From Candidatus Thorarchaeota archaeon (GTDB lineage: Archaea; Asgardarchaeota; Thorarchaeia; Thorarchaeales; Thorarchaeaceae): a stretch of DNA of 47,586 nt. The position numbers and the translations under genes were made by a program. Positions within the stretch are counted from its first letter, which is position 1. The number at the start of each line of letters is the position of its first letter. The stretch covers positions 1 through 47,586 of the forward strand of contig JAWAQK010000015.1 in NCBI GenBank assembly GCA_038893995.1, in the 5' to 3' direction. The notes beneath the pieces are model-generated. The model searched no databases and was not told the DNA's origin. It worked only from the letters and a program-made list of their open reading frames with translations. Of this stretch, positions 1 through 47,586 are shown in pieces.

Positions 1-93
1 GAGATGACGCTTGACCTCAGGTGGAGCAATATCATAGGACCTCCGTAGGCGGGCTCCTGCCAGATTGTCAGGCGAGTATAGTCTTGGAGACAA
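1..93 (-). CDS. N-terminal fragment of an unidentified protein running off the left edge
   Basis: Read by hand: minus-strand GGAGGTGA SD, then TTG at 93 and an open frame (MSPRLYSPDNLAGARLRRSYDIAPPEVKRHL) to the window edge. Confidence 0.5.
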   Translation of the reverse strand, partial: MSPRLYSPDNLAGARLRRSYDIAPPEVKRHL

Positions 94-323
94 CCTCGAG
101 TCACCTCCGCATGAGCTCGGTTGATTTGACGCGATATTTGGTGCACGAGCAGAGTGTTGGTTCGTATATATCGAACACTTTCATCAGGTCCACAGGCCAC
201 TTCAGACTGTCGAGGACCCTAGAACAAGAGACCGAGGGTAGATGTGCCCTCACGCCTTCAGGCCCCAGGGTTGTAGGTCCAGCCGCACGGAGGATGATTC
301 CTCGATCCTAGCCAGGTCTTACG

Positions 324-560
324 CTACTCGTATGCAGCGCAGACATTCGTGACAGTGTCTCTCACTCCCTCTATCTTTCTGAGTGTATCAACAACGAAAG
401 AGCTGAGGGCCTCCGGAGTATCGAATACGCCCTTGATGAGAAGGTCGTATGCACCGTAGATGAGATAGGCCTCCTCAACATTCTCGAGGCTCTTCACGTG
501 GGACAGTATCTCGCGGGAGCGAACAGAGTCTACCTTTGCCATTATGAAGGCGACTATCAC
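324..560 (-). CDS. Stand-alone Lrp/AsnC ligand-binding (RAM) domain protein
   Basis: MIVAFIMAKV...VEEAYLIYGAYDLLIK...LRKIEGVRDTVT matches the Lrp/AsnC C-terminal domain pattern; start moved from 659 to the GTG at 560. Confidence 0.85.
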   Translation of the reverse strand: MIVAFIMAKVDSVRSREILSHVKSLENVEEAYLIYGAYDLLIKGVFDTPEALSSFVVDTLRKIEGVRDTVTNVCAAYE

Positions 561-704
561 CAGAAACACCCTGCAATCCGTACAATGACTGCGAATAAAA
601 CTCTTGTCGCTGTCGAGATAGGAGGCTGCCCAGCGAACAGACAGACGAGGACCAGTCATGGTTCAGGGTCGCGACAGTTCCGACCCAACTTCAGCAGGAT
701 CCTA

Positions 705-1649
705 TCACGGTCTGATTGTGATCTTTAGGCTCTGGGCGAGGTCCTTGTACCGGTTCCTTACCGTGACCTCAGTCACATTGGATGCCTCAGCTATCTCTCT
801 CTGCGTGCGTCGCTCGTTCTCAATTATTCCCGCAATGTACAGTGCCGCAGCAGCCAGACCGCCCGGGTCCTTTCCTGCTGTCAGACCGCGTCTCCTGGCC
901 TCTGCTATTATCTCCATTGCACAGCGCACGGTCTTACCGCTCAGAGACAGGTCAGCCGATATCCTTGGCATTAGATCGTTTGCAGATGGGATGGGGACCT
1001 TGATTGGGACGTTTCGGAGCACCAGCCTCACGCACTGTCCGAGTTCCTTCCTGTTGACCTTTGCCTCCTGAACTATCTCATCGAGCTGGCGGGGGATCTT
1101 GTGTATTCGACAAGAGAGGTAGATCGTGGCTGCAACCATCCCCTCAATGCTGCGTCCACGCACGAGTCTTCTTCCGAGTGCCTTCCGATAGATGAGCGCG
1201 GCTGTCTCCTTCGTCTCGCCTGGTATTCCAAGCTGTGATGTCAGACGATCCATCTCGCTCAGCGCAATACTCAGGTTCCTGTGCTGAGAGTTGTGGACAA
1301 GGGTCCTGATCTGCCACTTCCTCATGCGATATATGGCTGCACGGCTATTGGCTGCAATCACACGACCGTTGGCGTCCCGGTCGCTCCAACCGATGGTCGT
1401 TGCTAGACCCTTGTCAGCCATGGTGAGTGTTATGGGAGAGCCGGTCCTGGCGCGGGCCTCACGTTCTTCTGCAGTGAATGCTCTCCACTCGGGGCCGACG
1501 TCAAGAACATGATCGCTGATCACACAACCACACGAGGTGCATGTTGTCTCACCGCGTGTACTGTCTTCGTGGAACTCTGTACCACCACAGATGGAGCACA
1601 CCATGACTGGGATGTGACGCTCCATTGTGGCCCTGTCTGTCCTTGCCAT
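705..1649 (-). CDS. tfb: Transcription initiation factor IIB (TFB), paralogue 1
   Basis: Zn ribbon CSICGG...CTSCG, GPEWRAF B-reader, two cyclin repeats, C-terminal VTEVTVRNRYK; ATG at 1649 follows an AGGTGA SD. Confidence 0.97.
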   Translation of the reverse strand: MARTDRATMERHIPVMVCSICGGTEFHEDSTRGETTCTSCGCVISDHVLDVGPEWRAFTAEEREARARTGSPITLTMADKGLATTIGWSDRDANGRVIAANSRAAIYRMRKWQIRTLVHNSQHRNLSIALSEMDRLTSQLGIPGETKETAALIYRKALGRRLVRGRSIEGMVAATIYLSCRIHKIPRQLDEIVQEAKVNRKELGQCVRLVLRNVPIKVPIPSANDLMPRISADLSLSGKTVRCAMEIIAEARRRGLTAGKDPGGLAAAALYIAGIIENERRTQREIAEASNVTEVTVRNRYKDLAQSLKITIRP

Positions 1650-1758
1650 TGCACTCACCTTTCTTACCCGTCCGGCACACGGGCAGCTGTCGCCCTACAG
1701 GAGGAGAATAGAATCTCATCTCGGACGGAGATTAGTGCAAACCGCGAGCATAAGGTGC

Positions 1759-1764
1759 TTATAA
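1759..1764 (-). promoter_or_regulatory. Putative TATA box (TTATAA) of tfb, within the inverted repeat TGCTTA-N6-TAAGCA
   Basis: AT-rich palindromic box ~110 nt upstream of the tfb start; inverted repeat at 1756-1773. Confidence 0.5.
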
Positions 1765-1804
1765 GCTTAAGCATCTGTGAAACATTGTATTAACATAGAA
1801 TAGT

Positions 1805-1845
1805 GGTGATGACCCGAACTCTTCAGCCAAGTCCAGGCCATCACC
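1805..1845 (-). terminator. 16-bp RNA hairpin in the 3' UTR of the 1888-2466 gene (terminator or stability element)
   Basis: GGUGAUGGCCUGGACU-9nt-AGUUCGGGUCAUCACC pairs fully only on the minus strand (three G-U pairs). Confidence 0.5.
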
Positions 1846-1887
1846 TGATTCAGTATCCAGGACCGTGAAGTCTCTTCATCTGCCGGA

Positions 1888-2466
1888 TCAAGCCTTGGCG
1901 TCGAGACATGACCACTCCCGGACGACCTGCTCAGGAATTATGTGAATGCTCTCGTAGTACGTTTCTCCGCTCTCGAGGACAGTCTTTGTGAGGGCAACTT
2001 TCAGAAGGCCATTGCTCCTACCCAGGAGGTATCCTGCAAGATACTGAACGGGGACCTCCTGCTTGTCGGCCTCATCCATGCTCATTGCGCAACACTCAAG
2101 ACCAGGACTCTGAAAGCTCACCTCGATGATTGGGTGTTGCTCACACTGGTCACTACGGACGAGCCACCTGATCTTCCCGCCATCGCTTTCGTCGCCTGTG
2201 AATCTCTGGACTGCAGAGATATCGTAGTGATGCGGTTCACCGGTCAGCTTGTGGATTGACGGGGCGAGATAGAGCATCTTCTCGTGCAATTCAGACACGG
2301 AGTCACCAGAGTCTATGTACCTCTTGTCAGAGCCCTCACCGACCACATAGCGAATGTGGTAGTGCTTTGCATTCACCAGCTTCTCTTGATCATTTTCCTT
2401 GACCTTTACCTTGCCGTCACCGTAGACCTCTACTGGAGAGAATGGGTTAGCTGTCACATTTGTCAT
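1888..2466 (-). CDS. Hypothetical protein
   Basis: 192-aa ORF with normal composition, GGTGA SD and AT-rich upstream region. Confidence 0.75.
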   Translation of the reverse strand: MTNVTANPFSPVEVYGDGKVKVKENDQEKLVNAKHYHIRYVVGEGSDKRYIDSGDSVSELHEKMLYLAPSIHKLTGEPHHYDISAVQRFTGDESDGGKIRWLVRSDQCEQHPIIEVSFQSPGLECCAMSMDEADKQEVPVQYLAGYLLGRSNGLLKVALTKTVLESGETYYESIHIIPEQVVREWSCLDAKA

Positions 2467-2566
2467 GAATCGTTCACCATCGTTAATTAACTATAGATAA
2501 CAAGCACAATATTAGTTATTAAGCTTTGTGTTGGGTGAAATGAGGAACTCGCGTCTGCAGGACCAC

Positions 2567-3016
2567 TCACTCGTCCTCGTTCACAACAATCTTCGACAGA
2601 TGTCGCGCCCTCTTGATTGCTGCTGACGACACGTGGTGGACCTTTCCCCTCTCAATCACGATGTGTTCGGTTTCCAGCTCAGGTGCGAAATGTACCTTGA
2701 CGTCTTCTACCATGTGATGAAGCTGCGTGCAGTGAGGACTGCCATCGATCGTGAGGACCCTCACAGCTTCAATCCCTGCATACTTCACCATTGAGGCAAG
2801 CTTGTATCCGGCCATGTTCATGTGGGTTTCCTCAAGACATACTGTCAGCGTGATGTGCTCACCCCCGTCAGCACGACACTGCTCCAGCACTCCAGGAAAC
2901 CGAGTTGGTACGCAGGAGCCCACAAGAAGGATCCTCCTGTTCCTTCGGAGCCGTTCATCACCGACATTCGTGCACATGAGGCCGGAACAGTCGCCGCAGT
3001 GTATCATCACTACCAC
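2567..3016 (-). CDS. Cys-rich putative Fe-S/metal-binding protein
   Basis: CGDC..LMC, LLVGSC, VCLEETH and DGSPHC motifs; overlaps the end of the upstream gene. Confidence 0.75.
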   Translation of the reverse strand: MVVMIHCGDCSGLMCTNVGDERLRRNRRILLVGSCVPTRFPGVLEQCRADGGEHITLTVCLEETHMNMAGYKLASMVKYAGIEAVRVLTIDGSPHCTQLHHMVEDVKVHFAPELETEHIVIERGKVHHVSSAAIKRARHLSKIVVNEDE

Positions 3017-3948
3017 TTCCTTCTCACCGGGGGTCTGGAGGTTTCACCAGGTTCGTCCTGAGGTCTCTGCTCGAGAAGAGTGGGCGCCACCTGTGCAATC
3101 AGGTCCCCCTCGAAGATATAGCTCAGAGCCCTCATGATGACCACCGCCCCATCACACGGAGACACCACAGGCTTTGTTTCCTGTACATGGCCCAGCACGT
3201 TTCCAGCAGACACGACCTCACCAACATTCAGAACGGGGACGAAGAAACCCTCCTGTTCAGCATACACCGGCTTCTGCCTTGCCATGAGAACGGGGGACGT
3301 GTCTATCCGGCTGCCCGGCACCATGTCTTGAGTCCTGAGAAAGTTGACTATCGCCTCCCGTACCTCTACGGCAGCCTGTGGCTCAACGTTCTCACGTCCG
3401 CCCCTCATGATGATCGAGATAGCGGGAATTCCCTCATGAGCTGCTTCTACCGAGAGAGATCCACGCTCGGGAGGTGCATCAACAACGAGTGGTAGTGCCA
3501 TTTGACAGGCCAGATTCCTCACGTGAATATACTGCCTGTGCATACAGACGACGTGGCTGATACAGGGACTCACCGATCCACAGAGATGAATGACATAGTC
3601 AGCGCCAGTGGACCTCTTCCATATCTCCCTGGCGAGTCGTTCAGTGACGGTCCCCGTATCACTGCCAGGGAAGACACTGTCGAGGTCCTTGGAGTCAAGA
3701 GGGGATGTCCGCATGCCTAACCTGAATGCAAGCGGGTTGGCAACGGGCAGCACGCTGACGCTACCGTCAATCCTCTCGAGACCATCGAGATACTTCATCA
3801 GCAGATAGCTTGTATAGACATCAGTCGCGCAATCTCCATGCATTCCTGACAGGACGAACACTTCAGGCTTATCGTCACCGTACTCGTAGAATCCCAGTGT
3901 GCTTCCTGTCTTCACATCAATGTCTATCGCAGTGACCCTCGGCTTCAT
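3010..3948 (-). CDS. Succinylglutamate desuccinylase/aspartoacylase (M14)-family protein with a degenerate active site
   Basis: SGMHGD, LPVANPLAF, DLDSVFPG...GTVTERLA, GIPAI and a C-terminal biotinyl-like barrel (SPCDG). Confidence 0.85.
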   Translation of the reverse strand: MKPRVTAIDIDVKTGSTLGFYEYGDDKPEVFVLSGMHGDCATDVYTSYLLMKYLDGLERIDGSVSVLPVANPLAFRLGMRTSPLDSKDLDSVFPGSDTGTVTERLAREIWKRSTGADYVIHLCGSVSPCISHVVCMHRQYIHVRNLACQMALPLVVDAPPERGSLSVEAAHEGIPAISIIMRGGRENVEPQAAVEVREAIVNFLRTQDMVPGSRIDTSPVLMARQKPVYAEQEGFFVPVLNVGEVVSAGNVLGHVQETKPVVSPCDGAVVIMRALSYIFEGDLIAQVAPTLLEQRPQDEPGETSRPPVRRKW

Positions 3949-3998
3949 GACTGCAGTTCCTGTCAGTCATCCCAACCCATCTAATAAGAAGCGGTGTA

Positions 3999-4709
3999 TC
4001 ACACGTCTCTGGTACGAGTCACAGTTTCACAGTTGAACAGATAGATGTCCGTCTTGAAGTTTCCTCCTAGAATGCTGTCGTGCCTGCCAATCGCGTAGGA
4101 AGAGTTCACTCGAATGTGCGGCTTTTCGAGAAGTTCGGGATGACCACAGACAGCCGTCTCTCCAATCCAGGCAAGTGGCAGACCCCTCGCCACAATATCA
4201 AGTCCCACCACCGACAGATGGGGCTCCCATGAGATTATCACAAATGAGGGACTCAGTAAGTCAACTGCCTCAATCGCATCCATCGTACGTACCCACTTTG
4301 GATAGCAGATCCTGTACCCGTCGGACTTTGAATCAGTGGCGATTATCTCCCGTGTCAGCAGAGGTCGAAGGAACTCTGACAGCTCGCCGCCTCCGCTCAT
4401 CACTTCAAGTACGGGGCCAGGCGAGTCAACAACAGCGAGCACTGCATTGATCATAGATGCAAGCTGACTAACAAACTCCTGACTGAGTACCTGAAAGATC
4501 AGTCTATGACCACTGTTGGCGCCACCAAAGTACTCCTTCAGAAGACCCGACAATTCAACTGCGGACAGTAGTTTTCGTGCCTGCTCAAATGGCATCAGCC
4601 GGGAGTGGACATCCACGAAAATGCCTGCCTCAAACATCCAGTCCTCTGCCATGAGGCGACGCCAGTCGGGTCTCTTTTCATACTGCCGTTTCAGGAATGG
4701 TGGCTTCAT
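3999..4709 (-). CDS. Hypothetical protein with a class I SAM-methyltransferase-like motif
   Basis: VLEVMSGGGELS motif I-like segment followed by IIATD; 1-nt overlap with the upstream methyltransferase. Confidence 0.65.
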   Translation of the reverse strand: MKPPFLKRQYEKRPDWRRLMAEDWMFEAGIFVDVHSRLMPFEQARKLLSAVELSGLLKEYFGGANSGHRLIFQVLSQEFVSQLASMINAVLAVVDSPGPVLEVMSGGGELSEFLRPLLTREIIATDSKSDGYRICYPKWVRTMDAIEAVDLLSPSFVIISWEPHLSVVGLDIVARGLPLAWIGETAVCGHPELLEKPHIRVNSSYAIGRHDSILGGNFKTDIYLFNCETVTRTRDV

Positions 4710-5557
4710 CAGGGTTTCCTGGCAACGACTCCGAGAGTGTCCACATCTCGGCGGATGTCAACAAATCCGACACTCCTGAGTCGATTCATCACCCCCTTCT
4801 GCACATCCGTGCTCCTGAACCTGCTACCCGGACTACCCACGTAGTGGAACAGGACCCCAGAAGGTTTCAGGACCCTCCTGATCTCAGAGTAGAACTCGAT
4901 TCTATACAGGGACGGCGCATGGCCAAAACGAGGAGGATCATGAAGGACCGCGCAGAACCGTTCATCCTCGAGCCTTGCCACCTCCTCGACCGCATCACCC
5001 ACGACTATACTTACCCGGTCATCGTCAAACAGCTTTCTGGACCATGGATTGAGTCGTGCTAGACTCATGACATTGGGGTCCCGCTCGATTGTCACGACTC
5101 TCTGCACTCCACGTTCGATGCACGCCAGGGCAGAGTAGCCGAGACCCGTACATATGTCGAGTACGTCTGAGCAGTGAGCGGGGATGTGCCTTGCCTTCAA
5201 CCTCGCGTCGCCGAGCGGGTCAATGTCCTTGATCCGGTGCATCAGGACTCCGTCTATCATCAGGGCAGGAGGATGGTCGGGACCGGTGGGAAATAGCTTG
5301 TAGAAATGTTCCCCGCGTATTGCGGCCATGAAGACGCCATCTGGTGTCTTGAAGTAAATTGAGTCGCTGTCCTCAGATATCTGCCTGAGTTGATCCACTG
5401 TGATGCCACAGGTCCGGACCCGCAATCGTTCTCTCGTGAGACCAAGGTCGAGTGATATCTCGACTTCGTCAAGGCCTGTCTCGAGTGCCTCAAGTATCAC
5501 ACGTGCAGTATGAGAAACAATGAACATCCTTGGCCCACCACAGAACACCGCGTGCAC
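4709..5557 (-). CDS. Class I SAM-dependent methyltransferase (archaeal COG2521-like)
   Basis: IDGVLMHR, VLDICTGLGYSA, LNPWS, HDPPRF; true start may be the ATG at 5527. Confidence 0.9.
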   Translation of the reverse strand: MHAVFCGGPRMFIVSHTARVILEALETGLDEVEISLDLGLTRERLRVRTCGITVDQLRQISEDSDSIYFKTPDGVFMAAIRGEHFYKLFPTGPDHPPALMIDGVLMHRIKDIDPLGDARLKARHIPAHCSDVLDICTGLGYSALACIERGVQRVVTIERDPNVMSLARLNPWSRKLFDDDRVSIVVGDAVEEVARLEDERFCAVLHDPPRFGHAPSLYRIEFYSEIRRVLKPSGVLFHYVGSPGSRFRSTDVQKGVMNRLRSVGFVDIRRDVDTLGVVARKP

Positions 5558-5802
5558 GAAGTCTATGAACTCGACGCTTCTATCTTCAGAGGCAGCCTAG
5601 TGAGTGTCGCCGACTGAGAATACAAGAGCTCCCTCCAAGACATGCGAACTTGGGACCAAATCGTTTATTAGCATCAGCGGCGAGCAGTGCTTGGAGTGCA
5701 CAGGATGGATCGCGTTCTCTGACGAGCATCACTCATTCTGCGAGCCCTTTATAGCGTGTTCTAGTATCCTGCTGACTCCGTCTCTCATCTCGTATCAGAA
5801 GG

Positions 5803-8718
5803 ATGAAGATGATCATGAGTGAACTCCATAGAATAGAAACCAAATGGCAAAGACGGTGGCGCAGAGACAGGGTATTTGAGGCGGATCCGGATCCGTCTAG
5901 ACCCAAGTTCTTCCTGACAGTACCATACCCCTATACAAATGGCGCCCTTCATGTAGGTCATGGGCGCACGTACACAGTTGGGGATCTGATCGCACGTTAT
6001 AAGAGAATGCGGGGCTATAACGTACTCTTTCCGATGGCTTCACACATGACGGGGACCCCGATACAGGGCATGGTAGAGAGACTGAAGGCGGGAGACAGAG
6101 ATGCAATCGAGCTGTACAAGCGGGATCTCCGAGTGTATCTGAAGACTGAAGAGGAAGTCAATGCACAACTGGCGAAGTTCACGGACCCGTGGGTGACTGC
6201 AAGGTTCTTCGCAGACGCCATCTCGTCTGACTTCAATGCACTAGGATATAGCATCGACTGGAGGAGACGATTCACAACTGGAGATGGGATATACAACAAG
6301 TTCATCGAGTGGCAGTACGGAAAGTTCAAGGAAAAGGGGTACATAAGGCAGGGAAACTATCCGCTCCTGTATTGCCCCAGGGACAAGAATCCAGTCGGGG
6401 AGGATGATCTGCTTGAGGGGAGTTCTGCAAAGATCAAGGAGTTCACGGCCATAAAGTTTGGGTTCGAAGATGGATATATCGTTCCTGCAACTCTGAGACC
6501 TGAGACCATCTTCGGTGTGACGAACATGTGGGTTAACCCGTCTGCGGACTATGTCTGGGCCAAGGTCAACGGAGAGAAGTGGGTCGTCTCAGAGGCTGCA
6601 GTCGAGAAGCTGAGGCTACAGGCCAAGAATGTGGAGGTGATCGAGAGATTCAAGGGATCCAGACTAGTCAACAAGAGGTTCAGGGCAGTCCATGACGAAC
6701 ACGAGGGACTGATCCTGCCCGCGGACTTTGTCGATCCCAACAATGCCACGGGTGTGGTCTACTCGGTCCCTGCACACGCACCGTTTGACTATGTCGCACT
6801 TCGTGACCTGTGGGAGGACCCAACAAGTTTGGCTCAATATGGCATCACCCCCGAGGATATTAGAGGAATATTACCAATAGGAATAATCGACATCAAGGGA
6901 TATGGCGAGTTTCCCGCAAAGGAGGAGGTAGAGAAGAGGGGAATAAGGAGTCAACACGAGGTCCAGGCCCTTGAGGAGGCAACTCAGGAGATCTACAAGG
7001 CCGAGTTTTACGGGGGCGTCATGAAGAACAACTGTGGCGAGTTTGCGGGTAGACCTATAAGAGATGCGAAGGATGAAGTCGTGTCGTGGATGAGGTCGAA
7101 TGGTCGTTGTGACGTATTCTACGAGCCTGACATCAGACCCGTAATCTGCAAGTGCGGTGCCGAGGTCCAAGTGGGCGTGTTTGCGGGTCAGTGGTTCCTC
7201 GACTATCAGAGCCCAGGATGGAAAGACCTGGCACGTAGGGCACTTGACTCGATGACCATAGTTCCCGATGTGTACAGGCGGCTCTTCGAGGCAACATTTG
7301 ACTGGCTCACACAGAGACCATGTGCGAGGAAGAGGGGCATCGGCACACGCTTGCCATTCGATCCAGACTGGATAATAGAGTCACTCTCAGACTCTACTAT
7401 CTACATGGCGTTCTACACTATTGCCCACATAATCACTGCAAATCGGATCAAGCCAGAGAATCTGGTACCTGAGGTATTCGACTTCGTATTTCTCGACAAG
7501 GGCAAGGTGGAGGACGTTGCGACTGCATCGGGAATCAGTGCAGACATACTGAGGGCCATGCACGATGAGTTCGCGTACTGGTACCCGAATGACCAGCGTC
7601 ACACTGCACCGTCACATATCTCGAATCATCTCAGTTTTGCCATATTCCACCACGTGGCGATCTTCCCAGAGAGACACTGGCTGAGGTGCATCAGTCTGAA
7701 CGAACATGTCAACATGGAAGGGGCCAAGATGAGCAAGAGCAAGGGAAACACCATTCCCCTTGCGGAGATTCCGGTGAAGTATGGCGCCGATGTGTATCGC
7801 ACCTACACACTCTCAGCAGCCGAACCAGGTACATTGATGGACTGGCGTGAGAAGGAGATACCCACTGTACGAACCAGACTACAACAGTTCTTCGATACAG
7901 TCCTGAAATACGGTAGAAAGACGCCAAGGGTATATCGCGAGTCGGATCGACCCACATTGGCGACCAGATGGATCCTGTCAAGGGTGAACTCAATCATTGA
8001 GGCCTGCACTGACTGTATTGAGAGGTTCAAGATCCGAGACTATGCCATCCTCGCATCCTCCGAGATGGAGCGCACCATCAGCCGGTACCTCAGGATGGGC
8101 GACGTGCCACGTCAGGAGAGAGATGGGACGATGGCGTATGTCTGTGACATATGGGTCAGACTGATGGCACCCATGACACCTCATCTGTCAGAGGAGCTCT
8201 GGTCAAGGATGAAACGAGAGGGATACGTCTCCCTTGCCCGTTGGCCAGAGGCGGACAAGTCCCTCATAGACACGAGAATTGAGATCGCCCAGAATGTTGT
8301 TGACTCAACCATTGGTGACGTCCGAGAGATAGTGAGGCTCCTCAGGAACAAGAGTGTGAGCAGGGTACATCTCTATGTGGCCCCGCAGTGGATGTTTGAT
8401 GCAATGAATAGCATCCGTGATGCGCAGCTGCCACTGGTTATGAGCTCTATCATGAAACACCTGATGAGCCAGTCAAAGTTCCGCGAACATGGTAAGGAGC
8501 TTAGTAGGATAGTCGAGAGGATAGCCAAGGAGAACGGTCTCTGGCCATATTCTGAGAACGCGGAGCTTGAACTCGAAACGATGAGAAACGCTTCAGGCTA
8601 CATGTCCTCACAACTCGGTTTCGAAGTGATCGTACATAGTGCCGAGTCACCCGAGTACGATCCTCAGGGCAAGTCGGCGTTGGCCCTGCCAGGGCGGGTG
8701 TCTGTCCTGCTCGAATAG
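5803..8718 (+). CDS. leuS: Leucine--tRNA ligase (archaeal/eukaryotic type)
   Basis: PYPYTNGALHVGH, ATLRPET editing domain, WIIESLSDSTIY, KMSKS. Confidence 0.98.
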   Translation: MKMIMSELHRIETKWQRRWRRDRVFEADPDPSRPKFFLTVPYPYTNGALHVGHGRTYTVGDLIARYKRMRGYNVLFPMASHMTGTPIQGMVERLKAGDRDAIELYKRDLRVYLKTEEEVNAQLAKFTDPWVTARFFADAISSDFNALGYSIDWRRRFTTGDGIYNKFIEWQYGKFKEKGYIRQGNYPLLYCPRDKNPVGEDDLLEGSSAKIKEFTAIKFGFEDGYIVPATLRPETIFGVTNMWVNPSADYVWAKVNGEKWVVSEAAVEKLRLQAKNVEVIERFKGSRLVNKRFRAVHDEHEGLILPADFVDPNNATGVVYSVPAHAPFDYVALRDLWEDPTSLAQYGITPEDIRGILPIGIIDIKGYGEFPAKEEVEKRGIRSQHEVQALEEATQEIYKAEFYGGVMKNNCGEFAGRPIRDAKDEVVSWMRSNGRCDVFYEPDIRPVICKCGAEVQVGVFAGQWFLDYQSPGWKDLARRALDSMTIVPDVYRRLFEATFDWLTQRPCARKRGIGTRLPFDPDWIIESLSDSTIYMAFYTIAHIITANRIKPENLVPEVFDFVFLDKGKVEDVATASGISADILRAMHDEFAYWYPNDQRHTAPSHISNHLSFAIFHHVAIFPERHWLRCISLNEHVNMEGAKMSKSKGNTIPLAEIPVKYGADVYRTYTLSAAEPGTLMDWREKEIPTVRTRLQQFFDTVLKYGRKTPRVYRESDRPTLATRWILSRVNSIIEACTDCIERFKIRDYAILASSEMERTISRYLRMGDVPRQERDGTMAYVCDIWVRLMAPMTPHLSEELWSRMKREGYVSLARWPEADKSLIDTRIEIAQNVVDSTIGDVREIVRLLRNKSVSRVHLYVAPQWMFDAMNSIRDAQLPLVMSSIMKHLMSQSKFREHGKELSRIVERIAKENGLWPYSENAELELETMRNASGYMSSQLGFEVIVHSAESPEYDPQGKSALALPGRVSVLLE

Positions 8719-8776
8719 GGGCACGGTACCCCCCTGACCCAACCATCGGTACCAGTGACAGCATTGACCAGGAAAG

Positions 8777-9424
8777 CTACTGTAGATACTTGGCAATGAT
8801 AGAGTGGGTCTCTTTCTTCCATTCCACCGACTTCTTTGCCAGTTCAGTGGCCACATCACCAGGAAGTGGTTCATCTCTCGGCAGTCGCTCGACGACTGAG
8901 AGCCAGCTTCCTGTGCTGAGGCTTGAGGCCGTCGCAGCTTGTCCCTCGATGGCCTTGATCAGCATCTCTCTTCCATGAGCGACCTGATAGTAGACTTCAC
9001 TGGCGGGGGCCTTCTTGAGTACGGCATGGACTGTTCGGTCCCAGCAAATCTTGGAGATGAGTGCATATCGCAACCGCAATCGGTCCTCGTCGTTCAGTGC
9101 AGTGTACCTGTCAATTGCTCTCTTGATATTCTCACTGAGTTCAGCAATGTAACTCTCAGCCAGTGCACTGTCAGCCATATGCAGTGTGACTATCGCGACC
9201 TTGGCGTCTTGGTCAATACCTATGTCGACCTGTGCGTGACTTCCACCAATGTTCACTGAGAAACGTGCTGTCCCACTAAAGGACCGGCTCTCGGGTTCAC
9301 TGTATTCATCCAATAGGACACCCGGTCTAGAGGAAACCGCATACCACACGACCTTGAAGACAACAGAAGGCTCTAGGCTCTGAAAGCCGATCTGCCTCGA
9401 GACCTTCAAGCTCTCATCCGTCAT
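8777..9424 (-). CDS. Hypothetical protein
   Basis: 215-aa ORF with alpha/beta N-half and helical C-half; upstream TTTAA box. Confidence 0.75.
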   Translation of the reverse strand: MTDESLKVSRQIGFQSLEPSVVFKVVWYAVSSRPGVLLDEYSEPESRSFSGTARFSVNIGGSHAQVDIGIDQDAKVAIVTLHMADSALAESYIAELSENIKRAIDRYTALNDEDRLRLRYALISKICWDRTVHAVLKKAPASEVYYQVAHGREMLIKAIEGQAATASSLSTGSWLSVVERLPRDEPLPGDVATELAKKSVEWKKETHSIIAKYLQ

Positions 9425-9585
9425 CTCCAGTTCGGATCCTCGCTCAGCAACTCGTGAACATCCAGTCAGACTGACAGACTTAAAGAGTTTGGGGGTAGCA
9501 ATCCCAGTAGGCAGGGTACGGACGTGTCATCAGTCCGGTCTGGAATGTAGAGTGGTTTATCGGGAGACTGGAGAAATAGAAGAGT

Positions 9586-9987
9586 ATGGTTTCCAGGTCG
9601 CTTGAGAAGATGATGTTGATCGCCATTGGCTTGAGCACAGTGGTCATCGTCGCAGCGCCCATATTGCTATACTCGATGGGCATACTGAGCACCGCGTCCC
9701 GACTTGAAACAGCGAGAGAATTCGCAGTGAAGGTTCACGAGTATGTGACTCTCGTAGATAGCGGCGAGAGCTCCTCCGTACTCACACAGCTGATCGTGCC
9801 CACAGATGTCAAGGTGAGTTCAGTCGGTAAAACCCTGATCATTACATTCGAGCCACAGGGAGCAGTAGGTACGACGTGGTCAAAGGACTACAGTACCGGA
9901 ATCGTCCTGATTGGGCCAGATGATCCAGGAGTCTACCTACTCAGAGTATGGCGCAATGACTTGGCGTTGTACGTTGAGTTTTCGTGA
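9586..9987 (+). CDS. Hypothetical N-terminally anchored protein, pilin-like
   Basis: SLE followed by a ~25-aa hydrophobic helix and a beta-rich C-terminal part. Confidence 0.7.
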   Translation: MVSRSLEKMMLIAIGLSTVVIVAAPILLYSMGILSTASRLETAREFAVKVHEYVTLVDSGESSSVLTQLIVPTDVKVSSVGKTLIITFEPQGAVGTTWSKDYSTGIVLIGPDDPGVYLLRVWRNDLALYVEFS

Positions 9988-10070
9988 GTCAACGGCCATA
10001 CTAACACAACGTTTAAAATGACGCCCCTAGGACAGGGCGGTCAAATCCCGTCTGGTGAGGACTGCAACAG

Positions 10071-11132
10071 ATGGCCGAGGCTGCTGACAAGGGAAGAGCT
10101 GACCAGCCAAGAAACTCAGATCAAGGTGGAAAGGAACAGAAGGTACAGACGGGGAGGAGCATCGCTCAGAGTACTACACGGGCCCGGGACTATGTGAGCC
10201 GTGTCGTGGGTCGAATTGTCAATCTCCGCATGCTTCGACGACTCGTACAGGTGTTCTTTCTGTTTGGCATAAATGCATACATCCTTGGCACCTGGTTTGC
10301 CGCAGACTGGATAGTTTCGCTGTGGCAGCAGTTCAGGGATATGCTCCCAACGCTGCCGATAATTGCCTCACTGGACGCACCCTACGCGGTCATTGCGGGA
10401 TCCTTCGATGCTCTGCAACGAGAGTTTACACGGGGGGTATTTCCATTCTTCACAATCGGAGGCGCGATTGTGATTCTTACAGTCATCGGACGCTCTGCGT
10501 GCGGGTGGATCTGTCCGATAGGCACTGTCCAAGACTTTGCAACGCTGCCAAACCCCCACAAGATCAGGGTATCTCCAGAGACCGAAGAAGGCATGAGAAG
10601 AGTCAAGGCCTACGTATTCGTAGGCGTGATGTTTGTCACTCTCTGGATATCAAGCAGTTATCTCACAGGCCAGGTCAATACGTTGCGCAATGCACTAGGA
10701 GTGTTCTTTGATTCTCCATTCAATCCTCTTAACCCTGCACATATTCTCTTTGTTGTAATACCGAGTCAGAACTGGCCGACCGACCTCAGCAAGCTCTGGT
10801 ATCTCATGACATTCGGGACCCTTGTCTGGATGCAGATAGCGTTCGTGGTCTTCGTGGTCATCGTGTCAATCTGGGTCCCAAGATGGTACTGCAGGTGGCT
10901 CTGCCCAGCAGGCTGGTTCTATGGACTGTTCTCCAAGAACGCAATCGTGGGTATTGGCCGTAATCCCGCCAGATGCACACCTGACACGTGCAGCATCTGC
11001 GAAGCCGTCTGTCCCATGAACATCAGGATACGAAGGTATCCATACCAGCACATGTACTCTCCGGACTGTATACTGTGCCTGGAGTGTAAGAGCCACTGTC
11101 CGAACAAGGCGATATCAGTCCGATTTGTCTAG
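10071..11132 (+). CDS. Membrane 4Fe-4S polyferredoxin (NapH/MauN-like)
   Basis: GRSACGWICPIG and RWYCRWLCPAG motifs, TM helices, two C-terminal CxxCxxxCP clusters; TTTAAAA at 10012-10018. Confidence 0.9.
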   Translation: MAEAADKGRADQPRNSDQGGKEQKVQTGRSIAQSTTRARDYVSRVVGRIVNLRMLRRLVQVFFLFGINAYILGTWFAADWIVSLWQQFRDMLPTLPIIASLDAPYAVIAGSFDALQREFTRGVFPFFTIGGAIVILTVIGRSACGWICPIGTVQDFATLPNPHKIRVSPETEEGMRRVKAYVFVGVMFVTLWISSSYLTGQVNTLRNALGVFFDSPFNPLNPAHILFVVIPSQNWPTDLSKLWYLMTFGTLVWMQIAFVVFVVIVSIWVPRWYCRWLCPAGWFYGLFSKNAIVGIGRNPARCTPDTCSICEAVCPMNIRIRRYPYQHMYSPDCILCLECKSHCPNKAISVRFV

Positions 11133-11573
11133 GAATTCCTGTTCGACATTGGAGGCCGCGTCGGCGAAGATCCTGACTGACTCCGAGTACAGTCGCATCA
11201 GGGCATAGCCCTCCTCGGTGATCTCAGATCCGCCTCCACCTGCACCATGTTCAATATCCATACCGCCCCTTCGCGTATTCAGTAGGCGCACACCGAGTTC
11301 ACGCTCCACATCCCTTATGAGTCCCCACGCGTATCTGTATGACATTCCAAGTGCCCTTGCGCCTCCAGTGATAGCTCCGGTCTCATGAATCGACTTTAGA
11401 AGTACGTAGACACCAGCGCCGAAAACGGGCCTTCGGCGCACATGAACGGACGCCAACTCTGGCTCGGCTTGACCGACGTCTCCGGACGTGATTCTGTCAC
11501 CTCCTGGCTGGGGAGTGATCTCGAACCAGATCTTCCATCTGAGTCTCAGGCGAGATTTCCTGTCTTTCTCCAA
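11115..11573 (-). CDS. Stand-alone ModE-type winged-helix regulator domain
   Basis: LLKSIHETGAITGGARALGMSYRYAW...RRGG...GGGSEIT. Confidence 0.88.
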   Translation of the reverse strand: MEKDRKSRLRLRWKIWFEITPQPGGDRITSGDVGQAEPELASVHVRRRPVFGAGVYVLLKSIHETGAITGGARALGMSYRYAWGLIRDVERELGVRLLNTRRGGMDIEHGAGGGGSEITEEGYALMRLYSESVRIFADAASNVEQEFLDKSD

Positions 11574-11623
11574 ACTGGCCTCACTTCGTCAATCGGAACC
11601 GCTTGGCAGATGAAATCAATGAG

Positions 11624-11839
11624 TCAGTGGCCCCATCTCAGCCGCTCAGGCTTCAGGTCTTCCTTGATATTCTTCTTGACCTGCTTATAGTGGTCAGCAC
11701 AGAGATATGTCCTGCGAGTACGGACGTCCCTCAGTCTAAGACCAGAGCGACTGATAGTATCTGCGATACGCGAGGTAGCAAAGGTCCTCTTCGAGGGCTT
11801 ATTGCAGCCCTCGATGCTGCAGGTCTTCGTCGTTTCCAA
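11624..11839 (-). CDS. Small basic zinc-finger-like protein
   Basis: CSIEGC...LCADHY; TTG at 11839 after a GAGAGGT SD. Confidence 0.7.
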   Translation of the reverse strand: METTKTCSIEGCNKPSKRTFATSRIADTISRSGLRLRDVRTRRTYLCADHYKQVKKNIKEDLKPERLRWGH

Positions 11840-11883
11840 AGCAGACCTCTCCAAATAGATGTCAGGAGGGACGTGCATTATAA

Positions 11884-12891
11884 CTATGACGGCCACGCTC
11901 CCTGCTGCTGGGCTGGAGGTATCAAGATGGGACCATGAGAGAAATCGAACAACATTCTCTCTTCGCGCCCTAGTCTCAGCCTGAACTCTCTGCTCCCATC
12001 CACGACACCAATAGGACTTGCACTCATCAGATGGTCCGCAGCAATCTTGATGACGTCCTTCACGTGGTCCTCATCGACTGACAGCAGGAATCCCAGAGAG
12101 ATATACATTCGGAGCCAGTCCTCTATGCCAACCTCCGGAGGACAGATCTTCTCAACCTGATCCAGGTGAATCACTGCCCCTCGACCCGAGTGTTCGACCA
12201 TCATTGCTGCGGTCCCGATCAGGCCAGCAACGGAGACGTCCTTCGAGGCATTCACAAGATGACGTTCAGCTATACTGTTCATCACAGCGAGTCTGACCCG
12301 GATCTCATCGGGACTGCGACCGGTCACAGAGTCCCACCCGAGTTTGTAGTTCTTGCCCCGGGCGCCAACTCTGTCGTGAAGTAGCAACAATGTGTCACCA
12401 GATCTGGCACCGCAGGATGTAAGACGACACCTTCTATCCACTCGGCCAGTGGCACAACCCACAACATATGGTCGGGCGGAACCCGGGTTTGTGTGCCCTC
12501 TGACAATGGGCACACGGAACACCTGAGAGGCTCTAGTGATGCCACTGAGCAGTCCTTCACGCATCGAGTCATCGATATAGGAAACGACTACCGAGATGGA
12601 AGTCGGTACCCCTCCCGCTGCATATATGTCCATCACGTTTGCAAGGACTACATTGAACCCTGCCGAGTAGGGATAGTTGGCGCAAAGATCCTCTGCGATG
12701 GAGTCTACTGTTATGAGAAGCAACTCGTCGCAAGACGTTTCGACAACAGCGGAATCCTCTCCGAAGGTACCAGTGACATCTCCTCTGTAGGAGTCTTGCT
12801 CGAGCCGCCTCGCCACTTCGGGTAGGACCATCTTTCTTCTCATGCCATCAAATGAGAGGAGGATCCTCACGATTTGGTCCAATCGTTCCAA
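11884..12891 (-). CDS. AIR synthase/PurM-related protein (methanogenesis marker 2/sll0787-like)
   Basis: FGEDSAV, NVMDIYAAGG, RGHT, SKDVS motifs. Confidence 0.85.
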   Translation of the reverse strand: MERLDQIVRILLSFDGMRRKMVLPEVARRLEQDSYRGDVTGTFGEDSAVVETSCDELLLITVDSIAEDLCANYPYSAGFNVVLANVMDIYAAGGVPTSISVVVSYIDDSMREGLLSGITRASQVFRVPIVRGHTNPGSARPYVVGCATGRVDRRCRLTSCGARSGDTLLLLHDRVGARGKNYKLGWDSVTGRSPDEIRVRLAVMNSIAERHLVNASKDVSVAGLIGTAAMMVEHSGRGAVIHLDQVEKICPPEVGIEDWLRMYISLGFLLSVDEDHVKDVIKIAADHLMSASPIGVVDGSREFRLRLGREERMLFDFSHGPILIPPAQQQGAWPS

Positions 12892-12924
12892 GGAAGATCA
12901 CTCCCCTCGCTGGAAACATGTACC

Positions 12925-13050
12925 TCATGGCGGTCCGAGGAAACTAATGACGAGAGATTTCTGTTCAAGTAGCAGGCCGATTGCAAGCAGAGACACTCCT
13001 ATCATCAGGAGGATTAGGGCCTTCATCAACGGTCGTATCCCGTCGAGCAA
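12925..13050 (-). CDS. 41-aa single-pass membrane micropeptide
   Basis: Read by hand: MLDGIRPLMKALILLMIGVSLLAIGLLLEQKSLVISFLGPP; GGTGA SD and CTTTAA box at 13086-13091. Confidence 0.65.
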   Translation of the reverse strand: MLDGIRPLMKALILLMIGVSLLAIGLLLEQKSLVISFLGPP

Positions 13051-13119
13051 CTGGGCTCACCACGGAGAGGAGGCTGATGTGGCCCTTAAAGAGGTTGTGG
13101 ACAACGGGGCCGCGCTGGT

Positions 13120-13428
13120 CTAGTTGCCCTTTACACCCAGTTTCTTGGCGTACTTCTTCGGTATCGACGCCGGGTCTACAAATTTCTCCACATATACGTC
13201 CTCGTCCAAGTCGTCAACGTGTTTCACGGGTGAACGACACAGACCTTCAGAGGTCATCCTGCGACTGTCACAGGATGCATACTGACACCACGGACCGTCA
13301 CATTCGTCATCTACCATCCTACACCACAATAGTCTTTGTCCCCTCCTGCTTACCAGCTTGAGAGATGGGGGACGAGTTTCGCAGACGAAGTGTTTGCACG
13401 AAGGAGCACACTTTCTAGATTCCGACAT
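13120..13428 (-). CDS. Cys-rich putative zinc-binding hypothetical protein
   Basis: Eight spaced Cys (CAPSCKHFVC...WC...C..PWCQYASC...LC); AGGAGG SD. Confidence 0.8.
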   Translation of the reverse strand: MSESRKCAPSCKHFVCETRPPSLKLVSRRGQRLLWCRMVDDECDGPWCQYASCDSRRMTSEGLCRSPVKHVDDLDEDVYVEKFVDPASIPKKYAKKLGVKGN

Positions 13429-14292
13429 GATTCTGTCCTCCTGACTCCAACTCTGGACAGAGAATCATCACCTCGAGCCAACCTCCGGTGGTTCTGTCAT
13501 CATCTGTTGGACCCCCAGGTCATTGAGGTCGACTTCAGAGACCAGTACAGGGCCATGTGAAGTACAAGACAGCACGCCGATATTGCATCGTGGAACATGA
13601 CGTCCAGGCCTCAGACAGAAGGTCATCTTATCGGCAGTATGGATCCGCAGCCAGACAAGACCTGTCCCTGCTCGCTTTTCAGATTCGGAGCGCGAGGTCG
13701 TGGCATTGACCCTGTTTCCCGGTTCCTCACAGACCAGGGGTCTAGTCGCATGAGATCCATCGTGCTGCTCGAGTGAGGGGACTGACAGATGGGAAGCTGC
13801 TGTCATAGGCCCAACTGCTGGCCGGTACAGGGGACCACGAGTCTCCTGTCTTGGGACCACGAGCGATTTCAGACGACTCCCAAATGCCTCGGCCCGCCTC
13901 ATGTTCAGAACACAACCAACGACCTGTGGAACGTATGAACGACAGCTCGATCGAGTTGTTCGGTGATGATCATCCGACTCTTCTCGGGACATCCTCAGCA
14001 CCGTCCCAAGGAGTACGACTGACGCCGACTGAGCATCCGTGTCATCCATGCCGTCTACAGAGAGGAAGCGTTCTGGGCCAGACACCTCTGAGGACACCCC
14101 TAGTACACCGTGGCAATACAGACTGTGGTCTCTTTGTTGTCAATGTCAGTCCTAGAGCCCTTGAACACCGATGGCACTTCGTGCACCATCCAAGACATGA
14201 ATGTGTTAGGGGTGAGGACCAAGCCGTCACAACAACGGCCTCCTTATGCACACTGGTTCCAGTCAAGAGTGACATGACAGACCCTGTGGATT

Positions 14293-14610
14293 CTACTTAA
14301 GCTCAGCCAGCCTGGCTGCGGCCTCATCCAACTTGGCCTTCGTAGTAACAATGGACTCCACACCGTAGTTCGGAAGTACCTTGAGCTCTTCGATCAACAG
14401 GGCAAGGGCCTTCACCGCGTCGATCTGCTTCTGCTCGAGAGTCCCATCCGGATATGTTATTGATGCTTCAGTCCAAGTCTTCTTCTCAACGTCGGCTGGG
14501 AACAGTACGTAGATGTAGTCACTATTGCTACAGATGAAAGATGGTGTACTCTCCCATGCCTTTGCAAGAAGCACCCCAAAGGCCTTGGCATTTTCAGACT
14601 TGTCGCCCAT
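14293..14610 (-). CDS. Hypothetical protein
   Basis: 105-aa ORF with GGTGA SD and normal composition. Confidence 0.8.
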   Translation of the reverse strand: MGDKSENAKAFGVLLAKAWESTPSFICSNSDYIYVLFPADVEKKTWTEASITYPDGTLEQKQIDAVKALALLIEELKVLPNYGVESIVTTKAKLDEAAARLAELK

Positions 14611-14687
14611 TGAGTTTCACCCTACTAGCTAGGTGGAACACATGAATGCAGGTAGTCTTGGCTTATTTCTTTTGCTCGCGGCCACCG

Positions 14688-15266
14688 TCAGGGCCTGTGC
14701 CAGACGAATGAATAGTACGCTATCTCACCATTCGTCTTGACCGTCGCTATGATGAACCTCTTACGGACGCTTGTTGCCAGTCTGCCCGCCCTCACGATAT
14801 CCAGCGGCATCACGCCCAGTCTCTGAGGAATGACATGCACCAGGAAAGGAGCGTGGTCCTTTCCAGGCCCGTACTCGTAAACGGCAAAGTCCGTCCCGAA
14901 CTTCAGACCAGGTCTCACAACAAAACCTCGCTCTCGAAGCTGAGTGTAGACGAAGAGCCTGTCACGAAATGTGTCCGACTTCTTCTGACCGATGTCGATG
15001 ATATCGTCCCTACAGAGAAACCGGTCTGTGATTGGATCGTGTACCTTCAGCAGTCCCTTGTCAGTCAGATAGGCGCACTCCAGCAGAGAGAGCTCGAGAG
15101 GGCGATCAAACTCAGGAGTGCGAGGCTTTCGTATTCCGACGGGCTGTCCAAAGTACCCGTTTGAATACAGCCTTGTACCATGTGCGGGGCTCCAGACTAT
15201 TGCTCTGTCAATGACGAGTTCTGCCAGGGGAACATCGTCTTCGTCAGTCCCGGACAAGTGACCCAC
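14688..15266 (-). CDS. endA: tRNA-intron endonuclease
   Basis: LSLLECAYL, VYTQLRERGFVVRPGLKFGTDFAVY, HAPF, RLATSVRK. Confidence 0.95.
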   Translation of the reverse strand: MGHLSGTDEDDVPLAELVIDRAIVWSPAHGTRLYSNGYFGQPVGIRKPRTPEFDRPLELSLLECAYLTDKGLLKVHDPITDRFLCRDDIIDIGQKKSDTFRDRLFVYTQLRERGFVVRPGLKFGTDFAVYEYGPGKDHAPFLVHVIPQRLGVMPLDIVRAGRLATSVRKRFIIATVKTNGEIAYYSFVWHRP

Positions 15267-15270
15267 CGTC

Positions 15271-15933
15271 TCATACGTTGAGAGTCAACGATATGCCACG
15301 AATCGTGTTAGCGATGTCCTCGCAGAAGTTGCTCACTTCTTCGAGGGTGTTGACGAAATCACGCATCCTGAGCATCGTCGCAAGCGGTATCGGACTCGGA
15401 TATAGGAGAGACCACACGTCTCGCATGAGTGAGTCTATCACCTTCTCGAGACGACACACTTCCGTGGCCTTGTTCATCGCGGTCTCGATGTTGATTGAGA
15501 GGAAACGGACGGCCTCTCTAGACTCGGTCACTAGGTTGAGATAGGTGTGGATCAACTCGTCTACCTTGTCCTTGAGCTTGTCGCTGGGGATCCAGTCGCG
15601 CATGAACCCCTCAAGGTGATAGCAGGCGATCTCGGCGCCATCCAGTATCTTGTCATTCAAGTTTACGAGCCGGAGCAGATCCTCTCGTTGCATGAGTGAG
15701 TGAGCCGCGGCGAGAGCATCAAGGATCTGACACTTGATTTCATTGCCCTTCTCTTCGTAATCCGTTACCGTCGAAAGATCTCCGGACCCAATGACCGCAC
15801 CAGAGTCAAGCCAAGCCAGCACCGCACCAACCAGGACCTTGGTCGAAGACAGAGCTAGCCTGAAATGTTCGTCAATCATCTGAGTGATATTGGCCAGCTC
15901 ACTACTGTTCTGTCGCTTGGCATCCAAGACCAT
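15271..15933 (-). CDS. DUF47/PhoU-like phosphate transport regulator family protein
   Basis: EEKGNEIK...REDLLRL...D.ILD, and LEKVID...SNFCED repeats. Confidence 0.8.
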   Translation of the reverse strand: MVLDAKRQNSSELANITQMIDEHFRLALSSTKVLVGAVLAWLDSGAVIGSGDLSTVTDYEEKGNEIKCQILDALAAAHSLMQREDLLRLVNLNDKILDGAEIACYHLEGFMRDWIPSDKLKDKVDELIHTYLNLVTESREAVRFLSINIETAMNKATEVCRLEKVIDSLMRDVWSLLYPSPIPLATMLRMRDFVNTLEEVSNFCEDIANTIRGISLTLNV

Positions 15934-16012
15934 TGATGTGCATCCCAGAGTACCCCGCCTGAGAATCGGTTTTAAATCTTCGCCAGAGGTCGGTCAGTAC
16001 AGAGACATCACA

Positions 16013-16795
16013 ATGGAACCGTGGCAATTTCTTGTAGCACTCATCCAGGGGCTGGTAGAGTGGCTTCCGATAAGTAGCTCTGGTCAGACGATCCTCGTAT
16101 TGTACAATGCTGCAGAAGTGCCCATCGAAACCGCCATTCACACCGCAGTCTGGCTCCACCTTGGGACCGCTGCAGCTGTGATAGTTCGGTATCGCTCGGA
16201 CTTTATCAGTATCATCACGATTGCAGATCGCGCATTGGTCAAGCACTTGATAGTCGCCACAGCAGCCACAGCAGTGACTGGAGTCCCAACATACTTCCTA
16301 ATACTGAATCTGGTGAGGAACGGAGAGTTCCTCAACCTCATCGTCGGTCTGTCGCTGATAATCACGAGTCAGGTCGTTCGGGCATCAGAGAAACAGACAA
16401 CAGCAGAGACATGCAATGCTGTTGTATCGGACCGGAATGCGTTGATCGCGGGACTCATGCAAGGGTTCTCAGTGATCCCGGGTCTCAGTCGATCCGGGGT
16501 GACAATTGCAACACTCCTGGGTCAGAGGGTTGACAAGGAGCACGCACTGAAATTCAGCTTCCTGATGAGCGTGCCCGCTGTCCTGGGAATACTCGTGCTC
16601 GAGGCCCTCATAGGAGCACAGTCACCCATTATTGTGTCCGTCAGTGACCTGTTCCTGATGCAGATCGTCGTCTTCTTGACTGGACTGGCGTCCATGGAAT
16701 TCCTGCTCAGACTGGCCCGCAGGGTGAGCATGGCAGTACTATGTCTTACCCTCGGTGTGATCGCGCTCGTAATCGGACTACCAGGACTATTCTGA
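16013..16795 (+). CDS. uppP: Undecaprenyl-diphosphate phosphatase (BacA/UppP family)
   Basis: IQGLVEWLPISSSG, HLGT, QGFSVIPGLSRSG, FSFLMSVP; start moved to the ATG at 16013; shared divergent TTTTAAA at ~15970. Confidence 0.92.
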   Translation: MEPWQFLVALIQGLVEWLPISSSGQTILVLYNAAEVPIETAIHTAVWLHLGTAAAVIVRYRSDFISIITIADRALVKHLIVATAATAVTGVPTYFLILNLVRNGEFLNLIVGLSLIITSQVVRASEKQTTAETCNAVVSDRNALIAGLMQGFSVIPGLSRSGVTIATLLGQRVDKEHALKFSFLMSVPAVLGILVLEALIGAQSPIIVSVSDLFLMQIVVFLTGLASMEFLLRLARRVSMAVLCLTLGVIALVIGLPGLF

Positions 16796-17506
16796 TCGCT
16801 TCTGAAATATCAGGGCGACGGGAGCATTGGCAGATCTCCACTCAGCGAGTTTTCCTTCGTAGTCCACCGGGATCACATGTCGTCCATGATTTCCTACTAT
16901 TACGAACAGCGTGCCTACTCGCGACAGCTTAAGCAGTATCTTGGTCCAGTTATCTATCCGTCGAACGATCTTCTCCAGGAGTGTCTTGGGGGGAGTCATG
17001 TGACCATACTGGGCATATAGGCTCTCAAAGTCGAGGAAATGCAGATAGAGTAGGTCTGTGCTGCCAATGAGCTTGGTTGACTCTACATAGGTGGACATGT
17101 CATCTCGAGTGGTGACCGTGTAGGCAGGGTGGAATCCAAATACGTCCATGTCGTCTTCACGGCAGACTACACGAACGGACTTTCCAAACTGCCTGACATG
17201 CTCGATCAGACTGAGACCAGATCCTGTACTCAACAGGGACTTGGTCAATGAGACTGCGTATGGGTCACAGTCCTCGATGAGCGCGAGAACCTCCAGGTTC
17301 TTTATCATGCATTCGGGTCTATACACTACTGCCTCAAATAGGCCGAAATTGTCGACCATCATCATTACTACGCCACTGGGACTGAACTTGGATACCAAGT
17401 CTGCGTTGGCAGGAGGAAGACCGTCCGGTACCTGGATATTCATGAAGGTCAGTATTGTGGACGGGAACTCTCTCGCTATTGTTCGGATATGAGGAAACGA
17501 CATCAC
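16787..17506 (-). CDS. Alkaline-phosphatase-superfamily-like protein, degenerate
   Basis: MMVDNFG, LLYLHFLDFE, FVIVGNHG echo the AlkP/NPP core motifs. Confidence 0.6.
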   Translation of the reverse strand: MMSFPHIRTIAREFPSTILTFMNIQVPDGLPPANADLVSKFSPSGVVMMMVDNFGLFEAVVYRPECMIKNLEVLALIEDCDPYAVSLTKSLLSTGSGLSLIEHVRQFGKSVRVVCREDDMDVFGFHPAYTVTTRDDMSTYVESTKLIGSTDLLYLHFLDFESLYAQYGHMTPPKTLLEKIVRRIDNWTKILLKLSRVGTLFVIVGNHGRHVIPVDYEGKLAEWRSANAPVALIFQKRSE

Positions 17507-17646
17507 AGATGCCTCTGACGTGGCTCGTCAAGACCCAGAGTGAGTGTTGAACCGAGGTCGTCGCATCGAACAGAATATGCTTAAAGATATTGAGCTATGG
17601 CAACCAAGTCCTCAGCAAAGGACGCGAGGCCGGAGCAAGCAGAGCC

Positions 17647-18612
17647 ATGACAGTCAGTAGGATAGTCTACGACCCGGATGTGCGATTCATTCTCAGCGGA
17701 GGAAAGGGAGGCGTCGGAAAGACGAGTTGTGCTGCCGCCATCTCAATCTTGTCGGCAGAACAGGGACTACGCACCCTCATCGTATCGACTGACCCCGCTC
17801 ACAGTCTCAGCGACAGCTTTGACCAGAATCTCTCAGGTGGAGAGGCAGTTGCCATCGAACAGGTCAGGGACCTCTGGGGAATGGAGGTGGACACCAAGAA
17901 GGGGATGAGGGAGTTTCAGAAGAGTATTGGTTCAGGGGTTCTCGGAGAGGAGACCAGCATGGCCATTGCATTGATAGGAGACCTGGATAGCATGACACCC
18001 CCGGGCGCTGATGAGGCAATGTCATTTGGTAAGATGCTCGAGTTCATCAGCGACAACAGTTACGATCGCATAGTCTTCGACACTGCGCCCACGGGTCATA
18101 CGCTCAAGCTGCTGGAACTTCCAGACCTACTCGACTCCTGGATTGGCAAGATCGTGACTATGCGCCAACGTTTCAGTTCGTTGTTGTCCGGAATAAGGGG
18201 CATGTTCGGCGGACCACAGCAAGAGGATGACTCATGGGAGGCGCTCAAGGCGACAAAGGAGAAGATCAGGGCTGCACGAGACATACTGTCAGACCCTGCA
18301 ATGACGCAGTTCATCGTTGTGATGATTCCAGAAACGATGGCCCTTTTTGAAACGCAGAGGTTGATGGCAAGTCTCAACACATGGAAGATACCAGTTAGCC
18401 ATATGATCATCAATCAAGTAGTGCCGGAAAACCCGTCCTGTCGTTTCTGCACAGTGCGACACGAGATGCAGAGGAGGAACATTCTGGACATCCGAGACAT
18501 ATATCGAGACCTTGAGATCACGGAGGTCCCCCTTTTCGACAGGGAGATAAGAGGCATCAATGAGCTAAGAACACTGGCGAGAATACTAGTAGGCGAGGTC
18601 GAGATGAAATGA
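17647..18612 (+). CDS. Get3/TRC40-type ArsA-family ATPase
   Basis: GGKGGVGKT, STDPAHSLSD, DTAPTGHT, Met-rich helical insert, CRFC (CxxC); single ~320-aa domain; start moved to the ATG at 17647. Confidence 0.92.
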   Translation: MTVSRIVYDPDVRFILSGGKGGVGKTSCAAAISILSAEQGLRTLIVSTDPAHSLSDSFDQNLSGGEAVAIEQVRDLWGMEVDTKKGMREFQKSIGSGVLGEETSMAIALIGDLDSMTPPGADEAMSFGKMLEFISDNSYDRIVFDTAPTGHTLKLLELPDLLDSWIGKIVTMRQRFSSLLSGIRGMFGGPQQEDDSWEALKATKEKIRAARDILSDPAMTQFIVVMIPETMALFETQRLMASLNTWKIPVSHMIINQVVPENPSCRFCTVRHEMQRRNILDIRDIYRDLEITEVPLFDREIRGINELRTLARILVGEVEMK

Positions 18613-18713
18613 AATACTCAACAAAGAGAAAGATCATCTCAGCAGTGTTTCTGACTATTCTTGTGCTCTCAGTCGCCGCCACTATATACGCGATCGTGTC
18701 AACACTACCGTGA
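18609..18713 (+). CDS. 34-aa membrane micropeptide with a basic N-terminus and a TM helix ending near the C-terminus
   Basis: Read by hand: MKYSTKRKIISAVFLTILVLSVAATIYAIVSTLP; ATGA overlap with the ATPase stop and an upstream GAGGT. Confidence 0.7.
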   Translation: MKYSTKRKIISAVFLTILVLSVAATIYAIVSTLP

Positions 18714-18724
18714 TTGCGGCTCGA

Positions 18725-18868
18725 CTACACGGCCTTGACTCTCTTCACGACCGGGGGACGTATCTTGTACAGGATTCGGGCTCCACAGTAGGGGCACTTG
18801 ACCCCAGGCAGAGTCTTCATCTGGTCAGGAGTCACCTGTTTATGACAGGTATGACACATGTATACCAT
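18725..18868 (-). CDS. rpoP: DNA-directed RNA polymerase subunit P (Rpo12)
   Basis: Read by hand: MVYMCHTCHKQV...VKCPYCGARILYKIRPPVVKRVKAV. Confidence 0.95.
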   Translation of the reverse strand: MVYMCHTCHKQVTPDQMKTLPGVKCPYCGARILYKIRPPVVKRVKAV

Positions 18869-18924
18869 GCTTGACGACCTAACGGTTCAGCACACATCGC
18901 GAATATGAAGCTTTTCTTGTTGAC

Positions 18925-20535
18925 TCAGCTCTCCTCGATCACTATTCCCTCTACCAGCTCCGGTGTCAAAACCCGGGTGACCCGGACCGAGACAATCCTG
19001 CCTGCTGAGAAACCACCAGGAACCGTCATGATGGGCCCATCTCCGAGAGGATAGACCATTGTGTAACCGTGTCGGGATGATGACATCTCAGCTGCAATTC
19101 CTCTGACCACTTTGCCTATCTGTTCGGTCTTCCGTGCCTTGTTAAGACGTCTGGCGACCTCCTGAAGTACCCTACTTGACTGGTCCCTGGGAGAAGGGGG
19201 AGATGAGCCCTGGAATGCAGACCCCGGAAGTGGTCTGAAACCGTAGAGGACAACTCGTTCCATCCCTGCTTGATACAGACGATGCATCATGTCCAAAGTC
19301 ATTCTCGTGGTCTCGGGGGACTCGCCAGGTAACCCATAGATGAGGTACACAAATGGGCGTAGACCATGCTTCTTGGCCACGGACACCGCATGTAATACAT
19401 CCTCGGGGCTGCCATACTTACCGATTGCTCTCATATGAGGACCAGACCCGGTTTCAAGGCCAATGTGTATTGACGTGTCGCCAAGGATCCCGGAGATGAC
19501 CCTGACCACATCCTCGGTGAGCAGACAGGCCTTGATGTTCTCGATACCAATATGACATAGACCGTTCATGACACTAGGAAGACGAACCAATGCCTCCAAC
19601 AGCCTCCTGATCTCGCGGAGGTTTGCAGGAGGGTGACATGGGTCCGTGAGCGGCTGGGGGCCCCTATGGAAGTCGAGGAAATCGGGAGCCGCCAGGACCA
19701 CGCGATGAACTCCCGCCTCCAACAGGAGACGCACCTCTTCGACCACAGACTCAACACTCCTGCTTCTTGGGGGCCCCCATACCGCAGGAACGCTGCAGAA
19801 GCCACATCCAGGTGGTATGCCTTCGGGACAGCGAATGCGCTCTTTCAGGTCCTCTGACTCGCAGCCACCACACTCAACACATTGACGCCCATCTTGCAAT
19901 CTGAGCCGGGGACGCATGAAGTTGGAACAACCGCGTACGACCTCAACATAGACTCTTGATGCCTGATAGGAAGGATAGTCAACTATGCGATGAACAGACG
20001 GTCTTAGGTTCGATATTGATTCTTCAGGGATCAGTTCTCGGGGGGGCGTTATGCGGACCTGGCCCCCGTCAATGTACCCCAGCCCATCAATACTCGATAG
20101 GTCGGGGGAACTGTCCTCAAAGAAGCCGGACGACACGAGTTCACTGAGTGTGATCTCTCCTTCCCCAATGACCACCACATCGGGCCGAACTTCATTCAGG
20201 ACCAGCGACGGTGCAGATGAGATCGGCCCTCCGACTAGGATGCGACCCGTACGCCTCAGACGTTTCCACAGATCGACAACTCTACGTACCGTTGGGAGAT
20301 CCATTGACATGGCACTCAATGCAAGGTGGCTGAACGACCTGATCCGGTTTGGCGTTGAGATGATGTCCTCTGCTCGTGCAATCCTGCACGGAATGTCATG
20401 TCGCTCCATGACTCCAGCCACCGCCCTTGGTCCTACGCCAATCACGTCACGAGAGCTGGACCGTCTTCCATCACCTGATGCCAATGCATCTACAATCAGT
20501 ACTCCGTCGATCATGGGGAGCACCTTGAACGACAT
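18925..20535 (-). CDS. B12-binding-domain radical SAM protein with a C-terminal TRAM-like domain
   Basis: ILVGGP, VVVIGEGE, EVVRGC...GCGFC, PRSRS, GLETGS, YGLPGE. Confidence 0.88.
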   Translation of the reverse strand: MSFKVLPMIDGVLIVDALASGDGRRSSSRDVIGVGPRAVAGVMERHDIPCRIARAEDIISTPNRIRSFSHLALSAMSMDLPTVRRVVDLWKRLRRTGRILVGGPISSAPSLVLNEVRPDVVVIGEGEITLSELVSSGFFEDSSPDLSSIDGLGYIDGGQVRITPPRELIPEESISNLRPSVHRIVDYPSYQASRVYVEVVRGCSNFMRPRLRLQDGRQCVECGGCESEDLKERIRCPEGIPPGCGFCSVPAVWGPPRSRSVESVVEEVRLLLEAGVHRVVLAAPDFLDFHRGPQPLTDPCHPPANLREIRRLLEALVRLPSVMNGLCHIGIENIKACLLTEDVVRVISGILGDTSIHIGLETGSGPHMRAIGKYGSPEDVLHAVSVAKKHGLRPFVYLIYGLPGESPETTRMTLDMMHRLYQAGMERVVLYGFRPLPGSAFQGSSPPSPRDQSSRVLQEVARRLNKARKTEQIGKVVRGIAAEMSSSRHGYTMVYPLGDGPIMTVPGGFSAGRIVSVRVTRVLTPELVEGIVIEES

Positions 20536-20623
20536 GTCCAGTGTAGGTTAACTTATATGCCACACTGGTTCACTAGATGCACAGCTTGAAGCTACAAAAG
20601 CCAACTGGAAGGAGCAAGTAGAT

Positions 20624-20950
20624 CTGTCGGAAACAGGTGGTATTTGCCCAAAGTGTGGTCTTCCAACTGACCTTTGTGTCTGTGAGACCATAGCACAGGA
20701 AGAAACCAGAATAGTGGTGAGTATTGAACGTCGAAAGTGGGGTCGTCTGACGACTGTGATCACGGGGTTCGACAAGAGCATTGACCTCGCCGAGATGGCT
20801 GCGAAGCTAAAGACCAAGCTCGCATGTGGAGGTGCAGCAAAGCATGGCCACATAGAGCTGCAGGGAGACCACCGTGGAGTCATCATGGACGTCCTCACAG
20901 GTCTGGGATTCTCTCCAGACATGATAAGAGTGGACTGGACCAATGTCTGA
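20624..20950 (+). CDS. sui1: Translation initiation factor aIF1 (SUI1/eIF1), probable CTG start
   Basis: ICPKCGLPTDLCVCE zinc knuckle in frame upstream of the ORF-track start; LKTKLACGG and IELQGDH; GGAG SD at 20611-20614. Confidence 0.92.
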   Translation: MSETGGICPKCGLPTDLCVCETIAQEETRIVVSIERRKWGRLTTVITGFDKSIDLAEMAAKLKTKLACGGAAKHGHIELQGDHRGVIMDVLTGLGFSPDMIRVDWTNV

Positions 20951-21177
20951 GCGGCCACCGAATGTCGGGACCTGCTCAGCCTGGCAGGCTCTGAAGACTG
21001 TGTGGTCCGCGACCTTGCCTACAGAATGACAAGGGTCCCAGCCCTCCGCTTCACGAATGGAGCATGTGCCTGGGGAGTAGTGGACACTCCAAGTGTGATG
21101 CCGGGTACCCCTCATTTGCATGGCATGGTCGCAGGTTCAGGAGGTGAACATGGCCCCACTATCACAAGACCGGTGAG

Positions 21178-22143
21178 CTAGTCCAGATCATCCCCGAGAG
21201 TTCCAATGTCAAGTACGCGGACTATCTCCTTGTATCTGTTGCGGACAGTCACCTCTGTGACCCTGGCGACCTCTGCGATTCGCCGCTGAGTCCGACGGTC
21301 GTCCATCATGATAGATGCCACGTATATGGCGGCAGCGGCGAGCCCCAGAGGATCGCGTCCTATCGTGAGTCCCTTCTCTCGACTCTGGTTGAGTATCTCG
21401 ATTGTCCTGAGCTTCACCTGGCTGGAGAGGGACAATTCTGTGGCAAATCTGTTGATGTAGTCCACTGGGTTTGACAACGGGACTATGACACCAAGATTCC
21501 TCAGGAGTAGACGGTAGCATTGACCCAGTTTCTTCTTGTCGACTCTAGAGGCATCAGCGATCTCGTCGAGAGGACGGGGAGTCTGGTTTATCCTGCATGC
21601 GGCATAGAGAGTGGCCGCCACCATGGCCTCGATAGACCGCCCCCGGACAAGCTTGCGAGCTATTGACTTTCTGTACAGTATCGCAGCGAGCTCACGCACA
21701 GGAGCGGTGAGCCCCAGCTGGGACGCAAGACGCTCCAGCTCAGACATCGCCTGAACCAAGTTCCGGTCTGTCGAACTGTGCACTCTTGACCGTATCTGCC
21801 ACTTTCTTAGCCTGTATATCTCAGATCTGCGAGTCGGTGTCAAACGTCTCCCCGATAGATCCCTGTCACGCCAATCAATTACCGTAGACAGGCCCTTGTC
21901 ATGAATCGTCTGCCTGACCGGAGACCCGACTCGACTCCTGGAGTTCATCTCCTCAGATGTGAAGGCCCTCCATTCAGGACCGGTCTCTATCCTGTGATCA
22001 GACAGGACAAGACCACATCTCGAGCACGCACGTTCGCCCCGAGTCTGATCCTCGACTATGTATTGGGATCCACACTCAGGACATACATTCCCCTCAGACT
22101 GCACTCTCTCACGTGCAGGCCTGATTGGGTCAGACCCAGACAT
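21178..22143 (-). CDS. tfb: Transcription initiation factor IIB (TFB), paralogue 2
   Basis: CPECGS...CSRCG, GPEWRAF, HDKGLST, two cyclin repeats, VTEVTVRNRYK. Confidence 0.97.
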   Translation of the reverse strand: MSGSDPIRPARERVQSEGNVCPECGSQYIVEDQTRGERACSRCGLVLSDHRIETGPEWRAFTSEEMNSRSRVGSPVRQTIHDKGLSTVIDWRDRDLSGRRLTPTRRSEIYRLRKWQIRSRVHSSTDRNLVQAMSELERLASQLGLTAPVRELAAILYRKSIARKLVRGRSIEAMVAATLYAACRINQTPRPLDEIADASRVDKKKLGQCYRLLLRNLGVIVPLSNPVDYINRFATELSLSSQVKLRTIEILNQSREKGLTIGRDPLGLAAAAIYVASIMMDDRRTQRRIAEVARVTEVTVRNRYKEIVRVLDIGTLGDDLD

Positions 22144-22316
22144 GTCGTACCTCCCCTACAAGAGCAACCGGCGGTTCTCGCATCCAGTGGTGTTGATGCT
22201 CAGCCTCAATACCCGAATGCGCAATGTAACTAGATTAACAGAGCTTCTTTTAATGATTGTGGGGATTTAGCCTGGAATTCTGTGGTTGGAAACCTGAGGA
22301 AACTTGGATCTTGTGA

Positions 22317-23243
22317 CTAGGTAGTCTGTTCATGACCATCATCGGTGATGATCACAGTGTGCTCGCTCTGGGAAACGAACTCACCCTTCTCTTCAGCAAG
22401 GACATGGTGAGCGATGAGTGCACCACCCTGACGTAACTCACGGATGGCCATCTTGAGCTGTGCGGTCGGCATCTTCTGAGCGACCCACCGCTCCGCGAAG
22501 GGGAATTCTCTGTACTCCGTTCGGACAATGGACAGAAAACGCCTTGTGCCAGCAAACCGGGCGGGAACTCGAATTGGCAACATCTGATAGATGAGAGGGT
22601 TAGGCAGATCGGTGACATTGCCAGAGCCGGTACTTGCAAACGTTTCCACCGCGTAGACTTCACCGGCCTCGACCACTACCTCTGACTTCCCCGACACGCA
22701 GGGAATCTGCTTCTCTGCATGCAGTTCATACTCTCTCAGCTGGTGGCCAGAGAGCTGTCTGATCGGTTCAAAACCAGCACTCTTGATCGTGTCCTCAATG
22801 AGGGCGCCGATAGAATTCAATTTGGCACCAGGACGAAGTAGTTCAATGGCGACTCTCGTGGCCTCTTCTGAGGCTCTGACAAGACTCTGGTGTTCAGGGT
22901 TTAGCGCCACTGTGAACGCACTGTCAGAGATACAGCCATCAACATGGGCACCAACGTCCACTGTCACCAAGTCGCCCTCTGAAATCAGAGTCTCATCTCC
23001 GAGCGGTGACGTGTAATGCGCAGCAATGTTGTTCAGCGCAATGTTGCACGGGAATGAAGTCCCTGACGAGTTCTCTCGGATGTACTTCTCCACTGCTTCG
23101 ACTATGTCGATCACTTTGGCACCGGGCTTGATCATTGGTCTTGCCACTTCAAGTGCACCTCTAGCAACAATACCAGCCCTTCTCCACTTTGCCCATTTGT
23201 CAGAGACGTCCAAGTCACTGTTGTTGTTTCTGTCATTGCTCAA
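22317..23243 (-). CDS. map: Methionine aminopeptidase type II
   Basis: FPCNI...AAHYT, DVGAHVDG..SDSA, LSGH, AVETF, PFAERW, QSEHT. Confidence 0.96.
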   Translation of the reverse strand: MSNDRNNNSDLDVSDKWAKWRRAGIVARGALEVARPMIKPGAKVIDIVEAVEKYIRENSSGTSFPCNIALNNIAAHYTSPLGDETLISEGDLVTVDVGAHVDGCISDSAFTVALNPEHQSLVRASEEATRVAIELLRPGAKLNSIGALIEDTIKSAGFEPIRQLSGHQLREYELHAEKQIPCVSGKSEVVVEAGEVYAVETFASTGSGNVTDLPNPLIYQMLPIRVPARFAGTRRFLSIVRTEYREFPFAERWVAQKMPTAQLKMAIRELRQGGALIAHHVLAEEKGEFVSQSEHTVIITDDGHEQTT

Positions 23244-23306
23244 GACTAATACTCACCACTTCATTCAGCCAGGTAACTTGACTCATAAGACTGATGGCAC
23301 GGGAAT

Positions 23307-23699
23307 TCACAGGATGCTGACTATCTTGTTCACTGTGCGTGACATCATGAAGAACAGCAGACCAAGGTTGACTTTCTTGTTCGTGATAACAGCCAACAGA
23401 GCATCATCGCCAGCATTAGATATGACAACGTACCCAGTCTCTCCCTCGAACAGCATACGGGAGAGCTCACCCTTCTTGAGTTGCTTGAAGAGACCTCTCG
23501 TGGCCATCTCGATCTGCGTGGATCTGGCTGCAATAACATCCTCTTCAGGCAGGCTGTCCTTCGGGACGGAATCGGCCATGTATACACAGATGGTGAGACC
23601 TTGTGATTTCGAGACCAGGAGGCTAGCTTGTACGTTGCCCTGAGTGGCCCTGCTCAAGTCTTGCAACAGCTCTCGCAACATCTCGGCCTTGCTTGACAC
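23307..23699 (-). CDS. Roadblock/LC7 domain protein
   Basis: ASLLVSKSQGL...IAA...LKKGELSRMLFEGETGYVVI..AGDDALL...NLGL. Confidence 0.88.
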   Translation of the reverse strand: MSSKAEMLRELLQDLSRATQGNVQASLLVSKSQGLTICVYMADSVPKDSLPEEDVIAARSTQIEMATRGLFKQLKKGELSRMLFEGETGYVVISNAGDDALLAVITNKKVNLGLLFFMMSRTVNKIVSIL

Positions 23700-23747
23700 C
23701 GATACTATCCTCCGTGGGGTCTGCGCCGGAGAAGATGTATCACGTAT

Positions 23748-24521
23748 TTAAACTCTCTTGGCTCCGGCCTGTTTCAGACCTCTGATTATCTCTTTCAGTC
23801 CTTCTCCACCATCGTTGAGTACTTGTTCCTCAACATATGTACCCTGCACGACTATCGATGCACCAGCATCTACAGCCCCCACGACTGAGTCTCTGTCGTT
23901 GAATCCACCCCCAACGATGACCGGAATATCAACAAACTGCGACACGGTGGCAATCATGTCAGGCGGGACTCCGCCTCCCTCGGCACCACTGCCTGCCTCA
24001 AGATAGACAAGCCTGAATCCGAGGTATTGTGCGGCTAGTGCATACATCAATACGAGTTTAGGCTTGTCACGGGGAAAGACCTTGGCATCACCAACCCATG
24101 CCGCAGTCTTCCCAGGTGCAACCAGCAGATACGCCATGGGTATTGTCTCTATCCCGGAGAGCTTCACAGAAGCTGCTCCGAGTGCCTGTGCGCCGATGAT
24201 CCAGTACGGGTTTGTTGAGTTCAGGAGACTCATGAAGAACATGGCGTCTGCATACTTCGAAACACCAGAGATATTGCCCGGGAAGAGGATGGTTGGGATC
24301 TCGACCGCATCCGAAACGGCCTTGACAGCCTCATCGATTATTCCAAAGGCTGTGCTGCCACCCATCATGATTGCATCGGTACCAGCCTTCTCGGACAGAC
24401 GAGCAAGTTGAACTAGGGTCTCCGTATCAACCTTCAAAGGGTCCGGGTCCAGCAGTGAGAAGTGACAGGCGCCTTCGGACCTTAGTTTCTCTTGGACATA
24501 TGTCCAGACCTTGCCAGTCAT
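23748..24521 (-). CDS. Geranylgeranylglyceryl phosphate synthase
   Basis: LLDPD, MMGGS, LFPG, SLLNS, YLEAGSGA, IVGGG. Confidence 0.95.
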   Translation of the reverse strand: MTGKVWTYVQEKLRSEGACHFSLLDPDPLKVDTETLVQLARLSEKAGTDAIMMGGSTAFGIIDEAVKAVSDAVEIPTILFPGNISGVSKYADAMFFMSLLNSTNPYWIIGAQALGAASVKLSGIETIPMAYLLVAPGKTAAWVGDAKVFPRDKPKLVLMYALAAQYLGFRLVYLEAGSGAEGGGVPPDMIATVSQFVDIPVIVGGGFNDRDSVVGAVDAGASIVVQGTYVEEQVLNDGGEGLKEIIRGLKQAGAKRV

Positions 24522-24808
24522 GTGACTGTCTCCTGGTTCTCATGCGCCGTGCTTGTGCCCCTTTTTACACTTTTGGTGAGATTGAGTGAAGAGCAGAGTG
24601 CATTGAAGACACTGTTGTGAGCGTCGCCGAATGCGGAATGGCAAGACATGTGGCCCACGTCACGAGTGAACCTTACGAAACATCATGACGTCCACCTATG
24701 GGGACCAAGTAGAACAACACTGTTTATTACTCAAGATGCTGAGCGAATCTACCGCTATTGCCCCCGGAACTGGAGCGATCTGGCTTGGTCACTAGAGGAG
24801 TGGAAACA

Positions 24809-26773
24809 ATGAAGGAACACAGAATCGGGATATTCCTCTGTCACTGTGGTAGCAATATTGCAGGCGTGATCGACATTCCCACTGTCATGGCAAGGGTCGC
24901 AAAGCTGAAGGACGTTGTTCACGTGGAGGACTACAAGTATGTCTGCTCAAAACCGGGTCAGCAGATGCTCAAGGACCGAATAGATGAACTCAAGCTAGAC
25001 AGGGTCGTAATCGGTTCTTGCTCGCCGAGAATGCACGAAACTACATTCAGACAGACTCTTCGAGATGCCAACATGAACCCATATCTCCTCGAGATAGCCA
25101 ACCTGCGTGAGCATGTGAGTTGGACGCATTCAAACGATCCAAAGGCAGCAACAGAGAAGGCGGTGGACCTCCTGAGAATGGCCGTCGCCAGGGCCAGACT
25201 GTTAGAGCCCCTCGAGGAAACTGTCGTCGAGGTAAAGAAGGCATCACTGGTTATTGGAGGGGGAATTGCGGGGATATCTGCTGCGCTGGACCTCGCAAAC
25301 GCCGGATTCAAGGTCTATCTGGTGGAGAAACAGCCAACGATCGGGGGCAGAATGGCACAACACGACAAGACATTCCCCACATTAGACTGTGCTCAATGTA
25401 TCTTGTCGCCCCGCATGGCCGAGGCAGGCTCACATCCGAACATACAGCTGTTGACAATGGCAGAGGTGGAGTCTGTGGAGGGGTTTGTTGGTAACTTCAC
25501 AGTCACCATAAGGCAGAAACCTCGCTATGTCGACGTCAGCAAGTGTACGTCATGTGGGGACTGTACAAAAGTATGCCCAGTAGATGTTCCTTCTGAGTTC
25601 GATTATCGCCTCTCTTACAGGAAGGCAATATACATCCCATTCGCACAGGCGGTACCGTCCGCTTATGTATTGGACTTCAATAGCTGTCTTGGCATTGACA
25701 CAATCCGATGCGGCAAGTGTGCAACGGCGTGTGAGGCGGGAGCGATCAACTACGACGACTTTGAGAAACTATTCAAGATAGAGGTCGGGACGATCATTGT
25801 GGCCACGGGCTTTGACATATTCGACGCATCGGTGAAGGATGAATATGGTTACGGGGAGTTCGAGAATGTTGTCAATCTGCCAGAGGTCGAGAGAATGTTA
25901 AGCTCTGCAGGTCCCACTCAGGGTCATGTGGTGAGACCATCAGATCTGAGGGAGCCCAAACGGATCGTCTACATTCAGTGTGTCGGGAGTCGTGACGAGA
26001 AGACAAACCGATACTGCTCTCGTATCTGCTGCATGACCGCAATCAAACAGGCCCGGATGATAAGGGACAAGACTGGTGCAGAGGTGTTCCTGTTTTATAT
26101 AGACCTGCGTACCTTCGGCAAGGGTTACGAAGAGTTCTATGAGGCAACAGCTCAATCAGGAGTGACATTCATTCGTGGTCGGGTCGCTGAGATTGTCCAG
26201 AACGACAGGGACAAGACTCTGACTGTTCGCGGCGAAGACACGCTGCTCGGAAAGCCAATCCAGCTGGATGATGTAGACATTGTGGTACTGTCGACTGGGA
26301 TTGTACCACCGAAGTCTGCGGAGAAGCTCGCCAGAGTCCTCAATCTAAGTAGGTCTCCTGACGGCTTTCTACTCGAGGCTCACCCGAAGCTGAGACCTGT
26401 CGACTCGTTCAACGATGGGATCTTCGTGGCGGGAATGGCGCAGGGGCCAAAGGACATACCAGACACTGTTGCACAGGCAAAGGCCGCAGCAGCCGGTGCA
26501 ATGTCACTCATGGGCAGAGGGAAACTCACCGTAGAACCATACTACTCCGTTGTAGATGAAAGCAAATGTGCAGGATGTAGGATCTGTGCGTCTGTCTGTC
26601 CATACGGAGCAATCGTGTTCAACGCTCGAGGACGTGCACAGGTCAACCCCGCCGTGTGCAAGGGCTGCGGTACGTGCACTGCCACCTGCCCGAGTGGTGC
26701 AATCAAATCACAACACTACACCGATGGACAGGTAGTGGCCATGATCGAGGAGTACCTGTCTGCGTCCGAATGA
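24809..26773 (+). CDS. hdrA: Heterodisulfide reductase subunit A-like flavoprotein
   Basis: CHCGSNI, SCSPRMHE, NLREHVSW, GGGIAG, DKTFPTLDC, QCVGSR...CSRICC, HPKLRPV, ferredoxin motifs; start at ATG 24809 after GAGGAG. Confidence 0.96.
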   Translation: MKEHRIGIFLCHCGSNIAGVIDIPTVMARVAKLKDVVHVEDYKYVCSKPGQQMLKDRIDELKLDRVVIGSCSPRMHETTFRQTLRDANMNPYLLEIANLREHVSWTHSNDPKAATEKAVDLLRMAVARARLLEPLEETVVEVKKASLVIGGGIAGISAALDLANAGFKVYLVEKQPTIGGRMAQHDKTFPTLDCAQCILSPRMAEAGSHPNIQLLTMAEVESVEGFVGNFTVTIRQKPRYVDVSKCTSCGDCTKVCPVDVPSEFDYRLSYRKAIYIPFAQAVPSAYVLDFNSCLGIDTIRCGKCATACEAGAINYDDFEKLFKIEVGTIIVATGFDIFDASVKDEYGYGEFENVVNLPEVERMLSSAGPTQGHVVRPSDLREPKRIVYIQCVGSRDEKTNRYCSRICCMTAIKQARMIRDKTGAEVFLFYIDLRTFGKGYEEFYEATAQSGVTFIRGRVAEIVQNDRDKTLTVRGEDTLLGKPIQLDDVDIVVLSTGIVPPKSAEKLARVLNLSRSPDGFLLEAHPKLRPVDSFNDGIFVAGMAQGPKDIPDTVAQAKAAAAGAMSLMGRGKLTVEPYYSVVDESKCAGCRICASVCPYGAIVFNARGRAQVNPAVCKGCGTCTATCPSGAIKSQHYTDGQVVAMIEEYLSASE

Positions 26774-26959
26774 AGTTGACAGTATGTCAGCAGATCAAGG
26801 TTTCATTGATGAAACCAATCGTGGCTGAGAGAGGACCCACGTGTCGTGGGTCCAGCATTGCATCAGAGGAAGTTGTCAGCACCGGACTGCTGAAACGGTC
26901 TTCGGGAACATGCCGCATAGTATATGTACAAGTACCCGTGGCAGCGCATGAGATGACAG

Positions 26960-27598
26960 TTGACAAAGAGGACTGAGATTGAGGTAGCAATACTTGCGGG
27001 TGGCAGTTCGACTCGCTTTCGTGGTGAGAAGCCCTTTGTTCAGTTCGAGAGTAGACCAATGCTGGACATAATGATCGGTATAGCGAGAAGGCTATCACAC
27101 CTCTGCACAGTGGTGGTGTCAGATGAGAAGCAGGCCCGGACAGTTGAGGAGCGTACAACGGGTGTCCAGGTTGCGGTCGACCCCCGAGATGCACCCAGGT
27201 GCGCACTGACAGGTGCGCTGACTGCCTTCGAGTACTCTAGGGCAAAGTACTTGCTTCTTCTGCCAGTTGACACTCCGCTCGCGAACCCGGACCTCCTAGA
27301 GGTAATTGCGGATCTCTGCCCAGGTCATCATGCGGTGGTTCCCAAGTGGCCATCTGGACAACTTGAGCCACTACATGCATCATACCTGTCAGAATATGCC
27401 TACGCTACTGGACTAAAGGTCATGGAGTCAGGGAAGACAAGGATGCAGGACCTGCTCGAGAGCATGAAGAAGGTCCTCTATGTATCGACAAATGCACTGA
27501 CCTGCTTTGATCCTGAGCTACTGACGTTTAGGAACATCAATACCGTCAGCGACCTCTACGAGCTGGAGAAGAAGATCGCGTCTGGTCGTCCCCACTAG
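26960..27598 (+). CDS. mobA: Molybdenum cofactor guanylyltransferase
   Basis: ILAGGSSTRF..EK, PVDTP, EPLHA, NINT. Confidence 0.92.
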   Translation: MTKRTEIEVAILAGGSSTRFRGEKPFVQFESRPMLDIMIGIARRLSHLCTVVVSDEKQARTVEERTTGVQVAVDPRDAPRCALTGALTAFEYSRAKYLLLLPVDTPLANPDLLEVIADLCPGHHAVVPKWPSGQLEPLHASYLSEYAYATGLKVMESGKTRMQDLLESMKKVLYVSTNALTCFDPELLTFRNINTVSDLYELEKKIASGRPH

Positions 27599-28671
27599 AG
27601 GTATATGTGTCGTATCCTGCAGGTTCCTTCTTGTCCCACCATGCATGGGCCGTAGGGATCCTCGGGGGTACATCGCTTCCCAAAGAGCGGACACTCTGTG
27701 GGATCTGCCATACCCAGGACTACTCGGTGACAGATGCAGCCGGGGAGTATGTCAACAGACTCACGATGTTCAACCTCGAAGAGCTTCCGAGCATCGTGGT
27801 CACAGAACTCTGGCCGGAGAGCAAGGCCGGATCTGGGGATGACGCCTATTCCTCTCCAAACTGCGTCCTCTGGGATGAATGCCCTGTCAATCATCCTCTG
27901 GGCGTTGATGTTGCCATCCCAACTGACGACACGACTGTATTCGATCTCTGATTCCGCACGACCCTCACACATCTGCTTGAGGATCATCCGGACTGCCTCA
28001 AGAACATCCAGCGGTTCGAAACCGGCCACAACACAGGGTACCCTCTTCTTCTCGGCAATGGGCTGAAACGCTCTGGCACCTATCACAGCACTGACATGTC
28101 CGGGCGTGATGAAGCCATCGACATGAACATCTTCAATATCGACAAGCATCTCCATTGCAGGGGGTATCACCTTGAGGGACGTGAGTACACTGAAGTTCTG
28201 GGGAGGACCCCTGACGACCTCAGCCGCCACTGTTGGAGCAGTGGTTTCGAACCCTGCACACATGAATACCACGTCGCGATTGGGATTGTCACGAGCGATA
28301 CGTACTGCATCGTTGGCCCCGTATACTACTCGCACATCGGCACCCGCCGCGCGCTCCTTGGCAAGACTTGAGTCACTCGAGGGCACTTGTATCATGTCGC
28401 CAAATGTGACAATCAGCTTCCCCTGACGAGCAAGTTCTACCGCGACATCGATGTCTTTGGCTGCGCAAACGCACACAGGACAGCCGGGACCCGCAATGAG
28501 AGAAATGTTGTCGGGGAGGAGACTCCGCAGCCCTGAGCTGCTTATGGTATCTTCATGAGTCCCGCATACATGGACGATCCGTATCCTTCGACCATCGGAT
28601 AGTCTGCGGATCTCCCTCACAACAGTGCGTACATAACGACGATCCTGAAACCTAGCTAGACTCTCTGACAT
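27595..28671 (-). CDS. hypD: Hydrogenase maturation protein HypD
   Basis: CGTHE, GPGCPVC, GFETTAP, PGHVS, C-terminal Cys cluster with GPCMV..EGTC. Confidence 0.96.
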   Translation of the reverse strand: MSESLARFQDRRYVRTVVREIRRLSDGRRIRIVHVCGTHEDTISSSGLRSLLPDNISLIAGPGCPVCVCAAKDIDVAVELARQGKLIVTFGDMIQVPSSDSSLAKERAAGADVRVVYGANDAVRIARDNPNRDVVFMCAGFETTAPTVAAEVVRGPPQNFSVLTSLKVIPPAMEMLVDIEDVHVDGFITPGHVSAVIGARAFQPIAEKKRVPCVVAGFEPLDVLEAVRMILKQMCEGRAESEIEYSRVVSWDGNINAQRMIDRAFIPEDAVWRGIGVIPRSGLALRPEFCDHDARKLFEVEHRESVDILPGCICHRVVLGMADPTECPLFGKRCTPEDPYGPCMVGQEGTCRIRHIYL

Positions 28672-28741
28672 CTTGAGGACCTCGGACCACTAACGGGGAA
28701 ATCTCCAGAGTGAGCAGGTATGGAACATGACACCCTTAACG

Positions 28742-29053
28742 CTATGGATTCAGGTCGCTCAGAATCACGAGCGCTTCTCCGACAGATATGGAGAGACGAC
28801 AGGCCAGGTCTCTGGGAGTGATCTCGGGTTCGTGAGAAACTATGAACTCACGTGTGTACTGGAGCAGGTTGGGAAAGAGAGGACTCCTGTGTACGGCCTC
28901 AACCAAGAAGGGCCAGAGAGGATCCTCCCTGAACTTCCGGAGGTCTACCTCAAGAAACGTTGTCGGGATGGCCCTGCGCAGGCCGCAGGTCTGGGGTGCT
29001 TCAGCAGTACGCTCAGTTTCACCTGCGATCGAAGTGAGTCTTTCCTGTTTCAT
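28742..29053 (-). CDS. Small hypothetical protein with a possible C-terminal HTH
   Basis: ITPRDLACRLSISVGEALVIL; GAGGGA SD. Confidence 0.65.
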   Translation of the reverse strand: MKQERLTSIAGETERTAEAPQTCGLRRAIPTTFLEVDLRKFREDPLWPFLVEAVHRSPLFPNLLQYTREFIVSHEPEITPRDLACRLSISVGEALVILSDLNP

Positions 29054-29245
29054 GCTGCTTCCCTCAGTCGAGTGACAACTGAGGCTTCATCCCTGTTCTG
29101 ATTATAAGGGTTGAGATGGTTGAGTACCCACGATAGGGTTCAGGGCCGGCAATGACAACAGATGTCGGAGCACCATCAACAACCTTTAACAGGAAATCAA
29201 GACTCATAGATGTCAATCATGGGGACACTGAGAAAGGACGAATAC

Positions 29246-29542
29246 ATGACCCACGGCATCCGACGACTAGTGCTCGACGTCCTCAAGCCACACAGTCCAA
29301 TGTTGCCTGATCTGGCAGTCATGCTGGCCCGAGACCCAAGAGTCACTGGTGTCAATATTACGCTCAAGGAAGTAGACCAGAATACAGAGTCCATATCGGT
29401 GACTCTCGAGGGGGAAGACCTGAGTTTCGATGCGTTGAAGACCATACTAGAGGATGCAGGTGCAGTGATACATTCGATAGATCAGGTCCTTGCGGGTAGG
29501 AGAATTGTGGAGAATGTCCCACTTCAGCCAGAGGACGACTAG
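29246..29542 (+). CDS. DUF211 family protein
   Basis: IRRLVLDVLKPH and GAVIHSIDQV signature. Confidence 0.92.
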   Translation: MTHGIRRLVLDVLKPHSPMLPDLAVMLARDPRVTGVNITLKEVDQNTESISVTLEGEDLSFDALKTILEDAGAVIHSIDQVLAGRRIVENVPLQPEDD

Positions 29543-30156
29543 TCTCCTTTGTTGGCCATCTCTCTTGATAGCCTGCGACTCTCGACCTCTATCATCTTCT
29601 GTACTACTGTCATGAGGTCATCCTCAAAGGATGCCGGCACAATCTTGACGACGTGACATATCTTCTCCACAATCATCTCAGCCAGCTCGGCAGAGGACAG
29701 TGGTACCCCACGGACTATGCTCCTGACGACCTCCTCGCCCACACTTCCCCTGACAACAGACTCGAGCACGCTGGCAACTATCCCCTGGGGGTCTATGAAG
29801 AACTTCTGGCGGGTCCGGTCGTGGATCCCAAGAAAACCAAGTCTTTCAACCATGTTCTCCGTGTACCAGTCTAGACTGGACTCTTTCATCGACAGCTTTG
29901 CTGCAAACTCGGCCTTTGTCACAGGATTAGGATAGGTCCACGGATGACGGGAGACTATGTAGAGCGCGGCTCCGTACATGGGTTCACTCTCTCGAGGGAT
30001 TCCTTCTTGTTGGACATATCTGCGAATCAGGTCCAGTGCTACAGTCGCATACTTCTCGTCAACGTTCCTCTGAGAGTAGAACTCGTACGCGTCCCGTATC
30101 ACGCTGGCAATCTTGTGAGGCGTAACCGACACTGAGGCGTTCTCTTCTTGAAACAC
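29539..30156 (-). CDS. Hypothetical protein with a TFIIB/cyclin-box-like segment
   Basis: YGAALYIVS...VTKAEFAAKLSMKESSL resembles the TFB cyclin repeat; AGGTGA SD. Confidence 0.7.
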   Translation of the reverse strand: MFQEENASVSVTPHKIASVIRDAYEFYSQRNVDEKYATVALDLIRRYVQQEGIPRESEPMYGAALYIVSRHPWTYPNPVTKAEFAAKLSMKESSLDWYTENMVERLGFLGIHDRTRQKFFIDPQGIVASVLESVVRGSVGEEVVRSIVRGVPLSSAELAEMIVEKICHVVKIVPASFEDDLMTVVQKMIEVESRRLSREMANKGD

Positions 30157-30249
30157 TCGAGACTCACCTCACTGCTGCGGGGAACAGATGGCCCCAATAT
30201 AGTACTTTGCATCAGAAGTACAGGTGAGTGACATTCCGCGCCAAATGGA

Positions 30250-30819
30250 CTATCGTTCACGATAGGTCTTTTCCAGTGCCCATCTCAGGGTTCTCTGAAT
30301 CTCGTTCAGTCTGGTCGACCCGCCATAGTTGCGTATCAGAATTGACACAAGAGTCCCATCATCTGCCTTTATTTCAAAGTCAAAGGCATCTTCCCATTCA
30401 ATCTCGTCATTCTCGACGCGTCGTCTATCCTCCTGTTGATACTGCCCTAGGACCCTCTCCACAAAGAATCGTGCAAAGGCACCCCGCTTTATGTCGTATG
30501 ACGCGTGGGGTGCAGGTACGACCTTGATCTCTGTGTCTGTCACCTCCAACGTGGCCAGCAGCAGATCACGCGTCTTGTTGAGTAGCTCGATCTTACGGGG
30601 TTCCGAAACAGTGGCAGTAACAGGAGGTTGTGACGGCACAGTGGGAGACGATTTCTCCGGGAGAACTGTGTCGGCGGTGGCAAAGCTGCGTGAGCCTATC
30701 ATCTCATCGAGGGCCTGGATGAACGCCTCAATTCTCTCTGATCTCTCCCTGAGCTGGTCAAGTTCGTCCTCCAGCTCCTTCCTCAGTTCGAGAAGTGTTC
30801 GGATACGGGGATCTTCCAC
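30250..30819 (-). CDS. Hypothetical protein with an N-terminal coiled coil
   Basis: Heptad-rich N-terminus, P/S/T linker and globular C-terminus; start uncertain (30819 GTG or 30879 ATG). Confidence 0.75.
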   Translation of the reverse strand: MEDPRIRTLLELRKELEDELDQLRERSERIEAFIQALDEMIGSRSFATADTVLPEKSSPTVPSQPPVTATVSEPRKIELLNKTRDLLLATLEVTDTEIKVVPAPHASYDIKRGAFARFFVERVLGQYQQEDRRRVENDEIEWEDAFDFEIKADDGTLVSILIRNYGGSTRLNEIQRTLRWALEKTYRER

Positions 30820-30891
30820 ATTTAGCACCAACGAGTAGCGGCCTCTGTGCAATTCTAAGCTATCCGACTCATATATCATCCGATACCCGGG

Positions 30892-31158
30892 CTAGTGGGA
30901 GGTCACTGACTCTCCCTGGGAGTCGTCAATACTCTCCGAAGTCTCTTCAACAACGCATATGGCAAAGTCAGGACAGCTCATCTCACACAGACGACAGACA
31001 CGACAGGAGCCCAAGTTATGTACAGACGCCAGATAGTAGCCACGATTGTCTACCCTATCCGAAGCCCGGAGAACGTCATGGGGACATACTGCGATGCAGA
31101 TATGACAGCCCTTGCATAACACGGGATCTATCTCAATGGCGATTGCCTTCCTAGGCAT
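30892..31158 (-). CDS. 2x[4Fe-4S] ferredoxin (2-oxoacid oxidoreductase delta-like)
   Basis: CKGCHICIAVCP and CRVCRLCEMSCPDFAI. Confidence 0.9.
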   Translation of the reverse strand: MPRKAIAIEIDPVLCKGCHICIAVCPHDVLRASDRVDNRGYYLASVHNLGSCRVCRLCEMSCPDFAICVVEETSESIDDSQGESVTSH

Positions 31159-31266
31159 AGTGGACCATCCAGAGTCGTCGCTGATAGACGTTGTTATAAC
31201 GATATCTCAGTATGAGATGCTACTCATTAAATAGTGACGACGTGAACACAGAGGTGGTGTCACAGA

Positions 31267-31980
31267 TTGAAGCACTATTATGTCTTCATGTGTCCCAAGT
31301 GCAGGAACTTCACCAACGCGCCAGTAGGGCAGAAGCACCGAAAGTGTAGCTACTGTGGTACCACGATAGACATCGGAAAGGCCAACGTTGCACTCTTCGA
31401 CGATCAACACGCAGCAATACTCGCGGTCCAGCGCTTCAATGCTGGACGAGATGACGAGTTTGACAAGGCGGTCCAGCGTTCTCGCGATCGCATCAGAGCG
31501 CTCATGCCGACTCAACCCCTGAGTATAGAGGACTCGGAGGAAGAGCCAATCGAGAGCACCTCGACATCGGGGAAGATGAGACGGCTGATGGAACTGCTAG
31601 AGACAATGGCGTCTGACAGTCCCTGCAACCTAGATGACTTCAAGGCTGCGGCGGAGAGAGCTTCGCTGGAGTGGGAGTGGGTCGATCAAGCAATAACCAA
31701 GATGGCAAGCGAGGGAGCCGTTGTGTTTCCCAAGCCATGGTTGATAAGATGGCTGACCCACGACTCGAAGAACTCAAGCAGGTCACAGCAAAGGGTAGAC
31801 CTCACACAGGAGATCCTACGTATGCTGAGGAAGAATGGAGGATCCATGACGGTCGAATCAATAATCAGGCATTACGAGGACAACGGGGTGGCCCGTGAAT
31901 CGATAGAGAACTCACTTGAACGTCTGATGCAGACCGGAAGAGTCTTTGAACCACGTTCCGGTATAATTCAGCTGCTATGA
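31267..31980 (+). CDS. Zinc-ribbon (DUF1922-like) protein with winged-helix domains
   Basis: CPKC...CSYCG, then two wH-like repeats ending GAVVFPKPW and GRVFEPRSG. Confidence 0.75.
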   Translation: MKHYYVFMCPKCRNFTNAPVGQKHRKCSYCGTTIDIGKANVALFDDQHAAILAVQRFNAGRDDEFDKAVQRSRDRIRALMPTQPLSIEDSEEEPIESTSTSGKMRRLMELLETMASDSPCNLDDFKAAAERASLEWEWVDQAITKMASEGAVVFPKPWLIRWLTHDSKNSSRSQQRVDLTQEILRMLRKNGGSMTVESIIRHYEDNGVARESIENSLERLMQTGRVFEPRSGIIQLL

Positions 31981-32017
31981 CGCTGGGTCAGAGTGACGGA
32001 TTCAGGAGTGCATTGCA

Positions 32018-32407
32018 ATGCCCATTGTGGAGCTTGTCGCCAAGAGGGCAGTAGAGCGGAACCCCGGCCTTGGTCTGTCAGTTACTGACATGATTGTGTT
32101 GCTGTGGATCTACTCCAACCCGTATGAAACTAAGAGGAGACAGCTCAGTAGCATGAAGAGCGTGCTGAGAATGACCGACCTTGTTCAGACCGCCGGAAAT
32201 GCGGTGGAAGTGACAGACGAGGAGCTGACCCAGATAGTCCTCGGGAGCATACATAGATTGAAGGAATTGGGCTATGTCAGTATAGTTTCGGCGGGAAGGA
32301 TATTCGTCAGGGGAACTCTCACTCACAAGGGTCTCCGGCTTGTTGAGGAATCGTTTCCGACGCCCATCCTCAAGAGAGTGACCGAGGAGTTCGGTGACAA
32401 CAGATGA
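32018..32407 (+). CDS. Hypothetical winged-helix-like protein
   Basis: RLKELGYV...LTHKG pattern; AGGAG SD. Confidence 0.7.
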   Translation: MPIVELVAKRAVERNPGLGLSVTDMIVLLWIYSNPYETKRRQLSSMKSVLRMTDLVQTAGNAVEVTDEELTQIVLGSIHRLKELGYVSIVSAGRIFVRGTLTHKGLRLVEESFPTPILKRVTEEFGDNR

Positions 32408-32457
32408 GAAGGTAGAACAGCAGACCAGCACCATTCAAGATTGGTTGAGTGACAATG

Positions 32458-32463
32458 TTTAAA
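32458..32463 (+). promoter_or_regulatory. Putative TATA box of the ribosomal superoperon
   Basis: TTTAAA, the only AT-rich box between 32407 and the uL22 start. Confidence 0.55.
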
Positions 32464-32675
32464 TTGACTTCCAGAAGGGAATGCTCTGGCTTTCGGTAAA
32501 GGCCATTCCGAAACCAGTGGAGACAGTGCAGACCAGACTGTTCTGTTCGCGGGAACGGGCTGCAGACGCGTGCCAACACGTTTCGGGATGGTCGTGAAGC
32601 TGTCATGCCAACTGCGTAGCCTGTGTGCATACGCCAGATGAGTGGTGTGCATCAGGTCACTGGAAGTGATTAGAG

Positions 32676-33140
32676 GTGCCAACATATCGATACTCGATAA
32701 TAGGGCTAGACCCTGACAAGACAGCGATAGCCAGTGGTAGGAACATGCGGTGCTCTCCCAGAGACAGCAGAGAGATCTGTAATGCAATTCGAGGGATGAT
32801 GCTCGACAAGGCCATAGAGATGTTGGAGGGAGTGATTGCCCAGAAAGTATGGATTCCTTACAAACGACACAGAAAGGAGAGGGGTCACCACCCAGGGATC
32901 ATGAAATGGGGCCCCGGTGGACATCCAGTAAAGGCATCTGAACTCATTCTGAAGGTGTTGAAGAACGCAGAGAGTAACGCGGACAACAAGGGACTTGACA
33001 TCGACCGGTTAAAGATCATCCATGCTGCAGCACACCACGGTCGTATATACAAGGCCTTTATCGAGCGGGCCTTTGGCAGGAGCAGCCCCTACTACGAGTA
33101 TACAACTCACGTGGAGATAGTTGTGGAGGAGGTGACCTGA
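32676..33140 (+). CDS. rpl22: 50S ribosomal protein uL22
   Basis: EICNAIRGM, LKNAESNA, RAFGR, THVEIV. Confidence 0.97.
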   Translation: MPTYRYSIIGLDPDKTAIASGRNMRCSPRDSREICNAIRGMMLDKAIEMLEGVIAQKVWIPYKRHRKERGHHPGIMKWGPGGHPVKASELILKVLKNAESNADNKGLDIDRLKIIHAAAHHGRIYKAFIERAFGRSSPYYEYTTHVEIVVEEVT

Positions 33141-33943
33141 TGGGAGTAGTCAGGTACTTTGTTGACCGGAACAGAACCAGACTGCTCATAGACGAGTACC
33201 TCGCCAGAGAACTCAGTGCGGCGGGCTATGGTGGTGTCGAGATCAGGAAACTGCCTATGCGCACGGACGTCATAATTCATGCATCCCGGCCTGGAGTGGT
33301 TATAGGCCGAAGAGGGTCGAAGATCAGGGACCTGGCTGAAACACTTGAAACCGAGTATGGTGTCGAGAATGCACAAGTCGAAGTCGCAAACATCGAGAAT
33401 CCGTGGCTAGACGCCAGGGTCATGGCATCTAGACTTGCCAGACAGCTTGAGCGGGGCATACGGTTCAGAAGGATGGCATACTGGATACTGAGACGCGTAA
33501 TTCGTGCAGGTGCGCTGGGTTGTGAGATCATTGTCAGGGGTAAACTATCAAGCAGACGAGCGCGATATCAGAAGTTTAGACACGCCACCTTGGCGAAGGC
33601 AGGAGAACCCGCTCTGACACTGGTTGACGAGGCAACCGACTTTGCAATATTGAAACCAGGCGTCATAGGCGTCAAGATTAGGATAATGAAACCGGACGCC
33701 AAGATGCCAGGCATACTCACGGTGACAAAGAGTGAGAAAAAGGCACCTCGTCCAGAACTCCTGGCGAAACATGATGAAGGCGAGATCGAGGCCCCTGTTG
33801 AGGAAACTGAGATGGCCGAAGTGGAGGAGGGACTGCAGGGGATATCCAGCCCTGATGAGCTTCGAGAGCTAGAGGAACTTGACGAGTTCTCCTTCCCCGA
33901 GGAGGATCACGAGCTAGATACCGATGAGGGAGGCGACAACTGA
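33140..33943 (+). CDS. rps3: 30S ribosomal protein uS3 with an acidic C-terminal tail
   Basis: AGYGG, RPGVVIGRRG KH domain, GKL..RAR, GVIGVKIRI. Confidence 0.97.
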   Translation: MGVVRYFVDRNRTRLLIDEYLARELSAAGYGGVEIRKLPMRTDVIIHASRPGVVIGRRGSKIRDLAETLETEYGVENAQVEVANIENPWLDARVMASRLARQLERGIRFRRMAYWILRRVIRAGALGCEIIVRGKLSSRRARYQKFRHATLAKAGEPALTLVDEATDFAILKPGVIGVKIRIMKPDAKMPGILTVTKSEKKAPRPELLAKHDEGEIEAPVEETEMAEVEEGLQGISSPDELRELEELDEFSFPEEDHELDTDEGGDN

Positions 33944-34152
33944 TGACGAGATTGACCGCAAAGGATCTCCGGAGGCTCATACCGACTGAGCGAAAGAAGA
34001 AGCTCGAGGAACTCTACAATGAACTGTCAAATGCAAAGGTCCAGGTCGCGATGGGTGGGGGAACCAGCAACCCCTACAGGATCAGGGCCATCAGAAAGAC
34101 GATCGCAAGGATACTCACTATCGAAAACGAGATGGAGCGGACATCAGGATGA
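33943..34152 (+). CDS. rpl29: 50S ribosomal protein uL29
   Basis: NPYRIRAIRKTIARILT; operon position. Confidence 0.95.
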   Translation: MTRLTAKDLRRLIPTERKKKLEELYNELSNAKVQVAMGGGTSNPYRIRAIRKTIARILTIENEMERTSG

Positions 34153-34430
34153 CCAGGCGAACTAATGACATAGTCAATGACAACCTTATCGGAAGAAAGG
34201 CTCACATCATAGAGGCAACTGACCCACGCATAGTCTGCCGAAGCGGGACGATAATAGGCGAGTCAAAGGAGATGCTCTGCATTCGCTCGACAGAGAGCAC
34301 ACTGAATGTCCCGAAATCAATCTGCACATTCGAGATCACAACGAAGGACTCGACAGTCCGCGTGGCGGGGCACCTGCTGAGGGGGCGACCCGAGGACCGT
34401 CTGAAGAAGAGAGTCAGAGGAGGCTTGTGA
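34149..34430 (+). CDS. rnp1: Ribonuclease P protein component 1 (Rpp29/Pop4)
   Basis: LIG..., G.IIGES, VPK, GRPEDRLK; operon position. Confidence 0.92.
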   Translation: MTRRTNDIVNDNLIGRKAHIIEATDPRIVCRSGTIIGESKEMLCIRSTESTLNVPKSICTFEITTKDSTVRVAGHLLRGRPEDRLKKRVRGGL

Positions 34431-34789
34431 GAGGCTTGGGAAAGGTCAGAAACATAGGGATACCTGGTATTGAACCTCCAGAAAAGGAATGCAATGACCG
34501 TAACTGTCCGTTCCACGGAGATCTGCCAGTGAGGGGCAGGATCTTCGAGGGTGTAGTGACGAGTACAAGGATGTACAAGACAATCACTTTCCAGCGGGAC
34601 TACTTGACACTCGTGAAGAAGTACGGCCGATATGAGAGACGACGTAGTAGGAAGCATGCACATGTCCCCGACTGTTTCGATGTGGAGGTCGGGAATTGGG
34701 TAAAGGTTGCTGAGTGTAGACCATTAAGCAAGAACGTGGCGATGGTCGTCATACAGGTCTCTCGTTCATCAACTGAGAAGGGGGCATAG
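34427..34789 (+). CDS. rps17: 30S ribosomal protein uS17
   Basis: CPFHG...RG, KYGRYERR, ECRPLSK. Confidence 0.97.
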   Translation: MRGLGKVRNIGIPGIEPPEKECNDRNCPFHGDLPVRGRIFEGVVTSTRMYKTITFQRDYLTLVKKYGRYERRRSRKHAHVPDCFDVEVGNWVKVAECRPLSKNVAMVVIQVSRSSTEKGA

Positions 34790-34792
34790 AAG

Positions 34793-35215
34793 ATGTCAAG
34801 AAAGATGTCAAGGGGAATCAGGAAGTTCACTCCCAAGATCACGAGGGGGCTCCCGGTGGGCGCAACCGTAGTGTGCGCGGATAACTCAGGAGCTAAGGAA
34901 ATGAAGATAATGACAGTCCTGGGTTACAAGACAACACTGGGCAAGCTTACCAAGGCAGGTGTAGGTGACCTCGTCAACGTTTCGGTGACAAAGGGAAAGC
35001 AGGAACTCAGGAAACAGGTCTTACAGGCGATCGTCGTCAGACAGAAGAAGGCGTACAGAAGACCTGACGGTACGTGGATACAATTCGAGGACAATGCTGC
35101 GGTGTTGATAAAGGGCGAGGGAGAGCCACAAGGCACCGAGCTCAGAGGACCAATGGCACGTGAGGTGACGCTGAGATGGCCAAAAGTGGCTGCTATTGCG
35201 TCCAAGATTGTATGA
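34793..35215 (+). CDS. rpl14: 50S ribosomal protein uL14
   Basis: CADNSGAK, FEDNAAV. Confidence 0.98.
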   Translation: MSRKMSRGIRKFTPKITRGLPVGATVVCADNSGAKEMKIMTVLGYKTTLGKLTKAGVGDLVNVSVTKGKQELRKQVLQAIVVRQKKAYRRPDGTWIQFEDNAAVLIKGEGEPQGTELRGPMAREVTLRWPKVAAIASKIV

Positions 35216-35228
35216 GAGGGTGATGCTG

Positions 35229-35612
35229 ATGACTGACAGAACAAGTCCCAAGGCACCCAGGAAACAGAGAAGGATCCTCTACGAGATGCCTATTCACCGT
35301 CGTAGAAGGCTGCTCAGATGTCGACTTGATGACACATTGAGAGAGGAATATGGTACCCGATCGCTGTGTGTCAAGAAGGGAGACCTTGTCCGGATAATGA
35401 GAGGGCAGTTCAGAGACACTGAAGGAAAGATCACAAGAGTCGATTACAGAAGAGGAAAGGTCTACATCGATTCAGTGACTGTGACAAAGGCCGATGGAAA
35501 GGAGGCGGCCGTGCCCGTGAGTACATCGAACCTGATGCTTGTCAAGCTCCAGCTCGACGATGAGCGGAAGAGAAGACTGAGTGCACTGACCAGTGAGGAG
35601 GCGAGTAGCTGA
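35229..35612 (+). CDS. rpl24: 50S ribosomal protein uL24
   Basis: PRKQR, KKGDLVRIMRG KOW motif; start moved to the ATG at 35229. Confidence 0.95.
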   Translation: MTDRTSPKAPRKQRRILYEMPIHRRRRLLRCRLDDTLREEYGTRSLCVKKGDLVRIMRGQFRDTEGKITRVDYRRGKVYIDSVTVTKADGKEAAVPVSTSNLMLVKLQLDDERKRRLSALTSEEASS

Positions 35613-35613
35613 G

Positions 35614-36369
35614 ATGACCAGACTTGGCCAGAAGAGACACCTCAAACGACTGCCAGCACCGAGTCACTGGCCCATCCGCAGAAAAGAGTACAAATTCACC
35701 ACCCGAGTGATACCCGGGCCCCATCCGAAGGAACAATGCATGACGCTTGCACTGTTTCTCAGAGAGGTCCTAGGCTATGCGAAGACCATGAAGGAGGTCA
35801 AGCATATCCTCGACTCGGGAGACGTACTCGTTGATTCCAAAGTGAGGAAGGAGCCCAGATACCCCATTGGTATCATGGACGTGATAGAGATCAAGTCGGC
35901 AGGAGAACGGTTCAGGGTAGTTCCAAGTAAGAGATACGGACTCAGGTTCCAAAGGATCAGCGAGGAGGATGCGAAGATCAAACTCTGCCAGATACGTGGT
36001 AAGAGGATGGTCGACGGTGGGAGAGTACAGATCACTCTACATGACGGACGCAATATCTTGCTCCCGGAAGGAGCCTCGGTTTCGGAGTATCGGATACTAG
36101 ACACACTGAAGATCTCACTCCCAGACCAGAAGATCTTGGCTCACCTGCCGCTACAGCAGGGGGCCTACGCAATTGTCAGTCGAGGAACGAACACCGGAAC
36201 TGAGGGAGTGATCAAGGAAATGCAGAAGAGGTACGGGACTCATGCGAGCATGGCTCTTGTAGAAGACAAGAATGGGCATGCTCTAGGAACTGTACTGGAA
36301 TACGTATTCGTCATCGGTAACAAGGCTCCAGACATCGAGATTGGAACTGACGGGGGTGCACAGTATTGA
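35614..36369 (+). CDS. rps4e: 30S ribosomal protein eS4
   Basis: HLKRLPAP..W, PGPH, PIGIMDVI, HDGRN; start at ATG 35614. Confidence 0.97.
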   Translation: MTRLGQKRHLKRLPAPSHWPIRRKEYKFTTRVIPGPHPKEQCMTLALFLREVLGYAKTMKEVKHILDSGDVLVDSKVRKEPRYPIGIMDVIEIKSAGERFRVVPSKRYGLRFQRISEEDAKIKLCQIRGKRMVDGGRVQITLHDGRNILLPEGASVSEYRILDTLKISLPDQKILAHLPLQQGAYAIVSRGTNTGTEGVIKEMQKRYGTHASMALVEDKNGHALGTVLEYVFVIGNKAPDIEIGTDGGAQY

Positions 36370-36938
36370 TTGAGAACGAGGAGAAGATCCTTGAAGAGTG
36401 GAAGAGCTATCCCATGAAGAGGCCCTACATCTCCAAGGTAGTCGTCGACATCTGTGACGCTGACAGCAACGCGCTCGATAAGGCAGCTGCAATTCTTGAG
36501 AGCCTGACTGAGCAGACACCGGTGCGATCAAGAGCCAAACAGACAATCCGTGACTTTGGAATAAGCAAGAAGAAACCCATAGCAGTCAGAGTCACACTCA
36601 GACATGAGAAAGCGCGTGAATTCCTCGTGCGCGCTCTGAAGGCAAAGGATGGTGTCCTGCTATACAGAAACTGGGACGAGGACGGTAACTTCGCATTTGG
36701 CATAAGTGAACATATAGACATACCAGATGTGAAGTACGATCCAAATCTGGGGGTGTCCGGCATGAACATTACCGTGTGTGTAGAACGCCCTGGCTACAGG
36801 GTCAAGAGAAGACTGAAACAGAGGTCACATGTGCCTTGGAGACACCGAATGACACCTCAGGAGAGCATGCTGTTTGTCAAGAAGGAGTTTGGGGTCGAGA
36901 TCCTTGAGAAGGAGCGTGAACGAACGTATACATTCTAG
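36366..36938 (+). CDS. rpl5: 50S ribosomal protein uL5
   Basis: AKQTIRDFGI, VTLR, GNFAFGISEHID, YDP..G..GM. Confidence 0.96.
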   Translation: MIENEEKILEEWKSYPMKRPYISKVVVDICDADSNALDKAAAILESLTEQTPVRSRAKQTIRDFGISKKKPIAVRVTLRHEKAREFLVRALKAKDGVLLYRNWDEDGNFAFGISEHIDIPDVKYDPNLGVSGMNITVCVERPGYRVKRRLKQRSHVPWRHRMTPQESMLFVKKEFGVEILEKERERTYTF

Positions 36939-36950
36939 AGGTGACCCGTG

Positions 36951-37124
36951 ATGAGTGTAGAGAGGGAACAGAAGTCGAAGAAGCGGAAGATGTACGGCAA
37001 GGGGAGCAGAGTCTGCGTGCGCTGCGGGACGCATCAGGCTATCATCCGCTCTCACGGTCTCAACATGTGCCGTAGATGCTTCAGGGAAACCGCCAGCCGA
37101 ATGGGCTTCAAGAAGTATAACTGA
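36951..37124 (+). CDS. rps14: 30S ribosomal protein uS14 (zinc-binding)
   Basis: Read by hand: ...[11 protein letters not shown]...CRRCFRE...GFKKYN. Confidence 0.96.
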
Positions 37125-37138
37125 GGAGGTCTGAAGAC

Positions 37139-37531
37139 TTGACACTGCTTGATCCACTGGGAAACATGCTGTCAACAATATACAACAACGAAATAATAGG
37201 CAGGTCAGAGGTCATAGTCGCACCAGCATCAAAGCTGATCGAACGAGTCCTGAGAGTGATGCAGAGGAAGGGGTACATCGGCGAGTTTGAGAGAATCGAC
37301 GACGGCAGGGCTGGAAGGTTTCGGATCCAGCTGATGGGCAGAACAAACAAGTGTGGCGCAATCCGACCCCGATATCCCGTAAGGCATGATGCTTACGAGA
37401 AGTTTGAGAAGAGGTATCTTCCCGCCTACAACTATGGGGTACTCATAGTCACTACTCCAGAGGGAGTCATGAGCCACGACGAGGCAAAGGCGAAGGGTCT
37501 CGGGGGAAGGCTTCTTGCATATGTCTATTGA
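37139..37531 (+). CDS. rps8: 30S ribosomal protein uS8
   Basis: [29 protein letters not shown]. Confidence 0.98.
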
Positions 37532-37541
37532 GGTGGTCAGA

Positions 37542-38108
37542 ATGAGTACTATTCGCTCGGTCTTTCAACAACAAATCGAGATACCTCAAGGCTGTACTGT
37601 GAAGGTCGAGGACAGGACAGTGACGGTCAGTGGACCAAAGGGCACCCTCAGCAGGACATTTCCTGAACGATTCCTCACGATTGCAGTTCAGAACGGAGAA
37701 CTCACTGCATCTACGGATTTGCGAAGGAAGAGGGCTCGAGCCATGGTGGGCACAGTCATTGCACATGTAAGAAACATGTTCAGGGGGGTACTCCATGGCT
37801 ACACATACGAGTTGAAGGTCGTATACTCTCATTTCCCCATGTCAATTGAGCACAAGGGCAATGAGATCATCATAAAGAACTTCATTGGAGAGAGAGGAGT
37901 AAGAAAGGCTCGAGTCTACGACGATATCAAGCTCCAGATACGTGAGGACGAAATCATAATCACTGGAATTGACTTGGAGCACGTATCGCAGAGCGCAGCC
38001 AACATACAACAATCACTGAGGCTTCGCGGAAAGGACAGGAGAGTATTCATGGACGGGGTCTATGTCATCCGCAAGCGCTGTGGTGACCAGGTCACATCGG
38101 TGGTATAG
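37542..38108 (+). CDS. rpl6: 50S ribosomal protein uL6
   Basis: GPKG, YSHFP, NFIGE, KDRRVFMDGVY; start at ATG 37542. Confidence 0.97.
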   Translation: MSTIRSVFQQQIEIPQGCTVKVEDRTVTVSGPKGTLSRTFPERFLTIAVQNGELTASTDLRRKRARAMVGTVIAHVRNMFRGVLHGYTYELKVVYSHFPMSIEHKGNEIIIKNFIGERGVRKARVYDDIKLQIREDEIIITGIDLEHVSQSAANIQQSLRLRGKDRRVFMDGVYVIRKRCGDQVTSVV

Positions 38109-38120
38109 GAGGTCGAGTAG

Positions 38121-38975
38121 ATGTCAGAAAAGCCAAAGACAACCAGACGAAAGACAAGAGGCGAAGAGAAGGCCAAGCCAGAGGAGACAGAGTCTATCAC
38201 ACCCAAGACCAAGAGAAAGACCCCTACAGAGGAGAGCGGAGAGGGGACCAGAACCACTACTACCAGAAGGAAGACACCAAGACAGAGAGAAGAATCCGTA
38301 ACCGATCAGCCGCAGGTCCCCCAGGAGCCTGTAGAAACAGGAAAGGAACTGGTGATGGCTGAGGCAAAGCCAGCCACACGAAGATCCAAGAAGAGCGATA
38401 CCAAGACGGCAATATCTGAGAAGCCTGCAACAACAGAGAAGAAGACCAGCACCACAACCACACGGACGAAGGTAAAGAAAGTAGTAACTGAGCCACCGAA
38501 GGTTGTCAAGCCAGAGATACTCACCAGAGAGGAGATCAGAAAGAGCAGACTGATGAGAATCGCCGAGGAGATGAAGAAGAGACAACCAGACTTCAGGCGC
38601 GACCAGGCTCATCGCTGGAAACGGCTCAGCGACTCTTGGAGAAAGGTCCGTGGAAATGACAATGATGCACGTAGGCGATGCCGTGGACATATAGCGCTCG
38701 TCGCTGTGGGATATCGGAAGCCTGCTGCAATCAGAGGCATTCATCCCTCGGGATATCGAGAGATTCTAGTACATCATGCATCGGAGATTGAGGGACTTGA
38801 TCCGAAGATCCATGCCATTCGCATCGCAGGCACAATGGGCAGCAGAAAGAGAACGCAGTTAGTAAGGGCTGCTGAAACTGCAGGCCTTAGAGTGCTTAAT
38901 CTGAACGTTCCCAAGTCTACAACCGAAGGAGAACTGTTCTCAGAACTGGAGGGCATGGAAGAGCTGGAGGAGTGA
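38121..38975 (+). CDS. rpl32e: 50S ribosomal protein eL32 with a ~140-aa low-complexity N-terminal extension
   Basis: C-half FRRDQ...WRKVRG...GYR.P..RGIHPSG. Confidence 0.93.
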   Translation: MSEKPKTTRRKTRGEEKAKPEETESITPKTKRKTPTEESGEGTRTTTTRRKTPRQREESVTDQPQVPQEPVETGKELVMAEAKPATRRSKKSDTKTAISEKPATTEKKTSTTTTRTKVKKVVTEPPKVVKPEILTREEIRKSRLMRIAEEMKKRQPDFRRDQAHRWKRLSDSWRKVRGNDNDARRRCRGHIALVAVGYRKPAAIRGIHPSGYREILVHHASEIEGLDPKIHAIRIAGTMGSRKRTQLVRAAETAGLRVLNLNVPKSTTEGELFSELEGMEELEE

Positions 38976-38979
38976 TACA

Positions 38980-39432
38980 GTGAAGCTCAATGTGCAGAAA
39001 AGACTGGCCGCACAGGTAATGAAGACGGGTAAGTCGAGAGTATGGATTGACCCACAGTTCCAGGACGATGTGTCGTTAGCCATAACCAAGAATGACATCA
39101 GGCGACTAGTCGACGAAGGAGCAATACAATCGAAGCAGAAGAGAGGAGTGAGTCGTGGTAGAGCTCGCTTTATTGCGGCACAGAGGCGAAAGGGCCAGCG
39201 AAGAGGACCAGGTAGTAAGAAAGGTAGAGCCAATGCGGTCCTAACAGGTAAGATGAGATGGGCCTTGAAGGTCCGACCAATGCGTCGCGAGCTTCGACGA
39301 CTGAGGGACGAGGGGAGGATCACAAGTCGCGTGTACAGGCAGCTCTACATGAAGGTAAAGGGTAATGCATTCAGAAACACAGGACATCTGAGAAGCTACA
39401 TTGCCGACAATAAGCTGGAGGTTTCACGCTGA
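38980..39432 (+). CDS. rpl19e: 50S ribosomal protein eL19
   Basis: QKRLAA, RVWIDP, RRGPGSKKG, YMKVKGNAF. Confidence 0.97.
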   Translation: MKLNVQKRLAAQVMKTGKSRVWIDPQFQDDVSLAITKNDIRRLVDEGAIQSKQKRGVSRGRARFIAAQRRKGQRRGPGSKKGRANAVLTGKMRWALKVRPMRRELRRLRDEGRITSRVYRQLYMKVKGNAFRNTGHLRSYIADNKLEVSR

Positions 39433-40199
39433 TGGCTCAAGGACCAACGTACAGGACCAAGTTTAGGAGAAGAAGAGAGGGCAAGACCAATTATTACAGA
39501 CGCCGCCGACTCCTCCAGTCGAGAAGGACTCGACTTGTAGTCCGTAAGTCAAATACCAAATACACAGTGCAGTTCGTCAATGCCCTTGTCAATGGCGATG
39601 AAACTGTCGCATCTGCAGTATCGACTCAACTTCGCGGACTTGGTTGGGAGTTCGGAACGGGTAATCAGTGTGCTGCATATCTGACAGGTCTCCTGGCGGG
39701 CCGTAGGGCCATCGCTAGGGGAGTGACCAATGCAGTCCTTGATATCGGGCGAAATCTACCTGTAAAGGGGTCAGGAGTATATGCTGCACTGAAAGGTGTA
39801 GTTGACGCTGGAGTAGACGTGCCTCACTCCGAGGAAGTCTTCCCTGACGAGAGCAGGATCAGAGGGGAACACATTGTGAGAGCCATCGAATACTACTCAG
39901 CGAATGACCCAAAGGGGACAATGTTCTCGACGTTCGACAAGAAGTCCGCAAAGAACATTCCAAAGCAATTTGAGTCGACGAAGAAGAAGATAGCCAATCT
40001 ATCGGATGAGGAACTCCTCAGGAAGATACCAACAGGCGCAGTGTCCCTCCGAACTGAGAGAAAGGCCGAAACCAGGCCTGCTGGTGAGAAACCAAAGATC
40101 GTTGTTACCAGGGCCGTACCCCGAAAGCCCAAGCCCAAGAGGCTTGTATCAAAGTCAAAACGGACCAAGAAGAAGAGTTCAAGGAGTGAAGAACAATGA
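39432..40199 (+). CDS. rpl18: 50S ribosomal protein uL18 with a basic C-terminal extension
   Basis: RRRREGKTNY, AAYLTGLL, LKGVVDAG, RIRGEHI. Confidence 0.97.
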   Translation: MAQGPTYRTKFRRRREGKTNYYRRRRLLQSRRTRLVVRKSNTKYTVQFVNALVNGDETVASAVSTQLRGLGWEFGTGNQCAAYLTGLLAGRRAIARGVTNAVLDIGRNLPVKGSGVYAALKGVVDAGVDVPHSEEVFPDESRIRGEHIVRAIEYYSANDPKGTMFSTFDKKSAKNIPKQFESTKKKIANLSDEELLRKIPTGAVSLRTERKAETRPAGEKPKIVVTRAVPRKPKPKRLVSKSKRTKKKSSRSEEQ

Positions 40200-40897
40200 G
40201 TAGGGAGGACAGACGACGGAGAGAACCCCACATCGAGGAGGAACCAGTTGAGGAATGGGTTCCCAAGACCAAACTGGGGCGGATGATAAAGGACGGTCTG
40301 ATAAACAGCATTGAAGAGATCATCCAGCAGAACCTCCGAATTCGTGAGCCCGAGATCGTCGACATGCTCATTCCCGACCTCAAGCAAGAGGTGGTTGACG
40401 TGAAGATGGTACAGAAACAGTCCGACGCTGGCGAGCTGAAGAGCTTTCGGATCACAGTCATTGTCGGCAATGGGGCAGGAGTCGTCGGGATCGGTGTTGG
40501 TAAGGCAGCCGAGTTCGTGCCTGCAGTGAGGGCTGCAGAGAGTAGGGCAAAGCTCAACACTACAGTTTACCGACGCGGATGTGGATCGTGGGAGTGCAGA
40601 TGCAATGAACCCCACAGTATTCCGTTCCAGGTCAGGGGGCAGTCAGGTTCTGTCAGTGTCATACTGAAGCCAGCACCCAGAGGAACAGGTATCGTCACTT
40701 CAGACGTCGGCAAGGTCGTGCTCAGGATTGCGGGTATGAAGGATGTCTGGTCCATTGTGAAGGGCAGGTCACGTACGTCATCGAATTTCGCTAAGGCCGT
40801 TGTTGATGCCCTGGCGAAGACCTATAGAATGCTGCCTCCACAGGAATGGTCAACAATTGCCCCGTCATCACCAACAATAGGAGAGTTTCAATCATGA
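40196..40897 (+). CDS. rps5: 30S ribosomal protein uS5
   Basis: WVPKTKLG, RRGCGSWEC, PAPRGTG. Confidence 0.98.
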   Translation: MSREDRRRREPHIEEEPVEEWVPKTKLGRMIKDGLINSIEEIIQQNLRIREPEIVDMLIPDLKQEVVDVKMVQKQSDAGELKSFRITVIVGNGAGVVGIGVGKAAEFVPAVRAAESRAKLNTTVYRRGCGSWECRCNEPHSIPFQVRGQSGSVSVILKPAPRGTGIVTSDVGKVVLRIAGMKDVWSIVKGRSRTSSNFAKAVVDALAKTYRMLPPQEWSTIAPSSPTIGEFQS

Positions 40898-41379
40898 GTG
40901 CCTCCAAGGAGCCAGTAGTTCTAGCCATCCGGGTACGGGGTCTTCCGAAGGTGAGACCCGAGATCGAGGATACGCTCGAGAAGCTCAAGTTGAACAGGCT
41001 ACACATGGCTAGAGTCATAAAGATGACTCCAAGCCTACGAGGAATGATACAACACGCGAAGGACTACATCACCTGGGGAGAGATAGATGAGGAAACGGCG
41101 ACTCTGCTTCTGAGCAAGCGAGGACGCATAACAGGCAACAGACGACTCACTGACGACTATGTGAGGAAGAACTCCGGATACAAGAGCATACAGGCATTTG
41201 CAAAGGCCCTCGTCAAGGGAGACGCCAGAACATCCGATGTTCAGGGTCTGAAGCCAGTCTTTCGACTGACACCCCCTGCTGGAGGGTTCAAGGGAATAAG
41301 ACGGCTACCAGTGACCGTGGGTGGCATCACCGGTTACAGAGGACCAAACATAAATGAACTTGCGAAGAAGATGATATAG
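40894..41379 (+). CDS. rpl30: 50S ribosomal protein uL30
   Basis: AIRVRG, KDYITWGE, FRLTPP..GF, GYRG..INEL; start at ATG 40894. Confidence 0.96.
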   Translation: MSASKEPVVLAIRVRGLPKVRPEIEDTLEKLKLNRLHMARVIKMTPSLRGMIQHAKDYITWGEIDEETATLLLSKRGRITGNRRLTDDYVRKNSGYKSIQAFAKALVKGDARTSDVQGLKPVFRLTPPAGGFKGIRRLPVTVGGITGYRGPNINELAKKMI

Positions 41380-41394
41380 AGAAGGTGAGAGAAA

Positions 41395-41946
41395 ATGCCT
41401 TGGGATTACGACGATGACCACGATGATGAGTTCAATAGGGAATTCAGGAAATGGGCTGGAGATTTCATTCCAGAGGAGTTCTTCAGGCAGATCGAGGAGA
41501 TGATGAGGAGAATCCAGGAAGAGATAGGTCAGGGCCGCGCCCTCGACATGGACTCGATCAAGAGAATGATGGAGGACCCACATGGACTGAATCCATTTGT
41601 GTTTGGCTTCTCGATAAGAGTTGGACCCGACGGAAAACCAATAATACAGCGGTTCGGGAGTCGACCGCCTGCAATCACGGGAGAAACGCCAAGATCACAT
41701 GTGATTGAGCCTCTAGTGGATGTGATCGAGGAGCCCGAAGAGGTCATCGTCGTGGCAGAGCTGCCAGGGGTCGAGAAAGATCAGATAAAGGTCAGAATAA
41801 AAGGCAAGAAGCTGATCATCGACGTTGACAACCCTCATAGGCCTTACCACAAACAGATAGATCTTCCAGCAGACGTCAAGAAAGACGAATCCAGGTCTTC
41901 ACTCAGGAACGGAGTCCTTGAGGTACGACTGAAGAAGGAGCGATAG
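41395..41946 (+). CDS. hsp20: Archaeal small heat shock protein Hsp20
   Basis: PFVFGFSIRVGPDGKPII, EPLVDVIE, AELPGVEK, NGVLEV. Confidence 0.93.
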   Translation: MPWDYDDDHDDEFNREFRKWAGDFIPEEFFRQIEEMMRRIQEEIGQGRALDMDSIKRMMEDPHGLNPFVFGFSIRVGPDGKPIIQRFGSRPPAITGETPRSHVIEPLVDVIEEPEEVIVVAELPGVEKDQIKVRIKGKKLIIDVDNPHRPYHKQIDLPADVKKDESRSSLRNGVLEVRLKKER

Positions 41947-41965
41947 TAACGAGAGGTGTTATCAG

Positions 41966-42418
41966 TTGCAGAGAATGCATAAGCGGATCAGGAAGATGAG
42001 GGGAAGAAGAGAATCGGGCTATGGTTCAGCGAAGGGCCATAGGGCAGCCGGTCAGAGAGGCGGAAGGGGCAACGCGGGAAGCGAGAAACACCTTAAGATG
42101 AAGTACCTTAAGGCGAATCCTAGGTATTTTGGTAAATGGGGTTTCAAACCACTCCAACGCAACATCACAAACGTTGAGACTATGAATGTTGGAGAGCTCG
42201 ACTCGCTGTTGCCGCGCCTGCTGGAGAGGGGCATTGCAACCAAGGATGGAGATCGGTACGCTGTGGACGTATCGAAACTGTCCATCGACAAGATCCTAGG
42301 TGGAGGCAGAGTCACACACGCACTTGACCTGAAGGGAGTCAAGGCGGTCAGCGGTAGTGCCCGAGAGAAGATCCTCTCAGCCGGGGGAACTATTGACGTG
42401 CCTGCCTCTGCGGAATAG
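41966..42418 (+). CDS. rpl15: 50S ribosomal protein uL15
   Basis: GQRGGRGNAG, YFGKWGF, KILGGG, KILSAGG. Confidence 0.96.
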   Translation: MQRMHKRIRKMRGRRESGYGSAKGHRAAGQRGGRGNAGSEKHLKMKYLKANPRYFGKWGFKPLQRNITNVETMNVGELDSLLPRLLERGIATKDGDRYAVDVSKLSIDKILGGGRVTHALDLKGVKAVSGSAREKILSAGGTIDVPASAE

Positions 42419-42585
42419 GTCATTGACGACGACCATAACGTCCCCAGGAAGATGGCTGCCCACCCGGTGAGTCTGTCGCGATACGAGACTGGTCATGACT
42501 GGACGGAATCGCAAGGAGCACCACTATCTTTAAAGGTGGGGCCTAGGAGCCATGCAGGAAATCACCTACACGGAGATCGTAGGCA

Positions 42586-44121
42586 TTGCCTTCAAGATTC
42601 CTCAGAGCCCTATCCCCGTTCGTCAGGATCATGCCAATGGTCAAGAGCCCTGACAGAAAAGTACCTTTCCGAGAGAAGGCCATCTGGACAATACTTGTAC
42701 TCATTGTCTTCCTGGTAATGTCACACATGCCACTCTACGGAGTAGATCCATCTGTAGGAACTGACTATCTGTGGGCGCTGCGAGTCATACTAGCCAGCAG
42801 CCGAGGAACTCTCATGGAACTTGGAATAGGGCCCATTGTCACGGCTGGTCTAGTGATGCAGCTCCTATCGGGATCAAAGATAATCAATGTAGACTTCAGC
42901 GACCCCGACGACAGGGCAATGTTCACAGGGGCTCAGAAGGTCCTGGCAATGTTCATGACCGCGTTCCAGGCAATTGCGTATATCGTTGGAAAGGCATACG
43001 GAGACCTGAACCTAAACCAGTCAGTCGCGGTCTTTGCCCAGCTGATGATCGCAGGAGTAGTAGTCATTCTGATGGATGAACTAGTCCAGAAAGGATGGGG
43101 ACTCGGATCCGGAGTATCCCTGTTCATCATGACTAACGTTGCTGGTCAGGTCATCTTCAGCATGTTCAACACGATTGACACTGAGAGTGGTTACTTCACA
43201 TATGGAAACACACAGGTCCCCTCAGCACCCGACGGGTATCCAACCTTTCCGAGCACCTACCTCCCAAAGGGGATCATCGCTGCAATGGTAGCCAACCTTC
43301 TGAGACTGTTAAACCCGGGACAGTATCCGCCGGTAGATCTCGGATGGCTACTGTTCAGGAATGGGAACGATCCAAGCATCTTCGGACTGATCATAACCTT
43401 CGCAATATTCCTGGCGGTGTTGGTCATGGAGAGCATGCGTGTTGAGGTGCCGCTACAATATGCCAAATACAGAGGAGTGAAGGCAAAGTATCCAATCAAG
43501 CTGCTCTACACATCTAACATACCAGTGATCTTGACGCAGGCTCTGTATGCGAACATACTCTTCTTCAGCCAGATAATATTCACAAACTTCAACCCCGAAG
43601 GAAAGAATGTATTCCTTAACTGGCTCGGAACATTCACGAAGCCCAGTGGGAGTACCCAGATGGTTGCAAACCCAGGTACTCTCGCAAGATATGTGACTCC
43701 GCCTCGAGGCCTCTTCAGCGTGTTATATGAACCAGACGGATGGCTCCACGTGATACTCTATGCAGTCATCACTGTATTGCTGTGTTGGGGCTTCAGTCGC
43801 ATATGGATCGACATATCTGGCATCGCACCGCGTGACGTGTCCCGTCAGCTCCTAAACTCGGGGTACATAGTGCCGGGCTTCAGGCGAAGCGAGAAGGTAC
43901 TTGAACGTCTGCTCGAGCGATATATTCCAGTCGTGGCCGGCCTCGGTGGTCTTATGATAGGAATCCTTGCTGCCGTCGCAGATGTCCTCGGAGCGCTCGC
44001 CAGCGGTACGGGAATACTGCTCATGGTTTCCATAATCAAGCAGTACTACGAAACCATTGCCAAGGCTCAACTCGCCGAGGCAGGCGGTGAGGGAATTGCA
44101 GGACTGTTGGGAATCACATGA
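42586..44121 (+). CDS. secY: Protein translocase subunit SecY (Sec61-alpha)
   Basis: GTLMELGIGPIVTAG, GWGLGSGVSLFI, YPIKLLYTSNIPVI, PGFR, GTGILL. Confidence 0.98.
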   Translation: MPSRFLRALSPFVRIMPMVKSPDRKVPFREKAIWTILVLIVFLVMSHMPLYGVDPSVGTDYLWALRVILASSRGTLMELGIGPIVTAGLVMQLLSGSKIINVDFSDPDDRAMFTGAQKVLAMFMTAFQAIAYIVGKAYGDLNLNQSVAVFAQLMIAGVVVILMDELVQKGWGLGSGVSLFIMTNVAGQVIFSMFNTIDTESGYFTYGNTQVPSAPDGYPTFPSTYLPKGIIAAMVANLLRLLNPGQYPPVDLGWLLFRNGNDPSIFGLIITFAIFLAVLVMESMRVEVPLQYAKYRGVKAKYPIKLLYTSNIPVILTQALYANILFFSQIIFTNFNPEGKNVFLNWLGTFTKPSGSTQMVANPGTLARYVTPPRGLFSVLYEPDGWLHVILYAVITVLLCWGFSRIWIDISGIAPRDVSRQLLNSGYIVPGFRRSEKVLERLLERYIPVVAGLGGLMIGILAAVADVLGALASGTGILLMVSIIKQYYETIAKAQLAEAGGEGIAGLLGIT

Positions 44122-44346
44122 GTGACCTCGATATTCATCGAGTCAAAGGCTCAGAAGGTGCCATTGATCCCTGCATGCCAGCAAACAGACACATGCCACG
44201 TTTTCCCTGAGCCCAGTTCAGTCGTTGGAATGGTAGTGATACGGGACGACGATCGCATTGTCATCGTCGTTTGAGCACAGAGATCAAATGTGCAGAAGCT
44301 ATATAACGAGGACACTCAGCGACACCATACCGGCTGGTGAAACGCT

Positions 44347-44934
44347 ATGAGTGATGACAGCAGGGTTGTGATAGTGACCGGGATTCCCGGTGTCGGGAAG
44401 ACAACCGTGATAGACTTCGCAGTGAAGAAGGCAAAGAAGGACCATCACCAGGACATCCTAGTATTGAATTTCGGAACTGCCATGTTCGAGCTGGCCTCAA
44501 AGAGGGGAGTCAAGGATCGCGACGAGATGAGAAGACTGCCAACTTCAGCGCAGAGAAAACTCCAGGAGGCCGCAGGGAAGAAGATCGCGAATATGGCCAA
44601 GACGTCCAGAGTCATAGTGGACACACACACACTCATCCAGACTGGAAATGGCTACCTCATCGGACTTCCTGAATGGGTCGTGAGGGCGTTGAAGCCCAAG
44701 ACGATCGTGCTGGTTGAGTCAGATCCAAAAGACATAGCGTCCAGAAGGTCAAACGACGCCTCTAGGAAAAGGGACGAACAGGTGATCGAGGATATCGAGA
44801 CCCACCAGCAGATGTGCAGGGCAGCAGCCGTAGCAGCGGCCACCCTCGTGGGAGCCACTGTGAAGATAGTCAAGAACCTTGAGGGACAAGCGGAGGCTGC
44901 TGGCAACGAACTGTGCAACACACTGATGGAGTAG
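44347..44934 (+). CDS. adkA: Archaeal adenylate kinase
   Basis: TGIPGVGKTT, NFG, RDEMRRL, VDTH, GLP; TATATAA at 44300-44306. Confidence 0.96.
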   Translation: MSDDSRVVIVTGIPGVGKTTVIDFAVKKAKKDHHQDILVLNFGTAMFELASKRGVKDRDEMRRLPTSAQRKLQEAAGKKIANMAKTSRVIVDTHTLIQTGNGYLIGLPEWVVRALKPKTIVLVESDPKDIASRRSNDASRKRDEQVIEDIETHQQMCRAAAVAAATLVGATVKIVKNLEGQAEAAGNELCNTLME

Positions 44935-44940
44935 AGAGCG

Positions 44941-45492
44941 ATGCAAACTCCCCTTCTTGACTTCATTCTCGAGTGGGCGTCCCACCCCCCAGGGTCTGCA
45001 GTTGTCATACTTTTTGTGTCCATGACCATAACCATCATGAGCAATCTTGCTACAAAGAGGTTTACTGACGTACCACGCATGAAGAGATACAGCGACGAGA
45101 TCAAGGCATACCAAGAGCTCTCCAAGCAGGCTAACAAGACTCAGAACGAGAAACTTCTGAGGAAGGTCAGAAGGAGAAAGGCCTACATCGACAGGATACA
45201 GAAGGAGATGTTCACATCAAGATGCAAACCACTTGCATTCTTCTTCATCCCATTCATGGCCATATTCTATTCGCTGAGCGGGTTCTACACAGATCATGTT
45301 GGCGGCGTCAATATACCTAGAGTTGTTGCTGTCGTGCCCTTCAGTGTCCATAAGTTGCTACCTTTCCTCGATGGATTCATAGGCACAGCTGTGGACGGTG
45401 GTTTTGGACTCTACTTCTTCGGGTTCTATGCATTAGTCGGTCTGGGCCTCGGGCAGATAATTCAGCGTATGCAGGGAATCAGAATGACATGA
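44941..45492 (+). CDS. EMC3/TMCO1 (DUF106, Oxa1-superfamily) membrane insertase
   Basis: TM, cytosolic coiled coil, KP, TM, TM architecture; conserved position after adk. Confidence 0.88.
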   Translation: MQTPLLDFILEWASHPPGSAVVILFVSMTITIMSNLATKRFTDVPRMKRYSDEIKAYQELSKQANKTQNEKLLRKVRRRKAYIDRIQKEMFTSRCKPLAFFFIPFMAIFYSLSGFYTDHVGGVNIPRVVAVVPFSVHKLLPFLDGFIGTAVDGGFGLYFFGFYALVGLGLGQIIQRMQGIRMT

Positions 45493-45575
45493 CTATCTGA
45501 GTGACTCACATATCACCACTCACCTTAAAAGAAGAGCCAAGCGAAATCTTGCAGGTTCCTGGAGGTATAGAAACC

Positions 45576-45845
45576 ATGCCAAGACCGGGTATGTTAACAA
45601 GGTCGAGGGTAAACAGACTGGTGAGAACGCCAGGTAGACGACTTGTCATGCACAGACGAAAGGTATACAGATGTAGGGGTACCTGCGGACTCACTGGAAG
45701 GCCCATGTCCCTCAAGAAGGGCGCCAGGCAGGACAACAGCACACGCTCAAGCCGATCAGCCAAGAGGCCAAATAGACCATATGGAGGATGTGCCACATCC
45801 GGTGCGGTCAGGCGTGTGATCATCCAGAGGGTCAGAGAACTGTAG
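45576..45845 (+). CDS. rpl34e: 50S ribosomal protein eL34
   Basis: MPRP...RTPG...KRPNRPYGG; GGAGGT SD; start moved to the ATG at 45576. Confidence 0.92.
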   Translation: MPRPGMLTRSRVNRLVRTPGRRLVMHRRKVYRCRGTCGLTGRPMSLKKGARQDNSTRSSRSAKRPNRPYGGCATSGAVRRVIIQRVREL

Positions 45846-45846
45846 T

Positions 45847-46386
45847 ATGCACCTACTGGTGACTATCTCCGGTCCTCATGGCACTGGAAAGAGCTCTGTG
45901 GCCAGAATGCTCTCTGAGAGACTGGGACTTAGGTATGTTTCGGCGGGAGAGTTGTTCAGGCGGCTTGCTGCAGAGCGAAAGATGTCCCTCGAAGACTTCA
46001 GTAGAGTCGCGGAGCAAGACGATAAGATAGACAGAGCGCTAGACGAGGGACTACGAGAGGAGGCAGCCAGGGGGGATGCCGTAATAGATGCCCAGCTGGG
46101 GGCCTGGATGGCCGAAGGTTATGCAGACATCAACATCTTGTTGACGGCACCACTCGAGGTTCGAGTCAGACGGATAGCAATGAGAGACGGAACCGACTAC
46201 CACAGGGCATATGCTGAAACCATCTCGAGAGAGAACAGTGAGAGAGAGAGGTACCGGCGCTACTATGGAATAGACCTTCGGGACATGTCAAGATATGACC
46301 TGATCCTGAATACCGGAAAGTACGACTTGGACGCAGTAGTCGACATAGTGACGCTTGCAATCAAGAGGTATGTCAAGCCTATGTGA
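45847..46386 (+). CDS. cmk: Archaeal cytidylate kinase
   Basis: ISGPHGTGKS, SAGELFR, RY..YYGID, YDLILNT. Confidence 0.95.
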   Translation: MHLLVTISGPHGTGKSSVARMLSERLGLRYVSAGELFRRLAAERKMSLEDFSRVAEQDDKIDRALDEGLREEAARGDAVIDAQLGAWMAEGYADINILLTAPLEVRVRRIAMRDGTDYHRAYAETISRENSERERYRRYYGIDLRDMSRYDLILNTGKYDLDAVVDIVTLAIKRYVKPM

Positions 46387-46538
46387 GGTCGCTCGGTCGG
46401 CAAGTCCATGACGTCGATGTCAACGACACTGACAGGAGAGATACAAAGACACTCCTCCAACTGACTGGTACTGCATGAAAACAGTGGGTCTCGAAGTGAA
46501 TCAGAGCGGAAGGCTCTTATTGAATTCGTGGGGACTGA

Positions 46539-46622
46539 ATTTCATTCACCAGTCCATGGGGATGAATCCTCCAAGGCGACTCGGAGTTTCGTTTGACCCA
46601 TGAAAGGGTGAGGTGTACAGAA
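46539..46622 (+). ncRNA. Candidate H/ACA-like K-turn hairpin (guide RNA or cis-regulatory leader)
   Basis: Stem CATGGG/CCCATG, GAU bulge with tandem GA/GA, internal pocket, lower stem, and ACA 14 nt after the upper stem. Confidence 0.5.
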
Positions 46623-46623
46623 C

Positions 46624-46899
46624 ATGGGCGTGTTCGAAGTCGGAAGAGTCTGTGTGAAGACAATGGGCCGCGAGACAGGTTCATACTGCGTGATTGTTGA
46701 CAGGGCGGACGACAACTTTGTGACAATAACGGGACCAAAGCCTCTATCCAGCGTGCGAAGGAGAAGATGCAACATCAAGCATCTCGAGCCACTCGATATT
46801 GTAATATCGATCAGCAGCGGCGCTGACGATGACTCCGTGATGAAAGCAGTCGAACAGGCGGGTCTGACCGATAGATTCCGTACCAAGATAAGACTGTGA
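46624..46899 (+). CDS. rpl14e: 50S ribosomal protein eL14
   Basis: EVGRVCVKTMGRE.G..CVIVD, RRRCNIKHLEP. Confidence 0.96.
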   Translation: MGVFEVGRVCVKTMGRETGSYCVIVDRADDNFVTITGPKPLSSVRRRRCNIKHLEPLDIVISISSGADDDSVMKAVEQAGLTDRFRTKIRL

Positions 46900-46929
46900 C
46901 CCCTACCTCAAACGGTGGGAAGATGACGG

Positions 46930-47586
46930 ATGAAGGGTATCTTGCCTTCCGATAGACCTCGTGAGGTCTTGGTCAAGGCACACGACACGACTGATCCCAA
47001 GTACGGGTTCAACTCGCTGGACAACCTACCCATGGAGTATCTCCTTAACAACTCGGTGATCGTACTTGACAAGCCGCCAGGTCCAACAAGCCACGAGGTC
47101 GCTGCGTGGGTTCGTAAGATTCTTGGGGTTAGCAAAGCAGGGCATTCGGGGACGCTTGATCCTGCAGTTTCCGGGATCCTGCCAATCGGGATAGGGACTG
47201 CAACGCGGGCGATGCAGGCACTACTGCCTGCCGGGAAGGAGTACGTCTGCGTGATGGAGCTTCACTCGGCGGTTGCTGAAGATCGGATACGAGAGGTCGT
47301 TGAGGAATTCACAGGCAAGATATACCAGAGACCGCCGCTGAAGTCATCAGTAAAGCGGGTCGTCAGGGTGAGAGAGATCTACTACGACGAAGTACTGGAG
47401 ATCCAGGACAGACTTGTGCTGATGCGGATAGGTTGTGAGGCAGGCACCTATGTCCGCAAGCTGTGTTACGACATCGGGGAGGTGCTTGGAGTCGGAGCGC
47501 ATATGAAGCAACTCAGGAGAACCCGAGTCGGGATCCTGCGCGAGGATGACCACTTGTGCAAGCTTCACGACCTCAAGGATGCATAC
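46930..47586 (+). CDS. cbf5: RNA-guided pseudouridine synthase Cbf5 (partial, runs off the right edge)
   Basis: Read by hand: LDKPPGPTSHEV, GHSGTLDPAVSG, KEYVC, IYQRPP..S.VKR, CEAGTYVRKL. Confidence 0.96.
   Translation, partial: MKGILPSDRPREVLVKAHDTTDPKYGFNSLDNLPMEYLLNNSVIVLDKPPGPTSHEVAAWVRKILGVSKAGHSGTLDPAVSGILPIGIGTATRAMQALLPAGKEYVCVMELHSAVAEDRIREVVEEFTGKIYQRPPLKSSVKRVVRVREIYYDEVLEIQDRLVLMRIGCEAGTYVRKLCYDIGEVLGVGAHMKQLRRTRVGILREDDHLCKLHDLKDAY

Follow-up and report, generated by a model that had tools for sequence, protein, structure and literature searches.

The aIF1 gene of a Thorarchaeota archaeon very probably starts at a near-cognate CUG codon, through which the factor may limit its own synthesis

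In a window of 47,586 nt from a Candidatus Thorarchaeota archaeon (the whole stretch of DNA analysed), the gene coding for the translation initiation factor aIF1 contains no ATG, GTG or TTG codon from which the complete protein could be started. The conservation of the gene among its relatives indicates that translation very probably begins at a CUG codon, located at positions 20624–20626 of the forward strand. An aIF1 made from such a codon might control its own level, and our analysis inclines slightly towards the complete statement, namely a CUG start plus feedback autoregulation by aIF1. The promoter, leader, Shine-Dalgarno (SD) sequence, CUG start and full-length product are supported by the anatomy of the locus and by conservation, while the feedback is what we infer.

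Full-length SUI1/aIF1 is encoded in the open frame 20552–20950 (+ strand), whose translation reads LSETGGICPKCGLPTDLCVCETIAQEE... The Pfam SUI1 profile (PF01253) matched residues 52–120 of this frame (62.5 bits versus a cut-off of 25.5; E 5e-17), which correspond to positions 20705–20911. When the whole genome was searched, aIF1, located on contig C15, scored 63.6 bits against the Pfam gathering cut-off of 25.5 and was the single SUI1 match in this 2.33-Mb metagenome-assembled genome (MAG), which is 91% complete. One aIF1 orthologue each was found in 41 of 41 relatives. The gene in the window is the organism's housekeeping copy rather than a paralogue. Read from the CTG, the coding sequence (20624–20950, + strand) has 108 codons and is followed by a TGA stop. 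The CTG-initiated protein is colinear, over its full length and with the zinc knuckle included, with the solved 102-residue aIF1 of M. jannaschii (4mo0), residues 4–101 of the 4mo0 chain aligning with residues 7–103 of the query (E 2.4e-30). Both neighbouring genes lie on the minus strand: a B12-binding radical SAM gene (18925–20547) is divergent from aIF1, and the gene for TFB (21178–22155) is convergent with it. By this arrangement aIF1 is monocistronic, with an upstream region of its own.

The original prediction stated that no in-frame ATG, GTG or TTG exists between a TAA at 20549–20551 and a GTG at 20714. Re-reading the sequence and listing the codons showed both the stop and the gap (20552–20713) to be as claimed, the GTG at 20714–20716 being the earliest canonical codon in frame. 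The conserved zinc-knuckle N-terminus said to be encoded in the gap is there as well, as seen in the translation and in the alignment to 4mo0: the knuckle, CPKCGLPTDLCVC (CxxC...CxC), occupies positions 20645–20683 (+ strand), 5′ of the first canonical in-frame start, and aligns from residue 4 of the M. jannaschii protein onward. Chance alone could produce a 54-codon gap in one sequence, and the meaning of this gap therefore rests on other evidence, i.e. on the presence of the conserved zinc knuckle inside it and on the retention of the CTG in 14 other distinct orthologues.

Orthologous loci were drawn from species-representative genomes, and the removal of duplicates left 77 distinct loci from Thorarchaeia. 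The codon homologous to that at 20624 was GTG in 61 of them, CTG in 15 and ATT in one (locus L016); ATG and TTG were found in none. The 14 CTG loci other than that of the window belong to at least six further genera. The trait of the lineage as a whole is thus a 'non-AUG' rather than a 'CUG' start, since most orthologues use GTG, a standard archaeal start codon.

The codon following the homologous position specified serine in 74 of the 77 loci, and it was written in all six possible ways (AGC, AGT, TCT, TCA, TCG and TCC). This points to selection on the amino acid, and therefore to a codon that is translated. The residues after the serine (D/E-E-G-G-I-C) were conserved with synonymous variation in the 77 loci; the N-terminal peptide predicted from the CTG is (M)SETGGICPK in the window and (M)SDEGGICPNCGLP... 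in relatives. Immediately upstream, codons −1, −2 and −3 showed no conserved amino acid and accounted, in that order, for 6, 10 and 6 stop codons (22 in total; n = 77), and in nine of the 15 CTG loci an in-frame stop lay at most two codons upstream. Since amino-acid conservation begins right after the homologous codon, with unconserved or stop codons 5′ of it, translation very probably starts at that codon. Of the knuckle cysteines, the first two were invariant in 77 of 77 orthologues; the other two had been built into the search motif by which the orthologues were gathered.

Metagenome contigs provided further copies of the Thorarchaeia type, of which six had CTG at the start position, 33 GTG, one TTG and none ATG; the only metagenome copy starting with ATG was a non-Thorarchaeia sequence of 53% identity. 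An exact-pattern scan of these contigs for an independent assembly of the same species gave no match, and the relatives recovered in a protein-based scan were at most 80% identical. The sole Thorarchaeia-type copy with TTG at the start position was locus L202, on metagenome contig Ga0209013_10189135.

Upstream of the CTG, the TTATAT listed in the original prediction at 20553–20558 is part of a TATA-like box, ACTTATATG (20551–20559, + strand), that is conserved and is a putative promoter element. In nearly all Thorarchaeia orthologues this box was found 55–76 nt upstream of the start, most commonly at 69–70 nt. Its position suggests a leader of ∼40 nt, so that an in-frame ATA at 20555 would sit in the promoter and outside the mRNA. 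The SD sequence AGGAG (20610–20614, + strand) lies 9 nt before the CTG and is complementary to the 3′-end of the organism's own 16S rRNA (GGATCACCTCCT, contig C68); the predicted coordinates of its GGAG core (20611–20614), of the CTG and of the 9-nt spacing proved correct. GGAG was present 8–12 nt upstream of the homologous start in 75 of the 77 orthologues, while genome-wide it peaks 8–10 nt before starts. Together with the 5′ limit of conservation, which falls at the CTG, this lends strong support to the CTG initiation originally predicted. The aIF1 start site is thus suboptimal while its other translation signals are good.

The proposed mechanism is as follows. The gene would be transcribed from its own TATA-type promoter into a monocistronic mRNA with a leader of ∼40 nt and no conserved structure. 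The five-base SD AGGAG would place the 30S subunit over the near-cognate CUG at 20624, where translation would start, presumably with Met-tRNAi by analogy with other near-cognate starts, and the product would be a normal 108-residue aIF1 with its zinc knuckle. (ARAGORN identified 13 tRNAs in the MAG, or 28 with introns permitted, and a single tRNA-Met; the tRNA set of the MAG is too incomplete to be informative.) In vitro, the aIF1 of S. solfataricus destabilises or discriminates against complexes on AUU and other non-AUG mRNAs, according to the accounts given in PMC4705826 and PMC6237735, and that of P. abyssi supports initiation fidelity (PMC6237735, PMC4705826). Orthology with these two proteins and with eukaryotic eIF1 suggests that the aIF1 of the window also discriminates against non-canonical starts. 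A factor that rejects non-AUG codons should control, through its own level, initiation at its own CUG: by destabilising non-AUG complexes, abundant aIF1 would reduce initiation at this codon and scarce aIF1 would allow more of it. The resulting negative feedback would also hold start-codon stringency constant. Autoregulation of this kind can reasonably be inferred in that it fits the lack of ATG in all 77 loci, the recurrence of weak starts in other Asgard families and the union of a strong SD with a weak codon.

The main alternative to this feedback is an unregulated weak start. The CUG would be real, but it would either set only a fixed, modest rate of synthesis or be a tolerated, near-neutral variant of GUG, and aIF1 would exert no feedback on it. 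We regard this explanation as rather unlikely, although several observations agree with it. The starts of other initiation factors are equally fixed in Thorarchaeia: aIF2-beta started with ATG in 18 of 18 genomes, and aIF1A with TTG in 18 of 18, 6 nt after GGAGG (consensus TGGAGGATTATT-TTG). In the genome studied here, aIF2-alpha, aIF2-beta and aIF5B start with ATG, and aIF2-gamma and aIF1A with TTG, the latter on the minus strand of contig C52 at ∼8404–8700 (locus L249, with its relatives among L247–L266). The starts of these control genes are therefore gene-specific and stable, so that less weight can be given to the absence of ATG from aIF1, part of which may reflect a general inertia of start codons. 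The aIF1 leader, moreover, revealed neither a regulatory RNA structure nor a conserved upstream ORF. RNAalifold gave a consensus of only −0.94 kcal/mol for the leader and start region of 24 sequences, the fold of the window's own sequence gave z = −0.84, and an out-of-frame upstream ORF of 11 codons (TTG...TAG, 20586–20621, + strand), which ends 2 nt before the CTG, showed no conservation in relatives and is probably incidental.

As a side observation, aIF1A, the second start-selection factor, also has a fixed non-AUG start, although many genes of this genome start with TTG.

The use of start codons across the genome bears on the same question. For ∼1,970 long, non-overlapping ORFs, the frequency of SD motifs before each codon was measured within the 5′ zone. 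The SD-linked excess, a crude estimate from one MAG, was about +176 to +241 for ATG, +96 to +105 for TTG, +4 to +23 for GTG and −3 to −5 for CTG, and ATT and ATA were found behind SD motifs at background level. An earlier version of the test, run on all ORFs of at least 100 codons, showed no codon to be enriched, internal codons having swamped the signal. The absence of an SD-linked excess of CTG indicates that this codon does not serve generally as a start here, and GTG starts appear to be rare. That neither GTG nor CTG is enriched behind SD motifs argues against the aIF1 start being an ordinary, tolerated one. ATG and TTG were each enriched about twofold behind SD motifs and GTG hardly at all, a pattern that looks unusual; TTG may be the main alternative start codon of this organism.

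SD-preceded codons were also screened for those lacking a canonical start within 25 codons. No surplus of other CTG-initiated genes was detected, SD plus CTG being at background (2/76 versus 97/3291 overall). The same screen did reveal a double ABC ATPase of 527 residues (contig C16, ∼20564, + strand; locus L166:765–2348) in which no canonical start precedes the Walker A motif. The first ATG comes only downstream of that motif, and the ABC_tran domain starts at residue 21 of the frame. The sequence suggests that translation of this ATPase most likely starts at an ATC directly behind a TGA, 7 nt after AGGAGG, and may be coupled to that of the upstream gene. A gene that appears to start at AUC is in keeping with a fixed, unregulated rate at aIF1 too, since it means that near-cognate initiation is not unique to aIF1 and is possible elsewhere, if rare.

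The history of the aIF1 start speaks more for selection against ATG. A maximum-likelihood tree was built from the aIF1 coding sequences with the start codon left out; because it rests on a gene of ∼320 nt and many of its forks are unresolved, the numbers of changes are minimum estimates. This tree requires GTG and CTG to have replaced one another at least three times and ATT to have arisen once (the first base thus changes four times), against 11–20 changes at neighbouring synonymous sites. ATG never arises, and every change of the start leads to, or stays within, the weak codons. The suboptimal start of aIF1 is conserved among the Thorarchaeia relatives and has not been replaced by an optimal codon. 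A start that has moved among GTG, CTG and ATT but never to ATG, and the joining of a conserved promoter and a strong, well-spaced SD to the weakest class of start codon, both count against an unregulated rate.

The sample of non-Thorarchaeia sequences comprised 46 aIF1 loci from 22 other Asgard families. Seven of these loci lacked an ATG, GTG or TTG start, and in each a near-cognate codon was present at SD distance: CTG in two genomes of family f4 (L029 and L142), ATA, 9 nt after AGGAGG, in three genomes of families f8 and f16 (L028, L129 and L130), and probably ATT in the Loki-type family f9 and in genus g60 of family f14 (L163 and L164). Non-canonical aIF1 starts thus appear to have arisen repeatedly, and independently in at least five other Asgard families, which again disfavours an unregulated start. 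They are not universal: about 85% of the sampled non-Thorarchaeia genes had ordinary starts, ATG in the majority and GTG or TTG in the rest, so that the weak-start feedback, if real, is not universal either.

The remaining alternatives concern the position of the start rather than its regulation. It is very unlikely that ribosomes enter aIF1 elsewhere, be it by an out-of-frame start followed by a frameshift, by reinitiation after the upstream ORF 20586–20621, or at an in-frame ATT at 20642. The proximity of the upstream ORF to the CTG would suit reinitiation, a few CTG loci carry an ATG or GTG 7 nt upstream in another frame, and the S. solfataricus aIF1 gene was once annotated as frameshifted; this −1 frameshift annotation was, however, put down to a sequencing error (PMC8211752). 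Neither the upstream ORF nor the codon at −7 is conserved; both are lineage-specific, and the −7 codon is separated from the SD by only 3 nt. Leaders devoid of any canonical codon were found in five of the 16 CTG or ATT loci. The ATT at 20642, for its part, stands 27 nt away from the SD and follows five codons whose amino acids are conserved.

Two further readings, both extremely improbable, are that aIF1 begins at the GTG at 20714, without its zinc knuckle, and that either the CTG arose from faulty sequencing or assembly or the gene is a pseudogene. The former is favoured in that the 5′ part of the gene offers no other ATG, GTG or TTG in frame, and that a standard gene caller would pick this one; but the 30 codons 5′ of it are conserved as protein with synonymous variation (SETGGICPK...TIAQEE) and align to residues 4–33 of 4mo0, the two cysteines invariant in the 77 loci lie upstream of it, no SD precedes it, and the codon itself specifies an internal valine of a conserved RIxV strand. 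The case put forward in the original prediction as its own refutation, a protein starting at 20714, was therefore not upheld. The latter draws on the sequence coming from a single MAG, with no near-identical contig in the metagenome scan, and is countered by the CTG at the same position in the 14 other distinct genome loci and six metagenome contigs, and by an intact frame in what is the only aIF1 of the genome. Conservation, the SD, the position of the promoter and the metagenome copies together place the start at 20624, and speak strongly against the GTG at 20714, the ATT at 20642 or a fault in the assembly. One practical consequence is that gene callers restricted to ATG, GTG and TTG will truncate the essential aIF1 at 20714 or miss it, with loss of the zinc knuckle.

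The proposed self-limitation of aIF1 would give archaea an equivalent of what infC, with its AUU start, does in bacteria and of what eIF1, with its AUG in poor context, does in eukaryotes. The translational autorepression of infC through its AUU start has been demonstrated experimentally in bacteria, whereas the feedback on aIF1 is a proposal. In both genes a factor that rejects non-canonical starts is made from a non-canonical start of its own, placed behind a normal ribosome-binding site, and in both the odd codon is conserved across relatives; that of locus L016 and of some other Asgard families is even ATT or ATA. The folds of IF3 and aIF1 are nevertheless unrelated, and the aIF1 codon is CUG (GUG in relatives) where that of infC is AUU. 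IF3 represses AUU and AUA starts, as cited in PMC9723500. eIF1 represses its own poor-context AUG (Ivanov et al. 2010, PNAS, as cited in PMC6237735). It is an orthologue of aIF1 with the same SUI1 fold, its mRNA also has a conserved suboptimal initiation site, and the proposed logic is shared: more factor, stricter selection, less factor. The difference is that the weakness of eIF1 resides in the context of a scanned AUG, and that of the Thorarchaeota aIF1 in the codon itself, on an SD-led mRNA. The aIF1 proteins of M. jannaschii (4mo0), P. abyssi (5zcy) and S. solfataricus are of the same family and length as that described here, and the CxxC...CxC zinc knuckle is common to the Thorarchaeota and M. 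jannaschii proteins. Cryo-EM entries of 30S initiation complexes with aIF1 are also available (5jb3 and 5jbh).

Full-text literature searches retrieved no report of a near-cognate start codon, or of autoregulation, in an aIF1 gene from archaea. Bacteria and eukaryotes already provide examples of the principle; a version of it at an archaeal aIF1 gene would be new in the literature searched. Bacteria, through infC, and eukaryotes, through eIF1, tune stringency by means of a deliberately poor start on a fidelity factor; the picture would be completed by a conserved near-cognate aIF1 start in the Asgard archaea, to which eukaryotes are more closely related than to any other known group, and the idea is directly testable in the archaeal in vitro initiation systems that already exist. 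A broader and somewhat doubtful extension, which we put forward tentatively, is that aIF1 has repeatedly come under weak-start control in archaea, as a widespread circuit by which stringency is set globally, the weak start being CUG or GUG in Thorarchaeia and AUA, AUU or CUG in other Asgard families; in Thorarchaeia it would be paired with the always UUG-started aIF1A gene. In that case the autoregulatory loop of eIF1 would have had a functional forerunner among the archaea related to eukaryotes, and one weak-start logic would serve all three domains.

The first ATG of the divergent radical SAM/B12-binding gene (minus strand) lies at 20533–20535, ∼16 nt from the TATA-like box of aIF1. It may be speculated that one near-symmetrical TATA element serves both genes, in which case the mRNA of the radical SAM gene would be leaderless.

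Follow-up and report, generated by a model that had tools for sequence, protein, structure and literature searches.

The rpl14e locus and its leader hairpin

Towards the 3′ end of the analysed stretch of DNA (the window, 47,586 nt) two genes lie on the plus strand, namely rpl14e, which encodes eL14, and, co-oriented and 30 nt after it, cbf5. The region directly before rpl14e is occupied by a hairpin of about 75 nt, the end of which is separated from the ATG by 8 nt, and by a promoter-like block further upstream. The source DNA comes from four hot-spring metagenome DNA runs. The features of the locus are as follows:

46505–46522, plus strand: promoter-like block (BRE/TATA-like, AGCGGAAGGCTCTTATTG), a family-conserved sequence
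46543–46616, plus strand: rpl14e leader hairpin, a conserved structured RNA of ~75 nt abutting the rpl14e start
46543–46550, plus strand: 5′ strand of the basal helix (anti-SD), partner of 46607–46615 in the fold
46551–46554, plus strand: 5′ side of the internal loop, AGUC ("pocket"), its sequence not conserved in relatives
46555–46560, plus strand: 5′ strand of the middle (C) stem, CAUGGG, with the final two G's forming the conserved C-stem of the K-turn
46561–46565, plus strand: bulged strand of the K-turn, L1–L3 = GAU (46561–46563) and then G1b A2b (46564–46565)
46566–46594, plus strand: NC arm with the apical hairpin CUCCAAG/CUCGGAG and a GCGA tetraloop (46576–46579)
46595–46596, plus strand: non-bulged strand of the K-turn, G2n A1n; the G, the A and the next C are invariant in the alignment
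46597–46602, plus strand: 3′ strand of the C/middle stem, CCCAUG, partner of 46555–46560
46603–46606, plus strand: AAAG on the 3′ side of the internal loop, where 34 of 37 relatives have 3 nt
46607–46615, plus strand: Shine–Dalgarno sequence (SD) GGUGAGGUG, forming the 3′ strand of the basal helix through pairing of its nearly invariant GAGGUG with the anti-SD
46617–46619, plus strand: ACA triplet, 14 nt (46603–46616) after the upper stem, not a conserved feature
46624–46899, plus strand: rpl14e (eL14, 91 aa), an ORF whose match to Pfam Ribosomal_L14e is weak and below the cut-off
46930–47586, plus strand: 5′ part of cbf5, running off the window (Pfam DKCLD, TruB_N, TruB_C_2)

All of the bases and coordinates named by a first-pass annotation of this hairpin are present in the DNA. 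They comprise the upper stem CAUGGG (46555–46560)/CCCAUG (46597–46602), the lower stem UUCACC (46545–46550)/GGUGAG (46607–46612) and the apical stem CUCC (46569–46572)/GGAG (46583–46586), which extends up to the tetraloop. The Pfam domains found from 46930 onwards also agree with its naming of cbf5 as the next gene. In most relatives the anti-SD strand reads UUCUCCC and not UUCACC as in this genome. The octamer AGGYGACU (46574–46581), in the NC arm, is invariant.

Family members share the consensus of the promoter-like block, AGCGNAAGGCT(S)(W)TAT(T/G), and in about 30 of 37 sequences its TAT core precedes the first paired base in the lower stem by ~28–31 nt. From this block a transcription start would be expected at ~46543–46547, that is, at the base of the hairpin. 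The published transcription start data of Methanocaldococcus jannaschii (PMC2699501) do not cover the rpl14e locus.

Several other explanations of the region were considered and dropped. A terminator of cmk was ruled out, as there is no U-tract. A 42-aa ORF (46475–46603) that might have been a leader peptide begins upstream of the predicted promoter. We abandoned a riboswitch in view of the small, variable internal loops. As for a box C/D sRNA (RUGAUGA, CUGA, U·U pair, C′/D′), just an AUGA...GA core is present, variation is seen at the base that follows GA and at the two that precede the 3′ GA, and there is no second motif or guide.

Conservation and covariation

To describe the element we used a covariance model (R1) with a hand-supplied structure that was refined through the model. 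RNAalifold, run on the raw MAFFT alignment, returned almost no structure, which we attribute to misalignment around indels. Searched against its own 2.33-Mb genome up to an E-value of 10, R1 recovered the leader as the sole match (65.5 bits, E 1e-15). Among 151 sampled Asgard genomes, 35 contain a match, in a single copy each and always directly upstream of rpl14e, a gene for which all 41 relatives have an orthologue. The leader is present in 26 of 26 other genomes of the Thorarchaeota-like family as well as in four further Asgard families (in our numbering, f1, f2, f3, f6 and f7 carry it).

Compensatory changes were found in 13 of the 18 modelled pairs. As an alignment control, we slid the pairing partners against each other: paired cells amounted to 83.8% in the model and to 38–53% with the partners slid. 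The basal helix (helix 1) is 85.5% paired and shows compensatory changes in 4 of 6 pairs, and covariation was seen in 5 of 7 pairs of the apical stem. These counts indicate that covariation backs all helices of the leader. It is the conservation that sets the element beyond chance; by its folding energy (−28.5 kcal/mol, z = −2.16) it stands out only modestly, 6 of 200 shuffled sequences doing just as well. Judged by comparison across genomes, the hairpin is a real, conserved element and probably a leader RNA.

Rfam 15 gave no match at gathering thresholds in the whole window and, at E-values up to 10, nothing better than chance-level hits outside the element in 46300–46700. Neither did it match, at E up to 1, five distant loci from Methanocaldococcus, Methanofastidiosum, Hydrothermarchaeales and Odin/Baldr.

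Predicted folding and masking of the Shine–Dalgarno sequence

The first-pass annotation held that the lower stem buries the SD of eL14. The predicted fold does pair the SD with the anti-SD, the helix covaries, and the basal helix of the hairpin is accordingly modelled as burying the rpl14e SD. In the minimum-energy fold the K-turn is replaced by pairing of GAUGAA with UUCGUU, the alternative partner of GAUGAA being the 3′-side insertion UUUCGUUU (46587–46594) of the NC arm. The SD is predicted to be paired both in the K-turn form and in this rod-like alternative, so the effect of protein binding on translation is something that we infer.

The mean predicted probability of the SD being unpaired rises from 0.22 at 37 °C to 0.43–0.54 at 75–85 °C. 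Computed stability drops steeply from 55 to 85 °C; at 65–85 °C the fold should be no more than marginally stable, so that a protein could tip the balance.

The K-turn and the GYGA tip

The K-turn, claimed in the first-pass annotation from a single sequence, proved to be real and evolutionarily fixed. The bases required of a standard K-turn are all there, and the flanking helices covary. Among 37 aligned sequences, the three-nucleotide bulge is GAU in 23, AAU in 11, GGU in two and AGU in one; L3 is U in all 37, the GA/GA pairs are found in 36, and −1b:−1n is G:C in all 37. Position 3b:3n is mostly a Watson–Crick or wobble pair. According to a published rule, such a combination of 3b:3n and −1b:−1n blocks ion-induced folding and permits folding induced by L7Ae (PMC6298567). 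An L7Ae-family protein is thus expected to fold the K-turn, and its sequence predicts that such a protein would be needed. L7Ae is encoded in this genome, and the genome's own l7ae leader can be drawn in the same way as the known leaders with GAU-bulge K-turns.

The canonical stem of the K-turn faces the SD helix, and the apical loop sits on the NC stem. This loop is a GUGA (23) or GCGA (14) tetraloop in the 37 sequences, with the closing pairs AG..CU in 36 of them. The GYGA tip stands about one helical turn (~10 bp) above the K-turn, which we judge to be outside the footprint of L7Ae; a second recognition site would therefore be needed. We favour the GYGA tip as this site, recognised by eL14.

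The element follows rpl14e

The same architecture was found at 23 of 30 rpl14e loci of Methanococci, where cbf5 is not downstream. Within the Asgard archaea, genome G025 keeps the leader though its cbf5 is convergent. Both observations indicate that the element tracks rpl14e and not cbf5. What we see is a conserved structured RNA immediately upstream of rpl14e across lineages, independent of operon partners, as is characteristic of r-leaders. By the same comparison, the range of the leader runs from Thorarchaeota and Odin-like genomes as far as Methanocaldococcus and its methanococcal relatives.

The distant versions differ in detail. In Methanococci, the pair closing the tip flips from C-G to G-C at 6:6, and position 2b:2n is A·A instead of A·G, as it also is in Odin/Baldr. 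An A/T-rich, TATA-like stretch abuts the methanococcal hairpin, and its 5′ strand might for this reason escape transcription from a local promoter there. GCGA-tipped hairpins before rpl14e were also observed at loci of Methanofastidiosa, Hydrothermarchaeales and DPANN.

Resemblance to H/ACA RNA

The first-pass annotation proposed that the hairpin is an H/ACA pseudouridylation guide, or else an H/ACA mimic through which Cbf5 and L7Ae would exert feedback on the eL14-cbf5 transcript. Taken by itself, this genome does show such a layout: there is a 6-bp upper stem, a K-turn, an ACA at 14 nt and cbf5 as the next gene. Among relatives, however, the idea fails on the ACA, the pocket, the polarity and the target. 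Only 3 of 37 relatives keep an ACA at 13–16 nt from the upper stem, and only 10 of 37 have one anywhere downstream; an ANA is found at H/ACA distance in 23 of 37, which is uninformative because the spacer is A-rich. Of the features whose conservation the annotation had thought decisive, covariation and the GA/GA pairs are thus retained, and the ACA with its spacing is not.

The archaeal H/ACA descriptor has a pocket loop of 5–11 nt per strand (Muller 2008, PMC2377435). The internal loop measures 4 × 4 nt here and 2 nt (36 of 37) × 3 nt (34 of 37) in relatives, too small for a pocket and not conserved. The helices of the descriptor (H2 of 5–6 bp, H1 of at least 7 bp) compare with an H2 of 6 bp and an H1 of 6 bp plus 2 past a bulge in this genome; in most relatives the H2, or middle stem, consists of 2 bp, a purine-rich 3×2 internal loop and then 3–5 covarying bp. 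In H/ACA K-loops stem I is replaced by an apical loop (PMC1865073), and, measured against that definition of the K-loop, the polarity of the leader K-turn appears to be opposite.

The annotation also suggested a search for a target in rRNA. No site complementary to the pocket (YUUU-U-N-GRYU) was found in the 23S gene or in the rest of the rRNA contig, and an extended pattern led to one unrelated place in the genome. Moreover, Methanococci and G025 retain the element without co-transcribing cbf5. Comparison alone seems already to have largely refuted the H/ACA reading, guide and mimic alike, and we give it next to no credence. As the hairpin does resemble an H/ACA guide in single genomes, this is a tempting mis-annotation, which is corrected here.

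Resemblance of the tip to 23S rRNA hairpins

On the ribosome, eL14 touches helix backbone together with hairpin tips, namely H41 with the tip of H25 and H58 with the tip of ES20L, and H25 carries a K-turn bound by L7Ae (PMC3553981). eL14 also adjoins ES7L and ES39L (PMC5961077, PMC7594248). Most Asgard 23S rRNAs have GYGA at the tip of H25; their second hairpin of H98 ends in G-GYGA-C, in Odin-like genomes even in AG-GYGA-CU. Mimicry by the leader of the GYGA-tipped hairpins H25 and H98 is at most suggestive, a likeness that carries no statistical support.

A search of the genome's own 23S locus with R1 gave no match. The H25 tip of this genome is GCAA, and a motif search of its 23S found GGYGAC hairpins at ~nt 1565 and 2948, to which helix numbers can be assigned tentatively. 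The one at ~1565 is small and conserved, is GCAA in other archaea and is not obviously ES20L. The H25 tip of Methanococci is GCAA or C-GCGA-G and shows no covariation with the leader tip. Methanocaldococcus has the same tip in both (C-GCGA-G), and since H25 does not follow the leader in other genera of the Methanococci, we do not count this match as support.

A probable protein-operated translation switch

Most likely, the leader is a translation switch operated by protein and not a pseudouridine guide RNA. We tentatively prefer, at somewhat short of an even chance, a form in which the 5′ leader of the rpl14e(-cbf5) mRNA is a translational OFF switch with eL14 as the favoured sensed protein and L7Ae as its cofactor. 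The transcript would probably start at the base of the ~75-nt hairpin, and the basal helix would pair the anti-SD (UUCNCC) with the SD GAGGUG. An L7Ae-family protein would then fold the K-turn, and the kink would swing the arm with the tetraloop back so that it lies beside the SD helix. Here eL14 could read the GYGA tip and the helix backbone as on the ribosome, amounting to autoregulation by a ribosomal protein for which L7Ae serves as the K-turn-folding cofactor. In this scheme we infer where transcription starts, all contacts with proteins and the direction in which regulation works. As the first-pass annotation noted, repression by L7Ae through K-turns of mRNA leaders is well precedented (PMC5539422, PMC6298567): L7Ae represses its own mRNA and binds that of nop5-fibrillarin by means of GAU-bulge K-turns which occlude the ribosome-binding site (RBS) (PMC5539422).

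L7Ae might also act without eL14, as sensor and effector at once, with the GYGA loop locking the RBS by docking into the minor groove of the helix formed by SD and anti-SD; this would place Asgard Cbf5 and eL14 under L7Ae control. The canonical K-turn with its GAU/AAU bulge and protein-dependent sequence type speaks for such an operator, as do the precedents of the L7Ae regulon (the l7ae and nop5-fibrillarin mRNAs). The arms, too, are similar in length (by our own count, ~11–12 layers up to the loop and ~12–14 as far as the CUC/GAG step within the SD helix). According to Costa and Michel, GYGA loops reportedly prefer CU:AG helical receptors. However, control by L7Ae alone gives no reason for the tie to rpl14e across phyla, including Methanococci with cbf5 elsewhere, and the two loop-closing base pairs are invariant in Thorarchaeota, beyond what docking demands. 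We consider it rather unlikely.

Could the hairpin work without any protein, as an RNA thermometer or a 5′ hairpin that stabilises the mRNA, masking the SD and having a K-turn-like motif for architectural reasons only? The SD is sequestered, the hairpin is predicted to lose stability sharply between 55 and 85 °C and the DNA is from hot-spring metagenomes. Such a device would nonetheless have no need of invariant G·A/A·G pairs, a bulged U and a tetraloop with fixed closing pairs, and the same design recurs in organisms of different habitats, which makes it improbable. We think still less of a separate stable sRNA that would assemble an L7Ae RNP beside rpl14e (a leader-derived sRNA or C/D-like particle). 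The K-turn resembles the core of box C (AUGA) and box D (GA), and a promoter-like block precedes the hairpin, but guide regions are lacking, the CU of box D and the U·U pair are not conserved, no terminator or U-tract lies between hairpin and ATG, and the 3′ strand of the hairpin is itself the SD of rpl14e.

The preferred switch, sensing eL14 with the help of L7Ae, can be extended into a more specific proposal, which we advance as doubtful. The leader would be ancient in archaea and would need both L7Ae, for the kink, and eL14, as a clamp on tip plus backbone, in the manner of H25/H41 (and H98). One small RNA would in this way reproduce the L7Ae–eL14 neighbourhood of helix 25 and couple the synthesis of eL14 (and, in Asgard archaea, of Cbf5/dyskerin) to free ribosome-assembly proteins.

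Significance

Archaea have very few known cis-regulatory RNAs. The present leader is compact and clearly delimited by its K-turn, its GYGA tip and its SD helix. Neither Rfam 15 nor the 2020 r-leader survey (Eckert and Weinberg, PMC7247131), from which an eL14 leader is absent, holds such an RNA for Asgard archaea or for eL14. If the two-protein reading is true, this would be the first ribosomal-protein leader for eL14 and for Asgard archaea, common to Methanococci. Should L7Ae be a ligand, its feedback network (l7ae, nop5-fibrillarin) would gain a ribosomal protein and, in Asgard archaea, the H/ACA pseudouridine synthase as well. Should eL14 be a ligand, the leader would offer a minimal model for the reading of RNA by an SH3-like protein and an example of two proteins being sensed on one leader. 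Its occurrence in methanococci means that tests of the leader with recombinant proteins, and perhaps genetic ones, may be feasible.

Comparison with known systems

The leader shares with archaeal H/ACA guide sRNAs the succession of lower stem, internal loop, upper stem and L7Ae-type K-turn; in contrast to them, its 3′ strand is an SD sequence 8 nt before a start codon.

Helix 25 of 23S rRNA (ES7L), in which KT-25 is bound by a second L7Ae and the tip is contacted by L14e (Armache 2013, PMC3553981), likewise has a K-turn-type internal loop with the bulged strand on the 5′ side and a canonical loop-proximal stem. Its NC arm is GNRA-capped, mostly with GYGA in Asgard archaea. Unlike the leader, however, H25 has a 4-nt bulge (GAAC) without a bulged U in these genomes, and its NC arm consists of 4 bp plus non-canonical pairs, compared with ~10 bp in the leader.

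Autoregulation through a K-turn is known from yeast, where L30 binds such a motif in its own transcript. Like r-leaders, the rpl14e element is structured, abuts a single ribosomal-protein gene, is conserved with that gene and overlaps the RBS, and it may also partially resemble rRNA hairpins near the ribosomal site of the protein, a likeness that r-leaders need not show. It differs from them in that its likeness to rRNA consists of the GYGA tip and a general K-turn-plus-tip layout, and in that L7Ae is probably also needed. The archaeal r-leader candidates described are those of eL15, S15 and L4 (Eckert and Weinberg 2020, PMC7247131).

The l7ae 5′-UTR operator of Sulfolobus acidocaldarius, Archaeoglobus fulgidus and further species (Daume 2017, PMC5539422; Huang, Ashraf and Lilley 2019, PMC6298567) and the nop5-fibrillarin K-turn are also placed upstream in an SD-led archaeal mRNA. 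The l7ae operator has a standard GAU-type K-turn whose −1b:−1n and 3b:3n predict no folding without protein, and it holds the RBS inside a stem-loop stabilised by the K-turn, as we propose for the rpl14e leader. Still, our element precedes rpl14e and is much longer (~75 nt versus ~30–40), and its SD, rather than adjoining the K-turn, is 13 nt away from it in a basal helix of its own. It further possesses an invariant GYGA tetraloop with fixed closing pairs on an NC arm of ~10 bp. Finally, the rpl14e leader forms a sequence family that spans classes; sequence conservation of l7ae leaders is confined to the Sulfolobales.

The rpl14e leader hairpin and its locus

The RNA directly before the rpl14e (eL14) start codon, at 46543-46616 of the window, is predicted to fold into a hairpin that takes in the Shine-Dalgarno sequence (SD). 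The stem, bulge, GA/GA, lower-stem and ACA bases described in the first-pass annotation are all present. Read from the sequence, the features are as follows:

46545-46550 / 46607-46612, +: lower stem UUCACC/GGUGAG
46555-46560 / 46597-46602, +: upper stem CAUGGG/CCCAUG
46561-46563, +: K-turn bulge GAU
46564-46565 / 46595-46596, +: K-turn GA opposite GA
46576-46579, +: GCGA tetraloop, unnamed in the first-pass annotation, to which the apical stem CUCC/GGAG extends
46617-46619, +: ACA, 14 nt past the upper stem
46624 (ATG), +: rpl14e, a 91-aa ORF assigned to eL14 by a weak Pfam match and an orthologue in 41/41 relatives
46930 onward, +: cbf5, with DKCLD/TruB domains

The annotation correctly named cbf5 as the next gene (a 30-nt gap). 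Its proposal that the lower stem buries the eL14 SD is also supported, since the predicted fold and covariation make the SD one strand of a conserved basal helix. Upstream lie secY, adk, an EMC3-like gene, rpl34e and cmk.

By its energy the hairpin stands out only modestly (-28.5 kcal/mol, z = -2.16), and in the minimum-energy fold GAUGAA pairs with UUCGUU in preference to the K-turn. Extrapolated folding at 65-85 °C gives -12.8 to -1.7 kcal/mol with the SD 37-54% unpaired, which suggests marginal stability at these temperatures. The DNA runs containing this stretch are hot-spring metagenomes; the window is contig C15 of an assembly that comprises 2.33 Mb in 82 contigs. Among public genomes, the nearest rpl14e loci belong to Candidatus Thorarchaeota, followed by Hermod-, Baldr- and Odinarchaeota.

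Upstream of the hairpin, relatives share the block AGCGNAAGGCT-SW-TAT-T/G, with the TAT core about 28-31 nt before the first paired base. It fits an archaeal BRE/TATA promoter, which would place the transcription start at the hairpin base, about 46543-46547 in the window. The cmk-rpl14e spacer is 237 nt in the window versus about 120-155 nt in relatives, and the extra ~110 nt (46387-46504) lie upstream of the promoter-like block. A 42-aa ORF begins within the spacer at 46475, and a weak, chance-level Rfam match (P8, E 0.34) covers 46467-46528.

Conservation and anatomy of the leader

The same element was found upstream of rpl14e in 27 of the 30 loci fetched from relatives. R1, a covariance model of the leader, was calibrated short and gives rough E-values; it matched the window's own genome once (E up to 10). 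It also matched, once each, 35 of the 151 genomes sampled from the phylum, including all 26 others of the window's family and members of four further families. In every genome that the protein search also covered, the match abuts the rpl14e start. Another 18 Thorarchaeota-like and three Baldr/Odin records were matched as well.

In a model-guided alignment of 37 sequences, compensatory changes occur at 13 of 18 pairs and 83.8% of cells are paired, versus 38-53% with slid partners; this alignment is fitted to R1 and thus biased toward the structure. The raw MAFFT alignment gives 79% versus 36-55%. Related genomes are non-independent samples. The alignment of relatives that the first-pass annotation proposed as a check therefore shows a conserved, covarying leader.

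In the family, the basal helix pairs UUCUCCC with the SD, GG(C)GAGG. Above it, an internal loop of 2 x 3 nt leads into a stem of 3-5 bp that covaries, and this in turn into a 3 x 2 loop rich in purines. A G-C pair precedes the K-turn bulge in 37/37 sequences; the bulge is GAU (23), AAU (11), GGU (2) or AGU (1), its third base always U, and tandem G.A/A.G pairs follow in 36/37. A tetraloop caps the non-canonical (NC) arm, GUGA in 23 sequences and GCGA in 14; in all but one, A-U and G-C pairs close it. Leaders fall into two length classes. In short leaders the NC arm runs uninterrupted for 9-10 bp. Long leaders, the window's among them, carry an insertion of 7-9 nt in the 3' strand; its UCR is predicted to be able to pair with UGA of the bulged strand, giving a competing rod-like fold.

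The same plan precedes rpl14e in 23 of 30 loci from the class containing Methanocaldococcus. Here the order is CCUCCC anti-SD, internal loop, G, GAU/AAU bulge, GA, 10-bp arm, GCGA, arm, AA, C, internal loop and GAGGUGAGG. In these Methanococci leaders 91% of cells are paired, with four compensatory pairs; the tip-closing pair is C-G or G-C at 6:6, while GCGA never varies. Position 2b:2n (bulged strand:opposite strand) is A.A in the Methanococci and in the Odin/Baldr versions. The leader was not found at the Methanobacteria, Thermococci-like or Thermoprotei rpl14e loci of the same set.

GGCGAC hairpins with partly different structures occur upstream of rpl14e in Methanofastidiosa (L090-L100, L108), one Hydrothermarchaeales MAG (L126) and several DPANN MAGs (L117, L124, L128, L132), at about positions 520-600 of these fetched loci. 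Divergent designs include CCAAAGGGCGACCGGG and GCGC-AA-CUG-GCGA-CAG-G-GCGC; the second of these is similar to the H98 hairpin of Thorarchaeota 23S rRNA, GCGCG-GGA-CUG-GCGA-CAG-UAA-CGCGU.

Comparison with H/ACA RNAs

The first-pass annotation had read the hairpin as an H/ACA guide or a Cbf5-binding mimic. We compared it with a published archaeal motif descriptor, which specifies an H1 of at least 7 bp, 5-11 nt per pocket strand, an H2 of 5-6 bp, a K-turn or K-loop and an ANA 14-15 nt from the target U (PMC2377435). Though the ACA spacing is 14 nt in the window, it is not a conserved trait: ACA lies at 13-16 nt in only 3/37 sequences, and anywhere downstream in 10/37. Where an archaeal pocket strand has 5-11 nt (PMC2377435), the window has a loop of 4 x 4 nt and most sequences one of 2 x 3 nt. 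The rRNA search proposed in the annotation found no YUUU-U-N-GRYU target in the rRNA contig.

The polarity also differs. A K-loop is a K-turn with stem I replaced by loop nucleotides and is apical in H/ACA RNA (PMC1865073), so the pocket-proximal helix there is non-canonical, whereas in the leader the proximal stem would be the canonical one. Finally, cbf5 is convergent in one Asgard genome (G025) and absent within 600 nt downstream of Methanococci rpl14e; the element goes with rpl14e rather than cbf5. Because the ACA, loop, target, polarity and gene-linkage results all run contrary to them, we rejected the guide-RNA and Cbf5-mimic readings as highly improbable.

A proposed protein-operated switch

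Published l7ae K-turns do not fold with metal ions alone (PMC6298567). A Watson-Crick 3b:3n pair blocks ion folding, 3b = C or 3n = G permits it, and C:G at -1b:-1n favours it (PMC6298567). In the 37 rpl14e leaders, 3b:3n is mostly G:U (11), U:A (8), A:U (6) or A:A (4), only five have 3n = G or 3b = C, and -1b:-1n is G:C throughout. By its sequence, therefore, the leader K-turn appears to be of the protein-dependent type.

We read the leader, with its established covarying hairpin, K-turn signature, invariant tip, SD in the basal helix and single-copy linkage to rpl14e, as a protein-operated translational OFF switch on rpl14e, and on cbf5 where the two are co-transcribed. Transcription would start at the hairpin base. 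An L7Ae-family protein would then fold the K-turn, in the long class displacing the competing helix; the kink would bring the tip arm, of roughly 10 bp, alongside the SD helix, and a second contact at the tip would lock the ribosome-binding site (RBS).

By analogy with the ribosome, where it bridges a hairpin tip and a helix backbone (PMC3553981), eL14 itself is our tentative choice for this contact, with nearly an even chance of being right. It is favoured because of that bridging and because nothing but the linkage to rpl14e holds constant across phyla. The main rival is possible if rather unlikely: L7Ae would be the only protein sensed, and the tetraloop would dock into the SD helix. L7Ae does repress its own mRNA, by way of an SD-masking K-turn with a GAU bulge (PMC5539422), yet its footprint on the K-turn leaves unexplained why the tetraloop, about 10 bp off, and its closing pairs are invariant. 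A structure working independently of protein is improbable, and a separate sRNA still more so.

Comparison of the tip with 23S rRNA

Helix numbers were assigned by alignment to flanking conserved sequence rather than from a structure model. The distal H25 module has the polarity of the leader: canonical stem, 5' bulge GAAN, GA, short arm, GNRA and 3' GA. On the ribosome eL14 touches H41 as well as the H25 tip, and H58 as well as the ES20L tip (PMC3553981). H25 also bears KT-25, bound by a second L7Ae (PMC3553981). Eukaryotic eL14 is located among ES7L, ES39L and H41 (PMC5961077); ES39 lies near eL14, and its Hb helix is capped by a GNRA loop common to Asgard archaea and eukaryotes (PMC7594248). 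Among retrievable 23S rRNAs, the H25 tip is GYGA in most Thorarchaeota-like genomes and the second H98 hairpin ends in YUG-GYGA-CAR; in Odin-like genomes and Methanofastidiosum it is AG-GYGA-CU, the leader's invariant octamer.

This resemblance is only suggestive of rRNA mimicry, since R1 has no match in 23S, the own-genome H25 tip is GCAA, the H25 bulge lacks the U always present in the leader, the Methanococci H25 tip (GCAA or C-GCGA-G) does not track the leader tip, and H98 is absent from Methanocaldococcus.

In the genome's own 23S (G000:C36:3227-6304), H98/ES39 forms two short hairpins at nt about 2915-2975; the tip of the second, GGGACUG-GYGA-CAGUAAC, barely varies within the family and is also seen in other Asgard classes and Methanofastidiosum. 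By automatic alignment, the 23S of the 1.4-Mb Odin-like genome G026 (L164) has apparently lost the H25 distal hairpin (GAAGGAA-ACGA closed directly) and has the H98 tip AAUAG-GCGA-CUAUU. When 23S genes of several family members (L155, L157, L158, L159 and L160) are matched to the own 23S by BLAST, the alignments stop at 2577/2578 and pick up again about 140-790 nt further on; for G025 (L166) the stop is at 2052 and the gap about 800 nt. These breaks suggest rRNA introns or insertions that the window's genome does not carry.

Relation to known leaders

No Rfam 15 family matched the leader in the window, in the vicinity of the element or at five distant loci. A survey reporting archaeal eL15, S15 and L4 r-protein leader candidates lists none for eL14 (PMC7247131), and the L7Ae RIP-seq paper makes no mention of L14e (PMC5539422).

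Upstream of the genome's own l7ae (G000:C2, about 52718-52800, minus strand; L177), a K-turn hairpin can be drawn by eye: CACC, bulge AAU, GA, UG, an 8-nt loop, CA, GA and GGU(A)G, the 3' strand being the SD GAGGU. As drawn, it matches the design of published l7ae autoregulatory leaders.

We class the rpl14e leader with K-turn translational operators and r-protein leaders. L7Ae binding folds all l7ae K-turns and occludes the RBS (PMC6298567), and L7Ae also binds a K-turn in the nop5-fibrillarin mRNA (PMC5539422).
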